A stretch of 64,000 bases of DNA, taken from contig JBAYUK010000001.1 of NCBI GenBank assembly GCA_041675145.1, positions 312,283 through 376,282 of the forward strand, in the 5' to 3' direction. Below, in pieces: positions 1 through 64,000 of this stretch. A model generated the notes under the pieces. It was given only the letters and a program-made list of their open reading frames with translations. It was not told the DNA's origin and did not search any database. Source of the DNA: Patescibacteria group bacterium. GTDB taxonomy: Bacteria > Patescibacteriota > JACPGU01. Positions within the stretch are counted from its first letter, which is position 1; each line of letters begins with the position of its first letter. Both the position numbers and the translations under genes were made by a program.

Positions 1-867
1 CAGTCCCTCAATACCGTCTATCAGCTCGACACGACGTTCTAGGCCACTGTCCACGACCGCCAACTGGCGGCCTGGAGAGGGCAGGAGTGTGCGACCAGTC
101 TCCAAGGCATTGGTCGAAACTACTACCTTGGGTAGGCCATACGACCGGTAGGCTCGGTTCTTCTCCGAGCGTTCGAGCTGCCCGTGAAACGGGATCAGCT
201 CGGCTGGGGTGCCGGATAGCTGGGAGATTGTTTCTTCAATCTCCTTTTTGCCCGGCTGAAAAACCAGGACATCGAACCCCTCGGCAACCAACGTTTTTAT
301 GTCGGCCACGAGGTCTTGGCCAGCAGCCCGATCCACGATCGGAAATTGCCGACCCGGCACCTTGAATACCGGAGCATTGCCCCGCTTGCGCGAGAGCTCG
401 GCCGAATCCAAGGTGGCCGACAAGACAATGATTTTCCTAAAAGGAGAATCACCGACCTGGAGGTGTTTCCACGCCCAGGCTTCAAGAGTGGACTGATTCG
501 TATTCCACTCATGAAGCTCGTCGATGACGAGAACCTCGAACCGGTTATGACCGGCGAGTTCCCGCACCAAGGCAAGCCCGTCAGTACAGAAAAGGATCTG
601 CGAATCCGGGCTGTCGCAGCGACTGCTCGCCGTGCGATACCCCACCTCGCACCCCAACTGCACCCCGGCCAATTCGGCGACGTATTCTGACGTGCCGACG
701 ACCGTTTCTACCAGAGGCTCAGTGACGAGCACTCGGTAGCCGAGCTCACGGTACCACTGGGGCACCATGGTGGACTTGCCGGAGCCGGTCTCGGCTTCGA
801 CAATAATGTAGGGAGCGTCACTCCCTAAGATATCGGCCTTAAAGGCCTCGATAGGGAGCGCTTCCAT
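1..867 (-). CDS. ATP-dependent DEAH-box helicase (HrpA/HrpB-like), N-terminal part. The C-terminus lies beyond the window start.
   Basis: Minus-strand translation from the ATG at 865-867 gives MEALPIEAFKADIL...ETGSGKSTMVP (Walker A) ...VIDELHEW (DExH box) ...VLSATLD...FHGQLERSEKNRAY. It is not in the ORF track because there is no stop inside the window. A GGAGGA RBS lies upstream. Confidence 0.7.
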   Translation of the reverse strand, partial: MEALPIEAFKADILGSDAPYIIVEAETGSGKSTMVPQWYRELGYRVLVTEPLVETVVGTSEYVAELAGVQLGCEVGYRTASSRCDSPDSQILFCTDGLALVRELAGHNRFEVLVIDELHEWNTNQSTLEAWAWKHLQVGDSPFRKIIVLSATLDSAELSRKRGNAPVFKVPGRQFPIVDRAAGQDLVADIKTLVAEGFDVLVFQPGKKEIEETISQLSGTPAELIPFHGQLERSEKNRAYRSYGLPKVVVSTNALETGRTLLPSPGRQLAVVDSGLERRVELIDGIEGL

Positions 868-1106
868 ACTTCCTCCATATCCTGCTTGTCGCTAGAGCGA
901 ATTCAAGTCTTACGGAAAATCCTTCATTCTTGACCTTCTACAAACAAGAGCAAGAAAAAAGATTTGAGGTTTTGACTAGACCTCGAACTAGCATATACAA
1001 ACGGCAGGGTATATGAGCCTATAAGTTGAGAGTGGTGATTTTTATTCGGGAATCACCAAACCTTCTGGTTATTTGTATCGCGCCAAACCTGTATAGCGCT
1101 AGGTCC

Positions 1107-1262
1107 TTACCCTCTATCCTGCGACTCCAGCTCTTCTATGAGAGCCTTCAACGTCATCAGGACAAAGACCTGGAATTGGTCATCTGGCATTGGTCCGCTC
1201 TCACGAACTGCCTTCAAACGGTCGTCCAGGTTCTCAACTAAGGTCGAGAATATCGGATTCAT
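1107..1262 (-). CDS. small hypothetical protein (~51 aa)
   Basis: Minus-strand ORF MNPIFSTLVENLDDRLKAVRESGPMPDDQFQVFVLMTLKALIEELESQDRG with a GGAGGTGA RBS 5 nt upstream of the ATG. It lies in the GC-rich block. Confidence 0.35.
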   Translation of the reverse strand: MNPIFSTLVENLDDRLKAVRESGPMPDDQFQVFVLMTLKALIEELESQDRG

Positions 1263-1360
1263 ATATCACCTCCTTTCTGTACCTGTCTTTGTTGAGTAGA
1301 CAGATTGAGCGGAGGGATATATAGGAGTTGTTTTAAGAAGGTCTCATAACTTCTTTTGTC

Positions 1361-2317
1361 TTACTTGATGGCCGCCCGGATGGCCGCTAGTGCGGCCTCC
1401 TCATGCTCGGGATCAACATTCGCCTTTTGGGCGAACCCCGATGCCGAAGGCACGGCGGCCTTGACGACTGCCAAGAGGTCAAGCCCCTTGTCGGCCGTCC
1501 CGAAGGAAATCTGCCGCGTCTTGCGGCCAAGGCTTTTGTTAAAAGCCTCTCCTTCGAGCGCCACCACTCTGGCGCCTGAGCGATAGAGGGTCGACATGAG
1601 AGTGGTCATGTCAACCTGATGACCGATGGCGTTCACTCTCGTGATGCCGTCGCCAAGGTCTGACTTGGCGTCGAGGATTTCCTGGTGGTTAGCCAGGATC
1701 ACCTCGTATTCCTTGATCCATCCTTGGATCGTGGAGTCCGCCTCCTGGTTTTCTGCCAGGTGACGGGCCAGGTAAACCCGGCGGGTGTCATCCGCAATGG
1801 CGGACTTCACCGACTGGTTGACGAGAGCACCCAAGCCCTCGAAAACCATCCGGTCAGCGGCGTCTGCCGCTGACAATAGTTCGGAAGTGTGGCTGTCCAC
1901 TTCCATTCCAGCCGCCTCGAGGGCGCGCCGAAGAACTTCACCGGACGAGCCAGGGCCGCCTTCGGCGGTCTGGCTCTGGGGCTCAACAATGAGCCCTTCG
2001 AGGGTGCCGAGCACCCTCTCCCAGTCTTCGCGGTTGTGCTCATCGCACACCGCGACTACCTCGTGACCGGCCTCTTTGAGGCGGGCCACGAAGGCCACCG
2101 TCATGGACTCGTCGCGGTTATTCACTGCGAGGTCGACCAGAGCGACTTTTTGCCCTGGCGCCCAAGCAGCCGGATTAATCCGGTCAACCGTGAAGGCTTG
2201 GGCAAATTCCAGCCCAACCTCATTGGCGTTCCCGATCAGGCGCAGCAGAGCTGCGGAAGTCAGAACGCCGTCTACTGAGCCGGTGGCTACGATCTTGGTG
2301 ATTGCTTTGAAATTCAT
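1361..2317 (-). CDS. hypothetical protein (319 aa) with GC-rich codon usage. A VAVCDEHN motif gives a weak DHH-like hint.
   Basis: Track ORF 1361..2503, trimmed to the internal Met (MNFKAITKIV...) that carries an AGGAGAAAAC RBS. No confident family match by eye. Confidence 0.5.
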   Translation of the reverse strand: MNFKAITKIVATGSVDGVLTSAALLRLIGNANEVGLEFAQAFTVDRINPAAWAPGQKVALVDLAVNNRDESMTVAFVARLKEAGHEVVAVCDEHNREDWERVLGTLEGLIVEPQSQTAEGGPGSSGEVLRRALEAAGMEVDSHTSELLSAADAADRMVFEGLGALVNQSVKSAIADDTRRVYLARHLAENQEADSTIQGWIKEYEVILANHQEILDAKSDLGDGITRVNAIGHQVDMTTLMSTLYRSGARVVALEGEAFNKSLGRKTRQISFGTADKGLDLLAVVKAAVPSASGFAQKANVDPEHEEAALAAIRAAIK

Positions 2318-3086
2318 TGTTTTCTCCTGAGCTGTCGGTTTAACTCCCCTTGCGGGTGAGTACCGTTTGACCGCTCTGCAGTGGCGGTCAAATACACTCA
2401 GAAGAATCAAGTATCCGTGTCGCCTCTCATTTTCGAAGCGACACGGACTATTAGCTATTAATCGATGAATGAATAGTATCTTGATGTTTATTTGATGAAA
2501 CACAAAAACCTCCCGAAAGAGGAGATTGCATTCTTATAGATACTAATATCTATCTTATATTCTTTCACCATCCTCGAGCGCCCCGGTTCCTGTACCCGGA
2601 CATTGGATTGTGAAAAACTACGGTCATTTGGTTGTTAAGGATTCGCGTTTGTGTGAAACTGGACTTCTTTTGTGAAGACACCACTGGTAGTGAGTATGAG
2701 TAGTTGCAAGCTATCTCCTGATTATAGTTCACAACCAGTTGGCTTCTTCGCAATCCCCTGTGATGGGGAGAAGATATGGGAGCGGTTTATGTCATCTCTT
2801 TTGGTCCGTTACCTCCAAAAGGTTTGTAATGACGACGCGGGGAACGCCCTTTCGTAACTATCGGTATGGCGAGGGAATGGTCATTTGATTAGTCTCCTGA
2901 ACCTTTCAAAGTGACCTGTTTTTGATGTGCGTCTTTGTCTGTCGTATCTGTGTCTCATCCTTATGACACCATTATAGCATAAATAACTAAACTTGTCAAG
3001 CATAATTATCTATAATAAGCCAATATATGCCACTTTACAGGTTAAAAGTCCTTTGAGAAACACCTCTATTTATTGATAATTGGGCT

Positions 3087-3115
3087 TGTCAAACTACCAA
3101 AAAAGAGCATAATTT
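3087..3115 (+). promoter_or_regulatory. sigma70-like promoter for the TrmB-family gene
   Basis: TTGTCA, a 17-nt spacer, then ATAATT, ending 9 nt upstream of the ATG at 3124. The transcript would be near-leaderless. Confidence 0.4.
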
Positions 3116-3123
3116 AAGAAAAT

Positions 3124-3891
3124 ATGTATCAAAAACAGCTAGAACAATTAGGGCTTTCAGACAAAGAAGCAGTGGTCTATGAGGCACTAGCCAATCAAGG
3201 TATGTGCCAACCACCAGAACTCGTGAAACCAACGAAGCTGGGCCGCACTACGGTCTACGCAGTTTTGGAAGCACTGGTCAAAAAGGATCTGGTTGAGAAG
3301 AAGCAGGTTGCGGGTAAGGCTCATTTTGTAGTCACCCACCCGAGCAATCTCGAGGGTCTGATTGCGATCCAGGAAAAAGCCTTGGTTAATAAAAAAGAGA
3401 CCCTCCAGAGTCTCCTACCAAACCTCGTCTCCGCCTATATCCTCGTCTCAAACAAGCCCCATGTCAGATACTTTGAAGGGTCAGAGGGAGTTCAGGCAGT
3501 ACTGACCGACTCACTCACCGCCCAAAGCGAGATACTCGAATACGCTGATCCTGAGGCTGTGATGACCTATATCAAAAAGGAAAATGCCGCGTATGTGAAA
3601 CAACGCGACAAGCGTAAGATTAAAAAGAAAATCATCGTCATCGACAGCCCCTTTGCGAGAAACTTATTCAAAGACTACTACCAAAAAGTCACCGATACGA
3701 AATACATCGATCACGAAAAATTCCCTTTCTACGCGGTCATGATGATCTATGATAACAAGATTTCCTACCTCACCCTAACTAATAAAGCGCGGCTCGGGAT
3801 CATTATCGAGGACGAGCAAATCTATAAAATGCACCGTTCCCTATTCGAATTTACTTGGGAGAAGGCACAGACCTTCGGAACAAAAAAATAA
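3124..3891 (+). CDS. TrmB-family (sugar-specific) winged-HTH transcriptional regulator
   Basis: N-terminal LGLSDKEAVVYEALANQG...PPELVKPTKLGRTTVYAVLEALVKKDLVEKK wHTH and a C-terminal TrmB-like effector domain. Confidence 0.65.
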   Translation: MYQKQLEQLGLSDKEAVVYEALANQGMCQPPELVKPTKLGRTTVYAVLEALVKKDLVEKKQVAGKAHFVVTHPSNLEGLIAIQEKALVNKKETLQSLLPNLVSAYILVSNKPHVRYFEGSEGVQAVLTDSLTAQSEILEYADPEAVMTYIKKENAAYVKQRDKRKIKKKIIVIDSPFARNLFKDYYQKVTDTKYIDHEKFPFYAVMMIYDNKISYLTLTNKARLGIIIEDEQIYKMHRSLFEFTWEKAQTFGTKK

Positions 3892-3903
3892 AGCCGTTTG
3901 GCT

Positions 3904-4875
3904 TTATTTTTTATCCATCATCTTGTGAGCCGCTTCGATAATGTCGTCGGTGTCGATGTGGTATTTTTTGATTAATTTTTCAGGATCGCCGGATTCGCCA
4001 AATTTATCCCGGACTGCGACCAACGAAATTGGGACGGGGCAATGTTGCGCGGTGTATTCGGCAATTGCCGAGCCCAATCCTCCTGCCATTTGGTGGTCTT
4101 CGGTTACAATAAAGCGTTTACATTTCTTGGCATATACTTCGATTATCTTGCCGTCCAATGGCTTGATAGTATGCATGTTGATCACCGCGGCTCGTATGCC
4201 GTGTTTCTTTAGTTCCTTTGCGGCCAATAAGGCTCGGTAGACTGCTTCACCGTGAGCAAAGATAGCGATATCTCGTCCTTCTTGTAAGACCTGAGCACGA
4301 CCCACCTGAAACGGCGTCTTCTCGGTAGTAATAGAGGGGACATCACTTCGTCCAAAACGGATATATACTGGACCCAGTATCTTCGCTGCTGCACGTACGC
4401 ATTTTCTCGCTTGCCAGTAGTCAGCAGGTGCTAGTACCGTCACGCCGGGTAAGGTACGCATGATAGCAATATCTTCTAGTGCTTGGTGCGTTGCCCCGTC
4501 GCCACCGGTAGTAATACCCGCGTGACTGGCGACAATTTTCACATTGGCACGGTTGTATGCCACTGATACCCGGATCTGCGAGAGCGCTTGGTTGGGCGTA
4601 AAGACCGCAAAAGACGAGGTGAATGGAGTAAATCCTTCCAGCGCCAAACCGGCTGCAGCAGAAATCATGGTGGCTTCGGCAACACCCATCTCAAAGAAAC
4701 GAGTAGGGTACTTACGACGAAACTCGCTCACCTTGAGCGACTCAGCCAGATCCGCATCGAGCACGACAATCTTTTTATTTTTCTTGGCCAACTCCAACAG
4801 CTCGTCCCCGTACCCGGCGCGACATGACTTCTTCTCAGGACCAGTAAATAGTGTGGTGTCTAGGTAAAGATTCAT
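3904..4875 (-). CDS. tkt: transketolase, C-terminal (pyrimidine-binding) subunit
   Basis: 323 aa with FEMGVAEATMISAAAGLALEGFTPF...NRANVKIVASHAGITTGGDGATHQALEDIAIMRTLPG. Typical split-transketolase C-terminal subunit. Confidence 0.85.
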   Translation of the reverse strand: MNLYLDTTLFTGPEKKSCRAGYGDELLELAKKNKKIVVLDADLAESLKVSEFRRKYPTRFFEMGVAEATMISAAAGLALEGFTPFTSSFAVFTPNQALSQIRVSVAYNRANVKIVASHAGITTGGDGATHQALEDIAIMRTLPGVTVLAPADYWQARKCVRAAAKILGPVYIRFGRSDVPSITTEKTPFQVGRAQVLQEGRDIAIFAHGEAVYRALLAAKELKKHGIRAAVINMHTIKPLDGKIIEVYAKKCKRFIVTEDHQMAGGLGSAIAEYTAQHCPVPISLVAVRDKFGESGDPEKLIKKYHIDTDDIIEAAHKMMDKK

Positions 4876-4876
4876 A

Positions 4877-5695
4877 TTATTTCAAAAAAGAAAGTGCTCG
4901 TGTATATTCGTCGTTATTGGGTGCCTTTCCGTGATAATGATAATTATTCTCAATAAATGGTACTCCCTTCCCCATAACGGTAGTGCACAGTACGAGTGTA
5001 GGCTTAGAAGACCGGGTTTGCGCCTTCTCAAAAACGGTAAGTAGACGAGAGACAGAGTTACCGTCTACCATCAGTACCCGCCAACCAAGCGTTTCGTAGC
5101 GAGTTGCAATATCCCCGAGGTTACTTACTTCTTCAGTGGTGCCACTAATCTGCATGTGGTTACGGTCTAATATAAAGACGAGGCTGGAGAGCGCATGTTT
5201 CCCCGCTGCAGCAACCGCCTCCCAGGTAGAACCCTCTTCGTGCTCGCCGTCTGAGGTCATACAAAATACCCGTGACTTTGATTTGGTTAGGCGGAGAGCC
5301 AGTGCCTTACCGACCGCCACTCCCACACCTTGTCCCAGAGGTCCGGTTGAGGTTTCAATTGCGTCCCAAAAACTATGACTGGGGTGACCCTGAAGCGGTG
5401 AGCCAAGCTTCCTCAGAGTTACTTTTTTATCTCCCAAGTACCCAGCCTTTATCAGGCATGCGTAGTAGATAGGGCAAATATGTCCACAGGATAATATAAA
5501 TCGATCCATCTGAGCACGCTTGGCGTGTAATCGAGAGTGACGCAGGACCCCACCGAAGAAAAGAACAGAAAAAATATCTGCCGTTCCCAGAGACGACCCC
5601 CAGTGACCAGAGCCTGAGGCATAGAGCATCTCCGTTACCATCAGGCGCAGGTCTTTGGCGGTTTGTTCAAGTTGCTGTGTATGTGTGTGTTGCAT
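4877..5695 (-). CDS. tkt: transketolase, N-terminal (TPP-binding) subunit
   Basis: 272 aa with SGSGHWGSSLGTADIFSVLFF...GHPSHS...GPLGQGVGVAVGKALA...SDGEHEEGSTWEA. It is immediately upstream of the C-terminal subunit gene. Confidence 0.85.
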   Translation of the reverse strand: MQHTHTQQLEQTAKDLRLMVTEMLYASGSGHWGSSLGTADIFSVLFFGGVLRHSRLHAKRAQMDRFILSCGHICPIYYACLIKAGYLGDKKVTLRKLGSPLQGHPSHSFWDAIETSTGPLGQGVGVAVGKALALRLTKSKSRVFCMTSDGEHEEGSTWEAVAAAGKHALSSLVFILDRNHMQISGTTEEVSNLGDIATRYETLGWRVLMVDGNSVSRLLTVFEKAQTRSSKPTLVLCTTVMGKGVPFIENNYHYHGKAPNNDEYTRALSFLK

Positions 5696-6334
5696 CTATA
5701 CGCGAGATAAGTCTTCAAATGATTTTTTTGGGTCAGCGGCTTTCAGTATCGCACCACCTATAACTGCAGCGTCAGCCCCAGCATCCTTCACGGCGTGGAT
5801 GGTATTATGCGTAACGCCTCCGTCCACTTCAATAACAAGGTTCGGGAATTCACGTTTTAGTACACGTACTTTATCCAGCGCCTCAGGGATTAATTCTTGT
5901 CCACCAAATCCCGGGATAACTGTCATGACTAGTACGCCGTCAATCTGAGTGATATACGGGTGCAGTTTTTCAACACCTGTTCCAGGGTTAATACCGAGAT
6001 AGACCGCAATGCCCCTATGTTTGTAACGCTCAATAGCTACTGCAACATTATCTGACTCAATGTGAACTACAACCCGAGTAATTTCTAACCGCACAATTTC
6101 CGGCATTACCGCAACAGGGTCCACTACCATCAGGTGCGCTTCGTAGATACCACTTTTTGGTAAACTCACAATATCCGCCAGCTGAATGGTGGTGTTTTCT
6201 ACGAACTGTCCATCCATAATGTCTATTTGAACTTCGTCGGTCAGAGAAAGGGCGAGTTGTAGCTTGCTCTCAAACTCTGCACTGGAAAACGCTAAAATAG
6301 CAGGAATACTATGCATAGAGTCATCATAAAACAT
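5696..6334 (-). CDS. rpe: ribulose-phosphate 3-epimerase
   Basis: DIMDGQFVENTTI...HLMVVDP...MTVIPGFGGQELIPEALDKV...VDGGV. The start may instead be the internal Met at about 6316. Confidence 0.85.
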   Translation of the reverse strand: MFYDDSMHSIPAILAFSSAEFESKLQLALSLTDEVQIDIMDGQFVENTTIQLADIVSLPKSGIYEAHLMVVDPVAVMPEIVRLEITRVVVHIESDNVAVAIERYKHRGIAVYLGINPGTGVEKLHPYITQIDGVLVMTVIPGFGGQELIPEALDKVRVLKREFPNLVIEVDGGVTHNTIHAVKDAGADAAVIGGAILKAADPKKSFEDLSRV

Positions 6335-6427
6335 CGCTGTTAAAAGGGGAAGGTTCTTTTATATGCTCGTTTCTGCTATACTATTTTCCACACCAACACA
6401 CATCCCATCTCACAAAAAGGAGCGGTC

Positions 6428-6973
6428 ATGGAAGATCTACCCGCATATTGGAAGAAGTCTGATGTTACGGCAATTGCCAAAGCTCGTGACTACACCGATC
6501 TTTTCCTGATTGCGCAGCGCGTCCAAAAGCGCATGCCAAATCTCCCCCTTACACAGGTCTGTGGACCTATTAGTACTGGGGGACAGGGAAGTATCGAAAA
6601 AAACATGGCTCAGCTTGACTGGGCAATTCTGCGACTGAAAGAAATCGAAGAAAAAGAAAACATTCCTTCTTGTGTCTTTGATCAGCGACATTTCGAGAAG
6701 CCAATTAGCACAATCCTCAAAAAACGACGCGAAACTGGACAGGTAACTGGGTATGACTGGGACATTCTGCGCCGCTTTTACGAACCACTGTTTGAAATGG
6801 GCCGAGTTCAGACCCTGGTATTTTTACCCAAATGGCGCTCATCTAAAGGAGCCAACTGGGAACATGAATACGGGGTTCGTAAGGGATGGAAACTGCTCTA
6901 TCTGCCCAACAACTGGCCAATCTCTATCAAATCGATGCGAGCGCTTGAGGGATGTACCCAATCCCGCCTGTAG
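6428..6973 (+). CDS. hypothetical protein (181 aa)
   Basis: ORF with a GGAGCGG RBS-like stretch. A CGPISTGG motif is faintly nucleoside-2-deoxyribosyltransferase-like. Confidence 0.45.
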   Translation: MEDLPAYWKKSDVTAIAKARDYTDLFLIAQRVQKRMPNLPLTQVCGPISTGGQGSIEKNMAQLDWAILRLKEIEEKENIPSCVFDQRHFEKPISTILKKRRETGQVTGYDWDILRRFYEPLFEMGRVQTLVFLPKWRSSKGANWEHEYGVRKGWKLLYLPNNWPISIKSMRALEGCTQSRL

Positions 6974-7021
6974 CACGCATTTTCTAGGAATCAAAAAGGG
7001 CGCCACCGGCGCCCTTTTTTC

Positions 7022-7450
7022 TCACCTTTTTTCTAGTTTTTTAATACGTCGTTTATGGCGCGTCTCACCTGAGAACGGGATATCCAGGAACGCTTTCACA
7101 TACTTCTTAGCCGTATGTTCGTTAATAAAGCGAGATCCAAGACAGAGCACATTAGCATCGTTTTCGCTTCTCCCCATTACTACTTCATGCTCCATAGCTC
7201 CCACAACGGCGCGTACATTACTGTACCGATTCGCCATCATACACATACCAGACCCTGTACCACAAAAGAGAAACCCTTTATCCTTTTTCCCGATCTTTTT
7301 AGCTAGTTTACGCGCAAAATCAGGATAGTCGTCAGTTGGTACCTCAGAGTCTGCCCCTAAATCTACATATTCAAGGTGCAAAAAGTCTAGGAACTGAGAA
7401 ATCACTTCCTTGAGCTTGAACCCAGCATGGTCGGCAGCTAAATAAATCAT
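7022..7450 (-). CDS. rpiB: ribose-5-phosphate isomerase B
   Basis: MIYLAADHAGFKLKE...FLFCGTGSGMCMMANRY...LCLGSRFI is the RpiB/LacAB signature. Confidence 0.85.
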   Translation of the reverse strand: MIYLAADHAGFKLKEVISQFLDFLHLEYVDLGADSEVPTDDYPDFARKLAKKIGKKDKGFLFCGTGSGMCMMANRYSNVRAVVGAMEHEVVMGRSENDANVLCLGSRFINEHTAKKYVKAFLDIPFSGETRHKRRIKKLEKR

Positions 7451-7505
7451 AATAAGATTCTACCACTTTAGTCTAAAAAACACAACCTTTTTATCTAAAA
7501 ATAGC

Positions 7506-8078
7506 CTATTTTTGAGGTATTTCAGGGAAGTACAGGGAGCGGTATACCCCCTCTGATCTGGTCACTCGAGCCACGAATTGCTCTGTTTCCTTGAATTTTA
7601 CCGCATAATCCCCTTCGGCCAGCCACTGATCTACCGTTCCTGGCCCCGCGTTATATGCAGCCAAAACCTTATCTTGCTCCTGGTACTTGGCAGATAAGAG
7701 GCTTAAATAGTAGCACCCGTACGCGATATTTGTCCCTGTTTGCCTCAAAACTTGAGGATCAAAGCTACTGTGCCCCATCTTACCAGCCAGATACTTCCCT
7801 GTTTCAGGCACAATCTGCATCAGCCCCAGGGCATTTGCCCCTGAGTGAGCTGCCGGATTAAAGCGACTTTCCTCGTAAATGACTGCCGAAACAAATGAAG
7901 GATCGAGGTTATATTCCTCATAACAGCGGAAAATATCTCCGGCATTGGTCAGCGGGTACCTCATATGCAAATACCGATCATACACGCCGTGCACTCCGGC
8001 AATGCCGGTTATCCCCAGAACTAGAAGCACTACTATCCCTACCACCAGATCAAAGTAAAAACTGCCCTGCCTTTTCAT
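7506..8078 (-). CDS. membrane-anchored lytic transglycosylase (SLT domain)
   Basis: N-terminal TM, then EESRFNPAAHSGANALGLMQIVPETG...AYNAGPG, the family-1 lytic transglycosylase motifs. Confidence 0.75.
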   Translation of the reverse strand: MKRQGSFYFDLVVGIVVLLVLGITGIAGVHGVYDRYLHMRYPLTNAGDIFRCYEEYNLDPSFVSAVIYEESRFNPAAHSGANALGLMQIVPETGKYLAGKMGHSSFDPQVLRQTGTNIAYGCYYLSLLSAKYQEQDKVLAAYNAGPGTVDQWLAEGDYAVKFKETEQFVARVTRSEGVYRSLYFPEIPQK

Positions 8079-8179
8079 GCCTCAATCATATCATCTGTCG
8101 ACCAGCCTGCAATATATCTTTTTTCTCGATATGATATAATAGATTCAATAGATATGGAGAGGCTTAAACGAGTACTACC

Positions 8180-9643
8180 ATGTATGACCTTTCTTCATTT
8201 TTTGCTCTCTCTCCTCGAACACTCACCCCAGATGAGCAGGCTTTGATCGAAAAAGCCTACCACTTTGGAAAAACCGCTCATGAAGGACAGTTCCGTTTTA
8301 GCGGAGAACCTTACTTCGCCCATGTCTATGCGGCAGCCACCACGCTTCTCAAACTCAATCTCGACGCCGAGACTATCGCCGCTGGATTTTTACATGATGT
8401 TCCGGAAGACACCGCCATTACTCTTGAAGAGATAGAAAAAAAGTTTGGTTCTGAAATTGCCTTTCTCGTTAAAGGCGTGACTAAACTTACCCAGGTACGC
8501 TACCGCCACACCCAAGAAGGACAGATGGAAAATCTGCGTAAAACGTTTCTCGCTATGGCGCAGGACATCCGCGTGGTTCTCATTAAGTTGGCCGACCGGT
8601 TGCACAACATGCAGACTCTCTCTGCAGTACCCAAAGACAAGCAACTGCGCATTGCGCGCGAAACACTGGAAGTGTACGCACCCATTGCGCACCGCCTCGG
8701 GATTGGAGAAATTAAAGGAGAGCTCGAAGACCTAGCCTTTGCCTATGTGTATCCCAAGGAATACGAGAAGCTGCTTACTGAATCTACTCCCTACTATACC
8801 GGTATCAAACAGTACATTGAGCGCATTAAGCCGGAACTAGTAACTGCGCTTAAACAAGAAGGAATTACCCCGCTCTCACTGGACGCCAGAGCTAAGCACC
8901 TCTATTCACTACATAAGAAACTCTTAAAAGAAGGAAAGAATATCGACTCCATCTACGATATTACCGCACTTCGTATTATCGTTGCCTCAATTGACGAGTG
9001 CTATAAAACCCTGGGGCTCATCCACAAGCTCTTCCGTCCACTGCCGGGGCGCATCAAAGACTACATTGCTCTACCAAAACCAAACGGATACCAGAGTTTA
9101 CACACTACCGTTTTCTGTTATGACGGAAAAATTGTAGAAATTCAAATTCGTACTATGCAAATGCACCAGGAAGCAGAAAATGGAATTGCTGCTCACTGGG
9201 CATATGCCGAACATGGTAAGCCCAAGAAGGGCTTTGCTATGAGCCACCATAAATTCAACTGGGTCAAGCAACTTCGCGAATGGCAAAACATGGAACTAGG
9301 AAGCTCTGAGTTTATGGAGTCATTAAAAATAGACTTCTTCAAGAACCGCATCTTCGTTTTTACTCCAACTGGTGATGTTATTGACTTACCAGAGGGAGCA
9401 ACACCAATCGACTTTGCCTACCAGATCCACTCTGATGTGGGAGACCACGCTTCGGGTGCGATGGTGAATAAAAAGATTGCTCAAATCAACACGCCACTGC
9501 AGAACGGAGATATTGTTGAAATCTTAACGCAAAAAAACAAAGAGCCAAATCGTCAGTGGCTTGGCTTTGTGAAAACCTCAGGCGCACGAAGCAAAATTAG
9601 ATCTAAACTAAAAAAGCACGGGTTCTCACTTTTTAAGAAATAG
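8180..9643 (+). CDS. relA: bifunctional (p)ppGpp synthetase/hydrolase (RelA/SpoT homolog, Rsh)
   Basis: HD domain (HDVPEDT), synthetase motifs (SLHTTV, IQIRT) and a TGS domain (IFVFTPTGDVIDLPEGATPIDFAYQIHSDVG). An extended -10 TGATATAAT lies at about 8130. Confidence 0.85.
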   Translation: MYDLSSFFALSPRTLTPDEQALIEKAYHFGKTAHEGQFRFSGEPYFAHVYAAATTLLKLNLDAETIAAGFLHDVPEDTAITLEEIEKKFGSEIAFLVKGVTKLTQVRYRHTQEGQMENLRKTFLAMAQDIRVVLIKLADRLHNMQTLSAVPKDKQLRIARETLEVYAPIAHRLGIGEIKGELEDLAFAYVYPKEYEKLLTESTPYYTGIKQYIERIKPELVTALKQEGITPLSLDARAKHLYSLHKKLLKEGKNIDSIYDITALRIIVASIDECYKTLGLIHKLFRPLPGRIKDYIALPKPNGYQSLHTTVFCYDGKIVEIQIRTMQMHQEAENGIAAHWAYAEHGKPKKGFAMSHHKFNWVKQLREWQNMELGSSEFMESLKIDFFKNRIFVFTPTGDVIDLPEGATPIDFAYQIHSDVGDHASGAMVNKKIAQINTPLQNGDIVEILTQKNKEPNRQWLGFVKTSGARSKIRSKLKKHGFSLFKK

Positions 9644-11728
9644 TTTCTCTATTGTTTCTTTCGTGGTTGGGTTAAGAGAAGACGCTGGTACTGCAGGTTT
9701 TGGAATAAGACTCATAACCTTTGTGGTAAGCGGTAGACCAAAGACCTTTTGCGCCACTACTCCTAGGAGAACTAGTGAAACAGACATCAGAACCAGTGGC
9801 TGGGTAGCAACTGGTTTTTGTGGCTCCTGGGGAATTGGTTTTTCAAAATGCGGCGTGGATGATTGTGCTGCTGTACGCTTGTCTACTACATAAGTAGCAC
9901 TTCCCAAAGCCTCGTCGTCATATGCCAGCTCACCCCTTGCCTCGCCCATGATCACCGGCACATACGAGCTAATGCGTGCCTCCTCTACAACTACGCTACT
10001 TTTTTGCGGCAGAATAGTTGGTGTACTGCCCTTCGGCACCACTACCGGCACACTGGTTTTCGGCACAGAAGGAGCAGTAACTACGTTCGCAGCAGAAGTT
10101 GCCTTGGTTATTGGTTTACTTGTTTCTGCTACCAAAACACTGGTATGTTCCCATTTCCAGGCGCCGTCTTGCAGTACATAGCGCGCACCTTCAAGAGCGT
10201 TCGTGTAAGTTACGCTTGCAGCGCTGTGTTTAGCAGGGTCAAAGAGCGTAATGCTATCCCCTGCATTATTAAGGGATATCTTCGTGTCCTCAGAAAAGAA
10301 TGTGATACGCTCACCCGCGTGGATAATACGATCTGCTTTTATTTCGTAGATCTTCCCTCCACTATCTACCAGTGACCAGTTTTTTAAGTTCGTATCACTC
10401 CCGGTGTTTTCCACTTCAATATATTCGTCGGTTCCATCGGCCCCTTTCGGGTTGGGCAATAGAGAAGATACCCGAATACTGTTTGAAAACTGTGGAGTAC
10501 TAGCCGGGCTAGTCTGTGTTACCACACTACTTGAAGAGCTTGATGAATTCGTGGTAGTGGCATTTGTACTCGTGGTGGTAGTGCTACCGCCTCCGCCACC
10601 AGCCGACTCAACTACCACGGGTACAGGAGCAGTGTTTTTTAATCCGTGACTTACCGGAAAATCCACCACCCACTGTCCGGTACCATCGAGATTCCTCGAG
10701 ATACTTACATCTGTTGTAGTTGCACTGTAGTCGAGCTGATCCTGAACTACCCCATTTGGATTCTTAAGTACCACACTATCTCCCGTGTTATTGAGAATAA
10801 GGCCAGTATCTTTTTTGTAGAGCACCAAGTACCCACCCGCTCCAATGGTGGTTGTGGTAGGGATAGTGTAGGCAGTAGAGCCACCACTCTCGATATCGTC
10901 AAGAGTCCACCCGGATATATCTACCGTTCCAGTATCTGCGTTATATAACTCAACCCACTCGTCGTTGGTATCTGCCGCCAAGTCACCGTCCCAGTCGGTT
11001 ACCGTTCCCGGTGCCGGCATAATCTCGTTTATAAAAATATTGGTATTGTATGTGACCGGCACTGGTGTAACAGGAGCAAGTGCCCCTGGAGGCAATTCAG
11101 AAGCAGTTGTGGTATTTTGTGGTTCTGGTACTACCCGCAGGTCAAAATCACTCACATTACTGTCTGTATCTTCACCATTCCCATGGGTAGCATCTGCTAT
11201 GCCTGGTTTGCGCTCTATACTCTGGCTAGCGGGTGGATTGCTGCCAAATGCGTTGCCTTCAACAAATACATTGGTAGCGAGTCCCCAGGCTACTGAGTCA
11301 ACAATAACTCCGGTATCTGCCGCACCATCGCGCAAGGCTACTCCATTATCTGCAGCCAGCGTTCCCGCAGTTGTTGCGTCAGGCACAACCGTAATACCAG
11401 TAAAACTACTATTTGCCCATAAAAAATACCCGTATGCTGGGATTACGTCACTAGTACCAAAACTTTTCAGTGTAGTGTCACTGCTTCCTCCCGCAGTTCG
11501 CTTCACTAATCGAAACTGATTAAGGGAAACCGCACTGCTCGTGGGATTGTACAACTCCACGAAGTCGTCAGTAGTTGCGGTGCCTGCTATCTGTACCTCC
11601 GAGATAACAAGGTGCGTGGCAGTTGCCGCATGAACTGGAAGAATGTAACAAGGAAGAGACAGAAGAGTCAGGCACAAAGTAAATATAGATAATCCTATGT
11701 TTTTTATTTTTTTATTCATACCAAACAC
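9626..11728 (-). CDS. secreted/surface protein with three lamin-tail domains (LTD) and Ser/Thr-rich linkers
   Basis: Signal peptide MFGMNKKIKNIGLSIFTLCLTLLSLP...HAATA. LTD signatures are HLVISEV...DFVELYNPT, IFINEIMPAPG...EWVELYNAD and LLPNPKGADGTDEYIEVENTG. Poly-S/T runs and a C-terminal hydrophobic segment are present. Confidence 0.7.
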   Translation of the reverse strand: MFGMNKKIKNIGLSIFTLCLTLLSLPCYILPVHAATATHLVISEVQIAGTATTDDFVELYNPTSSAVSLNQFRLVKRTAGGSSDTTLKSFGTSDVIPAYGYFLWANSSFTGITVVPDATTAGTLAADNGVALRDGAADTGVIVDSVAWGLATNVFVEGNAFGSNPPASQSIERKPGIADATHGNGEDTDSNVSDFDLRVVPEPQNTTTASELPPGALAPVTPVPVTYNTNIFINEIMPAPGTVTDWDGDLAADTNDEWVELYNADTGTVDISGWTLDDIESGGSTAYTIPTTTTIGAGGYLVLYKKDTGLILNNTGDSVVLKNPNGVVQDQLDYSATTTDVSISRNLDGTGQWVVDFPVSHGLKNTAPVPVVVESAGGGGGSTTTTSTNATTTNSSSSSSSVVTQTSPASTPQFSNSIRVSSLLPNPKGADGTDEYIEVENTGSDTNLKNWSLVDSGGKIYEIKADRIIHAGERITFFSEDTKISLNNAGDSITLFDPAKHSAASVTYTNALEGARYVLQDGAWKWEHTSVLVAETSKPITKATSAANVVTAPSVPKTSVPVVVPKGSTPTILPQKSSVVVEEARISSYVPVIMGEARGELAYDDEALGSATYVVDKRTAAQSSTPHFEKPIPQEPQKPVATQPLVLMSVSLVLLGVVAQKVFGLPLTTKVMSLIPKPAVPASSLNPTTKETIEKLFLKK

Positions 11729-11730
11729 TA

Positions 11731-11949
11731 CTATAATAACCTGAGTAAGTCTTCTGCAGTGAGACGCGCGTATCGCAAGATACTTTTAAGTGTACCAACC
11801 CTCATATCTCTACTATGGTACGGAACAGTGACGACCATATCCTCCTTTGTGAAAACTCTGTGACTGCCTCTTTGACGAACAAATAAAAAACCGGCTCTTT
11901 CAAGAGCTCGGATTAGTTCTTTTGGCTTTAGTACTGGAATCTGTGACAT
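11731..11949 (-). CDS. hicA: HicA-family mRNA interferase toxin
   Basis: 72 aa MSQIPVLKPKELIRALERAGFLFVRQRGSHRVF is a classic HicA. Confidence 0.8.
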   Translation of the reverse strand: MSQIPVLKPKELIRALERAGFLFVRQRGSHRVFTKEDMVVTVPYHSRDMRVGTLKSILRYARLTAEDLLRLL

Positions 11950-11955
11950 TTAGTA

Positions 11956-12243
11956 CTATACTTCAACACTGACCGGAGCAACTATTACACGTGAAGTATA
12001 AGGGATGTTATTTTTATTTTCTTTCGAAACTTCAATATACAGTTCCGCTGCCTCTCGGATATTATCAGATGCCTCTTCAAACGTGTCTCCTTCAGAGACA
12101 CAACCAGGCAACGCAGGTACCGTAACCGTATACCCGCCTTCAGGCGCCTCTTCAAAGACAGCAGCGTATTGATGCACAGTAGTCATAAGGAGTTTCTTGC
12201 TCATGAGTATATTATGCCAATAAAAGTGCGAACGGTCAAACAC
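11956..12243 (-). CDS. hicB: HicB-family antitoxin
   Basis: YTVTVPALPGCVSEGDTFEEASDNIREAAELYIE is the HicB/UPF0150 fold. The true start is probably the internal Met at about 12186-12204. It overlaps the upstream acyltransferase stop. Confidence 0.65.
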   Translation of the reverse strand: MFDRSHFYWHNILMSKKLLMTTVHQYAAVFEEAPEGGYTVTVPALPGCVSEGDTFEEASDNIREAAELYIEVSKENKNNIPYTSRVIVAPVSVEV

Positions 12244-13414
12244 TCACCTTGCGTTTCAAGAACCACTTTTCTATATACCGATACGATAGATACGCCATAC
12301 CAAACGAAAGCGCAAAAGAGAGAATAATAACAACAATAAAGTGCGGAATAGACTCGTAGGTGAGTTCAACTCCTAGCTTGAAGAGAGTAGCAATCACTAG
12401 TGACATAGCAATCATATGGTAGGCGTAAAACCCGTAGGAGATAGTGCCAAGGAATGAAAACAACTTCAGTTCCTTGGCCTTAAAAAATGATTGTATCGAT
12501 TCATTCTGCTCAAAAATAATAAGCGCGAAGAGTATGGCAAGCACTAATGGCACAAATACAGCCGAGAGGTTGCGTACCAGTACATTCTCAACTGAGACAT
12601 ACGTTAGGTAGTGGCGCCCAATAATAACCGTGGCGGTAAGAAGATAGAGCAGCGCAACCCCCGGTTTGGGAATACGATGTAATAATGCAATAACTCCTTT
12701 TTTATAGTACAGCGCCCAGGCCAGCAAGCACCCAATTGCAAGATCCGACATTACTGAGAAGGTGGAAACTCCCAACACCTCTGGACTACCAGCGTAGTGC
12801 AACCGGTACAGGCAGGACAGAGTAATCACGAGACCCAGTGAGTATGGTATATACGTTCTCGGCAAGAAAGATACCACCCATGGCCACACTAAGTAGAACT
12901 GCTCTTCAACCGAGATAGACCAGAGGACATCGAGTGTTCTGCCTGAAGTACCGTGAAAGGCCAAGGTAAAGTTACCTAGGAACACGAGAAAACTTGGGAG
13001 CGATGGTAGGTGAGGTAAAACCGGATACGGTAAACCAAAACTACCCAGTAAAAAATGGAGGATAGGAGGAAGAATAAAGAACCCTGTTATAAGGGTAATA
13101 AAATACACTGGCCAGATACGCAAGATCCGTCGCTTATAAAACTTCCAGAGGTTAATCTTCCCAAAATGATCCTGTTCGGTAAATAACAAGTAGCTAATAA
13201 GAAAACCTGAGAGCACAAAAAAGAACGAGACACCAATATCTCCGTTAATTAACACGTACTTTTTAATCTTCAAGTATAACGCGTTATTTTCCTCGTATCC
13301 TAAGAACAAGGCCGCGTGAGAGACAAAAACCACAAGGAACGCAAAAAAACGCAACCCGTCGAGGTTGGCGAAAAATACTTTTGGATGTTTTTGTGAAGAA
13401 AGCACAGCTGACAT
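12236..13414 (-). CDS. acyltransferase 3 family integral membrane O-acyltransferase
   Basis: Track ORF 12236..13519 trimmed to MSAVLSS... The N-terminus FFANLDGLRFFAFLVVFVSHA is the Acyl_transf_3 signature, followed by about 10 TM segments. Confidence 0.75.
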   Translation of the reverse strand: MSAVLSSQKHPKVFFANLDGLRFFAFLVVFVSHAALFLGYEENNALYLKIKKYVLINGDIGVSFFFVLSGFLISYLLFTEQDHFGKINLWKFYKRRILRIWPVYFITLITGFFILPPILHFLLGSFGLPYPVLPHLPSLPSFLVFLGNFTLAFHGTSGRTLDVLWSISVEEQFYLVWPWVVSFLPRTYIPYSLGLVITLSCLYRLHYAGSPEVLGVSTFSVMSDLAIGCLLAWALYYKKGVIALLHRIPKPGVALLYLLTATVIIGRHYLTYVSVENVLVRNLSAVFVPLVLAILFALIIFEQNESIQSFFKAKELKLFSFLGTISYGFYAYHMIAMSLVIATLFKLGVELTYESIPHFIVVIILSFALSFGMAYLSYRYIEKWFLKRKVSV

Positions 13415-13604
13415 GTACCTATCATACCCAGAATGTACACGTAATGACAATAAACATATATACAGACTTATATTTATATATCCATTTGTAGCATCACTAC
13501 TCACAACATATATTGACACAACTATTCGCAGTATGTATAATATAGCTATTCAGCTCTACCTGCTCTTTTCACGTCCAAACATCAAAACACCCTAGGAGGC
13601 TTCA

Positions 13605-14498
13605 ATGCGAGAGTTCTTTAAACGTCACACCACTATCTTGAAAGTCATTTCGGTAGTAGGAACGATCCTGGGAGTAAGCTGTGTAGTTATCCTTGAGATA
13701 GCCCGCAAAGATCACCCCCTAACCATTGCGCTGCACAGCATGCAGAAGAGAGAAAGAGACATAACCATCCACAATATCTCTTCTGCATATAACGTGGTTT
13801 TTCTCAAAGACAACACTCTACTCAAACAACCACTCTCAGTCGGTGGCAAATCAGGCTTTATCGTCTGTGACCTCAGAATCAACCACATGCCATACCTGCA
13901 GTCCTGGATAACAACGAGCAAAAGTCCTGGATATGAAGATGTCACTCCTGATTTTGAGCTCACCATCAAGCTCAACCGTTGGTGCTGGGATCTTGAAAGG
14001 ACCATAACCGCAAACGAAAGGATCTTTAAGACCAAGGACTCCACCACTACAGGCTCTACCAGCATTACACATGCAGGTAGCGTCAGTGGATCAGTTGAAG
14101 TTAAGGAGCACAACGGATCGTTAGAGCCAAAACCATGCATCGAGCCAAGTATCAACCAAAAGTTTGACCGGGCTGAAAGCTATATAGATAAAGAACACTG
14201 GAGGAAAAAGCTTAAAGCTCGGTTCAAAGACCAAATAGATGAGGACGACGAGTTCACTTTCCCTTTTCACGAAACTCCAGCCACTACTGGGCTAAAGTAC
14301 ACCCTCGAAGGGTATGCTAATTGCGAATCAGAAAACAGCGAAGACGGCTATGGTAGTGGATACCTATTCAAAAACAAGGAAGACGACCTCGTAATTGACT
14401 TGGCTGAAAAAGAACGACTATTCGTTAGAGGGTGGTGCGCTAAAAAGCTAAAAGAAATTACCCAAGACCCCACTCTCTTCCCACAGACCTGTAAATAG
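13605..14498 (+). CDS. hypothetical membrane-anchored protein (297 aa)
   Basis: N-terminal TM (ILKVISVVGTILGVSCVVILEI) and an acidic C-terminal region. No family recognised. Confidence 0.45.
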   Translation: MREFFKRHTTILKVISVVGTILGVSCVVILEIARKDHPLTIALHSMQKRERDITIHNISSAYNVVFLKDNTLLKQPLSVGGKSGFIVCDLRINHMPYLQSWITTSKSPGYEDVTPDFELTIKLNRWCWDLERTITANERIFKTKDSTTTGSTSITHAGSVSGSVEVKEHNGSLEPKPCIEPSINQKFDRAESYIDKEHWRKKLKARFKDQIDEDDEFTFPFHETPATTGLKYTLEGYANCESENSEDGYGSGYLFKNKEDDLVIDLAEKERLFVRGWCAKKLKEITQDPTLFPQTCK

Positions 14499-14646
14499 AG
14501 CAGGCGTAACCAAGCAGTTAGAATAGCGATCCGTAAGGGTCGCTATTTTTGACTTTACTTAGCGATTATTATATAATAATCGCAGTTCTTAATTGAACAT
14601 TCACATTCGGCTAAATACACACACCAACGCCACTAAGGAGGCATAC

Positions 14647-15999
14647 ATGAGTACAGCAGTTGTCGCTGCAAATCAAAGAAACACCTGGGGGAGAGTCGAA
14701 GAGACCCTCCAGACCAACAACGCCCAGTCGGTCGAAGCTTTGAAACATAAGCTCGTAAAGCTTGCGGCAGAAAAAAGCGCCCTCGAAAAAAAGTTTGACG
14801 AAAAAAACCAGCAAACAGGGAGTATGTTCTTCGGATTTATTGTGAGGCCAGGACTCCTCCCAAGCTCTGTGATGTCGTTGACGCGCGAACAAAACGCGGA
14901 AATCAAACAGATCCAAGAAGAACTGACTGGACTGGATCTGCAGATCACAGAACTGAAAAAAGACATTGAGAAGCTGGAGTTCAACCCAGACCACTGGCGC
15001 GAGAAGCTTCTGGCCTATGGCATCCTCCCTTGGGCGATCGTGAAACAGAACTTCTATGAGCACTTGTGCAAAAAACACAAGATGGTGACTTTTCGCCACC
15101 TCGCCATGGACGGCACAACACACTGCCTGCCCGGACACGAAAGACCTGGGAGCAAGGAAGAAGGTCAAGCTGACAATATGTTCAATTTGACAATCTTTAT
15201 CCTCTTATCCGCAGTCGCGACAGCTGGAGTCTTCCTGCTGAGTTCCTCGCCAAACCCAATTGCAAGCTCACTCCTGTGGGTGGCGCTAACTGCGTTTGCC
15301 ACGTGGGCAGTGTGCGATTCCTCAAAACCGGGACCACGGGAAGTGCTCGTAACATCTTCCATTCTCCTCGTGATAAATGCGTTCGTCTCCACTGCACCCG
15401 CATTGATTTTGAGCAGTGGATTCCTGGCTGCGATAGGCACGACTCTTGGCGGCTTTACCGCCCTCGCACTAGTCTGGTTCTTTGGCAGCATCTTCATAGT
15501 TATCGGCCTCGCCGATAACAGTCAAACGCTACAAACACTCACGAACCATATGGCCCGAAAACTTGCTTTTTTGCACACGCGAGATAAAAAAAGCCAAGCA
15601 GCCTTCTTCTTTCCAAATGGGCGAGACGACCAATACGGGTACGAAATTAAAGTTCAGTTCCCAGAGGTCCCAGACCAATTCGTTGAAACTCTCAACCAGG
15701 CTATACAGACACAGTTTCCTCGGTTCGTGACTGCGGTTCCTGAAGCAATCACGATCGACAAAGACGATAAGGTCCGAGTTATCAACCGTTTGTTTGGAGA
15801 CTTGCTGGACGCCAAGAAAAAAGAAACTCTGGCGAGGAGAGAAGCAGCCAAACGACATATGGTCGACCTCATTGCCGATCCCATCCATGGACTCGAACTC
15901 CCTGATGGCTACATCGCCATTCTGTTCCAGCATGGAGTGTTTGCCTCTGAGCAGGAGCTGATGGAAGAAGCAAAAAACTACGACAACTCAGAAGACTGA
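14647..15999 (+). CDS. hypothetical membrane protein with an N-terminal coiled coil and four TM segments
   Basis: AAGGAGG RBS 6 nt before the ATG at 14647 (MSTAVVAANQ...). Coiled-coil stretches, then TM segments. Confidence 0.5.
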   Translation: MSTAVVAANQRNTWGRVEETLQTNNAQSVEALKHKLVKLAAEKSALEKKFDEKNQQTGSMFFGFIVRPGLLPSSVMSLTREQNAEIKQIQEELTGLDLQITELKKDIEKLEFNPDHWREKLLAYGILPWAIVKQNFYEHLCKKHKMVTFRHLAMDGTTHCLPGHERPGSKEEGQADNMFNLTIFILLSAVATAGVFLLSSSPNPIASSLLWVALTAFATWAVCDSSKPGPREVLVTSSILLVINAFVSTAPALILSSGFLAAIGTTLGGFTALALVWFFGSIFIVIGLADNSQTLQTLTNHMARKLAFLHTRDKKSQAAFFFPNGRDDQYGYEIKVQFPEVPDQFVETLNQAIQTQFPRFVTAVPEAITIDKDDKVRVINRLFGDLLDAKKKETLARREAAKRHMVDLIADPIHGLELPDGYIAILFQHGVFASEQELMEEAKNYDNSED

Positions 16000-16019
16000 G
16001 TGTTCCCCTTACCTACGAA

Positions 16020-16058
16020 AAGCCCCGCGACCACAAGGTCCGGGGCTCCTTTTTTTAT
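16020..16058. terminator. bidirectional rho-independent terminator
   Basis: AGCCCCG, a 13-nt loop, CGGGGCT, then TTTTTTTAT. It sits between convergent genes. Confidence 0.7.
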
Positions 16059-16069
16059 ACATCTATATA

Positions 16070-17341
16070 CTACCTACTATTTTCAGCGTCCATCTGGTTG
16101 AGTACATCCATAATATCATCAGTTAAGTTCTGGTTACTCTGCCAGATAACCCCATGGTCTAAAATCACCCTACCATCGGTATAGAGCACTTTCTTTTTTT
16201 CAGGAATAGTCTCATCTGGAATTTCCCGGTGTTGACGACGCTCTGACCCATAATACGGCTGAGTAATTACCCCACCCTGAACGCGGGTGCGTCGTTCCTG
16301 TGGTTCACGGTCTTGGGCACGGCCAAGGTGAATGAGTCCACCCTGATGGGTACTTTCTTCGTCCCCCCTAAAATGCGCTGCTTGGCGAATGGGAAGCTCT
16401 TCGTTGTCTCGCACGCCGACTGCTTTTTGGAACTGTTCAGGAATTTCGGCGTTAGGGTTGTATGAGAACTTATTACTCGACTCCTCTACTTTTACTTCCA
16501 TTTCAGCCCGACCCTCATCTCCTCCGGCAGCGTATTCCCACTGCTGTTGCTGAATCTCTAGAATCGTTGAAGCAATAAAGGTGGGGTGTTGCACATCTTC
16601 AAATGAGAAGTTTTCTTTTTCACCCGCCGTTTCAATAAAGACAGTTCCAATGTCTAGTAAGGTGTTGATGAGTCCCTTTACTTTCGAGGTTACATCTTGA
16701 ATCTGCTGGAAATTAGTTTCAGAGATTTTGCGACCAAAAAGAATAATCTGCTCAATATCTAGTATCTGGCGGTTAGTGATGACAAAGATATCTAAATAGT
16801 AGTCCAGCCACGAGGCGTACAAGTAGGCAACTAGTGAAAGACAATACATGCCAGAGAAAATAGTAAGGGCTCCACGTCCAAGGTGATCTGAGATATTACC
16901 ACCCAGCGCCTCATGCGCGGCGCGGTTAGAAATAATATCTAAGAGCAAGAAACTACCGAGTGCTACGGTAAAACCAATTGCAAGGGTAGCAATAACAATA
17001 AAGACATACCAGTTGCGCTTAAAAAATTCGATATGACGAGCCGTTTGGCGCGTAGGCTGGATAGTGTGGCGAGCGATGAGAAAAAGTACAAAACCAATTA
17101 CGGCAATAACGCCAACTGCAAAGACGCCCCAAATCAGGCCACGATACGCTGCAAACTCGTGCAAAATGTCTGAGAACTCTTTGCCACTCATCGAGACATT
17201 AGCTACCAGCACAATTGCCATAAATACCACCGCCAAAATAAAGGCGATAACAATATGAGGTAAGTACACCAGCCAGTGGCGGCGCAAAATCATAATGATC
17301 TTTTCATTTTCGTGAAGGTGGAGTACTACCGACTGGGTCAT
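16070..17341 (-). CDS. YdbT-like membrane protein with bacterial PH (bPH_2) domain(s) and an acidic low-complexity C-terminus
   Basis: N-terminus ...IIMILRRHWLVYLPHIVIAFILAVV..., a two-TM hairpin, then PH-like repeats. Family assignment is from pattern only. Confidence 0.5.
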   Translation of the reverse strand: MTQSVVLHLHENEKIIMILRRHWLVYLPHIVIAFILAVVFMAIVLVANVSMSGKEFSDILHEFAAYRGLIWGVFAVGVIAVIGFVLFLIARHTIQPTRQTARHIEFFKRNWYVFIVIATLAIGFTVALGSFLLLDIISNRAAHEALGGNISDHLGRGALTIFSGMYCLSLVAYLYASWLDYYLDIFVITNRQILDIEQIILFGRKISETNFQQIQDVTSKVKGLINTLLDIGTVFIETAGEKENFSFEDVQHPTFIASTILEIQQQQWEYAAGGDEGRAEMEVKVEESSNKFSYNPNAEIPEQFQKAVGVRDNEELPIRQAAHFRGDEESTHQGGLIHLGRAQDREPQERRTRVQGGVITQPYYGSERRQHREIPDETIPEKKKVLYTDGRVILDHGVIWQSNQNLTDDIMDVLNQMDAENSR

Positions 17342-17643
17342 TTGACACCTCCTTTAGGGGTAGTTGTTTTTGCCTGAAACTGCGTATTCTGATCTGAAAC
17401 ATGAATTAATTTGTCGATATAAAAGTGAGCGGAATCATCCCAGGTGTAGCGTCCAATACCAATCAAGGTAAAGGCAATGATACCCAACATCGCAATCACA
17501 AAACAGAGTGTTACTAAAATACTCATACCAGCTAAAGCCCGGTACTGACCAAAAAGCCACACTCGGTACATGGCATAGCCCATCACCGCCACATAGGCGA
17601 TAAGGAACAAAGCATAGATAAGTAGAAGGATGCTTCCAAACAT
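17338..17643 (-). CDS. small 3-TM membrane protein (YdbS-like partner), translationally coupled to the downstream gene
   Basis: 101 aa, hydrophobic. Its stop overlaps the start of the YdbT-like gene. Confidence 0.45.
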   Translation of the reverse strand: MFGSILLLIYALFLIAYVAVMGYAMYRVWLFGQYRALAGMSILVTLCFVIAMLGIIAFTLIGIGRYTWDDSAHFYIDKLIHVSDQNTQFQAKTTTPKGGVK

Positions 17644-17704
17644 GGCAATAAAAATAACTAAATTATGGCTTTATATTCCTAATTTTACATCTTTTTATCA
17701 ATAT

Positions 17705-17733
17705 TGACAAGAGTGGTCATTTTACCTATAATT
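17705..17733 (+). promoter_or_regulatory. perfect-consensus sigma70 promoter (TTGACA, 17-nt spacer, TATAAT)
   Basis: ttgacaagagtggtcattttacctataat. It is followed by a roughly 200-nt leader before the GTG at 17943. Confidence 0.6.
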
Positions 17734-17942
17734 ATCACTATCGCTCGTTGACAAAAAGCGCTTGAATGCTCCAACCCTGGACACATTCAGCCACCCATTT
17801 CTTTGACCCCCATTTCCCCAAGACTATAGAAAGGACGGTATAAGCGCATGAAACAAATTGCCGCATATGCGGACTCGAGCTGAGGATGCCTAACCTCAGT
17901 TCGTGAACAAATCCCGTTAATCCAGAAAAAAGAGGCACATAC

Positions 17943-18560
17943 GTGACACACTCAACAGATACGAAAACTGCACAAGCCAAATTAGACATCCTCCGGGCTG
18001 TTCTATCTCAACCTGCAAGTTTTCAGCCAAAGAGCGATCAGTATGCCGAGGCCGTCGGCTATCTCTTGCACTCACCTGCAGAAATCCTGACAGCCTTAAA
18101 CGGCAAACTTCCTCAGGTCGCAATTGGCTTACGCCCTGTCCTTGGTATCCATTGGCACAAAGGATACCACGACATCAAGCCCGCTCAGCGCAAGGCTCTC
18201 ACCTACACAGAACTGTGGTGCCCTTGCCCCTACAACTGGGAAAAGGACGATAAGAAAGAAGATCGCCCCCCTGTCAGCCGCGGCTGGATCGTGACAGTCA
18301 GTGAAGATGTCACCGTCGAGAACCGAGACCTCATCATCAACCAAGGCGGTAGAACTCATCGCTTCCCTGATGTTATTCAAAAAGGCTACGAACTCGGCCT
18401 TTTCCTGACACCAGGATACCAAGGCAATCTCCTGACCAGCGGCGACCCAGTTCCTCAACGGTTCTTTGCCCCACTCAACGACAAGGAACTTCGCTTCGAA
18501 ATCAGCTCTATGAAAAAAATCATGGAGCAACAGTTAGCTGAAGCGAAGGGGAAACGTTGA
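17943..18560 (+). CDS. hypothetical protein (205 aa, GTG start), GC-rich
   Basis: AAGAGG RBS 8 nt upstream. About 55% GC against a 43% background. No recognisable domain. Confidence 0.5.
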   Translation: MTHSTDTKTAQAKLDILRAVLSQPASFQPKSDQYAEAVGYLLHSPAEILTALNGKLPQVAIGLRPVLGIHWHKGYHDIKPAQRKALTYTELWCPCPYNWEKDDKKEDRPPVSRGWIVTVSEDVTVENRDLIINQGGRTHRFPDVIQKGYELGLFLTPGYQGNLLTSGDPVPQRFFAPLNDKELRFEISSMKKIMEQQLAEAKGKR

Positions 18561-19000
18561 TGCCGGGCATCCAGCGTCAATCTAAATCCCCAGACCCTGA
18601 AGTACGAGCGGCACTTGCCGCTTACCTTCGAGGCGATGGTCCTTACCCCGTCCTGACAGAGGCTCCTGCTCAAGCAGAAAGTCCGCCGAAAAAGAAACCA
18701 AACGGCCGGGAATGGCATCCGGAAATCATTCAGCTTCCCAGCGGAGCACTCCATGATTGCCCCGTACGAGCAATTCTGGAACCTGCTGTGTTGCCGATCC
18801 TGGAAGAAGCCGAGATTCCCATCAACACCCATGTGGACATGAAGGAACGATGGGTTCATGGGGTGCGCGTCGCATACGACGAAGTCATCCTGTACATCCG
18901 AGCACCTGGTCCGTCATGGAGAAAGACAAAACAACTCCTTAAAGAAGCGGGCTTTGACCCCAACTCCTGCCTCAAACGGCGTGTTTTGTCACTTCACTAA
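18560..19000 (+). CDS. hypothetical protein (~146 aa), GC-rich, translationally coupled (TGATG) to the upstream gene
   Basis: MPGIQRQSKSPDPEVRAALAAYLRGDGPYPVL... with no recognisable domain. Confidence 0.5.
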   Translation: MPGIQRQSKSPDPEVRAALAAYLRGDGPYPVLTEAPAQAESPPKKKPNGREWHPEIIQLPSGALHDCPVRAILEPAVLPILEEAEIPINTHVDMKERWVHGVRVAYDEVILYIRAPGPSWRKTKQLLKEAGFDPNSCLKRRVLSLH

Positions 19001-19043
19001 ACAACTACCCTTTGGAGGAAAGGGTTACGAACAACAAAAAAAC

Positions 19044-19072
19044 AACGGCGTCCGAAAGGACGCCGTTTTTCT
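19044..19072. terminator. bidirectional rho-independent terminator
   Basis: AACGGCGTCC, GAAA loop, GGACGCCGTT, then TTTTCT. Confidence 0.75.
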
Positions 19073-19096
19073 ATACCTTCTTTTCTTCTATTTTTT

Positions 19097-20122
19097 TTAT
19101 ACCTGCTTGCGACCAAAGTATTCGTAGGCTTTGGCTGTTGCCTTGCGCCCCCTGGGTGTTCTCTCTAGAAACCCGATCTGAAGCAAGTATGGCTCATACA
19201 TATCTTCAATGGTTTCTACATCCTCTGCTGTAGCTGCCGCTAGTGTTTCCAGTCCCACTGGTCCTCCTTTGAATTTATCTATCAAGGTAAGAAGTATTTT
19301 TTTGTCTCCCTTATCAAGTCCGAGTGAATCAATGTCCAGCATAGTAAGAGCCTCATCTACTACAGTAGCAGTTATCACTCCATCATGCCTTACATCAGCA
19401 AAGTCTCGTACGCGACGCAAAAGACGGTTTGCAATTCGGGGCGTAAAACGGGCTCTTGTTGCAAGCGATGCAGTAGCATCATCTAAAATTTTTGAGTTGA
19501 GAAGTTGCGCCGAACGATTCACGATCTGAGAAATTTCATCTTTTGTATAGAAGTCGAGATTGAAGATAGTACCGAACCGGTCTCGCAACGGCGAGCTCAT
19601 CATACCTACCTTTGTAGTAGCACCAATAATGGTAAAGGGTTGCAGTTCAATACGCATAGATCTGGCACCAGGTCCTTTTCCTATCATAATATCTATTGCA
19701 CGATCTTCCATGGCAGGATACAAGATCTCCTCCACTACTTTATTCAGACGATGAATCTCGTCAATAAAAAGCACATCGCCTGCTTCAAGACTGGTTAACA
19801 TTGAAGCCAGGTCTCCTGCTCGCTGTAAGGCAGGACCGGAAGTCACCTTAGTCTGACGACCAAGTTCGTTTCCAATAACAAAAGCCAGAGTTGTCTTTCC
19901 GATACCAGGCGGGCCATAGAGCAAGGCATGCTCAAGAGCTTCTCCTCTTTTTTTAGCCGCATCAATAAAGATCTGGAGGGACTCTTTAATCTTCCCCTGA
20001 CCTATATACTCAGAAAGTAACTGAGGGCGAAGGCTCGTATCTACCTTGTCGTCCATAGTTCTTACTGGTGAGACAAAGCGTTCCACATCTCCATCAAATT
20101 GTTCGTCTTGTTCTTCTGTCAT
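19097..20122 (-). CDS. ruvB: Holliday junction branch-migration ATPase RuvB
   Basis: [22 protein letters not shown]...LFIDEIHRL...IGATTKVG...[11 protein letters not shown] is the RuvB AAA+ signature. Confidence 0.9.
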
Positions 20123-20215
20123 ACAAGTATTATACGGGAAGTTTACTAAATAGAAAGTGTGAGTATATTCATAATACTAAGTTACTTAGTGCTGATGTTA
20201 TTCTTTTGTTATATA

Positions 20216-20244
20216 TTGACTTATATATCTTTTAATGCTATAAA
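20216..20244 (+). promoter_or_regulatory. sigma70-like promoter (TTGACT, 17-nt spacer, TATAAA) for the SPFH gene
   Basis: Read directly from the sequence. It is followed by a perfect 8-bp inverted repeat at 20253-20272. Confidence 0.45.
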
Positions 20245-20252
20245 TAGTATCT

Positions 20253-20272
20253 GTGCTCAATATGTTGAGCAC
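20253..20272. promoter_or_regulatory. perfect inverted repeat GTGCTCAA-tatg-TTGAGCAC (candidate operator or 5'UTR hairpin)
   Basis: A 20-nt palindrome immediately downstream of the predicted -10. Confidence 0.4.
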
Positions 20273-20387
20273 CTGACCTTTCCCAGCTTAAACATCAAAA
20301 AGATAAGGAGAACTCATGAGGTAGCCTCACTGCAACTGTCGGTACACCACCCCATTTCAAATCTTCAACAGGAAGAAAGGATACCGT

Positions 20388-22415
20388 ATGAACTTCGACC
20401 TCCAAAACATTGCCTTGATTGTGATGGGCATTATCGGACTTCTGGCTCTTATTGCCATTGTCCGTGAAATGCTGGTCTATATCGGGCCAACAGAGGTTGG
20501 CTTGCTGACCAAAAACTTCGGACGCAAGAATCGCGGCGAAAACCCTATCGCCTTCAACGGCGAAGCCGGATACCAAGCAAAGCTCCTGATGCCCGGACTG
20601 CGCTTTGTGCTGTGGCCCATTTTCAGAGCCAAAAGATGTCCATGGGTGCAGATTCCAGCAGACGAGAAGGGCGTGGTCATCTCCCAGATCGGAGAACCAC
20701 TCCCCAACGGAACCCGCTCGGGCATCTATAAGCCGGCGTTTGGTCAGTTTACTGACCTGGAAGCATTCATTAATGGTGGTGGACAAAAAGGCGTGCAACG
20801 CCCTGTTCTCCCACCCGGCACTGTGCTCCCCCTTCACCCCATTGCCTTCCTAGTTGTCACCGGAGAAAAGGTCTTCGGAATTCCCACTGACCCAAACTTG
20901 GAGTCCAGACTAGAGAAAACAAGCGTGGGTTGCGAGGCTTTTGGTCTTCGTAGCAGTCAGCTCAAGGTTGACACCATTTCCTCAGTCAGAAGACAGGAAG
21001 ACAATGCTCCGGTGGACTGTATCGGGGTTGTCACCGCTCTTGACGGCGAGCCTCTTGGAACCGGCGACCTTTTCAGCCGCCTGGGAGGATTTTCCGACAT
21101 CGAAGCCTTACTCCATAAAGGAACTGGGGAACCAGACAAAATCGACAACAAAGAACTGGTTCATGCCATGATGGGCAACTCCAACGCGAAACACAACTCG
21201 TACCAAGACTTCCAGGCGTTTCTCGACAGCAAAGGTAAACGCGGACTGCAATACGATGTGCTCCTGCCAGGAGCGTATCTACTCAACCCAATCCTAGTGA
21301 GCCTCGAGGTCATCCCAATGACTGTGGTCAAGCAAGGAGAGGTGGCGGTGGTTACGGCATACGCCGGACTGCCACCCAAAGATGAGTCTGGTGAGAAGTT
21401 TAAGCACGGGTGGCTAGTTCGCCCTGGCTGCCGCGGCATTTGGATTGAGCCACTGCGCACCGGAAAATATGCGCTCAACTCCCACTGCTACTCAGTGGAG
21501 AAGGTTCCCACCGCCATCATCACCCTGAACTGGTCGGATCGCGTCAGCACAGCCCACAACTTCGACGAGAAACTGAGTCCGATTAATGTGAAGAGCAAAG
21601 AAGGCTTTGTTTTCACATTAGACCTTCAAGTGCAGATCCACATCCCAGACGCTGAGGCTCCTGGCGTCATCTCGCGCGTGGGCAGTGTCGCCAACTTGGT
21701 CGGTGAAGTACTCCAACCAGTTGTCGGAAACTACTTTCGCAACAAACTACAAGAAAAGTCGGCAGTTAAGTTCATCGAGGAACGAACCACGATCCAGGAG
21801 GAAGCGAAAAAATATGTCGAAGGTGAACTCTCCAAGTATGGCGTTCAACTGGTAGGCATCTTCGTTCAAGATGTCACCTTCCCGGAAGACTTAGTTTCAG
21901 TTCTGAAAAACCGAGAAATCGCCAACCAGCAAGTGAAAACTGAAGAGCAAAAGAAGCTAGCTGAGGATGCTCGCGCAAAGACTTTGGCAGCCAAGGGAAC
22001 AGCGGAAGCTCAAGAATCGTTATCCAGCTCCCTAGTCGGCATCCAGGTAGCCGAGAATCGCGCTAGCGCGCGCAAAAAACAAGGTGAAGGTGAAGCTGCC
22101 TATATCGAGTCCGTAGGCAAGGCCGAAGGATCAAGGGCTGAAGCACTTGGCAAGGGTCTGAAAGCCCAGTCCGAAATTCTTGGGCCTGAAAGCACGCTCA
22201 GGCTCAATGTTATCCAGGCAATGTCGGAAAAGGGCATCTCTCCCACTCCTCACATCCTGGTTATCGGAGGAAACAGCGGCACCGGCAACGGAACCCTGGA
22301 CGCCGTTCTGGCTTCCATGCTGGGCACCATACAGACCACGCCAACCACATCAGTTGCCACCAGCACTTCACAAAAAAGCCCGGTTTCAACCGAGCCGCCT
22401 CAAGCCGAGGCATAG
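20388..22415 (+). CDS. SPFH/band-7 domain protein, flotillin-like (YqiK/FloT family), 675 aa
   Basis: N-terminal TM, SPFH-like core and a C-terminal Ala/Glu/Lys-rich coiled coil (KTEEQKKLAEDARAKTLAAKGTAEAQE...). GC-rich (about 55-60%). Confidence 0.7.
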   Translation: MNFDLQNIALIVMGIIGLLALIAIVREMLVYIGPTEVGLLTKNFGRKNRGENPIAFNGEAGYQAKLLMPGLRFVLWPIFRAKRCPWVQIPADEKGVVISQIGEPLPNGTRSGIYKPAFGQFTDLEAFINGGGQKGVQRPVLPPGTVLPLHPIAFLVVTGEKVFGIPTDPNLESRLEKTSVGCEAFGLRSSQLKVDTISSVRRQEDNAPVDCIGVVTALDGEPLGTGDLFSRLGGFSDIEALLHKGTGEPDKIDNKELVHAMMGNSNAKHNSYQDFQAFLDSKGKRGLQYDVLLPGAYLLNPILVSLEVIPMTVVKQGEVAVVTAYAGLPPKDESGEKFKHGWLVRPGCRGIWIEPLRTGKYALNSHCYSVEKVPTAIITLNWSDRVSTAHNFDEKLSPINVKSKEGFVFTLDLQVQIHIPDAEAPGVISRVGSVANLVGEVLQPVVGNYFRNKLQEKSAVKFIEERTTIQEEAKKYVEGELSKYGVQLVGIFVQDVTFPEDLVSVLKNREIANQQVKTEEQKKLAEDARAKTLAAKGTAEAQESLSSSLVGIQVAENRASARKKQGEGEAAYIESVGKAEGSRAEALGKGLKAQSEILGPESTLRLNVIQAMSEKGISPTPHILVIGGNSGTGNGTLDAVLASMLGTIQTTPTTSVATSTSQKSPVSTEPPQAEA

Positions 22416-22437
22416 CACATAGCTTCACACGTACGAC

Positions 22438-22476
22438 GCCACCCTGCGCATATGCAACGGGTGGCTTTTTTTATAC
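22438..22476 (+). terminator. rho-independent terminator
   Basis: GCCACCC, loop, GGGTGGC, then TTTTTTTA. Confidence 0.7.
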
Positions 22477-22487
22477 AACACATAGAA

Positions 22488-22518
22488 AAAAACCGGGGCA
22501 ATACCCCGGCTTCCTAGA
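22488..22518 (-). terminator. rho-independent terminator for ychF (minus strand)
   Basis: The reverse complement is CCGGGGTATTGCCCCGG followed by TTTTTTT. Confidence 0.65.
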
Positions 22519-22528
22519 TCTTTTCGTA

Positions 22529-23605
22529 TTATCCGTGCTTAAAGAGCACCACATCTCCATCCTGGAAAACATAGGGTTTTCCTTCCATACGAGCCCAGCC
22601 TTTTTCTCGAGCTTTGGGAAAGCCTCCGGCCTCAATGAATTTGTCATAACTCACCACTTCTGCTGCGATAAACTTCTTTTCAAAGTCGGTGTGAATCACT
22701 CCTGCTGCTTGCGGTGCGAGTGTTCCTCGTTTAATAGTCCAGGCACGCGCTTCTTGAGGACCTACTGTTAAGTACGAAATGAGATCGAGAATTGTATATC
22801 CTCGAGCTATGACCTGCTGGAGTGGTGTCATCTGTTCAGAGGCACCAATAGCCGTCAGGTATTCGGTGCGATCTTCCTCACTCATCTGAGCTAGCTCTTT
22901 TTCTAGTGCTACACAGATCTTCACACTTCCCTCTGGCACGCCAAGCTGCGTAGGAGTCATGCTTAGTTGGTCCTCTGAGACATTGGCGATGTAGAACATT
23001 GGCTTCATAGTAATGAGCTGGGTTTCTTTGAGTAACTCTTGTTCTTTCTCATCGAGTTCAATATTGCCATGTAGATACTTTTCTTCTTCAAGAATACCTT
23101 TCATTCTTTCAAGAAGTGCTACGCGTTCCTGTGCCTCTTTCTTACCCGAGCGAGCTTCTTTTTCGTTGCGGTCAATGGCTTTAGTGACCTGTTCAAGATC
23201 AGATAAGATAAGTTCAAGAGTTATGACTCGGATATCGTCTATAGGGGAAACTTTTCCTGCTACATGGATAATATTACCGTCCTCAAAACAACGAACTACC
23301 ATCGCAATAGCGTCTACTTCTTTAATGTGAGCCAGAAACTTATTCCCTAGTCCTTCTCCTTTAGAGGCTCCTGCTACCAGTCCTGCGATATCCACAAACT
23401 TGATTGAAGCAGGAATAATCTTTTGACTGTTCTCTACCTTTGCCAGTTCAGTCAAACGATTATCTGGCACCTCGACAATACCCACATTGGGTTCAATAGT
23501 GGTAAAGGGATAGTTACTCGCTTCCGCTACGGCGTTTTTGACGAGTGCGTTAAATAATGAGGACTTTCCCACGTTAGGAAGTCCTACGATTCCAATTTGT
23601 AGCAT
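22529..23605 (-). CDS. ychF: ribosome-binding ATPase YchF
   Basis: [21 protein letters not shown]...[12 protein letters not shown]...FVDIAGLV... with a C-terminal TGS domain. Confidence 0.9.
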
Positions 23606-23616
23606 ATAAAGAATAA

Positions 23617-24129
23617 TTAATGAGAAATAGTTGAAAACAAGAAGGCAGCACCTACTATTAGCGTGCCCATACTAGCACCAAAGGAAATTACCTTTATTAC
23701 AAACGACAATAGTAGAGCCCAACGAAAACGAATTTTACCCATACCTGCAAAGAATAGTGTGCCGATAGAGAAAATAAGCAGAGCACTGAGCAGTATCAAG
23801 AGAGGCTGTAAGCCAATAAAGTATCTATTAGCAATATATATCGACAACACAGGAAATAGCGGTGCGGTAAAAAGAGCACTTATACATGTAGCCCATAACA
23901 AACGAGGTTTATAAATTTCTTTAAACGCTTTCGGGATCACATTCACGAGTATCCACATAACAACAAGCTCCGCCAGTGTACCGCCAACAAGAAAAGATAC
24001 GGCAACAATAGGATCCCCATGAAACAATGCAAAGACATCGTATCCAAGGGCCACTAGAAGCAGCAAAGAGTTAGCAATTACAGTACGAGAAATAACCATA
24101 GTAGTGTAGACAAGAGATAATAGCACCAT
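23617..24129 (-). CDS. hypothetical polytopic membrane protein (170 aa)
   Basis: Five hydrophobic segments. No family recognised. Confidence 0.45.
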   Translation of the reverse strand: MVLLSLVYTTMVISRTVIANSLLLLVALGYDVFALFHGDPIVAVSFLVGGTLAELVVMWILVNVIPKAFKEIYKPRLLWATCISALFTAPLFPVLSIYIANRYFIGLQPLLILLSALLIFSIGTLFFAGMGKIRFRWALLLSFVIKVISFGASMGTLIVGAAFLFSTISH

Positions 24130-24216
24130 TTTATCAGAATTTTAAGCAAAATAATAGCCTACTCATCTCCTACTAGGAGACTTTCGGCTTATCTTGAATT
24201 CGAGCATGAAACAATC

Positions 24217-24822
24217 TTATGCATACCCCACAAGATGAATCTGGAGGAGACGTACGGCGAGCCGCTCTTTCACACTTCCACAGCTTGCAATCTGGTCTGT
24301 TTTTTGCAAGATCAGGTGGCGCACATGCGGATAGCGTCTCAGTGGCAGCGCAAACGAAATCAGGTTCAGCTGAGCTAAGTTCTCAGCACAGCCAGCCATT
24401 CCTTCAAAAACTACCTGTTCGCTAACACCCCTCACTTTACGCAAAAGAGCCCAATGTTGATAGGTGCTTGCGTTCACACGCATACCCTCAACGCATTTTT
24501 GCGCAAAGGGCCAATACGCCTGAGCAGCTGCCGTGCAGTGCAAAGCTCTCCACCTATCAAAGGACTGTTCTTTTTGAGGCTTTTCTTCCTCCATTAGAAT
24601 GTTGCAATAACTTTCGGGAAATGCAACAAGAGCAGTGATCTCCCAGAGATTCTTGTGTTGTAGCCACGGGATGAGCCTTGTGGCTATGAAAGGCTCCAAG
24701 CGTGCATGACTGGCCGCAATTTGTTTTGCCAATCTTTCTTGATCCAAATCTTGGACAGGAATCCTGGTGATATTAAAGAGGTTAGTTCCCTTCTTCTGTT
24801 GATACGGGGTGAAATAGAGCAT
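24217..24822 (-). CDS. hypothetical protein (201 aa)
   Basis: ORF with roughly 50% GC. No recognised motifs. Confidence 0.4.
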   Translation of the reverse strand: MLYFTPYQQKKGTNLFNITRIPVQDLDQERLAKQIAASHARLEPFIATRLIPWLQHKNLWEITALVAFPESYCNILMEEEKPQKEQSFDRWRALHCTAAAQAYWPFAQKCVEGMRVNASTYQHWALLRKVRGVSEQVVFEGMAGCAENLAQLNLISFALPLRRYPHVRHLILQKTDQIASCGSVKERLAVRLLQIHLVGYA

Positions 24823-24954
24823 AAAGCCCTCCTTTGTTTTTTAAACTGCAATGGTTCTGCTTATAATCTTACCAGAAAAAAGACAAAATAATAGCCGAAG
24901 AGTGGATGTCCTCTTCGGCATTCGAGTTTCTTGGGAAAGTTTTGCGACCTAGGG

Positions 24955-25302
24955 TCATTCGTTCTGTCCTTTATTTTCTTGTTGCAAGATGGGTTTCCAT
25001 CCGGCATAAGAAAGCGCTTTTTCAACGGAAGCCCAGTCTTCACTTGGATCAACGAAGTAGCTGACCCAGATTTGTATTCCGATCCTGTGGTTGATGGGAT
25101 CTACCCTCGGGTCAATCAGGTTACGGGTGACTTTTGCAAATAAGCTTGTGGGTAAAAACCCAGACTTATTTTCAAAGTCTCCAATACAGATCTCCATCTC
25201 CTTAGGCGGAATAAAATCCAGGGGGATAGTGTTTGTAAAAAAGCGATCCTTTTCGCCGTTTTGTTGGCATCTGAGGTTGAGCATCATCGTTCTTTGTTTC
25301 AT
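24955..25302 (-). CDS. hypothetical protein (115 aa)
   Basis: ORF downstream of the response-regulator gene on the same strand. Confidence 0.35.
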   Translation of the reverse strand: MKQRTMMLNLRCQQNGEKDRFFTNTIPLDFIPPKEMEICIGDFENKSGFLPTSLFAKVTRNLIDPRVDPINHRIGIQIWVSYFVDPSEDWASVEKALSYAGWKPILQQENKGQNE

Positions 25303-25366
25303 CGGGACTTCTCCTTAAACTTTTTTCTGTCGTATCACGGCGGTGTAGAGCTCCTCCTGGGGAGTG

Positions 25367-25794
25367 TTAGACGAGGCCCTGTTCGACGAGCCTAGAGAGA
25401 ACGAACCTGAGGTCACCGCTTCGCTTGCTCACATCGAACTCGAGCTTGAAGTTGGGGTCATTCCAGCCCGGAGAGGTTCTCCTTACTTCATACTGAAACT
25501 CAGCGAAGCCGCTTTGAGAGTTCATCAGAACAACTCCCTCGAACCCTGCTTCGCGCAGCGCCTTCCAGACATCTAGTCCGGAATACTCCTGGTCGAGGTC
25601 AGAATCCATCAGAATCAGCCCTGGGTTAAGCTCCTTAGTGAGTCGGATCGCGTCTTCTTGGGTGGCGGGCATCTCGTCGTGGAGCGTGAAACCCATTTCT
25701 TCTAATCCAGAAGAAAAGCGGAATTGATTAATGACGAGCTGTGGCCTGTCTTCAACAGCCAAGATAAGTCTACTGTTTGGGTTGGGAAGGGTCA
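25367..25794 (-). CDS. single-domain response regulator (CheY-like receiver domain only)
   Basis: Trimmed to MTLPNPNSRLILAVEDRPQLV...LILMDSDL...GLDVWKALREAGF..., the REC-domain D-D-K pattern. No output domain. No histidine kinase nearby. Confidence 0.6.
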
Positions 25795-25978
25795 TTTTCA
25801 AGCCTTTCGTCCACTTAGGACATTTTTTTGACCACAAGTGGCCTGTATATATTATACTATGCTATGAATACTATGTACATATATTTATAGTAAAAACCCT
25901 GTGTAATAAATATATAATGTAAATTTATGCATATTTGTGGTACAATACCAAGAGAAACACACAAACAGGGAGGCACTC

Positions 25979-26492
25979 TTTGGATACGGGACAACTCACA
26001 TTACTTCGCGTTGTGGTTGAACAGCCCACAACAGGAAACATCATCTCTTTAGATAGCACCAAGTTATCACTGAGCATCCGTGTTGTAAAGGAATGGGTAG
26101 ATCAGGCGGAAGCTGCTGCCGCACGCGCTGGGCAAGACCTTACCACCTCCTTTAAGCTCCACCTCCAAGAGGCGTGCAAAGACAGAAAGGAGTCTGTTGA
26201 TTTCCTTAGCCAACACCTCTTGAAGAGACCAAACAATACTCCCCCAAGACCATCTCTGAGCAGTGTAAAGTCAGTGCAACACAAAGAAGATGGCACGAGA
26301 CACACCGAGCTTACAAATAGAGATACGGTGGTTGAATGGCGCTCTCCTGAGCCACGCATTGTTGAAGAAAAAACCATTGCGATTAGCCTTGAGGAAATGG
26401 CTCTTCTTCATGAAACAGAAACACACGCACAAACCGTAAACCTCAGACCCCATACGGTCATATCTATCCTCAATCTCATTGCCAGTCCTTAA
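25979..26492 (+). CDS. hypothetical protein (~171 aa, TTG start)
   Basis: An extended -10 TGgTACAAT at about 25937-25947, then a GGGAGG RBS and a TTG start 6 nt downstream. The annotated ATG at 25935 sits inside the -10 and is unlikely to be the start. Confidence 0.4.
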
Positions 26493-26493
26493 C

Positions 26494-26525
26494 GAGACAG
26501 GTCTCTGTCTCGTCTCTTTTCACCC
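26494..26525 (+). terminator. rho-independent terminator
   Basis: GAGACAG-gtct-CTGTCTC followed by GTCTCTTTTC. Confidence 0.6.
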
Positions 26526-26727
26526 CACAATTCGTGGGGTACTTCTTTGCCCAAAACAAAATATATCCATATCTTGTATAGCAGGGGGTTCTTATAGTTC
26601 TACATGTTGATTACATGAATCTACATCTTGTACCCTATTGACTTTTTTACGGCACTTTGCTACCATATATTGTAGATAGGTTGAAGAGTGCAATACGCAC
26701 TTTTACATTTTACAGGAGGTGCTTCTT

Positions 26728-27108
26728 ATGCCAAGAACACCAACAACCCCTCCCGCTAGACGGGCTTCGTCCAATCGACCGAGAAAAGTCGATTACCGGC
26801 TTCGCAATGCCATTGCGGAGAACAACATCGTGGCAGTACGCGCTGCAATCAAGGCAGGAGCCGACCCAAATCGGCGCATGGATCTTGACTTTCAGACGCC
26901 AACCCACACTGCCGCTTCACTGGATCTACGCGACATTATGATCTGCTTGATCGCTAATGGCGCTGATCCGTACCAACAGGACAAGAGTGAATTTACTCCG
27001 TATCAGCTCGGAAATAACAAAACGAAACAAGTTATTTACGACTACTACGGACAATGCGAAACTCCTCCTATTCCCCCAGGGGCTCCCCTCGCCCTCACTG
27101 GCTCTTAA
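26728..27108 (+). CDS. small ankyrin-repeat protein (~126 aa)
   Basis: AGGAGG RBS. Two or three ANK repeats: LRNAIAENNIVAVRAAIKAGADPN and TPTHTAASLDLRDIMICLIANGADPY. Confidence 0.6.
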   Translation: MPRTPTTPPARRASSNRPRKVDYRLRNAIAENNIVAVRAAIKAGADPNRRMDLDFQTPTHTAASLDLRDIMICLIANGADPYQQDKSEFTPYQLGNNKTKQVIYDYYGQCETPPIPPGAPLALTGS

Positions 27109-27194
27109 CCGAGTCGAAAAGGCCTGTCTTCGGATAGGCCCTTTTCATATCTAAACACACTACCAATCGTGTGTTTTTTGTTTATACTTACACT

Positions 27195-27617
27195 ATGAAA
27201 CTCTTAATTAAAAAACTTCACCCTGATGCTACTATCCCTAGCTTTGCATATACCCACGATGCTGGTATGGATCTTTATGCCACTGAAGCAGTAACGCTTT
27301 CCCCTTCTGAAAAAAAGATTATCCCGACAGGCATCTCCGTTGCTCTTCCTGAGGGTTATGTCCTTCTTATTTGGGATAAGTCCGGAATTGGCATCAAACA
27401 TGGAATTAAAACCCTAGGGGGCGTAATCGATGCTGGGTTTCGCGGTGAAATTATGATCGGTATGGTTAACCTCTCAAGCGAACCATATACCTTTGAAAAA
27501 GGGCATAAAGTTGCGCAAGCGGTCATTCAAAAAATCGAACAGCCTGAGATAGAAATCGTAGAAGAACTCCCAGAATCTGACCGTGGTGAAGGCATTTTTG
27601 GCAGTAGCGGCAAGTAG
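27195..27617 (+). CDS. dut: dUTP diphosphatase
   Basis: MKLLIKKLHPDATIP...DAGMDLYA...GVIDAGFRGEIMIGMVNLS carries the dUTPase motifs. Confidence 0.85.
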   Translation: MKLLIKKLHPDATIPSFAYTHDAGMDLYATEAVTLSPSEKKIIPTGISVALPEGYVLLIWDKSGIGIKHGIKTLGGVIDAGFRGEIMIGMVNLSSEPYTFEKGHKVAQAVIQKIEQPEIEIVEELPESDRGEGIFGSSGK

Positions 27618-27676
27618 CACATAGCTTGCGAATCGTCTAATTTACGTCTATAATACGTCTATATTAATGAGACGAT

Positions 27677-28705
27677 ATGTTTGACCCACACTACACTATT
27701 ACACCGAAGCTACTCGCTAATATTAAGAAAATTACGGTTCTTATCGAGAAGCTTAACAGTGAGGTATACCCCACTGTTGTTTTGGCAGAATTAAAGAGAA
27801 ATGCTTTTTCTCTTTCTTCGTACTCTTCAACTAGCATTGAAGGAAACCCCCTACCCCTATCTGAGGTGAAAATAATACTTAAGAATAATCCAAAGATAAT
27901 TCGGGACAGCGAAAGAGAAGTAATTAACTACAATAACGCCCTAAAAGAGCTGGATATGGTAGTTCGTGAAAGAAAGGGCACTCTCAATTTGGCCACTATT
28001 CTTAATACTCAGAAGATAGTAACCAATAAATTAATAGGCCCGGAGAATAGCGGTAAACTCAGAACTACTCAGGTATATGTAAAGAATCCTAAGCTTAGAA
28101 AAATTATATATATGGCGCCACAGGCGCAAGACATACGTCACCTACTAGATGACCTCATACAGTTCGTTAACTCAAGCAAGGATATAATTGACCCACTTAT
28201 TTTGGCCGGTATATTTCACAAACAATTCGTTATTGTCCATCCATTTACTGATGGCAATGGAAGAACAGCTCGCCTTATAACTAAGCTCGTGCTCGCTAGT
28301 ATGGGGCTTAATACCTTTAGTCTCTTTAGTTTTGAGAACTACTACAATCAACACATTGAAAAGTATTTTAATACCGTTGGAGTTGTAGGCCACTACTATG
28401 ACGAAAAAGATACAATAGACTTCACTCCCTGGTTAGAATACTTTACTGACGGCATCATAGACGAGCTACTAAGAGTACGTGCTATCCTTAAAAAACAAAA
28501 AAAATCTTCTGAAACAGTTCTTAAACCGCACCACGAAACTATTTTGTACCACATCACAAAACATGGGTTTATTACTGACCGTGAGTACGCTCGTATCACT
28601 TCCCGCGCTAAGCCCACTCGCCACCTCGACTTCAAAAAGCTCATTAACCTCGGTCTTATACAAAAGAAAGGGAACGGGAGAGCAACCATCTATATTGTAC
28701 GATAA
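27677..28705 (+). CDS. fic: Fic-family protein (adenylyltransferase/AMPylase type) with an N-terminal inhibitory motif and a C-terminal wHTH
   Basis: The Fic motif HPFTDGNGRTARL is present. The inhibitory helix motif STSIEGN fits (S/T)xxxE(G/N). Confidence 0.85.
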   Translation: MFDPHYTITPKLLANIKKITVLIEKLNSEVYPTVVLAELKRNAFSLSSYSSTSIEGNPLPLSEVKIILKNNPKIIRDSEREVINYNNALKELDMVVRERKGTLNLATILNTQKIVTNKLIGPENSGKLRTTQVYVKNPKLRKIIYMAPQAQDIRHLLDDLIQFVNSSKDIIDPLILAGIFHKQFVIVHPFTDGNGRTARLITKLVLASMGLNTFSLFSFENYYNQHIEKYFNTVGVVGHYYDEKDTIDFTPWLEYFTDGIIDELLRVRAILKKQKKSSETVLKPHHETILYHITKHGFITDREYARITSRAKPTRHLDFKKLINLGLIQKKGNGRATIYIVR

Positions 28706-28753
28706 AAAAGAAATATAGATTAATGGGATGAATATCGCGTATAGTATCTCTAT

Positions 28754-29407
28754 ATGACAGACCTTTTTATATCCCAACCTGACTTTCTTGTAACCTTTGT
28801 GGTCTTTGTACTAAGTATTACCCTGCATGAGGCAGCTCATGCATGGGCTACTACTCGTTTTGGTGACACAGATGCTAAAGAATCTGGGAGACTTACTCTC
28901 AACCCCATCGCTCACTTTGAAGCAACCGGGATTATCACCTTTCTGCTGCTCGGTTTTGGCTGGGGCAAACCGGTACCTACTAGCGGTAACCTTTCCAAAC
29001 TAGATACCGTAAAGGTTGCCCTTATTGGTCCGGTAACTCATTTAGTGCTCGCCTTCTTCTTTGGAATCCTAACGGCTGTTAATATCCTCCTCATTAATCG
29101 TGGTATCTATACCTTTACTGCATATTCCTGGATTTTCTCACTTGGCTTTTCTCTCAATATTACTTTGATGTGTGTAAACCTCATCCCTCTCCCACCACTA
29201 GATGCTTCCCATATCCTGGAGATGCTCCTACCTAAAGAGAAAGCGCAAACTTTTTTCCGTTTTGCGCCCTACGCCCTACTTGCTTTGTTGCTATTCCAAG
29301 TAGTAACGGGTAACTTATTTCTACTCACCCCCTTCTTTACATTTGTATATACTGTTGGTAATTCCCTACTTCATGGTATACTTGCTTTATTCAGCATCGG
29401 TTTCTAG
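28754..29407 (+). CDS. site-2 protease family (M50-like) membrane metalloprotease
   Basis: HEAAHA (HExxH) lies in the first TM, and LDASH is downstream. Polytopic membrane protein. Confidence 0.7.
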
Positions 29408-29422
29408 AAAAACAAACACAAC

Positions 29423-30346
29423 ATGGAAATAACTTTTTTGTACTGGGCAATAGTCATTGGCGCCGGCGTGGCGTTCTTTTTCGTGTACCGTAAAAAAGAA
29501 CCCGGGAGCGGCCTGAAGACTGAAGGGTTCATGAAAGACCTAACCGCCCTGGCCCGTGAAGGCAAACTCGATCCTGTTATAGGACGAACACAAGAAATAG
29601 AGCGATCTATCCAGATCCTCACGCGGCGCTCTAAGAACAATCCGATTCTTATCGGTGAAGCCGGAGTCGGTAAAACCGCTATAGTAGAGGGTCTTGCCCA
29701 GCGTATAATAGCAGGTGAAGTTCCTGAAGAGATTATTGGTAAACGAGTCCTCTCGGTAGATATTACCGCGATGCTCTCGGGCACCAAATACCGTGGAGAG
29801 TTTGAAGACCGCATGAATCACTTACTTACAACCGTACAGGAAGCAAACCGCGGGATTATTCTATTTATCGATGAGATTCACCAGTTAGTTGCAGCCGGTG
29901 CCTCTGAAGGAGCTATAAAAGCCGAGGACATTATCAAACCAGCTCTCTCTCGTGGAGACTTACAGCTTATCGGAGCCACTACTCCTCCTGAGTACAATAC
30001 CTATATCAAGCATGATGTTACGCTAGAGCGTCGTTTTCAGCCCGTGATTGTAGGAGAGCCAAATAAAGCAGATACTCTCGCAATCCTTAAAGGTATCGCT
30101 CCAAAGTACGAGTCGTATCATAATGTTATTTTAGAAAAAGGCGTCCTTGAGACAATTGTTGTAAAATGTGCTACACTACTCTCAAATCGTCGGTTTCCGG
30201 ACAAGGCGATCGACATTCTAGACGAGGCGTGTGCCCGTGTAAAGCTTGCTACTATTGGAGAGAAGAGTACCAAGACCAAGCCACGCGTCACCAAATCCGA
30301 TGTATTGGCAGTTATTTCTTACTATCGCAATATCAAAAAAATATAA
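29423..30346 (+). CDS. membrane-anchored single AAA+ module homologous to ClpB/ClpC NBD1, with no N-domain, M-domain or NBD2
   Basis: N-terminal TM, then [47 protein letters not shown] (Walker A), [10 protein letters not shown] (Walker B) and RRFQPV sensor. The ORF ends right after the D1 small subdomain. Confidence 0.7.
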
Positions 30347-30359
30347 CTAAACTAATGTT

Positions 30360-30977
30360 ATGGCAAAAAAGACTCTCACCAGAACCAAAACCCGTGTCAC
30401 CACCAAGACTCTTACCTTGGTTGCATTGGGTTTTGTAGCAGCAGCGGCACTTTACGGTGTTGTTGTGACTCAAAAAAAAGGAATAGTAAGTATCAGGTAT
30501 CCGCAACCGTACACCACCCCTATTACCAAGCCGTATACAAACCCATATACGAGCCCATACACCCCACCGACACCAAAGCCCGTCCTTCCTGACCTCACCT
30601 TCATGAATTCAACCGTTACTATGCTCGGAGCTGGTGGTGGACTGTATCCATTCCTGGGAGTCCTCATTAAAAACGATACCGAGATTATTAAGCCACAGGG
30701 CAGATCTATGCCGGCCTTTATGATATATGTATACATCAACAACAGCCGTTCCCCACTCACTCTCAGCAGCACATCATCAAAGCGCGCTACCACCGAGACT
30801 GAACTCTTAAATAAGATTAATCTCTCAGACTATATTGGTCAAACCATTAAGGTGAAATTCGTAATTGACCCAGGCAACTATGTATCAGAATCAAATGAGA
30901 GAAACAACACCATGGAACAGACTATTACTGTTCCTAAGACTAGCAACTTCCAGTTTACTGGAACCAAAGTCTACTAG
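30360..30977 (+). CDS. membrane-anchored protein with PY-rich repeats and a CARDB-like domain
   Basis: N-terminal TM, then PYTTPITKPYTNPYTSPYTPP repeats and a C-terminal ESNERNN motif typical of CARDB. Confidence 0.5.
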   Translation: MAKKTLTRTKTRVTTKTLTLVALGFVAAAALYGVVVTQKKGIVSIRYPQPYTTPITKPYTNPYTSPYTPPTPKPVLPDLTFMNSTVTMLGAGGGLYPFLGVLIKNDTEIIKPQGRSMPAFMIYVYINNSRSPLTLSSTSSKRATTETELLNKINLSDYIGQTIKVKFVIDPGNYVSESNERNNTMEQTITVPKTSNFQFTGTKVY

Positions 30978-32707
30978 TTTCCAAGTCTTGTAAGGAGATC
31001 AGAAGCGGGAGTAAAATCCCGCTTTTGCTGTAAAGCAGATAATAAACACTCACGAGCCTTGGCATTGTCTTTAAGGTCAATGTAGGCTTGAGCCTCTTTG
31101 TACAATATATACGGGCTTGTAGGGTCAAGTAGGTGTGCTATTTCAAAGTCAGCAATCGCCAAAGATGCCATTCCTGCTTTTACTTTTACATCCGCTCGGA
31201 TGGTATAGTTTTCGGTGTAGTGAGGGTTGAGTTGTACTGCACGATCTGCAGCCACAAGCGCCCCTGTAAAGTCTCCCAGATCAGCACTGCGCGTTGCAAG
31301 TGACCCATAGTACACATCCCTGTAAGGGAAAACAGCAATCGCTTGCTCGATCTTTCCAAAAGACAAGAGCAGATCGGCTACATATACTCGGGTGGTAAGC
31401 ATTACCGAACCAAGAGACAAAAGCACACCAACTAGCAACAAGGATGCTGGGACACGCCGCGGTACTGCCCGGACCTTAGTATTACCTATCCCTATGGCTA
31501 CTATCATCCAAAACAGAAGGAGAGTAGCGCTTGTTGGAAAGCTAAATAAGTGATTTACGACATACATCACAATAACAGAAGTAACAAGAATAGAAACCCG
31601 AGAATCTACTCCTTTTGTAAACTGTTGCCGTATACACACAACCAGGAAGATAAGGTACAGAGCAAGGCCCAGCAGACCACTACCAAAGGCAATCTCTAAA
31701 ATATCCGAGTGGGCACGATCAAACCTAAAGGCCCATTCAATATGGTCATTAATCCTCCTCGGCCTAAACTCTGGAAAGACATAGAGCAGGGTATCTGGCC
31801 CATACCCTAGTACTGGGCGGTGTAGTATGGCATCTGCGGTACCTGACCAAGCCAGGAGACGCAATGAAGTAGTTCCTTGCAAAGTCTGTTCAGTTGTCAG
31901 CTCAGAAAAGTTATGCGAGTTGAAGCGACTTGAGATTGCCGGTACCTTGTATATAAATAAAGTGATAGCAAGAATAAATACCGTTCCAGATAGCACCATC
32001 TTTTTCTTGTGATGGCGCAAAAAGTAGAATCCTGTCAGTAGAGCTGAAACTACCATAGCAATGATAGCGGCCCGAGAAAAGGTCGCTAACACTGCTACTA
32101 CGGACAATATAGAAATACCCATCCACATAAACCGCCACACCCCCTCTTTCTTTTCTGTTGCAAGGTAGATAGATACCGGTATAGTAACAGAAACCCAAGC
32201 AGCTAAAAAATCTGGCTGGCCAAATGTACCATACAGCCTTTGAGAGAAGAGATAGTGGTAGGCGCCCTGCATTCCAATACTTATCACGCTCGTGACAAGT
32301 GCAGTAAGGGCAATAACCTTTAGAAGAATGGTGTTGTACTCAGGGTCGCGGTGAGCACTATCCACCCAGATAAGAGACAGGAGAAACATTAAAGTAAGCT
32401 CGAGCACTCCACCAGAGAAACGGAAGTAGTTTCCAAGCAGACTCGTAAGTGGATGCACGGAGAATAGTAGGGCAATCCACTGGGATAGGAGAAATACAAA
32501 AGCCGCAGTCAAAGCACCTGACCGCGGCAGATAAAATGTTCTCGTTTTGATAAGTTCAATACAGGTAAGAAACAATACTCCTGAAGAGATACTATAGAAT
32601 AGATAGGCTTTTGGTATCTCAAACCAATCGTAGGAGATCGGCAAAACCCAGACCGGCAACAGAAAGACCAGTAGCAGAATAAGCCAGGTACGAAGCTTCC
32701 CTATCAT
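30974..32707 (-). CDS. O-antigen ligase / O-antigen polymerase family membrane protein with C-terminal TPR repeats
   Basis: About 10 TM segments with a Wzy_C-like loop, and a C-terminal TPR-like region (AIADFEIAHLLDPTSPYILYKEAQAYIDLKDNAKA). Confidence 0.65.
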   Translation of the reverse strand: MIGKLRTWLILLLVFLLPVWVLPISYDWFEIPKAYLFYSISSGVLFLTCIELIKTRTFYLPRSGALTAAFVFLLSQWIALLFSVHPLTSLLGNYFRFSGGVLELTLMFLLSLIWVDSAHRDPEYNTILLKVIALTALVTSVISIGMQGAYHYLFSQRLYGTFGQPDFLAAWVSVTIPVSIYLATEKKEGVWRFMWMGISILSVVAVLATFSRAAIIAMVVSALLTGFYFLRHHKKKMVLSGTVFILAITLFIYKVPAISSRFNSHNFSELTTEQTLQGTTSLRLLAWSGTADAILHRPVLGYGPDTLLYVFPEFRPRRINDHIEWAFRFDRAHSDILEIAFGSGLLGLALYLIFLVVCIRQQFTKGVDSRVSILVTSVIVMYVVNHLFSFPTSATLLLFWMIVAIGIGNTKVRAVPRRVPASLLLVGVLLSLGSVMLTTRVYVADLLLSFGKIEQAIAVFPYRDVYYGSLATRSADLGDFTGALVAADRAVQLNPHYTENYTIRADVKVKAGMASLAIADFEIAHLLDPTSPYILYKEAQAYIDLKDNAKARECLLSALQQKRDFTPASDLLTRLGN

Positions 32708-32880
32708 TATTCACCCTTCTGATATTCATGAAATCCGATCACAGCAAACATAAGACCAACGAGACACCACATAATTCCCTGGCGTAAGCTCGTTGCAAAG
32801 CCTAAGAATCCATTCATAAGAAAGAGCATACCAATTATCCAATACCAAAGTGGGGTGAGTGAATCAGGGATCTTTACCAT
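32707..32880 (-). CDS. small 2-TM membrane protein (~57 aa)
   Basis: MVKIPDSLTPLWYWIIGMLFLMNGFLGFATSLRQGIMWCLVGLMFAVIGF. Its stop overlaps the ligase start (TAATG). This is the track ORF trimmed past the upstream gene. Confidence 0.3.
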   Translation of the reverse strand: MVKIPDSLTPLWYWIIGMLFLMNGFLGFATSLRQGIMWCLVGLMFAVIGFHEYQKGE

Positions 32881-32903
32881 ATATGTTTGTTTATGAGTAA
32901 CTA

Positions 32904-34043
32904 TTATGCGTATTGAACCAGTTTCTTGTGCCATACATTCGACAACGTACCCAGCGCGGCACAGACTACAATACAGTAGGCAATCCACCCTATTACCGGG
33001 ATAAGAGCTAGAATAAAGAGTAGCACCATGCCAATAAAGGCAGTGCGCCACGAAATCGCAACCTTCTTATCTTTTCGTAGCTTCTGGATAACTACTGATC
33101 CGAGAAATACTGCCGCAAAGAGATTCGCAAACATCATCATAAGGATATATGTGAGGAGCAGAATCACTGCAATCGGCATTCCGATCATAGTCACCATAAG
33201 GATTGCCACCACAATCGGCGTCACAACGGCCACCAAGAACCCGCGACCCGCTGACTGCCAAAAGTTCTTCTGAGTAGTTTCAACTATCTCAAGTGACTTC
33301 TTTGGCATGAATGAAACGAGCACAATAGCAGTTACGGCAAATGCAAGGAGCTTCATGAGGGTAAGAAGAGACAGTGAAGCAACAACATTACCCGCCCTGT
33401 TATGAGTACGAGACACAGGGTTCTGAGTAGTAGTACCCTTAATAACTGCCCCCTGAGAAATTATAATCGGGCTCGTAGAACTATACGTTAGGTTGCCGGC
33501 TATCACCGCACTTGAACCGATTGTAATACTCTCTGCGTTAATCTGGGTGTTTCCTGTCACCATACCGTTAATGACAACATTGCCACCATCTACGGTAAGC
33601 GTTCCTTTTACAGGAGCATCCAGTGTTACCTCTCCACCAGCAAGGCGAGCATCTCCTCCGATATCTGCTGTCGAGATCACATGAATGGTGCCACCCGCGA
33701 GAAGAGCGTCTCCGGTGACAGGACCAGAAACAGTGACATTGCCACCAGCGGCGCGAAGATCGTCGCCGATTATTGCTCCGATTGTAACCGTACCTCCAGC
33801 TGCCATCACATCCTGGCTCACGTTTCCTGAGATAAATAGATTACCGCCAGCCGCTACGAAGTCGCCAACGATATCACCTAAGCTAGCAATATTACTACCC
33901 GCTACGTACACATCATTAACAATCTTTTCTTCCGTCTTAATAGCGACCGTGTCGCCCCCTCGAACATCAGCAGCTAAGATAGCCGTTGGAAGTGCGAGCA
34001 TTACGATCAAGGACGTAAGACTTACGAGGTACTTTTTTTGCAT
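32904..34043 (-). CDS. secreted beta-helical repeat protein (bactofilin/DUF4097-like repeats) with a C-terminal 4-TM anchor
   Basis: Signal peptide, then about 18-residue repeats AAGGNVTVSGPVTGDALLAGG..., then a hydrophobic C-terminal domain. Confidence 0.5.
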   Translation of the reverse strand: MQKKYLVSLTSLIVMLALPTAILAADVRGGDTVAIKTEEKIVNDVYVAGSNIASLGDIVGDFVAAGGNLFISGNVSQDVMAAGGTVTIGAIIGDDLRAAGGNVTVSGPVTGDALLAGGTIHVISTADIGGDARLAGGEVTLDAPVKGTLTVDGGNVVINGMVTGNTQINAESITIGSSAVIAGNLTYSSTSPIIISQGAVIKGTTTQNPVSRTHNRAGNVVASLSLLTLMKLLAFAVTAIVLVSFMPKKSLEIVETTQKNFWQSAGRGFLVAVVTPIVVAILMVTMIGMPIAVILLLTYILMMMFANLFAAVFLGSVVIQKLRKDKKVAISWRTAFIGMVLLFILALIPVIGWIAYCIVVCAALGTLSNVWHKKLVQYA

Positions 34044-34113
34044 AGGAAATATTACGAGTATGTATTAACTGTATTGTATACAGCTACGCTCGATATAGCA
34101 AGTAAAAGGCTTG

Positions 34114-34797
34114 TTATTTTTTGTGTGGAACGAGGATATCGTCTACGACCTGTCCGTCAGCAATCTTTACGATTCTGTGAGTCATTTGCGCATACTCAGA
34201 TTCGTGAGTGACCATAACTATCGTTTGTCCCTCCTGATTGAGCTGCAAGAGTGCCTCCATCACATCCAGCGAGCGCTCGGAGTCTAAACTTGCTGTCGGC
34301 TCGTCAGCAAATAAAATCTTTGGCTTGTTTACAATCGCCCGCGCTATCGAGACGCGTTGCTTTTCTCCTCCCGACAACTGCGAAGGCAGGTTGTTTTTTC
34401 TTTGGTCTAGCCCAAGCTTTGCCAGAGCCTGTAATGCTTTGCTATATGCTTCTTTTTTGCTCATCCCGAGCATAAGCAAGGGTACTGCCACATTTTCGAT
34501 GGCCGTTAACTCAGGAAGCAGGGCGTGGTCCTGGAAAATAAAACCAAGGTAGTTTAGGCGAAAGTTGATCCGCTCATCGTCAGAGAGAGTTTCGACATTA
34601 ATGTCGTCGATAATAATTTTTCCGCTTGTAAACTGATCAAGTAGCGACAACTGATAGAGCAGTGTTGATTTACCCGCCCCTGATGGCCCGATAATAGACA
34701 CAAATTCTCCGGTCTTAATGACAAGGTTAATACCTTTCAGCACCGTAATCGGCACTCCTTCTGTAAATGTTTTGACTATATTATGTGCTTCAATCAT
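34114..34797 (-). CDS. ABC transporter ATP-binding protein (MacB/LolD/FtsE-type)
   Basis: GPSGAGKSTLL, LSGGEKQRVSIARA and ILFADEPTASLD. Confidence 0.85.
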   Translation of the reverse strand: MIEAHNIVKTFTEGVPITVLKGINLVIKTGEFVSIIGPSGAGKSTLLYQLSLLDQFTSGKIIIDDINVETLSDDERINFRLNYLGFIFQDHALLPELTAIENVAVPLLMLGMSKKEAYSKALQALAKLGLDQRKNNLPSQLSGGEKQRVSIARAIVNKPKILFADEPTASLDSERSLDVMEALLQLNQEGQTIVMVTHESEYAQMTHRIVKIADGQVVDDILVPHKK

Positions 34798-34801
34798 ATA
34801 G

Positions 34802-36085
34802 TTACCGTCCTAGAATTGAATCGAGGGTATTCTTTTTAATAATGTTCCTGGCAGGAATATACCCTGCAATAATGGTGGTTATCATAATCAGTAACACTCG
34901 AATCCCTGTCTCCAGTGGCTCGGCCACCAAGATACCGTCAGAAAACGGGAAATCGATTGGATGTACATCAAAAAACGGCTTGAGGAAGAAGTACAAAAGC
35001 CCTAACCCAATGAGAGTACCTACCGTAGCATAAAAAAGAGAAATTAAAATATATGAAAACTCTATGGCGGCCGGACGGATACCAATTCCTTTTAAGATTC
35101 CAATATAGCGCTTACGAGTGACTGCATTAATGAAAATAACAATAAAAATCGTAATTGAGGCAACGGCCAAGCCAATTAACCCGATCATAGAGCCCAGTGC
35201 CGAGAATGTCTGGGTAATTTGCTTAAAGAAGCTTCCCTGTGACTCTTCCCAGGTCTGAACCAGCGCCCATTGTGAGACTCCTGACTTAACGAGATCTGCC
35301 TTCACTTTCTCAGGCGTTACACCAGGGCGAATTTTCACCGCAATCTCATCGGCATTCGCCTCGTCCCGACCGATAAGGCGCACGAGCTCACGACTGGTCA
35401 TAAATATTCTGCGATCAACGGTGTCTATCTTACTGCCAAGTACTCCCTTTACCGTCACTTCATGGGTCACATCACCTATTTTAAGTAACACTCGAGATCC
35501 CACTTGTACACCATCGACCGTACCGGTACCTGCAAAGTCACCTTGAGAATACTGAGAAAGCAGTGACTTTCCAATTAATATACTGTCCGTATCTTTCTCA
35601 GTTAAATACTCACCAAACTTCAATAGATGAGACAGCCCGGTGACTGCATCCTCTTTCTCAGGGTCAATACCTGCCACCTGCGCTCCGGCTTCGTCGGCTA
35701 AGATGTCAGGCTTACGGGTTTTCTTGTAGTCGCTTTGGATCTTTCCCCCTACTAAATAACGAGGGGTATACGAAACGACATCAGGGAGCGTCTCAATAAT
35801 TGAAGTAATTTGTTGAGTCTTTTCGATATGTACCTTCTCGGTTCTGGAAGCAATTAAGATGTCTGCTGAGTATTGGGCGCGATACGCGTTACTTGACCCC
35901 ACAATCAAACCCACTAAAATACCGTTAATTACTACGAGGTTGAGAAACGTGAGAGTCATAATAAAGACAATCAGCCCTGTCGTCCAGAAGCTAGTTCTGC
36001 GCAGTTGCCGTGATGCCAAAAAGTACCCCAGGGAAAGTGTGGTACTAAGGGTACTGGTGTTCTTGTATGCCTTATCTGATTTCAT
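34802..36085 (-). CDS. ABC transporter permease (FtsX/MacB-type) with a large periplasmic domain
   Basis: N-terminal TM, a roughly 250-aa extracytoplasmic domain and three C-terminal TM segments. Adjacent to the ATPase. Confidence 0.8.
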   Translation of the reverse strand: MKSDKAYKNTSTLSTTLSLGYFLASRQLRRTSFWTTGLIVFIMTLTFLNLVVINGILVGLIVGSSNAYRAQYSADILIASRTEKVHIEKTQQITSIIETLPDVVSYTPRYLVGGKIQSDYKKTRKPDILADEAGAQVAGIDPEKEDAVTGLSHLLKFGEYLTEKDTDSILIGKSLLSQYSQGDFAGTGTVDGVQVGSRVLLKIGDVTHEVTVKGVLGSKIDTVDRRIFMTSRELVRLIGRDEANADEIAVKIRPGVTPEKVKADLVKSGVSQWALVQTWEESQGSFFKQITQTFSALGSMIGLIGLAVASITIFIVIFINAVTRKRYIGILKGIGIRPAAIEFSYILISLFYATVGTLIGLGLLYFFLKPFFDVHPIDFPFSDGILVAEPLETGIRVLLIMITTIIAGYIPARNIIKKNTLDSILGR

Positions 36086-36212
36086 TACGACAGTATAGCA
36101 GAACTAGCTGGTTTTTTCCTAGTATGTAAGAAACACTACACTAGCGGTCTTGTTTTACAACCCCTTGGCGTGATGTATACTGGATAGTATTATACAGAAC
36201 AAACCTTCTCCT

Positions 36213-36662
36213 ATGAAACCATACATCCCCGCTCTTGGTATTGCCGGTATTGTTCTTGTTGCCTTTACTACCTGGCATTTCATAAATCCTGAAACAGATG
36301 ACTTAACGCCAGATCCTGTACCAGCCCCTACTCAGACCAATGTGCAGCCAGAAGAAAAACCAGCACAAACCAATACAGCTACCATAGACACCAGCTCACA
36401 GCCACAGATTCCAACGAGCACACAAAAGACCTATACTATGGCAACTGTCTCTCAACACAACACAGCTACTGACTGCTGGATGGTTATTGACGGCGCAGTA
36501 TACGACCCGACTTCTTTTATCCCGCAACATCCAGGCGGAGACCAAATTGTGCTCGGTTGTGGCAAGGATGCTACGAGTTTAGTAACGGGACAACGAAAGC
36601 ACATGAAGCCCCAGGCTCAGGCTATCTTTGATGCATATAAAATAGGGACACTTGCTCAATAA
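36213..36662 (+). CDS. membrane-anchored cytochrome b5-like heme-binding domain protein
   Basis: N-terminal TM and a Pro/Thr/Gln linker. The C-terminal cyt-b5 motif reads DCWMVIDGAVYDPTSFIPQHPGGDQIV. Confidence 0.65.
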   Translation: MKPYIPALGIAGIVLVAFTTWHFINPETDDLTPDPVPAPTQTNVQPEEKPAQTNTATIDTSSQPQIPTSTQKTYTMATVSQHNTATDCWMVIDGAVYDPTSFIPQHPGGDQIVLGCGKDATSLVTGQRKHMKPQAQAIFDAYKIGTLAQ

Positions 36663-36663
36663 C

Positions 36664-37968
36664 ATGAACCTTCGCCCACTCTTCTACGCACTACTGATAG
36701 CAAACCTAGGTACAACCCTCTTCTTGTGGTGGACACATTCTTCGTTCTTTATGACAAGTGGCAACACTGGCCAGATTTTAATTGGCCTTGGACGACTCAT
36801 GGGACTACTGGCTGAGCTGGGAATCCTTGTTCAACTCGTCTTGATTGGACGCATTAGAGTAGTCGAACAAGAGTATGGCTTTGATATGTTAAACCGCCTA
36901 CACCGAGTACTCGGCTTCTACCTGCTTGCAGCACTCATTACCCACCCACTTTTCTTGGTTACAGGATACAGTATCGTAAACCACACTGCTTTTGCCCCGC
37001 AACTCGTAACTTTTTTTACGAGCTGGGAAGACGTATTTGCTGCCTTTCTTGGTCTTTGTGTACTCCTTATTGCAATCAGCACTTCAGTAGCTATTGTTCG
37101 ACGCAAGCTCCGGTATGAGACCTGGTACTTTATACACTTCTTAATCTACCTAGCCATTGCACTGTTCTTCAGTCACCAAGTAAAGAGCGGTGATCTTACT
37201 ACCGGGTCTGCCATGTACTACTGGTACGCAGTCAACTTCACTATCTTCGGTCTTGTTCTTGTCTACCGGTTTATGCGTCCACTCTATCTGCTCTGGGTTC
37301 ACCGTTTTGAAGTTGAGCGTATCGTACAGGAAAGTGCGGTAGTCACTTCTGTATATATTACGGGACGCAACCTTGCTCGTTTTATAATTCAGCCTGGACA
37401 GTTTGCTCACATTAGCTTTTTAGCTCGAGATACATGGTACACTCATCCATTTTCTTTTTCTCAGGTTAATAACGGCAAGAACCTTCGTCTCTCTATTAAG
37501 GCTCTGGGAGACTTCACCGCACAAATAGCACGTATTACGCCCGGCACTCCGGTACTGATCGACGGGCCGTTTGGTGTCTTTACGCAGAAAAAAAATGTGA
37601 CCGGTAAATACCTCTTTATTGCCGGAGGTATTGGCATTACACCAATTCGCGCCCTTGCAGAATCACTGTCCTTAAAGAACGCAGACCAAAGACTCTTATA
37701 TAGCATTCGCAACATGGACGAGCTCGTCTTTGAAGAAGAACTTAAGCAGCTCAACATACCCACAAGCATCATAACCTCACAGTCTCATGAGAACGGATAT
37801 GAACATGGACATATTGATACAGAAAAAATCCAGCGTCTCGCGCCGGACTTTATAACACGAGATATCTATGTCTGTGGTCCACCTACTATGATTGAGACGG
37901 TTTGCACAGCTCTTGCTACCCTAGGAGTACCCAAAAACCAGATTCACTACGAGCGATTTAGTTACTAG
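36664..37968 (+). CDS. NOX/ferric-reductase family flavocytochrome (FRD TM domain + FAD-binding + NAD(P)-binding)
   Basis: Bis-His TM helices with 13-residue spacing (HFLIYLAIALFFSH). HPFSF is the FAD motif. GGIGITP and a CGP motif mark the NAD(P) domain. Start taken at the ATG right after the cyt-b5 stop. Confidence 0.75.
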   Translation: MNLRPLFYALLIANLGTTLFLWWTHSSFFMTSGNTGQILIGLGRLMGLLAELGILVQLVLIGRIRVVEQEYGFDMLNRLHRVLGFYLLAALITHPLFLVTGYSIVNHTAFAPQLVTFFTSWEDVFAAFLGLCVLLIAISTSVAIVRRKLRYETWYFIHFLIYLAIALFFSHQVKSGDLTTGSAMYYWYAVNFTIFGLVLVYRFMRPLYLLWVHRFEVERIVQESAVVTSVYITGRNLARFIIQPGQFAHISFLARDTWYTHPFSFSQVNNGKNLRLSIKALGDFTAQIARITPGTPVLIDGPFGVFTQKKNVTGKYLFIAGGIGITPIRALAESLSLKNADQRLLYSIRNMDELVFEEELKQLNIPTSIITSQSHENGYEHGHIDTEKIQRLAPDFITRDIYVCGPPTMIETVCTALATLGVPKNQIHYERFSY

Positions 37969-38305
37969 TCTTCTCGTTTTTTTTACGCTTTGATCGCATA
38001 CTCACTTCATATGACTCCTCGAGTAGTTCGAGGATTTTTTCATGCTCCTGGATAGTCTTGCCTGAAACCAACCAATAACTCATAGCATACGGTTTGCCGC
38101 CGTGTCCTTGGTATGTAAAAGGGGTGCTTTTCATCTTTTCGTATCGTTCCCTGTTTGTACTATCTACCTTCAAGTACAGCTGGCTATCGACTATGATTCC
38201 GCAGATTACCCCACGCAGATACACCCCATATCCACCAAACATGGCTTTAGTTGTGATCTCTGGATGAAGCGCCTGAATAGCTATAACAAACTTCCCTACA
38301 GCCAT
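37958..38305 (-). CDS. TfoX N-terminal domain-containing protein
   Basis: KAMFGGYGVYLRGVICGIIVDSQLYLKVD...YAMSYWLV follows the TfoX_N pattern. Confidence 0.5.
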   Translation of the reverse strand: MAVGKFVIAIQALHPEITTKAMFGGYGVYLRGVICGIIVDSQLYLKVDSTNRERYEKMKSTPFTYQGHGGKPYAMSYWLVSGKTIQEHEKILELLEESYEVSMRSKRKKNEKTSN

Positions 38306-38853
38306 AAGAGCATTATTCCTGCCATCACCGTCATGAGTAAGTCTTCGAGGAGCGTAACGGTGGTCATGGGTACATTAATCTTAGTACCCAGACAGGCGCA
38401 GCGGAACGGTTTTTTAGATTGGAGAGCAAGCAACACCCCGACACTAGAGATACCCATCACGAGAAATGTCACCCAGTCGGTTACTCGTGGCATTAAGTGA
38501 AAAAGGTAGTTTACTCCTAGCCATAGTTCAATGAAGGGATAAAAGAACCCATAGCCGGATACTTTTTTAGCAACTACATCGTACGTTGCGTACGCTTGGG
38601 CAAACCCCTTCAGGTCGAGTAACTTAAATACCGAGAAGGTGACAAAAAATACCCCCATGAAAATACGAAAAACGATTAACGCGTCCCATAGGCCGGTAAC
38701 GGCTGACCATATAAGCGTTATGAGTACCACTCCGCCGAGAATGGCAAGGAGCGGGGTAATACTTGGTTTTGCTTTCATCATCTGTTCGTGTTCAAACTTA
38801 TTCATTTCTTCCATGGTATATATATTACTAGTATTAATGTGCAAAGAAAGCAA
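38296..38853 (-). CDS. DoxX/MauE-like polytopic membrane protein
   Basis: Four TM segments and a C-terminal Cys pair (RCACLG). Overlaps both flanking genes, consistent with an operon. Family call is tentative. Confidence 0.4.
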   Translation of the reverse strand: MLSLHINTSNIYTMEEMNKFEHEQMMKAKPSITPLLAILGGVVLITLIWSAVTGLWDALIVFRIFMGVFFVTFSVFKLLDLKGFAQAYATYDVVAKKVSGYGFFYPFIELWLGVNYLFHLMPRVTDWVTFLVMGISSVGVLLALQSKKPFRCACLGTKINVPMTTVTLLEDLLMTVMAGIMLLWL

Positions 38854-41080
38854 GGTAGCCTAATGCAAGATACGACAAAATAACAACTGCACCCAAAAGC
38901 CCTCCCCAGGTCATAAACTTCTTCCTTCCAGCAATCCTGATCCACCAGTATAACTGACCTACAACTACTAATGTTGCTACAGTGAAGAGTAGATATATAG
39001 GCAGAGTGTGTCTGAGTAACGGATTAACTAGTACAAAGTGAAAAATAGCCGACATCCAGGCAAAGTAGGCTACTCGGTGTATGAGCTTCCAGCGCGGGTA
39101 GGTAAGCTTTGCGACCATCCAATCAGATGAGGTAAGTGCCATTATCATAAAGCCCGTTAATGCTAAGGAGCCGAATACGACCGGGTTCTTAAGTGGATTC
39201 AGTGACCAGTAGACTGTTGCGAAATCCCACCCATACATCAATGCGTAGACAGATAATGCATGTAGGGTAATAAAAAGCACCCCTACTACTCCTGTATAGC
39301 GACGCACTCGCCAGTGGTCAGCCAGTGCTGGGATGAACTTGAACACAATACTCATCAGCAATGCCGCCCCAATCATGGTGGCGCCAGTTAAGGCGAATGA
39401 ACGGATAAGGGAGGACGCAAGGTTTCCCGGTACTAGATAAAAGAACTGGAGACAAAACTGCACTGCCCAAAACAAGATACCAGCACCAAGAACTGTTAAA
39501 ATAAGTTTTGTGTAGCGTACTGGTGGAGCAGGTAGGTTACTTGGACTGTTATTAACTTCCCCATCCTCTATGCCCACCTCAATACTATCCCCTACTATTC
39601 GTACTGTATATATTTTTTGAGAATATTTGGCAGGCCCTGTAACTACTTTACCGTCTGTGATACTGAACTTTGATCCATGCCACGGACAGGTAATAGTTTT
39701 ACCGTCAAAATCTCCGTCACACAACGGTCCACCCATATGTGAACAGGCATTATCCATAGCCACATATATATTGTCTACTGTGAATAAGGCGAGCTTTTTA
39801 TCTCCTACCGTGATACACCTCTTATTTTCCTTAGTGAACTCAGATACCTTAGCCACTGCCACCCAATGTGTTCCTTTACTACTCGTACTAGAGTTCATAG
39901 TAGTTGTGTTATGTGAAATTGAAATATTATTTCTTTGAGGGTTCAAGATACTAGATACTTTACTGTTCTTGCCTGCTATTAAATAAGCAATGGTCTTGCC
40001 TGCAAGAGCGCTAAAGACGAGCCCCTGACCACCAAAACCAGTAATAACGTGTACATTAGGCACATGAGGATGAGTAAAAACATAGGGCACCTCATCAGGA
40101 GTAACATACAAGCTACCAGACCAAAAATTGGTAATAGCAGTATACCCAGGCACGTGGGCATCTAAATACGGGGTTAGTGTAGTGTAGGCATCCTGGGACT
40201 TGATCTTATCGTACGAAATATCTGCCCCGCCCAGGATCAAGGTATGGGGATTTATCATTCTGAAATAAAAGTATGGGTGATCTACATCCCAGTACTGCTC
40301 AGCACCGATCGGCTGTGTATGGTACTGTGCTGCCAGCACATATGTGAGACGCGGGACAACCAGACTTGAAAGCTCTGGAAACAACGTATCGTCTGGCTTA
40401 CCAGTTGCTACCACTATATGCTTTGCCACTACCTTCCCTTTAGCTGTTCTGACTTCATTACCAGCAACAGATACTACCCCGGACTCTTCAAAGAGTAACA
40501 CACCTTTCTTAGCTAGAAGACTCGCTAGTGCGGATATAAACTTACGAGGATGAAATCTACCCTCTTTGTCATACCGGATAGCTGAGGCAAAAACATCCCC
40601 GTTCTTACCTTCAACCAAAGAAGTGTTCTTATCTACGGTACGCACAAGATCCCACTCCTTCAAGAGACCAGGGTCCTTTTTAGTATATGAGATCCAGTAG
40701 GACTGGTTAGACAGAAAGTCGCAGCGTATTTTGTTATCCGCTATTATCTTAAAGAGTTCTTTCTGAGCCCCATACAGTTCGAGAGCAAGATCAGTAACAA
40801 ACTTCTCTCCATGAAGCTTCTTTAAAGCAATAAGAGAGGTATCTAGTGGACGGGTCAAAAATCCAGTGGTTGCCCCCGTATCTCCGTTGGCAAGAAGGCC
40901 TTTTTCCAGCAATACCACCGAGAACCCTGACTCAACTAAATACCAGGCGCTCATAAGGCCCACTATACCGCCACCGATCACTACCACATCAGCAGCAACC
41001 TCTTTCTTAAGTGGTCTATAGATGAGATCATCCGGTTCGTCCTCATACCAGACCGGAAGAGTATTGATGTCTTGTTGCAT
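38834..41080 (-). CDS. three-domain fusion: FAD-dependent oxidoreductase (DAO-like) + Rieske [2Fe-2S] + C-terminal 6-TM ferric-reductase-like heme domain
   Basis: VVVIGGGIVGLMSAWYL is the FAD Rossmann fold. CSHMGGPL...CPWHGSKF is the Rieske CxH...CxxH. The C-terminal 6 TM carry His pairs (LIHRVAYFAWMSAIFH). Confidence 0.7.
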   Translation of the reverse strand: MQQDINTLPVWYEDEPDDLIYRPLKKEVAADVVVIGGGIVGLMSAWYLVESGFSVVLLEKGLLANGDTGATTGFLTRPLDTSLIALKKLHGEKFVTDLALELYGAQKELFKIIADNKIRCDFLSNQSYWISYTKKDPGLLKEWDLVRTVDKNTSLVEGKNGDVFASAIRYDKEGRFHPRKFISALASLLAKKGVLLFEESGVVSVAGNEVRTAKGKVVAKHIVVATGKPDDTLFPELSSLVVPRLTYVLAAQYHTQPIGAEQYWDVDHPYFYFRMINPHTLILGGADISYDKIKSQDAYTTLTPYLDAHVPGYTAITNFWSGSLYVTPDEVPYVFTHPHVPNVHVITGFGGQGLVFSALAGKTIAYLIAGKNSKVSSILNPQRNNISISHNTTTMNSSTSSKGTHWVAVAKVSEFTKENKRCITVGDKKLALFTVDNIYVAMDNACSHMGGPLCDGDFDGKTITCPWHGSKFSITDGKVVTGPAKYSQKIYTVRIVGDSIEVGIEDGEVNNSPSNLPAPPVRYTKLILTVLGAGILFWAVQFCLQFFYLVPGNLASSLIRSFALTGATMIGAALLMSIVFKFIPALADHWRVRRYTGVVGVLFITLHALSVYALMYGWDFATVYWSLNPLKNPVVFGSLALTGFMIMALTSSDWMVAKLTYPRWKLIHRVAYFAWMSAIFHFVLVNPLLRHTLPIYLLFTVATLVVVGQLYWWIRIAGRKKFMTWGGLLGAVVILSYLALGYLAFFAH

Positions 41081-41107
41081 ACATATATTGTATCACAAAT
41101 AAAAGAG

Positions 41108-41140
41108 CGGCTCCGTAGAGCCGCTCTAGTTCATTGTCTT
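41108..41140 (-). terminator. rho-independent terminator downstream of the purC/purE fusion
   Basis: AGAGCGGCTC-cgta-GAGCCGCTCT. The minus strand carries a TTTTATTT tail. Confidence 0.65.
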
Positions 41141-41153
41141 GAAAAGCCAATGT

Positions 41154-42518
41154 TCACAATAATGTGAAGTTGGACTGAGTTTGTTCTTGAATCTGCCGTG
41201 CATAGGCATAGGCCACAGGGTTAGACCGTCCCAGGATTTGTAGCGCATGAAGCATCGCATTGCCTGGATCCAAAATGGTCGATGCTGGAGTCATGCTGGG
41301 GGTTCTAAGAGATGACCACACATCCTCCGGCCTTTTTTCCCAGCCATTGGGCACTGAGATAACAGGAACAGAGCAGTTAGCAGAGAGGGTTGGTCCAGCG
41401 CCGTTTGATCTTCCAATAAAGGCGATGACAACCGTCTCTGGATTCCGTTGAAGAATCTTGTTCAGTCCAAAAGTGCCGTGGACAGGAGACTTATGCATGG
41501 ATTTGGTCAACACTGCCATCTCTACCCAATCCGTTCTTTCGCAGTACGGATTTGTAGTTAGACGCTCAAATGCCAAACCCAGATCGTCAATGTTATCCTT
41601 TTCGCTTCCGGTCCAAATAAGGACATGCGACTTTGGAATGCGCCAAGACTTCACTTCATCAAGCGTCCAGCGATACAGCTCGAGCATTTCATCCAGTGCT
41701 CCGCCTTCGCGGTAGAACTGTTTGTCTCGATACTTCCCTTCTGAATCGGTCACTCGCCAGTTGTCGGCCGTGACTTCATCAGCAAGAAGGAGCCTTCCAT
41801 CTTCAGTGACCCCGAATTCAAGCTTGAAGTCGGCCTTATTAAAACCACGCAGTTGCCACGCGCGTTCAAAGATGAAGAAGATGAGCCTCGTCCAGTAGTC
41901 GATCTCACACCAGTGCTCTGCTGCATGTTTGGGCAACCAGTTATTTCTCAGGTCGGCTGGAATTTTCTTTTTCAGATACCAGGGTTGCTTGGGCTCGAAG
42001 ATTTCCATACTCTCAAGCATGATACTGGAGTGATCCAGCTGCCAGAAAGGTAAATCTCCAACATGCCCAGTGCTCCAGTGAGGCACAATGAGAGGGTCGT
42101 CACAAGGCAGGTCGATCTCTCCCCACTTCTTGCCGGTGGTTTTCAAAAAGAACTCCACGAGAAGCTGGGGGAACGCCTGACCTTTTTCCAGATGCGGCAT
42201 GCGCTGCAAGTAGCTGCCATGCGCGCTGCGCCGAGCAACCACTTCGAGCTCAATCATGTCTACCTTCTTCATCACCATCTCGTTGGGGTTATCCCCTGGT
42301 CGAAGGTAGGCGGTCGGAACCCCGGCGGCATTAAGCAATTCGAAAATTGCAATAGAAGCCTGACAGGCAAGGGCTCCTTTTCCCTTCAGAGCATCTTTCT
42401 TCGCTCCATCACCTGCAGTGATAGCGTCTTTGAAGCGCAACAGCACTTCACCGTTTCCGATATCGAAGACCTGTTTGGTCTTGCCCTCGGTGAGTAATTG
42501 TTCAGGTCCAAGTTTCAT
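41154..42518 (-). CDS. purC/purE: bifunctional SAICAR synthetase + AIR carboxylase (PurC-PurE fusion, eukaryotic PAICS-like)
   Basis: The N-terminal LTEGKTKQVFDIGNGEVLLRFKDAITAGDG... is SAICAR synthetase. The C-terminal VIAFIGRSNGAGPTLSANCSVPVISVP is a PurE-type AIR carboxylase. Confidence 0.75.
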   Translation of the reverse strand: MKLGPEQLLTEGKTKQVFDIGNGEVLLRFKDAITAGDGAKKDALKGKGALACQASIAIFELLNAAGVPTAYLRPGDNPNEMVMKKVDMIELEVVARRSAHGSYLQRMPHLEKGQAFPQLLVEFFLKTTGKKWGEIDLPCDDPLIVPHWSTGHVGDLPFWQLDHSSIMLESMEIFEPKQPWYLKKKIPADLRNNWLPKHAAEHWCEIDYWTRLIFFIFERAWQLRGFNKADFKLEFGVTEDGRLLLADEVTADNWRVTDSEGKYRDKQFYREGGALDEMLELYRWTLDEVKSWRIPKSHVLIWTGSEKDNIDDLGLAFERLTTNPYCERTDWVEMAVLTKSMHKSPVHGTFGLNKILQRNPETVVIAFIGRSNGAGPTLSANCSVPVISVPNGWEKRPEDVWSSLRTPSMTPASTILDPGNAMLHALQILGRSNPVAYAYARQIQEQTQSNFTLL

Positions 42519-42599
42519 GGGGCGTGTAGCCTCCTTCTGTGTAGTAGCGCTACGCGCTCCATCTCCATTCTAACAAAAAATGGCTCTATGATCAACAAA

Positions 42600-42630
42600 A
42601 AACCACCCTTGAGATTGTGGGTGGTTTTTT
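42600..42630. terminator. bidirectional rho-independent terminator
   Basis: AAAAAACCACCC, loop, GGGTGG, then TTTTTTCT. Confidence 0.7.
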
Positions 42631-42651
42631 CTGTTCTATTCTTAATGTGTT

Positions 42652-43425
42652 TTAGGTACGAATACCCTTCCCTTTATTGAGCAGTACTACACAGAGAATT
42701 CCCAGTGCTAAAGAAAAAGCAATCAAGATACCAAGACTTACTAACACTGGCACTGAAGAAAAACCGTAAAATCCGTAACGGAATCCGTCGATCATATATA
42801 CGATCGGGTTAAACTTTGAAACAACCTGCCAAACACCAGGTAGAGCCGAAATAGGGTAAAACACTCCTCCGAGATAGGTCAGTGGAGTGAGAACGAAAGT
42901 CGGAAAGATTCCTACATCATCAATCTTTTTCGCAAAAATTCCATTAAGAAGTCCACCAAACGAAAACGTGATAGCGGTTAATACCATAAAGATCAGAACT
43001 AGTCCTAGATGTGCGATCTGTGGATGGGTAAAGAAGATAGAGATCAAAAATACGATGAGACCCACTAAGATTCCACGCAGTATACCTCCCATACCAAAGC
43101 CAGCCACAATCACCCAGTTCGGGGTAGGAGAAACCAAAATCTCATCTATGTTGCGTTGCCACTTGGTAAAAAAGAATGAACTCACGGTATTGGTAAATGC
43201 CGAGGTAATAATCGCCATCATAACCAGTCCCGGAACGAGAAAGGCCATATACGAAACGCCATTAATTGCTGCTACCTGGCGCCCAACGAAACCACCAAAA
43301 ACTACAAAGTACAAGCTCTGCGTAATGACTGGAGGAACCAGTGTCTGGGTCCAGATACGCAAGAACCGACGTGTTTCTTTGCGTGTCAGGGTTGAGAGTG
43401 AAATAAGTGTTTTATTCGTAGTCAT
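42652..43425 (-). CDS. ABC-2 type transporter permease
   Basis: 257 aa, 6 TM, with the ABC-2 family pattern. Immediately downstream of the ATPase gene. Confidence 0.75.
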   Translation of the reverse strand: MTTNKTLISLSTLTRKETRRFLRIWTQTLVPPVITQSLYFVVFGGFVGRQVAAINGVSYMAFLVPGLVMMAIITSAFTNTVSSFFFTKWQRNIDEILVSPTPNWVIVAGFGMGGILRGILVGLIVFLISIFFTHPQIAHLGLVLIFMVLTAITFSFGGLLNGIFAKKIDDVGIFPTFVLTPLTYLGGVFYPISALPGVWQVVSKFNPIVYMIDGFRYGFYGFSSVPVLVSLGILIAFSLALGILCVVLLNKGKGIRT

Positions 43426-43430
43426 AGTCC

Positions 43431-44336
43431 TTATTTTTTAACAAGATCTAAAAAGAGTCCTTCTAGTCGGTTACCCTTTGGTCGCATCGAGACCGTTACA
43501 ATACCCGCTTCGTGTAAGGCACTAGTAAGATCAGTAACGCTCTGGCCTTTCGGTAGTCCTACTTCAAGCGTGTCGTGGTCAATGATAGTAATATCGAAGC
43601 CTGAAACGTTTTCTGCGCCAGCAGTCTTACTCACTGTTACGGTATAGTACTCTTTCTCAAGTACTGATAGTAGGTTCTTCACTGAGTCGTTACGAATTAC
43701 CTCTCCTTTATGCATAATAGCGGCGTTACGACAGAGTTGTTCTACCTCCTCTAAGTAGTGAGTGGTAAGTAGTATGGTGGTTCCGGCTGCGTTAATACGC
43801 TTTAAGTATTCCCACATACCGTGCCGTAACTCCACATCTACTCCAGCAGTAGGCTCATCGAGAATCAAAAGCTTAGGGTCGTGCATGAGGGCGCGGGCAA
43901 TCATCAGGCGTCGCTTCATACCACCAGATAAGGTCTGTGACTTTTCGTTTCTCTTCTCCCAGAGACCGAGGTTTTTTAAGACCTCCTCAGAGCGAGGCAA
44001 AGCAACATCTGCCGGCACGCCGTAGTACCCCGCCTGGTCAAGCAAAATATCTTGTACTTTTTGAAAAATATTAAAGTTAAACTCCTGCGGCACGACACCA
44101 ATCATAGCTTTTGCCGCCGAGAAATCCTGATCTATATCTATACCAAAGACTTTCACCGTTCCGGCGCTTTTATTCACTAAACTGGTTACAATACCAATAA
44201 TAGTAGTCTTCCCAGCACCGTTAGCACCCAGTAACGCAAAAAAGTCACCACTTTCTATGGTGAGGTCAATTCCTTTGAGTGCTTCTACTCCATTGGAATA
44301 TATTTTCTTAAGTCCCTTAATTTCCAGTGCGTTCAT
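43431..44336 (-). CDS. ABC transporter ATP-binding protein (ABC-2/DrrA-like exporter ATPase)
   Basis: GANGAGKTT, LSGGMKRRL and LILDEPTAGVD. Confidence 0.85.
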   Translation of the reverse strand: MNALEIKGLKKIYSNGVEALKGIDLTIESGDFFALLGANGAGKTTIIGIVTSLVNKSAGTVKVFGIDIDQDFSAAKAMIGVVPQEFNFNIFQKVQDILLDQAGYYGVPADVALPRSEEVLKNLGLWEKRNEKSQTLSGGMKRRLMIARALMHDPKLLILDEPTAGVDVELRHGMWEYLKRINAAGTTILLTTHYLEEVEQLCRNAAIMHKGEVIRNDSVKNLLSVLEKEYYTVTVSKTAGAENVSGFDITIIDHDTLEVGLPKGQSVTDLTSALHEAGIVTVSMRPKGNRLEGLFLDLVKK

Positions 44337-44357
44337 ATCAGGTAAGTATACCAGAGA

Positions 44358-45209
44358 TTAGCTGTTCTTGGAAGATGTTCTCACTTTTCTGATAAACTGG
44401 CGAGTCTTTTTTACTACAGAGCTCTTCATAACCTTGGAAACAAAACGAGTTCTCAAACTTGCCTGACCAAAATCCCAACCAAGCCGATCCATCAGCTCAC
44501 GAATTTCTAAGTACCAAATTTCGTACCCGAAGCCACTGGGATGGAACATGTCCGCAGCGTAAAACTTTTTTACATTCGGTATAAACGGATCGTCTTTAAT
44601 ATCTCGGTAGAGATCTACGTATTCAACCTGAGGAAATTCTAAAATCACAATACGATACGCTTCTCGCATAATAAGCGTACGGTACTCCATCAGCACTTTC
44701 AGATACCATGGCCAAAACGGTGCAGCACCCGCATTCCCACAATGGAGCACAATCACATGGCTACAAACACTAGTTGCTTTTTTAAGCAGCGAACGCAAAT
44801 GCTTTTTCGTATCTGCGAGCAGTACTGGATGGACGATATCATTACCACCAATCTGAATCACCATAAGATCAATACTACGAAACTCTCTCGGGTCAAAGCG
44901 TTGAGACAACTCACCCAGCTTCTGTCCGACAACACCTCGGTTGATAATAGTAGCATCTGGAAAATCCGTGCCAAAACGACCGGCAATACTGTCGCGGTTA
45001 TCTATAGCTCCTGTTCCAGCTGTAGTACTATCTCCAACAAACAAAAACCGATGCTTTCCGCCACGTATAATCCGCTCATATGGAACGGTGCGAAAAGCCA
45101 TCTTTCTTCCAATGCAAATAAAATAGATCCAACGCAATATATCCCAGGCAACGCCGAGCAATAACAATCCTAAACTCAGTTGTAGTACGGTTACAACAAG
45201 CAGTGTCAT
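44358..45209 (-). CDS. membrane-anchored SGNH/GDSL hydrolase
   Basis: Trimmed to MTLLVV... N-terminal TM, then FVGDSTTAG (GDS block), GGNDI and DMFHPS (DxxH). Confidence 0.6.
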   Translation of the reverse strand: MTLLVVTVLQLSLGLLLLGVAWDILRWIYFICIGRKMAFRTVPYERIIRGGKHRFLFVGDSTTAGTGAIDNRDSIAGRFGTDFPDATIINRGVVGQKLGELSQRFDPREFRSIDLMVIQIGGNDIVHPVLLADTKKHLRSLLKKATSVCSHVIVLHCGNAGAAPFWPWYLKVLMEYRTLIMREAYRIVILEFPQVEYVDLYRDIKDDPFIPNVKKFYAADMFHPSGFGYEIWYLEIRELMDRLGWDFGQASLRTRFVSKVMKSSVVKKTRQFIRKVRTSSKNS

Positions 45210-45302
45210 GTGTGTTTGTGTGTATCTGACTAGATTACTCCTAGTATACCAAAAATAGATAGAAAATAGTATAATCATCGAACCACATCGTAGGAGGAAT
45301 AC

Positions 45303-45770
45303 GTGCACCAAAAACCCATACCTTCTATCATGGAGGTAATTGAAGAGGTAGGGAGAAGCATTAATCTCTCGCCCACTACCACTTTTTTTCTCTACCTGTT
45401 TCTTAAAAAACTCGAAATGAATCCAGAACTGGCTCATGGAACCATGATCCAAGTAAACGTCGATCCCATTGTTGAAGAAAAGTTCCACACCATGGACGAG
45501 ACATTAGGGAAAGCAACCAACAGTAAATACCGAGCTTTTCTGGCAAACATGCTTCCACTTATGAGGTTGGTAGCTGATTTTAGCCTGGGTCTTCATCACC
45601 TTGAGCACTGCAATGGTCACAGCGACTATTTATGTGCCTTGCTTGACCTCATTCCCGACCAGCCAACACTGTTTAGGCTTCTTCTCATGTACATCTTAGA
45701 GGATGCTAATAATATGGAAAGTGAAGTCCCGGACTTCTCCCAAATTCCTTTTTCCTATGCGGACGAGTAA
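45303..45770 (+). CDS. hypothetical protein (155 aa, GTG start)
   Basis: AGGAGG RBS 6 nt upstream of the GTG. No domain recognised. Confidence 0.4.
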   Translation: MHQKPIPSIMEVIEEVGRSINLSPTTTFFLYLFLKKLEMNPELAHGTMIQVNVDPIVEEKFHTMDETLGKATNSKYRAFLANMLPLMRLVADFSLGLHHLEHCNGHSDYLCALLDLIPDQPTLFRLLLMYILEDANNMESEVPDFSQIPFSYADE

Positions 45771-45790
45771 TACACGACTGAACAACAAAG

Positions 45791-45825
45791 CGCCCCAACC
45801 AAATGGTCGGGGCGTTATTTTGTTT
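45791..45825. terminator. bidirectional rho-independent terminator
   Basis: GCGCCCC, loop, GGGGCG, then TTATTTTGTTT. Confidence 0.7.
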
Positions 45826-45842
45826 CGAGGTATGTAAGGAGA

Positions 45843-47333
45843 TTAAACCTTGAGATCTCGTGCTGGCGGAGAGAGCTCTCTATCAGCATAGGTCTCTTTG
45901 AGATTTTCTCGAACTTCTGCCGCGAACAGCCGAGCCTGGTTAGGGGCTCGCCCAATCATGGTTTTAGGATCGAGAAAGTTTTGAATTTTGTCATGGACTG
46001 GGGCAAGCATAGGCTCGTCCATCATCCGACCAAGCATGTCGTAAGACTCGGCGCCACTCTTGCGGAAACTTTCAACTGAGGCTACGCTATGCACGCGTAG
46101 TAAATCATGGATCACTTGACGATCCGCTCCGTGACTTTCCACCATCTCATTAATGATTGAAACGGTTGCAAGGAAAGGCAGGAACTTATTGAGGTGTGTT
46201 TCAATGCGTGCTGGAAAAACTCTCAGCCCGTCGAACACATTGTGCGCAACAAGACAGGTCGCATCGGCGTAAAGACCAGCTTCGGAAAGCGTAATGCGAC
46301 CCGCTGCTGAGTCATCTAAAGTTCGCTCAAGTCCCTGACTTGCATGCGTTTGCAAAGCACAGTTTGATAACCCTATCAGCATCCTATCCAGAGCATTGCC
46401 CCGTTCTGAGCGCATTGGGTTCTGTTTGAAAGCTTGCGCACTGCTGCCGATCTGATCAACACCAAAAGGCTCATGGATTTGATCCAACATTGCCAGAATC
46501 CGGACATCAAAGAACATCTTTGAAGCAGAAGAACCCAGCTTAGCAAGAGCCAAAACGAAGTCAGCATCGTATTGGCGTGAATAGGTTTGACCTGTTATGG
46601 ACAAAATCTTTCCATTAAAGTCAAAGTCGTTGGCAACTTGTTGCTCTAATAGCAGAACAAGACTTTCATCCCCTCTGCAGAGCTGCATGAGTGATTGCTG
46701 AGTGCCGGTGGCATCTTTAATGCCACGGAAAGGAAGCTCATTGCGCACTCGACGGATATCTAAGTATGCGTGGTTTAAATCCTCCAACCACATAGCAATC
46801 CGCTTGCCAAGGGTTGTGGGCTGTGCCATTTGAAGATGGGTAAACCCAGCACAAATCAAATCTGCATGTTCCTCGGCCAAAAAGGTCATCTTATACATAA
46901 CCCTTGCAAGACGCAACAACACCAAATCCAAAGCCTCGCGCATAGTAATTAGTTTTGCGTTATCTGTGATGTCGCAACTCGTAAGAGCCAGATGAATAAA
47001 CCGGGCTAGCTCCTCCAGGCCGTGCTCTCTGCAAATGTCCTGGAAAGCGTGAACATGAGCCATGACATCATGGCGATTCTTGCGTTCGTACTCAGCTGCC
47101 AGATCAATGTTAATAAGAGGGATCAACCCGTACATCTTCTCCAGCTGGCCCTCGGGTATTTTAATAAGACCCATGCCCTTCATGTGTTTTAGAATGGTGT
47201 ACCAGAGCATTCTCCATGTGGTGAACTGCTTGAAGTCTGAAAACACTTTCTGCATTTCTTCAGATGTGTAGCGGCTCGCAAGAGGGTGTTTCCATTCTTT
47301 TGATGGAAGTCTGAAAGATGGCTGTGTTGTCAC
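45843..47333 (-). CDS. purB: adenylosuccinate lyase
   Basis: 496 aa of the fumarase/ASL superfamily, with the PurB N-terminus RYTSEEMQKVFSD and conserved lyase motifs. Confidence 0.8.
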   Translation of the reverse strand: MTTQPSFRLPSKEWKHPLASRYTSEEMQKVFSDFKQFTTWRMLWYTILKHMKGMGLIKIPEGQLEKMYGLIPLINIDLAAEYERKNRHDVMAHVHAFQDICREHGLEELARFIHLALTSCDITDNAKLITMREALDLVLLRLARVMYKMTFLAEEHADLICAGFTHLQMAQPTTLGKRIAMWLEDLNHAYLDIRRVRNELPFRGIKDATGTQQSLMQLCRGDESLVLLLEQQVANDFDFNGKILSITGQTYSRQYDADFVLALAKLGSSASKMFFDVRILAMLDQIHEPFGVDQIGSSAQAFKQNPMRSERGNALDRMLIGLSNCALQTHASQGLERTLDDSAAGRITLSEAGLYADATCLVAHNVFDGLRVFPARIETHLNKFLPFLATVSIINEMVESHGADRQVIHDLLRVHSVASVESFRKSGAESYDMLGRMMDEPMLAPVHDKIQNFLDPKTMIGRAPNQARLFAAEVRENLKETYADRELSPPARDLKV

Positions 47334-47466
47334 TCTACGTTCCTACCTTTTTCTTGAATTTTTTAGGTGCAGTGCCTTATGGACACAGCGCACTAGAAAC
47401 TAATATACCAAAAAACGGCTCTAAATACAAGAAAAACGCCTTTCGGCGCTTATCTTGATATAAAAA

Positions 47467-47538
47467 TGCTCTCGGCAGGAATCGAACCTACATCACCAGC
47501 TCCGCAAGCTAGCGTCCTATCCGTTGAACGACGAGAGC
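47467..47538 (-). tRNA. tRNA-Arg (anticodon GCG)
   Basis: Hand-folded cloverleaf. The acceptor is GCUCUCG/CGAGAGC, D-arm GUUC-AACGGAUA-GGAC, anticodon arm CUAGC-UUGCGGA-GCUGG and T-arm GUAGG-UUCGAUU-CCUGC, with discriminator A. A terminator hairpin follows at about 47437-47456. Confidence 0.7.
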
Positions 47539-47543
47539 ACACT

Positions 47544-48017
47544 TTATTTCCGCAACCAATTAGCCAAACTTTCTGAAAAGTCAGTCACTTTTCCTTCTAC
47601 CAAAAGGATATCTACCGGGAAAAGTCGGGTTACTTGCTGAGCGTCCTGAGTACCGAGTGGAATTGCTATCTGAGTTGCAATCTTACTTTTTGGCACTAAG
47701 TAAAGCGTATGGTTTCCCTGCCCTATCCAGTAGCCATTATACTGATCAAAGCTGTGAAATCTACCATCCACCATGACACCACTGGCCGTCACTCCGATAT
47801 TAACTGGCTTTTTATCTGTCGTAAGGTATGAATAAAGAGCTAGCGGCAATAGAGCAAACACCAGTGCCATGAGCCACTGCGTGGTATATATAGCATATCC
47901 AATGACTGCTACGAGGATAATAAATACAAGGGCTATGTTGGTTGTGTTAAAAGAACGAGTCTGGAACCCTTCGGTTTGCCAGGCTAAGAGAATTTTTTCA
48001 CTGTTTGTTTGTGCCAT
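47544..48017 (-). CDS. hypothetical membrane protein
   Basis: ORF with two TM segments. Start taken at MAQTNSEK. Confidence 0.4.
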   Translation of the reverse strand: MAQTNSEKILLAWQTEGFQTRSFNTTNIALVFIILVAVIGYAIYTTQWLMALVFALLPLALYSYLTTDKKPVNIGVTASGVMVDGRFHSFDQYNGYWIGQGNHTLYLVPKSKIATQIAIPLGTQDAQQVTRLFPVDILLVEGKVTDFSESLANWLRK

Positions 48018-48080
48018 ATGTTTTTTATTTTGTGCACAGTATACCACAAGAAAAATGAATCATGAAGTATGAATCGATCC

Positions 48081-49889
48081 TTACTTACCCATCGACAATT
48101 TGCGACGATACTCCGCCTCGTCCAAGATTACTTTTCGAATACGGATATTCTTTGGGGTAATCTCAACCAACTCATCATCGGCGATATATTCCAATGCATC
48201 CTCCAGGTTCATTTCCTTTGGCGCATTCACGTGCTCTGCTACTCCAGATCCTGCCGAACGAACGTTGCTAAGCTGCTTAGTCTTACATACATTGATCGAG
48301 AGGTCGTTACTGCGGATATGTTGCCCTACCACCTGTCCTTTATATATTGAAACAGCAGGTCCAAAGAAAAGTGTTCCACGGTCTTGCACCTGGAGAAGGC
48401 CGTACGAGTTGGTCTGACCTGTTTCGTGTGCAACTAGTGAACCGTTGTCTCGTGGCTGGATCTTATAGTTTGCCTCACGGTAGCTATCAAAGAGGGTGTT
48501 CATAATACCAAGACCACGGGTATCTACGAGAAACTCTGAACGGTACCCTATCAGACCCTGAGTTGGGACAAGAAATACCAGCTGGGTAATGCCGTTGTCT
48601 GTTTTCATTTCTTCCATCTGGCCACCTCTGGCTCCCAGCTTCTGGATCACTGCTCCAGAGTAATCGTCCGGTACATCAATAAATGCTTTTTCAAACGGAG
48701 CCATGGTCTTACCATTTTCCTCACGAGTAATTACCTGAGGACGAGATACTTGAAGTTCATATCCTTCACGGCGCAGTCGCTCAATAAGAATCGCTAAGTG
48801 AAGCTCACCACGACCCGAAACAACCCAGTTGTTTTCAGTTCCGTCCTGGACGCGTAGCGCCATGTCGTTTTCTAGTTCCTTCATAAGGCGCTCACGAATC
48901 TGACGACTGGTAGTAAACTGTCCTTCGCGACCAGCGAAGGGTGAGTCGTTAACCATAAAGGTCATTTTAACGGTTGGTTCATCAATTTTAAGTACGGGAA
49001 GTGCTACAGGATTCTCAACGTCGGCTAGGGTTTCACCAATATTAGCTTCTGGAATTCCGGCAATAGCGACAATATCTCCCGCGATAGCTGACGTTATGTC
49101 TGTTCGCTCAAGCCCGGTAAAGCACATAAGCGCGGTGATACGGTATTTTTTCATAGCCCCTTCACGGTTGATCAACATCACTTCCTGGGCAGCGGCAATC
49201 TTTCCGTTATGAATACGCCCTGTTACAATACGACCCTTGAAGTTGTCGGCAGCAATGGTAGTAACCAAGAACTGCAACGGCTTTTCAGGATCACCCTTTG
49301 GCTCTGGGATATATTTTACAATTGCATCAAAGATTGGCGTAATATCCGTCATCTTCGAAAGATCTGACTCTTCACCCGCCAACCCAAGCTTGGTTGCCGC
49401 ATAGAGTACTGGGAAATCCAAAGTCGCATCGTCAGCGCCGAGCTCTACGAAAAGGTCAAAGGTCTGGTTTAAAGCCCAGTCAGACCGAGCATCTGGCTTG
49501 TCTATCTTATTTACGATCACAATAATGCGCTGCTTCATCTCAAGCGCTTTTTTGAGCACGAAACGAGTCTGTGGCATTGGCCCTTCTTTTGCATCTACTA
49601 CCAACAAACATCCGCTTGCCATAGAAAGCACACGCTCTACTTCACCACCAAAGTCAGCGTGACCTGGGGTGTCGATAATATTGATTTTAATATCTCCGTA
49701 CTGCACAGAAGCATTTTTTGAAAAGATAGTAATACCGCGTTCTTTTTCAAGATCGTTACTATCCATGATCAGGTCGCGCGCCTCTGCATCTTTATTGAGC
49801 TTTGTCTGAGTCTGGCGCAGGAGCGCATCAACCAAGGTAGTCTTACCGTGGTCAACGTGGGCAATGATGGCAATATTTCGAATTTGCAT
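48081..49889 (-). CDS. typA: translational GTPase TypA/BipA
   Basis: [22 protein letters not shown]...[14 protein letters not shown]...NKIDKP, with the EF-G-like domain order. Confidence 0.9.
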
Positions 49890-50014
49890 AAAAATTCTTT
49901 AGGGCTAAAAAAATACATGCGAGAAACGACATGTATCATGTCTGAACAAATGATAATACCTAGATTGTATCAGGATAGACCCTAATCGTCAACCGTTTTG
50001 ACCGCGGTAGTTCT

Positions 50015-51292
50015 TTAGAGAATGCTCAAAAAAGGCACATGCATGTCCACCTGGTCTTCACGACCTCCTTTTTTCTTATCAAAATTTACGCCCTCGTCTT
50101 GGCGGGCTTTCGCGCGTGCCCCCATGCCAGAAGCCAAAAAGACACTATGAGTACCGTATTTGGCCGCAATCTTATCTACTGCCATAAACGCCTGGCTCTT
50201 TTGAGTGCGAATAGTATGGAGCCCAAAGACATCTAGCTGCTCTCTTCCTTCAGAAACCAGTCCGGTTAAGGTTATGCCCGTGGTTCGATAATACTGGTAA
50301 CGATTAAATAGTTTCCGTAATTTTGGCTCTATAACACCCATTATCTCGCCAGGAACATGAGTTGGATACGGCAAAGTAAGCTCTGCCCCGACATAGTCGA
50401 AATCCTTGGTTTTGAGAAAAAAAGAAACATGGGTAGCCAGCAACTGGTAGCGCCGAGCTTTCACGCAGGCGTGCTCGATGTTGCGAGAGAGGTACGAAAT
50501 AAGTTCATCAACATTACTGCAGTTAGGGTGAAAGGTGCGACTTACACCAATTGACTTGTAGCTGTCTTTCGTTGCGGTACTGACCGGAAGAAGCGAGAAG
50601 CCATGTAACTCGTACCACATCATACGATACGGTTTGGCTAGACTGTTATGTACCCATTCCTCACTCATACCAGCAAAAGCAGCTGCGGTTACTATACCCT
50701 GGCTTTTAAACCGTTTTCCCATGCGACTGCCTATACCCCAGAGTTTTTCAATTGGGGTTTTTTCAAGATAGGTCATATAATCATCGGGATATATTACCGT
50801 CATCCCATATGGTTTAGCCCACTTACTGGCCACCTTTGCCAAACACTTACTGGGAGCAAGTCCGACTGAGACCGAAATATCTAGCTCAGATAAAATGGTT
50901 TGTTGAATAGTTACTGCAATCTCCTCGACTGTCATGCGATTAGCCTTTTCTGTCCCGGTAAGATCCGCGAAGCACTCATCTATACTGTATTCCTCCACAG
51001 TTGGGGTGAACCTCCTGACAATTTCAAACATCTGGCGAGCAAAACTCGCATACGCTCGGTAGTTACCGGGTTTTACGATGGCCTGCGGAAGCATTCTCTT
51101 TAGTTGAGAAATCGGCATACCTCGGGTTACTCCGGCTGCCTTTGCCTCATAGGAAAGAGCAGAGACAATTCCCCGTTCCTGTCCGGTTACTACAATCTTC
51201 CCCTTCAGTGTTGGGTCGAGTGCCATCTCGCAACCCACAAAAAAAGCGTCCCCATCAAGGTGAAGGATGTATGGCTTACTCGGTTTTGTCAT
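50015..51292 (-). CDS. dinB: DNA polymerase IV (Y-family)
   Basis: Trimmed to MTKPSKPYILHLDGDAFFVGCE... A SIDECF motif is also present. A GC-rich inverted repeat lies upstream (see findings). Confidence 0.8.
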   Translation of the reverse strand: MTKPSKPYILHLDGDAFFVGCEMALDPTLKGKIVVTGQERGIVSALSYEAKAAGVTRGMPISQLKRMLPQAIVKPGNYRAYASFARQMFEIVRRFTPTVEEYSIDECFADLTGTEKANRMTVEEIAVTIQQTILSELDISVSVGLAPSKCLAKVASKWAKPYGMTVIYPDDYMTYLEKTPIEKLWGIGSRMGKRFKSQGIVTAAAFAGMSEEWVHNSLAKPYRMMWYELHGFSLLPVSTATKDSYKSIGVSRTFHPNCSNVDELISYLSRNIEHACVKARRYQLLATHVSFFLKTKDFDYVGAELTLPYPTHVPGEIMGVIEPKLRKLFNRYQYYRTTGITLTGLVSEGREQLDVFGLHTIRTQKSQAFMAVDKIAAKYGTHSVFLASGMGARAKARQDEGVNFDKKKGGREDQVDMHVPFLSIL

Positions 51293-51396
51293 TGAGGCAA
51301 TATACATACACTCATCATGCGCGCACCACCACCTCGCGCGCAACCTTGCATAAAAACAAGAATCCTCGCATACCAAAAACTTGCACCAAATAACCA

Positions 51397-51687
51397 TTAC
51401 AATACTTTGGGATTTTTATTTTTTATGTTTTCCCATGACTTTTTCTGTTCCTGGATGTAAAGATTAACATCACCATACATGCCACGCGCTATCCCAGCAT
51501 ACGCACTTATATCTGCTTTTTTGTGATTACACTGAACAGGACGAACCATCATGCAGCTCGTCGAAGGTACTTGCACCACCTCAGTAGCAGTACTTTTTAC
51601 AACACCAAGACTGTGCCATACCTTCTTCAAAGTAAGCGTTTTATTTCTTTCTCGATATTGGGTTCTCCATATATACAACCAAGTCAT
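51397..51687 (-). CDS. hypothetical small protein (96 aa), doubtful
   Basis: ORF in the dinB upstream region. No RBS and no motif. Confidence 0.25.
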   Translation of the reverse strand: MTWLYIWRTQYRERNKTLTLKKVWHSLGVVKSTATEVVQVPSTSCMMVRPVQCNHKKADISAYAGIARGMYGDVNLYIQEQKKSWENIKNKNPKVL

Positions 51688-51774
51688 AAAATTAGAATAC
51701 AGAGCGTAACACTATCTTACAAGGAGTATAGGGTTAATATACGAGAAATCATAGCTAAACTTGACAAACACCAA

Positions 51775-51805
51775 AAGAAGCGTATTGCTACGCTTCTTTT
51801 GGGTT
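51775..51805. terminator. bidirectional rho-independent terminator
   Basis: AGAAGCGTA-ttgc-TACGCTTCT followed by TTTGG. Confidence 0.6.
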
Positions 51806-51821
51806 CGAGTCTAATTAAAAA

Positions 51822-52121
51822 TTAGAAACGACGTGGTCCGCGGTCTGAACGCTCTTCACGAGGACGAGCAGGAGTAACTCGGATCATACGACCATCGAGT
51901 TCTTTTTCATTCCACATATCAATTGCAGCCTTCGCCGCTTCTGGAGTTGCCATAGTTACGAAACCAAAACCTTTTGAACGACCAGAGTCGCGATCGGTAA
52001 TGATAATTGCTTCTACAACTTCACCAGCCTGCTCAAAAGCAGCTTTCAAACTCTCTGAAGTGGTCGCATACGCGATACCAGCAACATACAATTTGTTTGC
52101 TTCTGCAGCAGCATTGTTCAT
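51822..52121 (-). CDS. RRM-type RNA-binding protein (Rbp/glycine-rich RNA-binding-protein-like)
   Basis: RNP2 is KLYVAGI and RNP1 is KGFGFVTM. The tail is R/G/D/E-rich. GC-rich. Confidence 0.75.
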   Translation of the reverse strand: MNNAAAEANKLYVAGIAYATTSESLKAAFEQAGEVVEAIIITDRDSGRSKGFGFVTMATPEAAKAAIDMWNEKELDGRMIRVTPARPREERSDRGPRRF

Positions 52122-52529
52122 AGTGTCTTCCATGATATACCTTTGCTATTTTACCTATATTTCGCGTGAACCGACCTTCGTTCTTTATCAAAACAAATTA
52201 TCTTCACACTTGACCACTAGTATAGCACAGAAAGCCCGGAATTACAAGGATTAAATTGCCAACCCACCTAAAATGCGCTAAGATAGGACGACACCAAGAC
52301 ACAAGACCTCACAAAAAGGAGAATTGCTCTTGAACAACCCACCCCTCCCCGTAATCCGAGGTCTGCGCCTCGCGATTCTCACCGTCCAGGCTATTATGAT
52401 GACTGCGCTTACGCTCAATCAGTATCCAGCCATCAGTATCCCACCCTTCACCCAAAACATCGTTTTGGGCATCGTTGTGCTGTGGTCAAAAGCCGAACAC
52501 TGGCTTGAAGTCACAGAAAGGAAAAGCAG

Positions 52530-53003
52530 TTGAGCACAGAACTCAAACCCCTCATCATCATCCGTCCCTATGCGCACCTGGTAAAAGCCATGCGTGAGAT
52601 TCTGTATGAAATTGGGTACGAGATCAAAGACGACAAGGCAGTTATTGATCGCAAAGCAACTCTTGAAGATGTCAAAGACGACCTCAAGAAAGTCAACAGC
52701 AAGACCTGCCCACTGTTTCTGGTTCCGTTCCAACACATCCAGGACAGGGAAGGAAAAACCCTCAACGGGTTTATTGTCATTCAGGACCTTTTGGCTCAAT
52801 CAGGAGGACTATTTACCCAGATCCCCAAAGATGTCCACTTTCTCATGACGATTGCCACCGCCAACAAGGCCACCTACGATCGACATAAAGAAACTCACAA
52901 AGAACTCTTCGGGAAAACAAAAATCCTTGAACTCCACGAAGACCTGGTTCTTACTACTCCGTACGAAGCTCAGGAAGCCATCCGGAAGTTCTTAAACACC
53001 TAA
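52530..53003 (+). CDS. hypothetical protein (157 aa, TTG start)
   Basis: ORF with an AAAGGA RBS. No domain recognised. Confidence 0.4.
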   Translation: MSTELKPLIIIRPYAHLVKAMREILYEIGYEIKDDKAVIDRKATLEDVKDDLKKVNSKTCPLFLVPFQHIQDREGKTLNGFIVIQDLLAQSGGLFTQIPKDVHFLMTIATANKATYDRHKETHKELFGKTKILELHEDLVLTTPYEAQEAIRKFLNT

Positions 53004-53022
53004 ACATCCACAGCACATGCTA

Positions 53023-53062
53023 AGCCCGCCCTCGATTTAATCGTACAGGCGGGTCTTTTTTT
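53023..53062. terminator. bidirectional rho-independent terminator
   Basis: CCCGCC, loop, GGCGGG, then TCTTTTTTT. Confidence 0.7.
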
Positions 53063-53071
53063 AGAAAAAAT

Positions 53072-53689
53072 CTACTTACTTGTTATAGTTGTGTATTTCT
53101 CTTCTACCACTTCCCAGTTAATAACCTTCCACCAGGCATCTACATATTCCGGGCGACGGTTCTGAACTTTAAGATAGTAGGCGTGCTCCCAGATATCACA
53201 GACTAGAATCGGAGTAAGGTTTTGTGTTATTGGACAGTCCTGCAACGGAAGATTAACAATTTCCAACTTTGCATCAGAAGTTACCACAAGCCATGTCCAG
53301 CCAGAACCAAAGAGTGTCGCAGCCATAGTGTTGAATTGCTCTTGAAACGCTTCGAACGAACCCCACTGTTGGGTAATGTTCTCCAACACAGCGCCAGTAG
53401 GTACATTGCCTTCCTGCCCAGGTCTCATAGTTTCAAAGTAGAGGTTATGATTCCACACACCACCACCGTGATTACGTACGGCCGTTCGGATATCTTCCGG
53501 CACCTCATGAAGCTTTGTGAGCAAGTCATCAAGGCTCCAACTCTCAAGCGCTGGGTGTTTGGCAAGAGCTTCATTGAGCTTGTTTACATAGGTCTGATGA
53601 TGTTTGCTGTGATGAATCTCAACAGTCTTCGCGTCGATGTATGGCTCCAGCGCGTCGTACGCGTATGGTAGGGTCATTAATGTATGCAT
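53072..53689 (-). CDS. sodA: Fe/Mn superoxide dismutase
   Basis: LPYAYDALEPYIDAKTVEIHHSKHHQTYV...DIWEHAYYL. All four metal ligands are present. Confidence 0.9.
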   Translation of the reverse strand: MHTLMTLPYAYDALEPYIDAKTVEIHHSKHHQTYVNKLNEALAKHPALESWSLDDLLTKLHEVPEDIRTAVRNHGGGVWNHNLYFETMRPGQEGNVPTGAVLENITQQWGSFEAFQEQFNTMAATLFGSGWTWLVVTSDAKLEIVNLPLQDCPITQNLTPILVCDIWEHAYYLKVQNRRPEYVDAWWKVINWEVVEEKYTTITSK

Positions 53690-53698
53690 AGTAAGAAT

Positions 53699-54118
53699 TT
53701 ATTTAATAGATACGAGAATCGCTCCAGCTAACACTAATAAACCTCCCAGCCCTGTCTTCCAGGTAATCCCTTCAGCTAAGAATAGAGCAGCAAACACCAA
53801 CGCAAACACAACACTGGTACGGTCGATAACCGTTACCACTCCGACCGGTCCAGCTTTAAGCGCAATAAAGTAAAAAAACCACGAGATGGCACCTGCAATA
53901 CCTGATGCCGCAATCCAGCCGAGCGCATGGTTATCTATTTGTGATATGAGCTTCCATTTAGACAAGGCAGTTGCTACAACTAAGAAGAAAGCCATCATCA
54001 CAGCCACGCGCACTGTCGTCGCAATTGTCGGGTCAACATCTTTGAGTCCTAACTTACCAAAGATAGCCACCAATGCGGCAAAAAAAGCAGAGAGAATTGC
54101 GTAAAGAATATAGAGCAT
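53699..54118 (-). CDS. small EamA/DMT-superfamily transporter (4 TM)
   Basis: About 140 aa with the EamA half-transporter pattern (GKLGLKDVDP..., IALKAGPVGVVTVI). Confidence 0.55.
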   Translation of the reverse strand: MLYILYAILSAFFAALVAIFGKLGLKDVDPTIATTVRVAVMMAFFLVVATALSKWKLISQIDNHALGWIAASGIAGAISWFFYFIALKAGPVGVVTVIDRTSVVFALVFAALFLAEGITWKTGLGGLLVLAGAILVSIK

Positions 54119-54119
54119 G

Positions 54120-54641
54120 CTATTTTCTGTAAGAGATAAGAATGACGAGCACAATAGCTACGGAAGTAGTGAGACTCATAAGCGGGAGAGTAATATACCC
54201 AAACTCCCAGACATAGCGCTGTGCACAGGTAACGGTTGCTGCCCCACAGTTACCTAGTGGCGTTCCACCGTACTGGATATATGAATGGTACACGCCAATC
54301 AACAGTGCAAACCCAGAAAGGTAGAGCGCGTACATAGGTGCATAAACCCGGTCTCGGCTCAGGAGCCCGAGCCCCAACACAACTACTGATGGATAGAGAA
54401 AAATTCTCTGCCACCAACACAAGCTACATGGGTCAAAACCAACTACATTTGAGTAGATTAAGCTACCAATAGTAGCACTGACAGCAATGACAAAAGCAAT
54501 TTTTGGACCATGGAACTTTAGCCACTTCTTACCGGGAATACTTACTCCCGCGAAACGATACAGAATAAAATCCACTACCATCAGAAGAATAAAGATCTGA
54601 AGCAATATAGTACCAATGGCGAATAGTGTAGATATGGTCAT
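54120..54641 (-). CDS. dsbB: disulfide bond formation protein B (DsbB/BdbC-type)
   Basis: Four TM, with a CSLCWWQR Cys pair in the first loop and a second Cys pair (NCGAATVTC) in the second loop. Confidence 0.7.
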   Translation of the reverse strand: MTISTLFAIGTILLQIFILLMVVDFILYRFAGVSIPGKKWLKFHGPKIAFVIAVSATIGSLIYSNVVGFDPCSLCWWQRIFLYPSVVVLGLGLLSRDRVYAPMYALYLSGFALLIGVYHSYIQYGGTPLGNCGAATVTCAQRYVWEFGYITLPLMSLTTSVAIVLVILISYRK

Positions 54642-54650
54642 AGTTGTTTT

Positions 54651-55037
54651 TTACTGTGGTAAGACACAACCCGTCTTCGTAGCTAATGTTTCAAACGGCA
54701 CTTCTCCGACCTCACGGGTATCATCGGCAAAAATCCAAGTCGGGTACCCCTCTATCTTCTTGTCTTTACAGACAGGGAGCTGACCTTTGCCATCTTGAGT
54801 AGAACACTCCACATACTTAATTTTTTTCATAGAGTTACCAAACTGTGCTTTTACTTTCTGGCAATGAGGACACCAAAAAGCACCGTAAAAGGTCGCTCCC
54901 TTTTCAGACAAACACGCCGCAAACTGATCATACTTACCAGGCGCGTTACCGGCTTTGACTAAAAAGAATGCGAAGATTCCAATTGCAATAAGCCCGACTG
55001 AACCGATTCCTAAAAAAAGTTTTACTGAGCTATCCAT
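54651..55037 (-). CDS. membrane-anchored thioredoxin-fold thiol:disulfide oxidoreductase (DsbA/BdbD-like)
   Basis: Trimmed to MDSSVKLF... TM anchor, then FWCPHCQ (a CxxC active site). Confidence 0.6.
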   Translation of the reverse strand: MDSSVKLFLGIGSVGLIAIGIFAFFLVKAGNAPGKYDQFAACLSEKGATFYGAFWCPHCQKVKAQFGNSMKKIKYVECSTQDGKGQLPVCKDKKIEGYPTWIFADDTREVGEVPFETLATKTGCVLPQ

Positions 55038-55041
55038 AGTA

Positions 55042-55320
55042 TTATTTTTTATTTCTAAGAGATTGTATTTCACCCTTCCAGCGCCAGGCTGGTTTTTCTC
55101 CGGTATAGTATGCAATGACACACAGCACGACAGTAGCGGGGACAATAAGAAGAAAAAAGCGTACAAGAGTCTCTGGTACAGTATGCACTTTACTATCCAC
55201 ATCAAATGCAACCAGCACTACAAACACTACATAACCAAGAGTACACGCCCATCCCTGCCACGTAACTGGATACCATCCAAGTCCGTATGTCTTTGCTTTA
55301 TACCACAGTCTTTTTTGCAT
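55042..55320 (-). CDS. small 2-TM membrane protein (92 aa)
   Basis: ORF in the same operon orientation. Confidence 0.3.
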   Translation of the reverse strand: MQKRLWYKAKTYGLGWYPVTWQGWACTLGYVVFVVLVAFDVDSKVHTVPETLVRFFLLIVPATVVLCVIAYYTGEKPAWRWKGEIQSLRNKK

Positions 55321-55894
55321 GAAGATAGTATACCACGGCCGTTGCTATTATTGGTGACACTACGGTATATAAACCAAGCGGGATAGTTGTCGCAATCAAC
55401 CAAATCCCCCACCACTGCACTGCTTCTCCTTTTTCCTGTGCAAACTTCAAATGCGTATAGCGATAGATAAACCCACAAAGCCAGACGATACACCCTAAAA
55501 GATCTACATATCCAAGCGGTGGATAATAGGGGGTGTTGGCCACTATCACGATAGGTAGTGCAACGAGCGCACCAACAATTCCTCTGAGCAAGTACGACTT
55601 CACATAGAGTTGTATTCCTTCTCTTCCCGCCTCTTCTCGTTCTTTCTCTCGATACCGGAATGCAATGATGTGCTGAGCCCCCAATACGAACATCAGCACA
55701 AACAGTATCATGGGCCGTATAGTTTGGTGATGAAATATAAAGACATTCAACACCGCAATCGCCATCGGATACAGTCCCCACCCAAGACGAGCCAAATAAG
55801 CGTCTTTTTCACGAGCCGACTCTAGAAACAAAACAGTCGCTAGCAGCGCACCTACTATAACCGATACAATACATGCATTAATGAGAGTTATCAT
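55298..55894 (-). CDS. polytopic membrane protein (ICMT/DUF1295-like fold suspected)
   Basis: 198 aa, about 5 TM. Family assignment is weak. Confidence 0.4.
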   Translation of the reverse strand: MITLINACIVSVIVGALLATVLFLESAREKDAYLARLGWGLYPMAIAVLNVFIFHHQTIRPMILFVLMFVLGAQHIIAFRYREKEREEAGREGIQLYVKSYLLRGIVGALVALPIVIVANTPYYPPLGYVDLLGCIVWLCGFIYRYTHLKFAQEKGEAVQWWGIWLIATTIPLGLYTVVSPIIATAVVYYLHAKKTVV

Positions 55895-56000
55895 ATTCCT
55901 CCTTATGGAGACATAGTACGCTCTCGCTACTATCCTGTCAAAGTAGATTTTACCCTTTACAAATAAAGAGCAAAGGCGTAGAGTAGAAATTCTCCCTATT

Positions 56001-56738
56001 TTGGGCTCTTACTCGTTATCTTCATATATGTATTTAGATCGTATCCAGCAAATCTACAAAGCACTCACTAAAACCACCCTCCCTGGGAGATCGGCGCAGC
56101 TCATTATGGCACCGCGCTACCCCTGGCAGGAACAGGCAGAGAATATAGATATTACTGAGCTCACTGCAGCAGGCGTCATGGTACTGCTCTATCCAAAAAA
56201 CAATGTACCCCATATCGCGTTTACTGTCCGTGCGGAGAATATCGGGACACACAGTGGCGAAGTATCTCTCCCTGGAGGCAAGACCGAATCTGAAGATCAA
56301 AAGCTTGCCGATACAGCTCTGCGAGAAACCAGCGAAGAGCTCGGGATTAACCCGCAGGATATCACTATTATCGGGGCACTGACTCCCGTGCCTACTCTAG
56401 TGAGCCACTTCTTTGTTCACCCCTTTGTTGGAGCTATGAAAACTACACCTACCTTTACACCGAATACGAATGAAGTAGCACAGGTACTAGAAATTCCGTT
56501 GGATGTACTACAAAAGACTACTGTGGAACACATGTCTGTTTCACTATCTATTAACGGGGAAGCACAAGAGATGATTGCTCCCTACTTTGAGTTTGAAGGA
56601 AACAAAATCTGGGGCATTACTGCCATGATCGTAAATGAGTTTTTGGCAACTACTCGCGCTAACCAGGAAGATGTAGAGAACTCTACAATGGAAAAGCTCC
56701 ATTCAGATGACCGTACGTACCATATGGTACAGGTATAG
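56001..56738 (+). CDS. NUDIX hydrolase (CoA-pyrophosphatase-like)
   Basis: The Nudix box reads GGKTESEDQKLADTALRETSEELG. Confidence 0.75.
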   Translation: MGSYSLSSYMYLDRIQQIYKALTKTTLPGRSAQLIMAPRYPWQEQAENIDITELTAAGVMVLLYPKNNVPHIAFTVRAENIGTHSGEVSLPGGKTESEDQKLADTALRETSEELGINPQDITIIGALTPVPTLVSHFFVHPFVGAMKTTPTFTPNTNEVAQVLEIPLDVLQKTTVEHMSVSLSINGEAQEMIAPYFEFEGNKIWGITAMIVNEFLATTRANQEDVENSTMEKLHSDDRTYHMVQV

Positions 56739-56825
56739 GAGCAACTGTTACTCGCTTTAGATCTTCTTCTATAGTAAAATATTAGCTGTATTGAGTACTT
56801 AGTAAACTAAGTACTCGTTTTTCCT

Positions 56826-56898
56826 GGGCGATTAGCTCACTTGGTAGAGCGCTTCCTTGACGTGGAAGAGGTAAGAAGTTCGAATCTTCTATCGCCCA
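56826..56898 (+). tRNA. tRNA-Val (anticodon GAC)
   Basis: Cloverleaf GGGCGAU/AUCGCCC, D GCUC/GAGC, anticodon arm CUUCC-UUGACGU-GGAAG and T-arm AGAAG-UUCGAAU-CUUCU, with discriminator A. Confidence 0.85.
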
Positions 56899-58448
56899 TT
56901 AAAGGCACCTAAATCGAATACTGGATGTTTCCGGAGTCGTGGTGCACAAAGATAGTCCAATGGTTCATTCAGGACCACACGGGCTATTTTTTTGTCCTTA
57001 ATCTCAATTCTCTTGAAAAACGTTTGTACGAGCATGTTCTTGAGCTCTGGCTGGGCCTTTTTGTATGTATAGTGACAATCTGTCGCTAATGATGTAGCGA
57101 TTTCTATGGTTCTAATAGCGGTACGAATCCTATTTTCCACCTTACCGAGCTCCTCTAGTAGCCTAGTTTCTTCAAGACCAAGCTCTACTTTGATCTTGTC
57201 ATACAGTTCAATGTCACTTGGCAACATGTGGTCTTGGCCTATAAGTTGCAGTACCAGGTTCTTTTTTTGGAGTTTAATATTGTCGATCTTCTTTGTGATG
57301 TCCTTTCGCGCATTTTCGTAGGTTGCTTGCTCGTTCGCGAATAGATCTCGCACTCTCGCTTTAATTTTGGTAGTAACCTCATCTGGCAAGTGAATCTTTT
57401 TGATGATTCCTTCGAGTTCAGTTGAAATATCGCTCTCATGGACAAATGATTGAGAGCAAGCCACCCTTTCATTCTTTTGAGCTTTCATGCAGCGCAGGTA
57501 GAGTATTACACGCTTACTGCTCGTCTTGTGCTCCTCAAGTGTCTGTCGACTTCCACATACCCCGCACCAACTCACGCCTTTTAACACAGAGAAGAGCCGG
57601 CGGTGTCTAGCACCACCGCTAGATCTTACATCAAGCAAAGCCTGGACCTTGTCGAAAACGTGCTGATTCAAGAAGAGCTCGTGTGTGCCCTCTGGATTCA
57701 CGAATCCACTCCACTCGATTATGCCAACGTAGAGTTTATTGCGGAGTATTTTTTCGACGTGACTGGCGTGTAGTTTGCCTTTCTCATTTCTGTTAGAACG
57801 AACCTTAAAACCCTCTTCCTGAAGGGTAGCTGTAAGAGACTTGATCGAATAGCTGCCGCTTGCATACAGCTCAAACGCTCTTATGACCCATTTTGCCTCT
57901 TCCCAGTTCACTTCAAGCCATGTGCGTGCTTTGTGGACCGACAGTCGTTCCTGGACATTTTTATAACCGTACGGTGCTTGCCCAGGCCATTGTCCTCCTC
58001 TTGCTTTCTGCAAGAGCCCAGCTTTTACCTTAGAACCACTTTGGCGCGAAAAAAACTCAGCTACAGTTGAAAGTACACCCTCAAGCATTTGCCCTCCGGG
58101 TGTATCGTCAATTCCTTCGGTGGCCGAACAAATCTTAATATCGTTTTGCTCAAGCTCCATTTTGGTAATAGCAAAATCCATGCGATTACGTGCAAAACGG
58201 CTGATATCGTAACAAACCACTGCCTTTACGTTTTTATCAGTGCGGCAACGCTCTAAAAGCATTTGAAACTGAGGCCTCTTGGTTGTCCGGGCACTTTCAC
58301 CCTCGTCAGCGTATACGTCTTTTTCCGGGCTCACATGGTAACCGTTTTCGTAGGCAAACTTAAAACATTCTTCTCGTTGCGTTGGGATAGAAAGCTGTTT
58401 TTCGGCTTGTCGATCAGTTGATACTCGTAGGTATATAAGGGCTGTCAT
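56889..58448 (-). CDS. large serine recombinase (resolvase-type catalytic domain + recombinase domain + zinc ribbon + coiled coil)
   Basis: MTALIYLRVSTDRQ is the catalytic Ser motif. 519 aa. Its stop overlaps the tRNA-Val 3' end. Confidence 0.85.
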   Translation of the reverse strand: MTALIYLRVSTDRQAEKQLSIPTQREECFKFAYENGYHVSPEKDVYADEGESARTTKRPQFQMLLERCRTDKNVKAVVCYDISRFARNRMDFAITKMELEQNDIKICSATEGIDDTPGGQMLEGVLSTVAEFFSRQSGSKVKAGLLQKARGGQWPGQAPYGYKNVQERLSVHKARTWLEVNWEEAKWVIRAFELYASGSYSIKSLTATLQEEGFKVRSNRNEKGKLHASHVEKILRNKLYVGIIEWSGFVNPEGTHELFLNQHVFDKVQALLDVRSSGGARHRRLFSVLKGVSWCGVCGSRQTLEEHKTSSKRVILYLRCMKAQKNERVACSQSFVHESDISTELEGIIKKIHLPDEVTTKIKARVRDLFANEQATYENARKDITKKIDNIKLQKKNLVLQLIGQDHMLPSDIELYDKIKVELGLEETRLLEELGKVENRIRTAIRTIEIATSLATDCHYTYKKAQPELKNMLVQTFFKRIEIKDKKIARVVLNEPLDYLCAPRLRKHPVFDLGAFNGR

Positions 58449-58499
58449 AAAATCTCCTATTCATTTTTTACTCATTATAATTTGGGTAGACATTCTTTG

Positions 58500-59054
58500 C
58501 TATAGCGTATAGTCCGTTTTTATTCCTTGCTCTTTTGCTCTTTGCTCTGCTACTACCATGTCAGCACGGAGACGTGCTAGAGCAACATAGTGTTCGTGCT
58601 GTTTCTCTGGTGGTAGGAACTCTATCATTGATTTAAAGTCATCGGGAGTAAACCGTACGGGCGGTTCTGTTTTGACAGGATTTTTTGAATCCCACCCCTC
58701 AAAGTACCTGAGCCACAGCTCGACATCTGATGCCTTGCCGTGCTTAATACATTGCTCCGTAAGAGCGTGGAGAATGTCAGGCTTGAACTCCATAATTCTG
58801 AACACCTGCTCTCTGTGTAGGTTGTCTCGAAAATCATCGCGTTGTTTCCATCTACTGAGGTGGCTTGGTGTCAGATTGTGTTTCTTGGCAAATGCCTCCG
58901 CAGTTGCTACCCCGGCAGTGTGTTTCTCTATTTGTGACAAGAGCGACCATGCGAAGAAGTCCGCATACACATCTTTCTTGTAAGGACCGGTCGATCGCGG
59001 TTTCTTTGCCGTACTGATTTTTTGAGAATTAACGTTTTGATCGTCTTTTTTCAT
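58500..59054 (-). CDS. phage-associated HTH-containing protein (terminase-small-subunit-like?)
   Basis: 184 aa. The central HTH-like stretch reads KKHNLTPSHLSRWKQRDDF. Confidence 0.4.
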   Translation of the reverse strand: MKKDDQNVNSQKISTAKKPRSTGPYKKDVYADFFAWSLLSQIEKHTAGVATAEAFAKKHNLTPSHLSRWKQRDDFRDNLHREQVFRIMEFKPDILHALTEQCIKHGKASDVELWLRYFEGWDSKNPVKTEPPVRFTPDDFKSMIEFLPPEKQHEHYVALARLRADMVVAEQRAKEQGIKTDYTL

Positions 59055-59101
59055 AATAAATTGGCTTAAATATAATTCTTATTGATTTACTGAAATGTTA
59101 A

Positions 59102-59344
59102 TTAGTCGGGCTTGTCATAGAGCCTTGTTTTAATGAGCCGCATTTGCACTAAAAGCTTCTGTGGCTCAAGACGTAACTTACCCTCTTTGTAGCGCTGTAT
59201 CGTGCCCTCAAGCGAATCAGAGTGCAAAAATACGAATATTGCCCGTGGTCCGCCTGAACGTTCAATTTTGATCATCTGTTGGTCCAGCGACATCAGGGCT
59301 GCTGCCAACCACATGTCGCTTGTCTGAAAGTTTTGTTTCATCAT
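59102..59344 (-). CDS. DUF5659-like small phage protein
   Basis: MMKQNFQTSDMWLAAALMSLDQQMIKIERSGGPRAIFVFLHSDSLEGTIQRYKEGKL follows the DUF5659 pattern (TSDLYLAxxL...FxF). Confidence 0.45.
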   Translation of the reverse strand: MMKQNFQTSDMWLAAALMSLDQQMIKIERSGGPRAIFVFLHSDSLEGTIQRYKEGKLRLEPQKLLVQMRLIKTRLYDKPD

Positions 59345-59532
59345 ACTTGGGTTTATTAATAGGCGATTTATTGGTAGCGGATTCGACTGCTTGGTCAAGC
59401 TGCTGCTGAGTGTCCCGAGCAACGAGCACGCAAAAACGAGCGATTTGGTCTATCGCCTGAGCTATTCCTTCCTCAAATTGTGGCTCAGTGTGCTGCTCGT
59501 TGGTTTTCATACACATAAAAATAATTTTGCCC

Positions 59533-59572
59533 GCATTTCCAATTGTGGAATTATGCGGGCAAAATCAAATGT
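59533..59572 (-). terminator. strong rho-independent terminator (12-bp perfect stem)
   Basis: TTTTGCCCGCAT, a 16-nt loop, then ATGCGGGCAAAA. The minus strand has a TTATTTTTAT tail. Confidence 0.65.
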
Positions 59573-59598
59573 GTATGAAAGTCTGGACCAAAGTCTGG

Positions 59599-60597
59599 TT
59601 ACTTTTTCTTGCGTTCACGAGGTTTTCTCTTGCGAGTACTCGTGCTATTCAAGTTACGCTTGTTCTCTTTTTGGCATTCTTTGCTGCAAGTTACCTGCTC
59701 TCTACCGCCCTTTTTAGGAGAAAAAGTGGAGTTGCATATAATACAAAGCTTACGCCCCAAGCGGACATTGTATTTTTTGTAGATATCATCCCAAGAGGGA
59801 GTTTTCTTGTTTACTCCCTGGAGTAGCCATAGGAGTATCTTGGAAGTTTCGTAAAAGTCGCTTGTAAACTTCGAAGCCCCCGACGCTCCCTCTTTTGTCT
59901 TTAAGGGAAAGTATCGGCTTAGGAGTGGTCTCCAGTAGAGTATTGGGTCAATCTTGAACCCTGATTCAGCAAACCATACGGCCATGTTTTCCAGTTCCTT
60001 GGGAGACAGGTTGTGTTTTTGTAGTATCTTACTGGCAACTGAACGTAAGTTGTCTTTTTCCCAGCGTGCCGTAAAATCGGTAACTTTTACATTCTCATCT
60101 TCAAGAAGGAAAGGATTTGCGACAGCCGTTTTACTGACGGAAGTAATCATTTCTTCGTGGGCCGTCAGGATGCTATTGATAACAGAGAAAGCTTCGTGAT
60201 ACCTAGCAATCTGGGTTAGGAGAGTGGTTTTACTATTCGTCAAAAAGCGCTCTATCACTTCCATATCCTCATCTACAATCTTGATAGTTCTGTTTTGTTG
60301 GACCAAAGCAAGAGAAAATATCTGTAAGGGCGTATAAAAGGCCATGGAGTGTGCGGAGGCCTCAGACGCTACTTCGTATCGTTTCAGCCACCCCGCAACG
60401 CCGTAGGCGATCTGAGAGCCTGCGGGTGCCACGATCTGAATGGCTGGCGTGAGCAAGCCCTGTTGTTGGTAAAAAGCAAGCTCCCGCCTGCTTGTAGTTA
60501 TGCCACGATCACTGACATGACGAATAAACATATTTACGTTCAGGAGGTCCTTTTCTCGAAAGGGAGCCGATAAATTGTATGGTTTTTCATTCTTCAT
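59599..60597 (-). CDS. hypothetical protein (332 aa) with a C-terminal CxxC...CxxC zinc ribbon and a basic tail
   Basis: CIICNSTF...CSKECQ, then the basic tail KRNLNSTSTRKRKPRERKKK. Confidence 0.45.
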   Translation of the reverse strand: MKNEKPYNLSAPFREKDLLNVNMFIRHVSDRGITTSRRELAFYQQQGLLTPAIQIVAPAGSQIAYGVAGWLKRYEVASEASAHSMAFYTPLQIFSLALVQQNRTIKIVDEDMEVIERFLTNSKTTLLTQIARYHEAFSVINSILTAHEEMITSVSKTAVANPFLLEDENVKVTDFTARWEKDNLRSVASKILQKHNLSPKELENMAVWFAESGFKIDPILYWRPLLSRYFPLKTKEGASGASKFTSDFYETSKILLWLLQGVNKKTPSWDDIYKKYNVRLGRKLCIICNSTFSPKKGGREQVTCSKECQKENKRNLNSTSTRKRKPRERKKK

Positions 60598-60639
60598 TTA
60601 TTTCTATTTTATCAAAAAACCCGCCATATCTACATGCTT

Positions 60640-60674
60640 TTGTGGCTTTGCAGATATTTTACGAAATGGTATAA
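60640..60674 (+). promoter_or_regulatory. sigma70 promoter with extended -10 (TTGCAG, 17-nt spacer, TGgTATAAT)
   Basis: Read directly from the sequence. It drives a long structured leader. Confidence 0.5.
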
Positions 60675-60689
60675 TTAAAATTACAAAAA

Positions 60690-60866
60690 GCTTGCCTAAC
60701 CCTCATCTCTTGGTGAGGTATGGTGAATAAATCCGGATATAGGGGAGAGAACTCTCCGTTTAAGGTGTTACCTATATCCGGTCTATGCTCGAAAGGGCAT
60801 AGGATAGTCGCAAGACTGTCGCATCTTAGCGGGGAGCTTTTTGCGTTTTAATACTAAATTATCACT
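60690..60866 (+). ncRNA. structured 5' leader (candidate cis-regulatory RNA) upstream of the thermonuclease gene
   Basis: Nested hairpins: CCTCA-N8-TGAGG, then CCGGATATAGG[GGAGAG-aa-CTCTCC]...CCTATATCCGG, then CTATGCTC-GAAA-GGGCATAG. No known riboswitch class recognised. Confidence 0.35.
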
Positions 60867-61847
60867 ATGCTTTTTGGCCTTTTTACACTCCTGTTTCTCG
60901 CTTCGTTCGTTCTGTTGATCGTTGGGCTTATCAACCCAAAGCCAGTCAGTAAGCTTTTTCGCAAAGAGTTCAGTCGTAAAACAATCGCTGGTTACTTCAG
61001 TGCGGCGGTGCTGGTTTTCTTTATCCTGAGCGGCGCTTCTGCTGGCCCTGTGCCAAAGAAAGCTGATCCACAGCAAGCAACTCAAGAAACAACTGAGCGG
61101 CCCGCCGCACAAGACGCCACTAGTCCTGACAACAATGAGGGCGTTGAGCCTGCTACGACCGCTGTGACAGCCAAAGAACAGCCGGACGCAAGTCAGCCTC
61201 TCTACGATGTCACTTCAGTCACTGACGGTGACACAATCAAAGTAAATATTGCCGGCAAGGTTGAATCAATTCGTCTGATTGGTCTTGATACCCCGGAGGT
61301 GGTCGATCCACGTAAACCAGTGCAATGCTTCGGCCAGGAAGCTTCAAAGCGTGCCAAGGACATCCTGACGGGCAAGAAGGTACGCCTGGAGGCTGACGCA
61401 GTGTCCGGTGAGCGAGACAAGTATAATCGCTTGCTCCGCTATGTGTGGCTTGAAGACGGCACATTGTTCAACAAACAGATGATTGCTGACGGTTACGCTT
61501 CTGAGTACACCTACCAGAGCCAGGTGTACAAGTATCAATCAGAGTTTAAAGAAGCCGAGAAACAGGCGCGCGATGGCCAGAAAGGGCTTTGGAATCCTAG
61601 TACGTGCAACGGCGACGCAACAAAGCCTGCTGTGACACCTGTGCCTGCGGTTACGCCTGCTCCTGCAGCTCAATCACCAACGCCAAAGCCTGCTCCTGCT
61701 CCAGCACCATCAGGATCAGTCGTTAAGAAGAGCAAGAGCAGTATCTGTCACGCTCCAGGCACGAAGTATTACGACCAAACGACCAACTTCACGCCATACA
61801 ATACTGTGGACGAGTGTCTGAACAGTGGCGGTAGGTTACCAAAATAG
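60867..61847 (+). CDS. membrane-anchored/secreted thermonuclease (staphylococcal nuclease, SNase fold) with a Pro/Ala-rich linker and a Cys-containing C-terminal domain
   Basis: DGDTIKV...IRLIGLDTPE...RYVWL...ADGYA are SNase motifs. About 58% GC. Confidence 0.8.
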   Translation: MLFGLFTLLFLASFVLLIVGLINPKPVSKLFRKEFSRKTIAGYFSAAVLVFFILSGASAGPVPKKADPQQATQETTERPAAQDATSPDNNEGVEPATTAVTAKEQPDASQPLYDVTSVTDGDTIKVNIAGKVESIRLIGLDTPEVVDPRKPVQCFGQEASKRAKDILTGKKVRLEADAVSGERDKYNRLLRYVWLEDGTLFNKQMIADGYASEYTYQSQVYKYQSEFKEAEKQARDGQKGLWNPSTCNGDATKPAVTPVPAVTPAPAAQSPTPKPAPAPAPSGSVVKKSKSSICHAPGTKYYDQTTNFTPYNTVDECLNSGGRLPK

Positions 61848-61872
61848 TAGATTACTAAATAATTTGAAGCAT

Positions 61873-62262
61873 ATGAAAAACAAAATGATCATCGCGGGAT
61901 TGGCAGTTGTGGCCGTGGCACTTATTGGCTTGGGCATTTACCTCAATCGCCCCGTCGCCAAGGTGGAGCGTCTTGAGCAAGCAGCCATCGACCTCAAAGA
62001 GAGCTCGGGCTACAACGCTTGTGTCGGTAAGGTGAATGAGAAAATCCAAAAACGAACTGAGTTTATAAAACTCAAGGTTCAAGAAGCCGGCTACACAGAC
62101 AGCATGAACTGTCTGGAAAATCCTAGCGAGCCGGCGTGTAAAGACACCGCCCGCTACAACGCGGAGGTCAAGGCAAGTAATGATTTTATGCCATTGGCAG
62201 ATCAAATCACCCCGTTGTCGCTAATCGATTGCATGGAATTACTCAACAAAGCCACTAAATAG
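61873..62262 (+). CDS. hypothetical membrane-anchored protein with four Cys
   Basis: MKNKMIIAGLAVVAVALIGLGIYL..., with the Cys scattered over the C-terminal half. Confidence 0.4.
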   Translation: MKNKMIIAGLAVVAVALIGLGIYLNRPVAKVERLEQAAIDLKESSGYNACVGKVNEKIQKRTEFIKLKVQEAGYTDSMNCLENPSEPACKDTARYNAEVKASNDFMPLADQITPLSLIDCMELLNKATK

Positions 62263-62267
62263 TAGGT

Positions 62268-62296
62268 TGACATACGCAACCCTATTGATACAATAG
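62268..62296 (+). promoter_or_regulatory. sigma70 promoter (TTGACA, 16-nt spacer, TACAAT) overlapped by the inverted repeat CCCTATT-gatac-AATAGGG
   Basis: Read directly from the sequence. The ATG is 6 nt after the -10, so the transcript is near-leaderless. Confidence 0.5.
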
Positions 62297-62300
62297 GGAC

Positions 62301-62855
62301 ATGTCAGATCGCCCAAAAGAGAAGCGACAATTTGAATGGCACCTCAGGGTAAACACGAGCAGTACGGGTACTGCAAACTTGTCGTTGTTTTTCCCAGAGG
62401 GGGCAACCAAAAAAGAAAAAGAAGCAGCCTTAGCTGCTGGTCTAGACGAAGCGACACAGCACATGTTGAGCCAAGGATACATATTGCCTAGTGATCGCTT
62501 TATGTCATCAGGAGATGTTGCTCTCAAGTACGGCAAAAGCAGGCAATACTGGGAGAAATTGCTTGTTGAAGGAAAAATACCTTATATGGAGACAAGCGCA
62601 GGGAAAATCACCACTGATTTATGGGTGCGGGGCTACTTGGATAATCGATCAGAAGTTGACGTGTATGTACAAAAAAGCAACCTGGCAGTAAAAAGAATCC
62701 TGGACGAATTGAAAAAACATACTACCGAGCTAAAGTTGTCGACCGATATCAGATGTCCTAACTGTGAAGAGGATGGGATGTCTTGCTATATCAACCGAGA
62801 CCATTTTGATGGTATGTGTAGCTCTTGTAAGTTTAAGTTGCGCAGAACTAAATAA
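62301..62855 (+). CDS. hypothetical protein (184 aa) with a C-terminal zinc ribbon
   Basis: The C-terminus reads CPNCEE...CSSC. Confidence 0.45.
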   Translation: MSDRPKEKRQFEWHLRVNTSSTGTANLSLFFPEGATKKEKEAALAAGLDEATQHMLSQGYILPSDRFMSSGDVALKYGKSRQYWEKLLVEGKIPYMETSAGKITTDLWVRGYLDNRSEVDVYVQKSNLAVKRILDELKKHTTELKLSTDIRCPNCEEDGMSCYINRDHFDGMCSSCKFKLRRTK

Positions 62856-62864
62856 CACCACCCA

Positions 62865-64000
62865 TGAGAATAGATAATGCAAAACTAAAAAGCGGAGAGG
62901 ACCTCCAGTTTGGAGATTTCAATGTTTTTGTTGGCGGTAATGGCGTAGGAAAAACAACTATCGTATCAGAGGTATTTGATAAGATATCTGCTGCAAATGG
63001 TAGTAAATATTTGTGGATCGACCAACTATCGCATTCAGCGAATGATGTGACTGCTGATCTTAAGCTACTCAAGAAGTCTCTTGCTCACCAAAGAGAAGGG
63101 GCAAGCCTTTTTTATCTTTCTAGTGCTACTAAAGGCATAGGTGGAAATATAGACCTGGACGGATCGCTTAGGTTCTCTGAGGGCGAAGTAGCGCAGATGG
63201 AGTCAGTAACTGATGCTAGTATTTTTAATACACCGAAATACAGAAGGCCATTTATTACTTTTTCAAGTTGTGAAAGTCGATTAACCTTTCCAGATGGGGC
63301 TGGCTTGACTGGCTTAGACCAGCCTCCTTCCGACGCTCTGAACGTTCTTTTTCGAGATGGTGGCCTCATGGAGGACATTAGCGATCACATCCATAGGCGC
63401 TTTGGTTATTATTTAGTGCTAATAGATCACACCTTCACGGCGTTAAAGGTGGGTATATCCCATACGAAACCACCAGATTTTGACAGAAATGCCCGTGATA
63501 AGCAGAGCGCATCAGACAAAGTAAGGAAGTGGGAGGAGGAACATCTTATCCCAATTACTAAAGCTGGGCATGGAATCAGAAGTATGGTCAAGCTGCTCAC
63601 GGCACTTTTGGAACCAGTAAATCAGATTATAATAATTGATGAACCTGAGCTCCATCTTTACCCCTCTCAAAAGAGATGGTTCGGTTACCAGCTTGCATTG
63701 TTGGCTTCTACCCAAAATAAACAGATATTTTTAGTAACTCACGACGCATCAATTCTTCAGGGTATATTTGAAGGCAGTGCAAATACTCATCTTTTTCGGG
63801 TCAACAAAGACAACCATGGTGTAGGCACAGTACGTTCTTGTCAGCTACCGAAGCAGTCAATTTCTCACTCAAAAAATCAACATCAATATCTACAGGGTTT
63901 ATTTTATCAGCGCTGTGTCGTCGTGGAGGGCTCATCAGATCGTCTTTTCTATGAAACGCTGTTTAACGATTACCCTAAGGTTCAAGATAAGGACCTGGGG
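62865..64000 (+). CDS. OLD-family / GajA-like ABC-type ATPase with the start of a Toprim nuclease domain (partial, runs off the window)
   Basis: Manual translation gives FGDFNVFVGGNGVGKTTI (Walker A), IIIIDEPELHLYP (Walker B), FLVTHD (H-loop), then VVVEGSSDRLFYE (Toprim start). Confidence 0.7.

Follow-up and report, generated by a model that had tools for sequence, protein, structure and literature searches.

LOOT RNAs as candidate two-state leaders of accessory genes in mobile elements of Patescibacteria

The structured RNA upstream of a secreted nuclease gene in the analysed stretch of Patescibacteria DNA (64 kb, below called the window) is a member of the LOOT family, an already known class. 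It is an ordinary member of this family and not a new nuclease riboswitch. Comparison with related loci leads us to propose that LOOT RNAs are two-state terminator/antiterminator leaders by which integrating phage-like elements of Patescibacteria gate their accessory genes, a reading to which we assign a probability of roughly 0.55.

A LOOT RNA upstream of the nuclease gene

Positions 60693-60820 (+) of the window match the covariance model of the LOOT RNA (Rfam RF03000) with 79.6 bits (GA 46.4). The match spans model positions 1-121/121 and has E = 2e-13 on the whole window. The initial annotation had recognised no riboswitch class in this leader and suggested a covariance-model comparison with Rfam. 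When this comparison was run, its first statement held for riboswitches, as no class matched and the best model, Lysine, reached 12.2 bits (GA 30, E = 1.3), but not for RNA families in general, as the curated LOOT family does match. A hit of rli52 to 60442-60545 (-) was discarded as non-significant (25.8 bits, GA 70).

The LOOT motif was published by Weinberg et al. 2017 (NAR 45:10811, PMC5737381), whose main text does not contain its description, and Rfam 14 (PMC7779021) displays it as a 'metagenomic-based RNA'. No function has been proposed for it in the searchable literature.

The candidate signals and structural elements in the window are as follows.

60647..60675, + strand: sigma-70-type promoter, -35 box TTTGCA (60647-52), 17-nt spacer, extended -10 box TGgTATAAT (60667-75)
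60683..60694, + strand: predicted 5' end of the transcript, ACAAAAAGCUUG, the window version of the family motif ACAAyUrAAUA
60693..60725, + strand: P1, hairpin with an internal loop (from the Rfam alignment), stem 60701-07/60712-18 (CCUCAUC/GGUGAGG), loop UCUU
60695-700 / 60719-23, + strand: internal loop of P1, CCUAAC / UAUGG, similar to the 11-nt GAAA tetraloop receptor
60726..60732, + strand: A-rich linker AAUAAAU between P1 and P2
60733..60781, + strand: P2, 11-bp stem P2a (CCGGAUAUAGG at 60733-43 paired with CCUAUAUCCGG at 60771-81) and apical hairpin GGAGAG-AA-CUCUCC (60744-57)
60783..60802, + strand: P3, 8-bp stem with a GAAA tetraloop at 60791-94 (from the Rfam alignment and the MFE structure)
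60803..60820, + strand: P4, GAUAGUC-GCAA-GACUGUC, 7-bp stem with a GCAA tetraloop (from the Rfam alignment and the MFE structure)
60818..60849, + strand: 3' tail, core B' CUUAGCGGGGAG (60825-36) pairing with the P2 apical region, then the U-tract UUUUUGCGUUUU (60838-49)
60867..61847, + strand: gene of a secreted, membrane-anchored thermonuclease, SNase domain at residues 135-243

All three hairpin elements of the initial annotation are present: the CCUCA...UGAGG element is the P1 stem (60701-18), the long-range stem enclosing GGAGAG-aa-CUCUCC is P2, and the 8-bp stem with a GAAA tetraloop is P3. The extended -10 promoter placed before the leader was confirmed as well. The initial annotation had overlooked the P4 hairpin and had not noted that the loop of P2 is complementary to the 3' tail.

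The window copy and RF03000 are alike in the four hairpins P1-P4 with standard pairs, the CCUAA...AUGG bulge in P1, the GAAA loop of P3 and the GNRA loop that makes a stable P4 tetraloop; no defining difference was found. The P2 apical part alone is off the consensus register, and the window RNA has its own 6-bp apical hairpin there instead. Folding the window RNA gives an MFE of -73 kcal/mol, whereas 200 dinucleotide shuffles average -46.9 +/- 4.2 (z = -6.2) and none of them was as good.

The relatives compared comprise 92 genome loci and 13 loci on viral contigs. The former are the true matches among 97 genome loci retrieved with a LOOT sequence pattern. Because this pattern itself fixed several of the conserved nucleotides, the GAAA loop and parts of the receptor among them, their conservation was judged by the Rfam consensus and the 13 pattern-free matches. 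The strict LOOT DNA pattern had no matches in IMG/VR; it was too strict, and an nhmmer profile later gave the 13 copies. Nearly all of the 92 true loci come from Patescibacteria (CPR) MAGs, and the proteins of the window are NCBI 'Patescibacteria group bacterium' entries.

The initial annotation had made its case depend on conservation of the structure in homologous loci, and covarying helices were indeed found in the relatives. In P3, 96.7% of the alignment cells are paired, with double changes in 8/8 pairs. Three A columns of the P1-P2 linker, not forced by the search pattern, are at least 90% conserved. In the relatives the P4 loop is either GNRA or UUCG, so that its only role is probably that of a stable cap.

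The 11-nt GAAA tetraloop receptor occurs in group I and group II introns and in RNase P. Its canonical form, with Mg2+-dependent docking, is CCUAAG/UAUGG (PMC11381326). The internal loop of P1 in the window (CCUAAC/UAUGG) is identical to it at 10/11 positions, and the LOOT family consensus CCUAAA/CAUGG at 9/11. The closing G-U wobble of the receptor is replaced in LOOT by A/C (73 loci) or C/U (15 loci), and the variable positions co-vary, with C/C in four loci and A/U in one. The GAAA loop of LOOT is on P3; the window RNA contains a CCUAAG/UAUGG-type internal loop and a GAAA loop within one molecule. From these motifs we infer that the P3 loop may dock into the P1 receptor and brace the Rfam fold.

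Promoter and leader position

The window promoter has a 10/12 match together with the TG, and it is the sole promoter-like site on the + strand in 60300-61100. Upstream regions of the LOOT family can be aligned and show T-12, A-11, T-7, G-14 and TT at -35/-34, numbered from the A of the ACAA motif. Canonical -35, TGn and -10 elements are kept at a fixed distance from ACAA across the family. The motif is found 6-35 nt (mostly 13-17 nt) 5' of CCUAA in 72/93 loci, and the -10 box precedes it by 6-7 nt. In the window it is only partly kept, and transcription is predicted to start near 60683. A role of the motif as a sigma-dependent pause (-10-like) element was rejected by sequence inspection, as there is no A at the position equivalent to -11.

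Positions 60684-92 of the window are complementary to AGCUUUUUG in the tail (60835-43), and the two are paired in the MFE structure; this pairing is not conserved in the LOOT family. In a family-wide comparison, pairing of the conserved 5' end with the start-codon region was no better than with internal CDS windows (p = 0.98). The GCUUUUUG repeat, which is specific to the window, is therefore not explained by such pairing.

The nuclease gene has no Shine-Dalgarno box and no separate promoter, and thus it is likely to be read from the LOOT promoter. Its AUG follows the final U of the tail at a distance of 17 nt. Across the family, 79/90 loci have an ATG-ORF of 60 aa or more on the same strand, starting 20-140 nt past the LOOT core, whereas random positions have one in 27% of cases; the ORFs downstream of LOOT at the other loci are shorter or do not start with ATG. 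When related elements are compared, the homology covering the recombinase and LOOT stops about at the start codon of the cargo gene.

The downstream ORFs are unrelated to each other and mostly encode membrane or secreted proteins. The 73 first downstream proteins have hits to 64 different Pfam families, none of which is seen in more than six proteins; zinc-ribbon/TM proteins, Ltp, DUF805, DNA methylase, DUF2726 and SNase are among them. SNase accounts for 2/73 first genes. Its homologues occur directly after LOOT in locus L044 and inside the LOOT operons of L011 and L087. LOOT appears to be the 5' leader of whichever gene follows, and as these genes have so little in common it is not a nuclease-specific element.

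Two alternative folds

The 3' end of the window RNA, GCGGGGAGCUUUUUGCGUUUU, extends to 60849. The P2 apical region B (60741-60771) is complementary to the 3' tail. Their pairing gives a loop-tail helix of about 19 bp that runs into the U-tract and is omitted from the Rfam model. In the window this duplex has an energy of -26.9 kcal/mol and ends at GAGC, directly before UUUUUGCGUUUU.

The helix is a property of the family. Its median length across loci is 19 bp, and a tail pairs with the loop of its own locus at -26.7 kcal/mol and with foreign loops at -14.8 kcal/mol; the own loop is within the best 20% for 92/93 loci. In a structure-naive MAFFT alignment 82-91% of the cells of the helix pair, with double changes in 15/17 pairs. 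The annotated stems covary no better than this helix. When partners in the same alignment are slid by 1-3 columns, pairing of the whole structure falls to 39-48%. The U-tract following the helix is conserved too, and LOOT tails resemble bona fide terminators of the same genome (CUUUGUUGUU-like tails).

The initial annotation had taken the G/C-rich end with its U-tract for a possible terminator or antiterminator. A terminator-like helix and an alternative, antiterminator-like fold do exist. A hairpin-plus-U scan did not flag the LOOT 3' end, because the stem is long-range.

Two folds can be drawn from these elements. Fold 1 would be the Rfam fold P1-P4, braced by docking of the P3 GAAA loop into the P1 receptor, with the 3' tail single-stranded. 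In fold 2 the whole P2 apical part would be paired with the tail over about 19 bp into the U-tract, producing a structure like an intrinsic terminator. Since the P2 stem passes into the loop-tail helix with no linker on the 5' side and only a few nucleotides on the 3' side, the full helix and P2 should be mutually exclusive on steric and topological grounds; a partial pseudoknot could coexist with P2. The energies of the two folds are nearly equal: E(fold 2) - E(fold 1) is -4.4 +/- 4.0 kcal/mol for 92 loci. Calculated for secondary structure only, they slightly favour fold 2 in most loci and fold 1 in the window (-54.3 for fold 2 and -57.1 for fold 1).

Mobile-element context

The window contains an island integrated at the tRNA-Val gene of a Patescibacteria genome, with a large serine recombinase and defence-type genes. 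Its left end was mapped by the following features.

56825-56899, + strand: tRNA-Val, left end of the mobile element
56889-58448, - strand: large serine recombinase gene (phrog_95 integrase, E = 2e-92), its 3' end overlapping tRNA-Val

In the relatives too, LOOT sits in prophages or tRNA-integrated elements that encode a large serine recombinase. These recombinases form the biggest cluster of LOOT neighbours (27 loci, and 16 of the 39 loci for which 4 kb or more of upstream DNA is available) and are almost always upstream of LOOT. The same linkage was seen from an independent start, homologues in IMG/VR of nine short recombinases adjoining LOOT. LOOT scored above the Rfam GA in 13 of the 67 viral contigs found in this way, and in seven of these 13 the two are adjacent and divergent. 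Genes for TerL and TerS are present in LOOT loci. Cargo genes are found on viral contigs as well, and the orientation and spacing of the ORFs are fixed, which excludes that the cargo is host DNA beyond the end of the element. A core housekeeping RNA of CPR was also rejected, given the sporadic distribution, the multiple copies per genome and a context that is always a mobile element.

Possible mode of regulation

When fold 1 is kept, RNA polymerase would read through, and the unstructured tail next to an AUG without a Shine-Dalgarno box would let ribosomes initiate. When fold 2 forms, transcription would end at about 60845-60850 with release of an RNA of about 165 nt, and/or the initiation region would be buried. 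The balance of the folds could respond to docking dependent on Mg2+ or temperature, or to a factor of the host or the phage; LOOT has no evident sensor pocket or ligand.

A wider generalization is more tentative, and we think it somewhat less probable than the opposite. LOOT may be a cis-regulatory class, so far seen almost exclusively in the mobile elements of Patescibacteria, where it would be a portable promoter-and-leader cassette that temperate phages and large-serine-recombinase elements place before accessory genes (surface, exclusion, defence). In such a switch the 5' strand of the terminator would be a complete hairpin loop, antitermination would be enforced sterically by the hairpin and the tetraloop-receptor brace, and a subset would carry a masked anti-RBS strand.

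Several other explanations were considered. LOOT was reportedly first described from ocean metagenomes only, as a likely trans-acting sRNA, and the Rfam type of RF03000 is 'Gene; sRNA'. One possibility is that LOOT is indeed such a free-standing RNA and that downstream genes are expressed by leaky read-through. Its own promoter and terminator-like 3' end fit this, and several genomes have at least two copies (L012/L057, L023/L038, and two in L080). Fold 2 would bare the 11-nt P2 strands as potential seeds. However, nearly every copy has a same-strand ORF within a few tens of nucleotides, with no room for another promoter, and the homology modules stop about at the start codon. Moreover, no convincing complementary target beyond chance was found in the 64-kb window, either for the P2 strand (17 at no more than 2 mismatches against 9.8 expected, all except the two P2 arms themselves having 2 mismatches) or for the tail (6 against 13 expected), and in the loci where targets exist they sit in the downstream leader of LOOT itself. 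We consider this explanation unlikely, though the strongest of the alternatives.

Next in order, and unlikely too, is a structural leader that does not switch at all: a cap against 5'-end-dependent decay, an RNase III site, or an insulator for context-independent moron expression. The very compact and stable fold with tetraloops and a receptor could suit a cap, and the 19-bp helix is a plausible substrate of RNase III. The unrelated genes behind LOOT, as well as the tandem LOOT cassettes in L080, are what one would expect of a generic expression module. On the other hand, a mere stabiliser would need neither two mutually exclusive helices, both maintained by covariation at near-equal energy, nor the conserved U-tract after the helix.

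The third alternative is same-transcript antisense regulation of the P1/P7 c4 or P4 CI type. The P2 3' strand and the tail would pair with partner copies before the start codon of the cargo gene and block its translation, P2 being an anti-sequestor. Indeed, 14/90 genome and 6/13 viral loci carry a repeat of the linker and the P2 5' strand directly in front of the AUG (for instance, AAAACCGCUACAGUGcuuAUG in L014), and the repeat and P2 covary across phyla. Often there is another box between the U-tract and the repeat, with complementarity to the tail. The MFE folds of read-through leaders shift to box pairings, and the context is that of prophages. However, the window has no boxes, about 80-85% of loci lack them, no Rfam c4 model matches, and the genes regulated are cargo, not antirepressors. 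As a full account this is rather improbable; the boxes are better viewed as an extra layer on the two-state leader and not as its rival.

The initial annotation had suggested a candidate riboswitch or thermosensor controlling a potentially self-toxic nuclease. Its general part, a structured leader with its own promoter and alternative folds, stands; a ligand-binding riboswitch or RNA thermometer dedicated to silencing the nuclease is distinctly improbable. Terminator and antiterminator alternatives do exist, and docking of a tetraloop into its receptor depends on Mg2+ and temperature. But LOOT precedes dozens of unrelated genes without a common pathway, SNase being a rare one, the known riboswitch models do not match, and the conserved unpaired nucleotides are mostly tertiary-contact motifs (tetraloop and receptor, A-rich linker), so that a metabolite riboswitch is not indicated. 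Neither is a classical RNA thermometer, as there is no Shine-Dalgarno box and no weak helix over the AUG, which follows the U-tract at a distance, and family-wide pairing of the 5' end with the AUG was negative.

Finally, a DNA-level element such as an attachment or recombination site of the adjoining serine recombinase, with hairpins as inverted repeats, is suggested by the tight linkage to recombinase genes and by the length of the P2 inverted repeat (about 49 bp, close to the size of attP), but it is hardly credible. Integration would split attP, yet integrated copies have an intact P2. The helices are specific to one strand because of their G-U pairs (GU 28, GU 40 and UG 58 at individual pairs), GNRA/UUCG loops and a receptor motif are present, the orientation of promoter and ORF is fixed, and the position relative to the tRNA junction varies.

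The present analysis suggests several additions to the family record: Patescibacteria hosts, the serine-recombinase/prophage context, the leader position, the 5' ACAAyUrAAUA motif, and the loop-tail helix with its U-tract beyond the 121-position model. The window copy has all components of such an extended definition (a tail with complementarity to the P2 apical region and a U-tract behind it, a promoter with the ACAA motif, and a same-strand ORF directly downstream), the 5' motif in part. As LOOT marks the cargo slots of prophages in CPR MAGs, annotation would benefit from an extended model. To our knowledge, almost nothing is known about gene regulation in uncultured CPR episymbionts. LOOT has so far been an orphan Rfam family; its mobile context, leader position and second fold make it a testable system, and the two-fold model is a specific, mutable hypothesis of how mobile elements of CPR control surface, exclusion and defence cargo. 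LOOT could also serve CPR genetics as a natural expression module.

Comparison with known regulatory RNAs

The c4 antisense RNA of P1/P7 and the CI RNA of satellite P4 are prophage RNAs acting on complementary boxes in their own transcript. Like them, LOOT is prophage-borne and lies upstream of the regulated gene, on its strand. About 15% of the genome loci of LOOT and about half of the viral ones have similar co-varying boxes over the site where translation of the following gene starts. The structures are unrelated, however. The pairing segments of LOOT are masked in its own helices, the window copy is without boxes, and the targets are cargo genes.

The lambda PR'-tR' 6S leader and the HK022 put RNAs are phage leaders that end at a terminator or override it. 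LOOT resembles them in having a constitutive phage promoter, a leader of about 170-190 nt and, immediately before genes that would depend on read-through, a predicted terminator. In contrast, no homologue of Q or N and no put-like two-hairpin motif was identified for LOOT, whose highly conserved fold is probably a tertiary one and whose downstream genes are accessory, not late, genes.

Further parallels are the c-di-GMP-I (GEMM-I) and M-box leaders. Both are terminator/antiterminator riboswitches with a tetraloop-receptor brace, the M-box sensing Mg2+. They are 5' leaders that can adopt either of two folds, of which one runs into a U-tract, as is proposed for LOOT. Like LOOT, they precede very diverse genes, often encoding membrane or secreted proteins, including genes on phages. 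They have a distal contact between a GAAA tetraloop and its receptor, which in LOOT would stabilise the non-terminating fold. Their covariance models do not match LOOT, which has no apparent conserved junction pocket. The switch itself differs as well: the 5' strand of the putative LOOT terminator is an entire hairpin loop, and the two folds would exclude each other sterically and not by sharing nucleotides.

The leader of the SNase gene

The SNase gene is preceded by a member of the LOOT RNA family (RF03000), which is the sole non-tRNA Rfam match in the whole window (60693-60820, + strand; 79.6 bits, gathering score 46.4; aligned over model positions 1-121 of 121). The intergenic region has the following features, the promoter, hairpins and 3' end being read from the sequence.

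59599-60597, - strand: leftward ORF of 332 aa, left flank
60647-60675, + strand: promoter TTTGCA-17-TGgTATAAT
+ strand: P1 hairpin, CCUCAUC/GGUGAGG
+ strand: P2, long stem CCGGAUAUAGG/CCUAUAUCCGG with GGAGAG-AA-CUCUCC inside
+ strand: P3, 8-bp stem with a GAAA loop
60803-60820, + strand: P4, hairpin with a GCAA loop
+ strand: 3' end of the leader, G/C-rich stretch followed by UUUUUGCGUUUU
60867-61847, + strand: SNase ORF, right flank

Besides this promoter, no promoter-like site lies on the + strand between 60300 and 61100. The AUG of the SNase gene lies 17 nt past the last U of the tail, and neither a Shine-Dalgarno (SD) box at this site nor a second promoter in the scanned region was found. 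The leader is a genuine, non-random structured RNA; the segment 60680-60870 folds with -73 kcal/mol, compared to -46.9 +/- 4.2 for shuffled sequences (z = -6.2). All leader elements listed in the initial annotation are present, and the fourth hairpin, P4, had been overlooked.

The same annotation recognized no riboswitch class, and neither did a sensitive regional Rfam scan (Lysine, 12.2 bits against 30), which matched the known family instead. Thus the leader is an additional LOOT member and not a new class of RNA. The family stems from the Weinberg/Breaker 2017 survey (PMC5737381), whose main text carries no description of LOOT. Rfam 14 shows it as a 'metagenomic-based RNA' (PMC7779021), its heavy covariation has been remarked on (PMC7657543), and two extra covarying pairs were added in Rfam 15. 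No proposed function was found in the searchable literature. The original description reportedly gave ocean metagenomes as the known source and considered LOOT a likely sRNA.

Relatives and downstream genes

Relatives were collected with a pattern of conserved LOOT nucleotides, which has one match in the window (0 expected) and 97 in a collection of species-representative genomes. Five of the latter are obviously false, falling within genes of unrelated organisms. The 92 loci kept come nearly all from MAGs of Patescibacteria lineages, including Saccharibacteria, Paceibacterota/Parcubacteria, Gottesman-, Berkel-, Nomura-, Taylor-, Yanofsky- and Kaiserbacteria, WWE3 and others, and some genomes contain two copies. 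The window SNase is NCBI MFA7308851 from a 'Patescibacteria group bacterium' MAG. Loci L007, L011, L025, L042, L058, L066, L060 and L074 belong to MAGs labelled Gammaproteobacteria, Pseudomonadales or Bdellovibrionales. These contigs are probably mislabelled or mis-binned Patescibacteria, as one such isolate is named 'HK-STAS-PATE-15'. The SNase of L011 is 50% identical to that of the window.

In 79 of 90 evaluable loci a same-strand ATG-ORF of at least 60 aa starts 20-140 nt (median 57) past the Rfam core, compared to 27% for random positions and strands. In loci outside this first filter the starts are even nearer to the U-tract, some abutting it. SD boxes were found at 15 of 73 predicted starts of these downstream (cargo) genes, the start calls being crude. 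On the 5' side, the motif ACAA(y)U(r)AAUA precedes CCUAA by 6-35 nt (mostly 13-17) in 72 of the 93 loci for which 70 nt or more of upstream sequence is available. Upstream DNA aligned on this motif contains T-12, A-11, T-7, G-14 and TT at -35/-34. The predicted LOOT promoter is a canonical extended -10 promoter with the start site at the A of ACAA. The window counterpart of the motif, ACAAAAAGCUUG, is 1 nt farther from the -10 box.

The 73 cargo proteins represent 64 Pfam families. The most common are zinc-ribbon domains (six proteins); others are SNase (only two), DUF805, SHOCT, the superinfection-exclusion lipoprotein Ltp, DUF2726, TPR proteins and a DNA methylase. Hydrophobic, transmembrane-like segments occur in 49 of 73 cargo proteins and in 142 of 567 other ORFs from the same loci (odds ratio 6.1, p = 3e-12). 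Elsewhere in LOOT units, SNase is encoded by the first gene in L044 and by the second gene in L011 and L087. As SNase recurs amid unrelated cargo, the leader is not nuclease-specific. The earlier suggestion of a riboswitch or thermosensor for a toxic nuclease is supported in part: the leader and the terminator-type alternative stand, and the nuclease specificity and the sensing of ligand or temperature are not supported. In L080, two LOOT copies (4604-4753 and 5873-6025) are arranged in tandem cassettes 1.27 kb apart, each followed by its own ORF, the second encoding a 483-aa N6/N4 DNA methyltransferase-like protein.

Mobile-element setting

The surroundings of the LOOT-SNase unit contain the following genes.

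56825-56899, + strand: tRNA-Val, 11-nt overlap with the 3' end of the recombinase gene
to 58448, - strand: large serine recombinase, 519 aa, Resolvase, Recombinase and Zn_ribbon_recom domains (phrog_95 integrase, E = 2e-92)
59102-59422, - strand: DUF5659 protein, among small leftward genes between the recombinase and the divergent LOOT-SNase unit
62866-64000, followed further in L098 (11998-13656): OLD-family nuclease, its ORF extending past the right edge of the window, 552 aa, AAA_15/AAA_21 and OLD-like TOPRIM domains, with a radical-SAM/SPASM gene next

The tRNA-Val/recombinase overlap (56825-58448) resembles an integration junction of a mobile element, and similar convergent arrangements of a tRNA and a recombinase 3' end were found in L044 and L115. 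To the right of the unit, the contig carries two small ORFs, the OLD-family nuclease and the radical-SAM/SPASM gene. Given this junction and the latter two genes, the region is an integrated island carrying defence-type genes. A promoter close to consensus (62267-62294; TTGACA-16-TACAAT, 11/12, extended by TG) precedes an ORF at 62301-62855; the 184-aa product of this ORF has a Cys-rich motif at the C-terminus and no match in the family search.

The largest cluster of flanking ORFs over the 92 loci is formed by serine recombinases (29 proteins in 27 loci); of the 39 loci with 4 kb or more of upstream sequence, 16 have one. Nearly all lie upstream of LOOT: some are divergent, at -100 to -2250 nt, and others share its strand and end 37-40 nt short of it. 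Other recurrent neighbours are a TerS-like HTH protein, TerL (phrog_38, E = 5e-74), a DNA methylase (N6_N4_Mtase), rolling-circle Rep, ImmA/IrrE peptidase, a MerR-like HTH protein and DUF5659. DUF5659 lies beside the recombinase in the window and in clusters of L025, L055, L056, L061 and L097.

An independent check started from recombinase homologues in IMG/VR. Among 67 viral contigs, 13 contain LOOT (nhmmer), all 13 passing the Rfam gathering score; seven of these copies are divergent, approximately 170-230 nt from the recombinase start. The related elements L014/L024 and L047/L051 share the recombinase and LOOT, with homology ending approximately at the cargo start codon. Each of six IMG/VR contigs encodes two related serine recombinases, whose genes are separated by tens of kb and sometimes lie near both contig ends (pairs L103/L104, L119/L132, L118/L135, L126/L149, L124/L152, L163/L164); these could be tandem prophages or result from assembly of related elements.

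An alternative helix

In the Rfam fold P1-P4 are formed and the 3' tail is single-stranded. In every locus, the sequence following P4 is complementary, G-U pairs included, to the apical part of P2, e.g. AAGCUCGUCGUCAG and CUGGCGGCGAGCUU in L035. In the window the partners are 60741-60771 and 60818-60845 with the core CUCUCCGUUUAAG/CUUAGCGGGGAG. This loop-tail helix is conserved and missing from the Rfam LOOT model. With a median length of 19 bp, it runs from the A-rich stretch that directly follows the P2 5' strand to within the U-tract. The mean duplex energy is -26.7 kcal/mol with the own loop compared to -14.8 with loops of other loci, and the own loop is within the best 20% for 92 of 93 loci.

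Covariation was assessed on a structure-naive MAFFT alignment of 90 sequences with 17 modelled loop-tail pairs. These are 82-91% paired, and 15 of them have changes on both sides (e.g. UA 34/CG 29/UG 26 and CG 24/AU 20/GC 20/UG 10). Sliding the partners by 1-3 columns decreases pairing over the whole structure from 88% to 39-48%. The loop-tail helix covaries on a par with P1, P3 and P4. The tails end with CUUUUUGY/CUUUGUGUU-type tracts, similar to canonical terminators elsewhere in the window genome (e.g. 45814-45791).

Covariation upholds both P2 and the loop-tail helix, which starts 0 nt from the P2 5' strand and stops a few nt short of the 3' strand. By the dimensions of A-form RNA, P2 and the complete loop-tail helix look mutually exclusive: about 19 bp make a rigid helix of about 50 A, which the loop of a closed 11-bp hairpin could not form, and the 3' end would in addition have to be threaded through. 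In constrained folding of 92 loci, the loop-tail fold differs from the Rfam fold with a free tail by -4.4 +/- 4.0 kcal/mol; the window values are -54.3 and -57.1, respectively. Such near-equal energies would be expected of a switch.

There are two copies of the 8-mer GCUUUUUG, in the terminator-like U-tract (60836-60843) and from the G of the SNase AUG (60869-60876), and CAAAAAGC at the predicted RNA 5' end (60684-60691) is complementary to both copies. In minimum-energy folds the 5' end of the short RNA pairs with the first copy, and that of the read-through RNA with the second. These pairings are not conserved across the LOOT family.

Candidate tertiary contact

The internal loop of P1 matches the 11-nt GAAA-tetraloop receptor CCUAAG/UAUGG (PMC11381326) except for the closing wobble, whose positions covary (A/C 73, C/U 15, C/C 4, A/U 1). 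In the window this loop reads CCUAAC/UAUGG, and most relatives have CCUAAA/CAUGG. The P3 loop is GAAA, and the P4 loop is GNRA or even UUCG. The latter was found in viral copies L140, L134, L125 and L132, three of which have GAAA in P3 (L132 has GGAAU); the remaining nine viral copies retain the P3 GAAA. As the P4 loop varies while P3 holds GAAA, P3 is the likely docking partner of the P1 receptor, and the sequences suggest that the contact is limited to the P3 loop. When P2 is closed, P1 and P3 flank its base; when it is open, a single strand and the long helix separate them. Hence docking would favour the Rfam, non-terminating fold.

Proposed mechanism and additional boxes

The computation shows that the RNA belongs to the family, in what genomic context it lies, that it is placed as a leader, and that it has both helices at near-equal energies; the proposed mechanism would further involve docking, termination, a direction of control and a signal. 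After firing of the LOOT promoter, P1-P4 would fold co-transcriptionally. If the Rfam fold persists as the tail emerges, the polymerase would enter the SD-less cargo ORF, and the unstructured tail may serve as a ribosome landing site. If the loop-tail helix prevails instead, transcription would end in the U-tract and/or the initiation region would be sequestered. New relative to the searchable literature are the Patescibacteria host, the linkage to serine-recombinase elements, the placement as an obligatory leader, the helix absent from the Rfam model and the candidate two-state design. These comparative results make the RNA experimentally tractable.

In 14 of 90 genome loci and 6 of 13 viral loci, the A-rich linker and the P2 5' strand are repeated directly before the AUG (L014, L024, L026, L038, L044, L048, L056, L078, L113, L115, L125, L131, L132, L140 and L080 (6030-6052), among others; in L080 the sequence is AAAAGCUAUCCCUAGU-AUG). 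Many of these loci have a further box, complementary to the tail, between the U-tract and this repeat. A search of the 64-kb window for matches to the P2 strand and the tail found neither box in the window leader. The pre-AUG repeats covary with P2 across phyla. Predicted folds of read-through leaders switch to pairing of the P2 3' strand with the box, which would bury the initiation region. The pre-AUG boxes together with P2 have the logic of an anti-sequestor/sequestor pair, and in this respect the box-carrying LOOT loci resemble the c4 and P4-CI systems.
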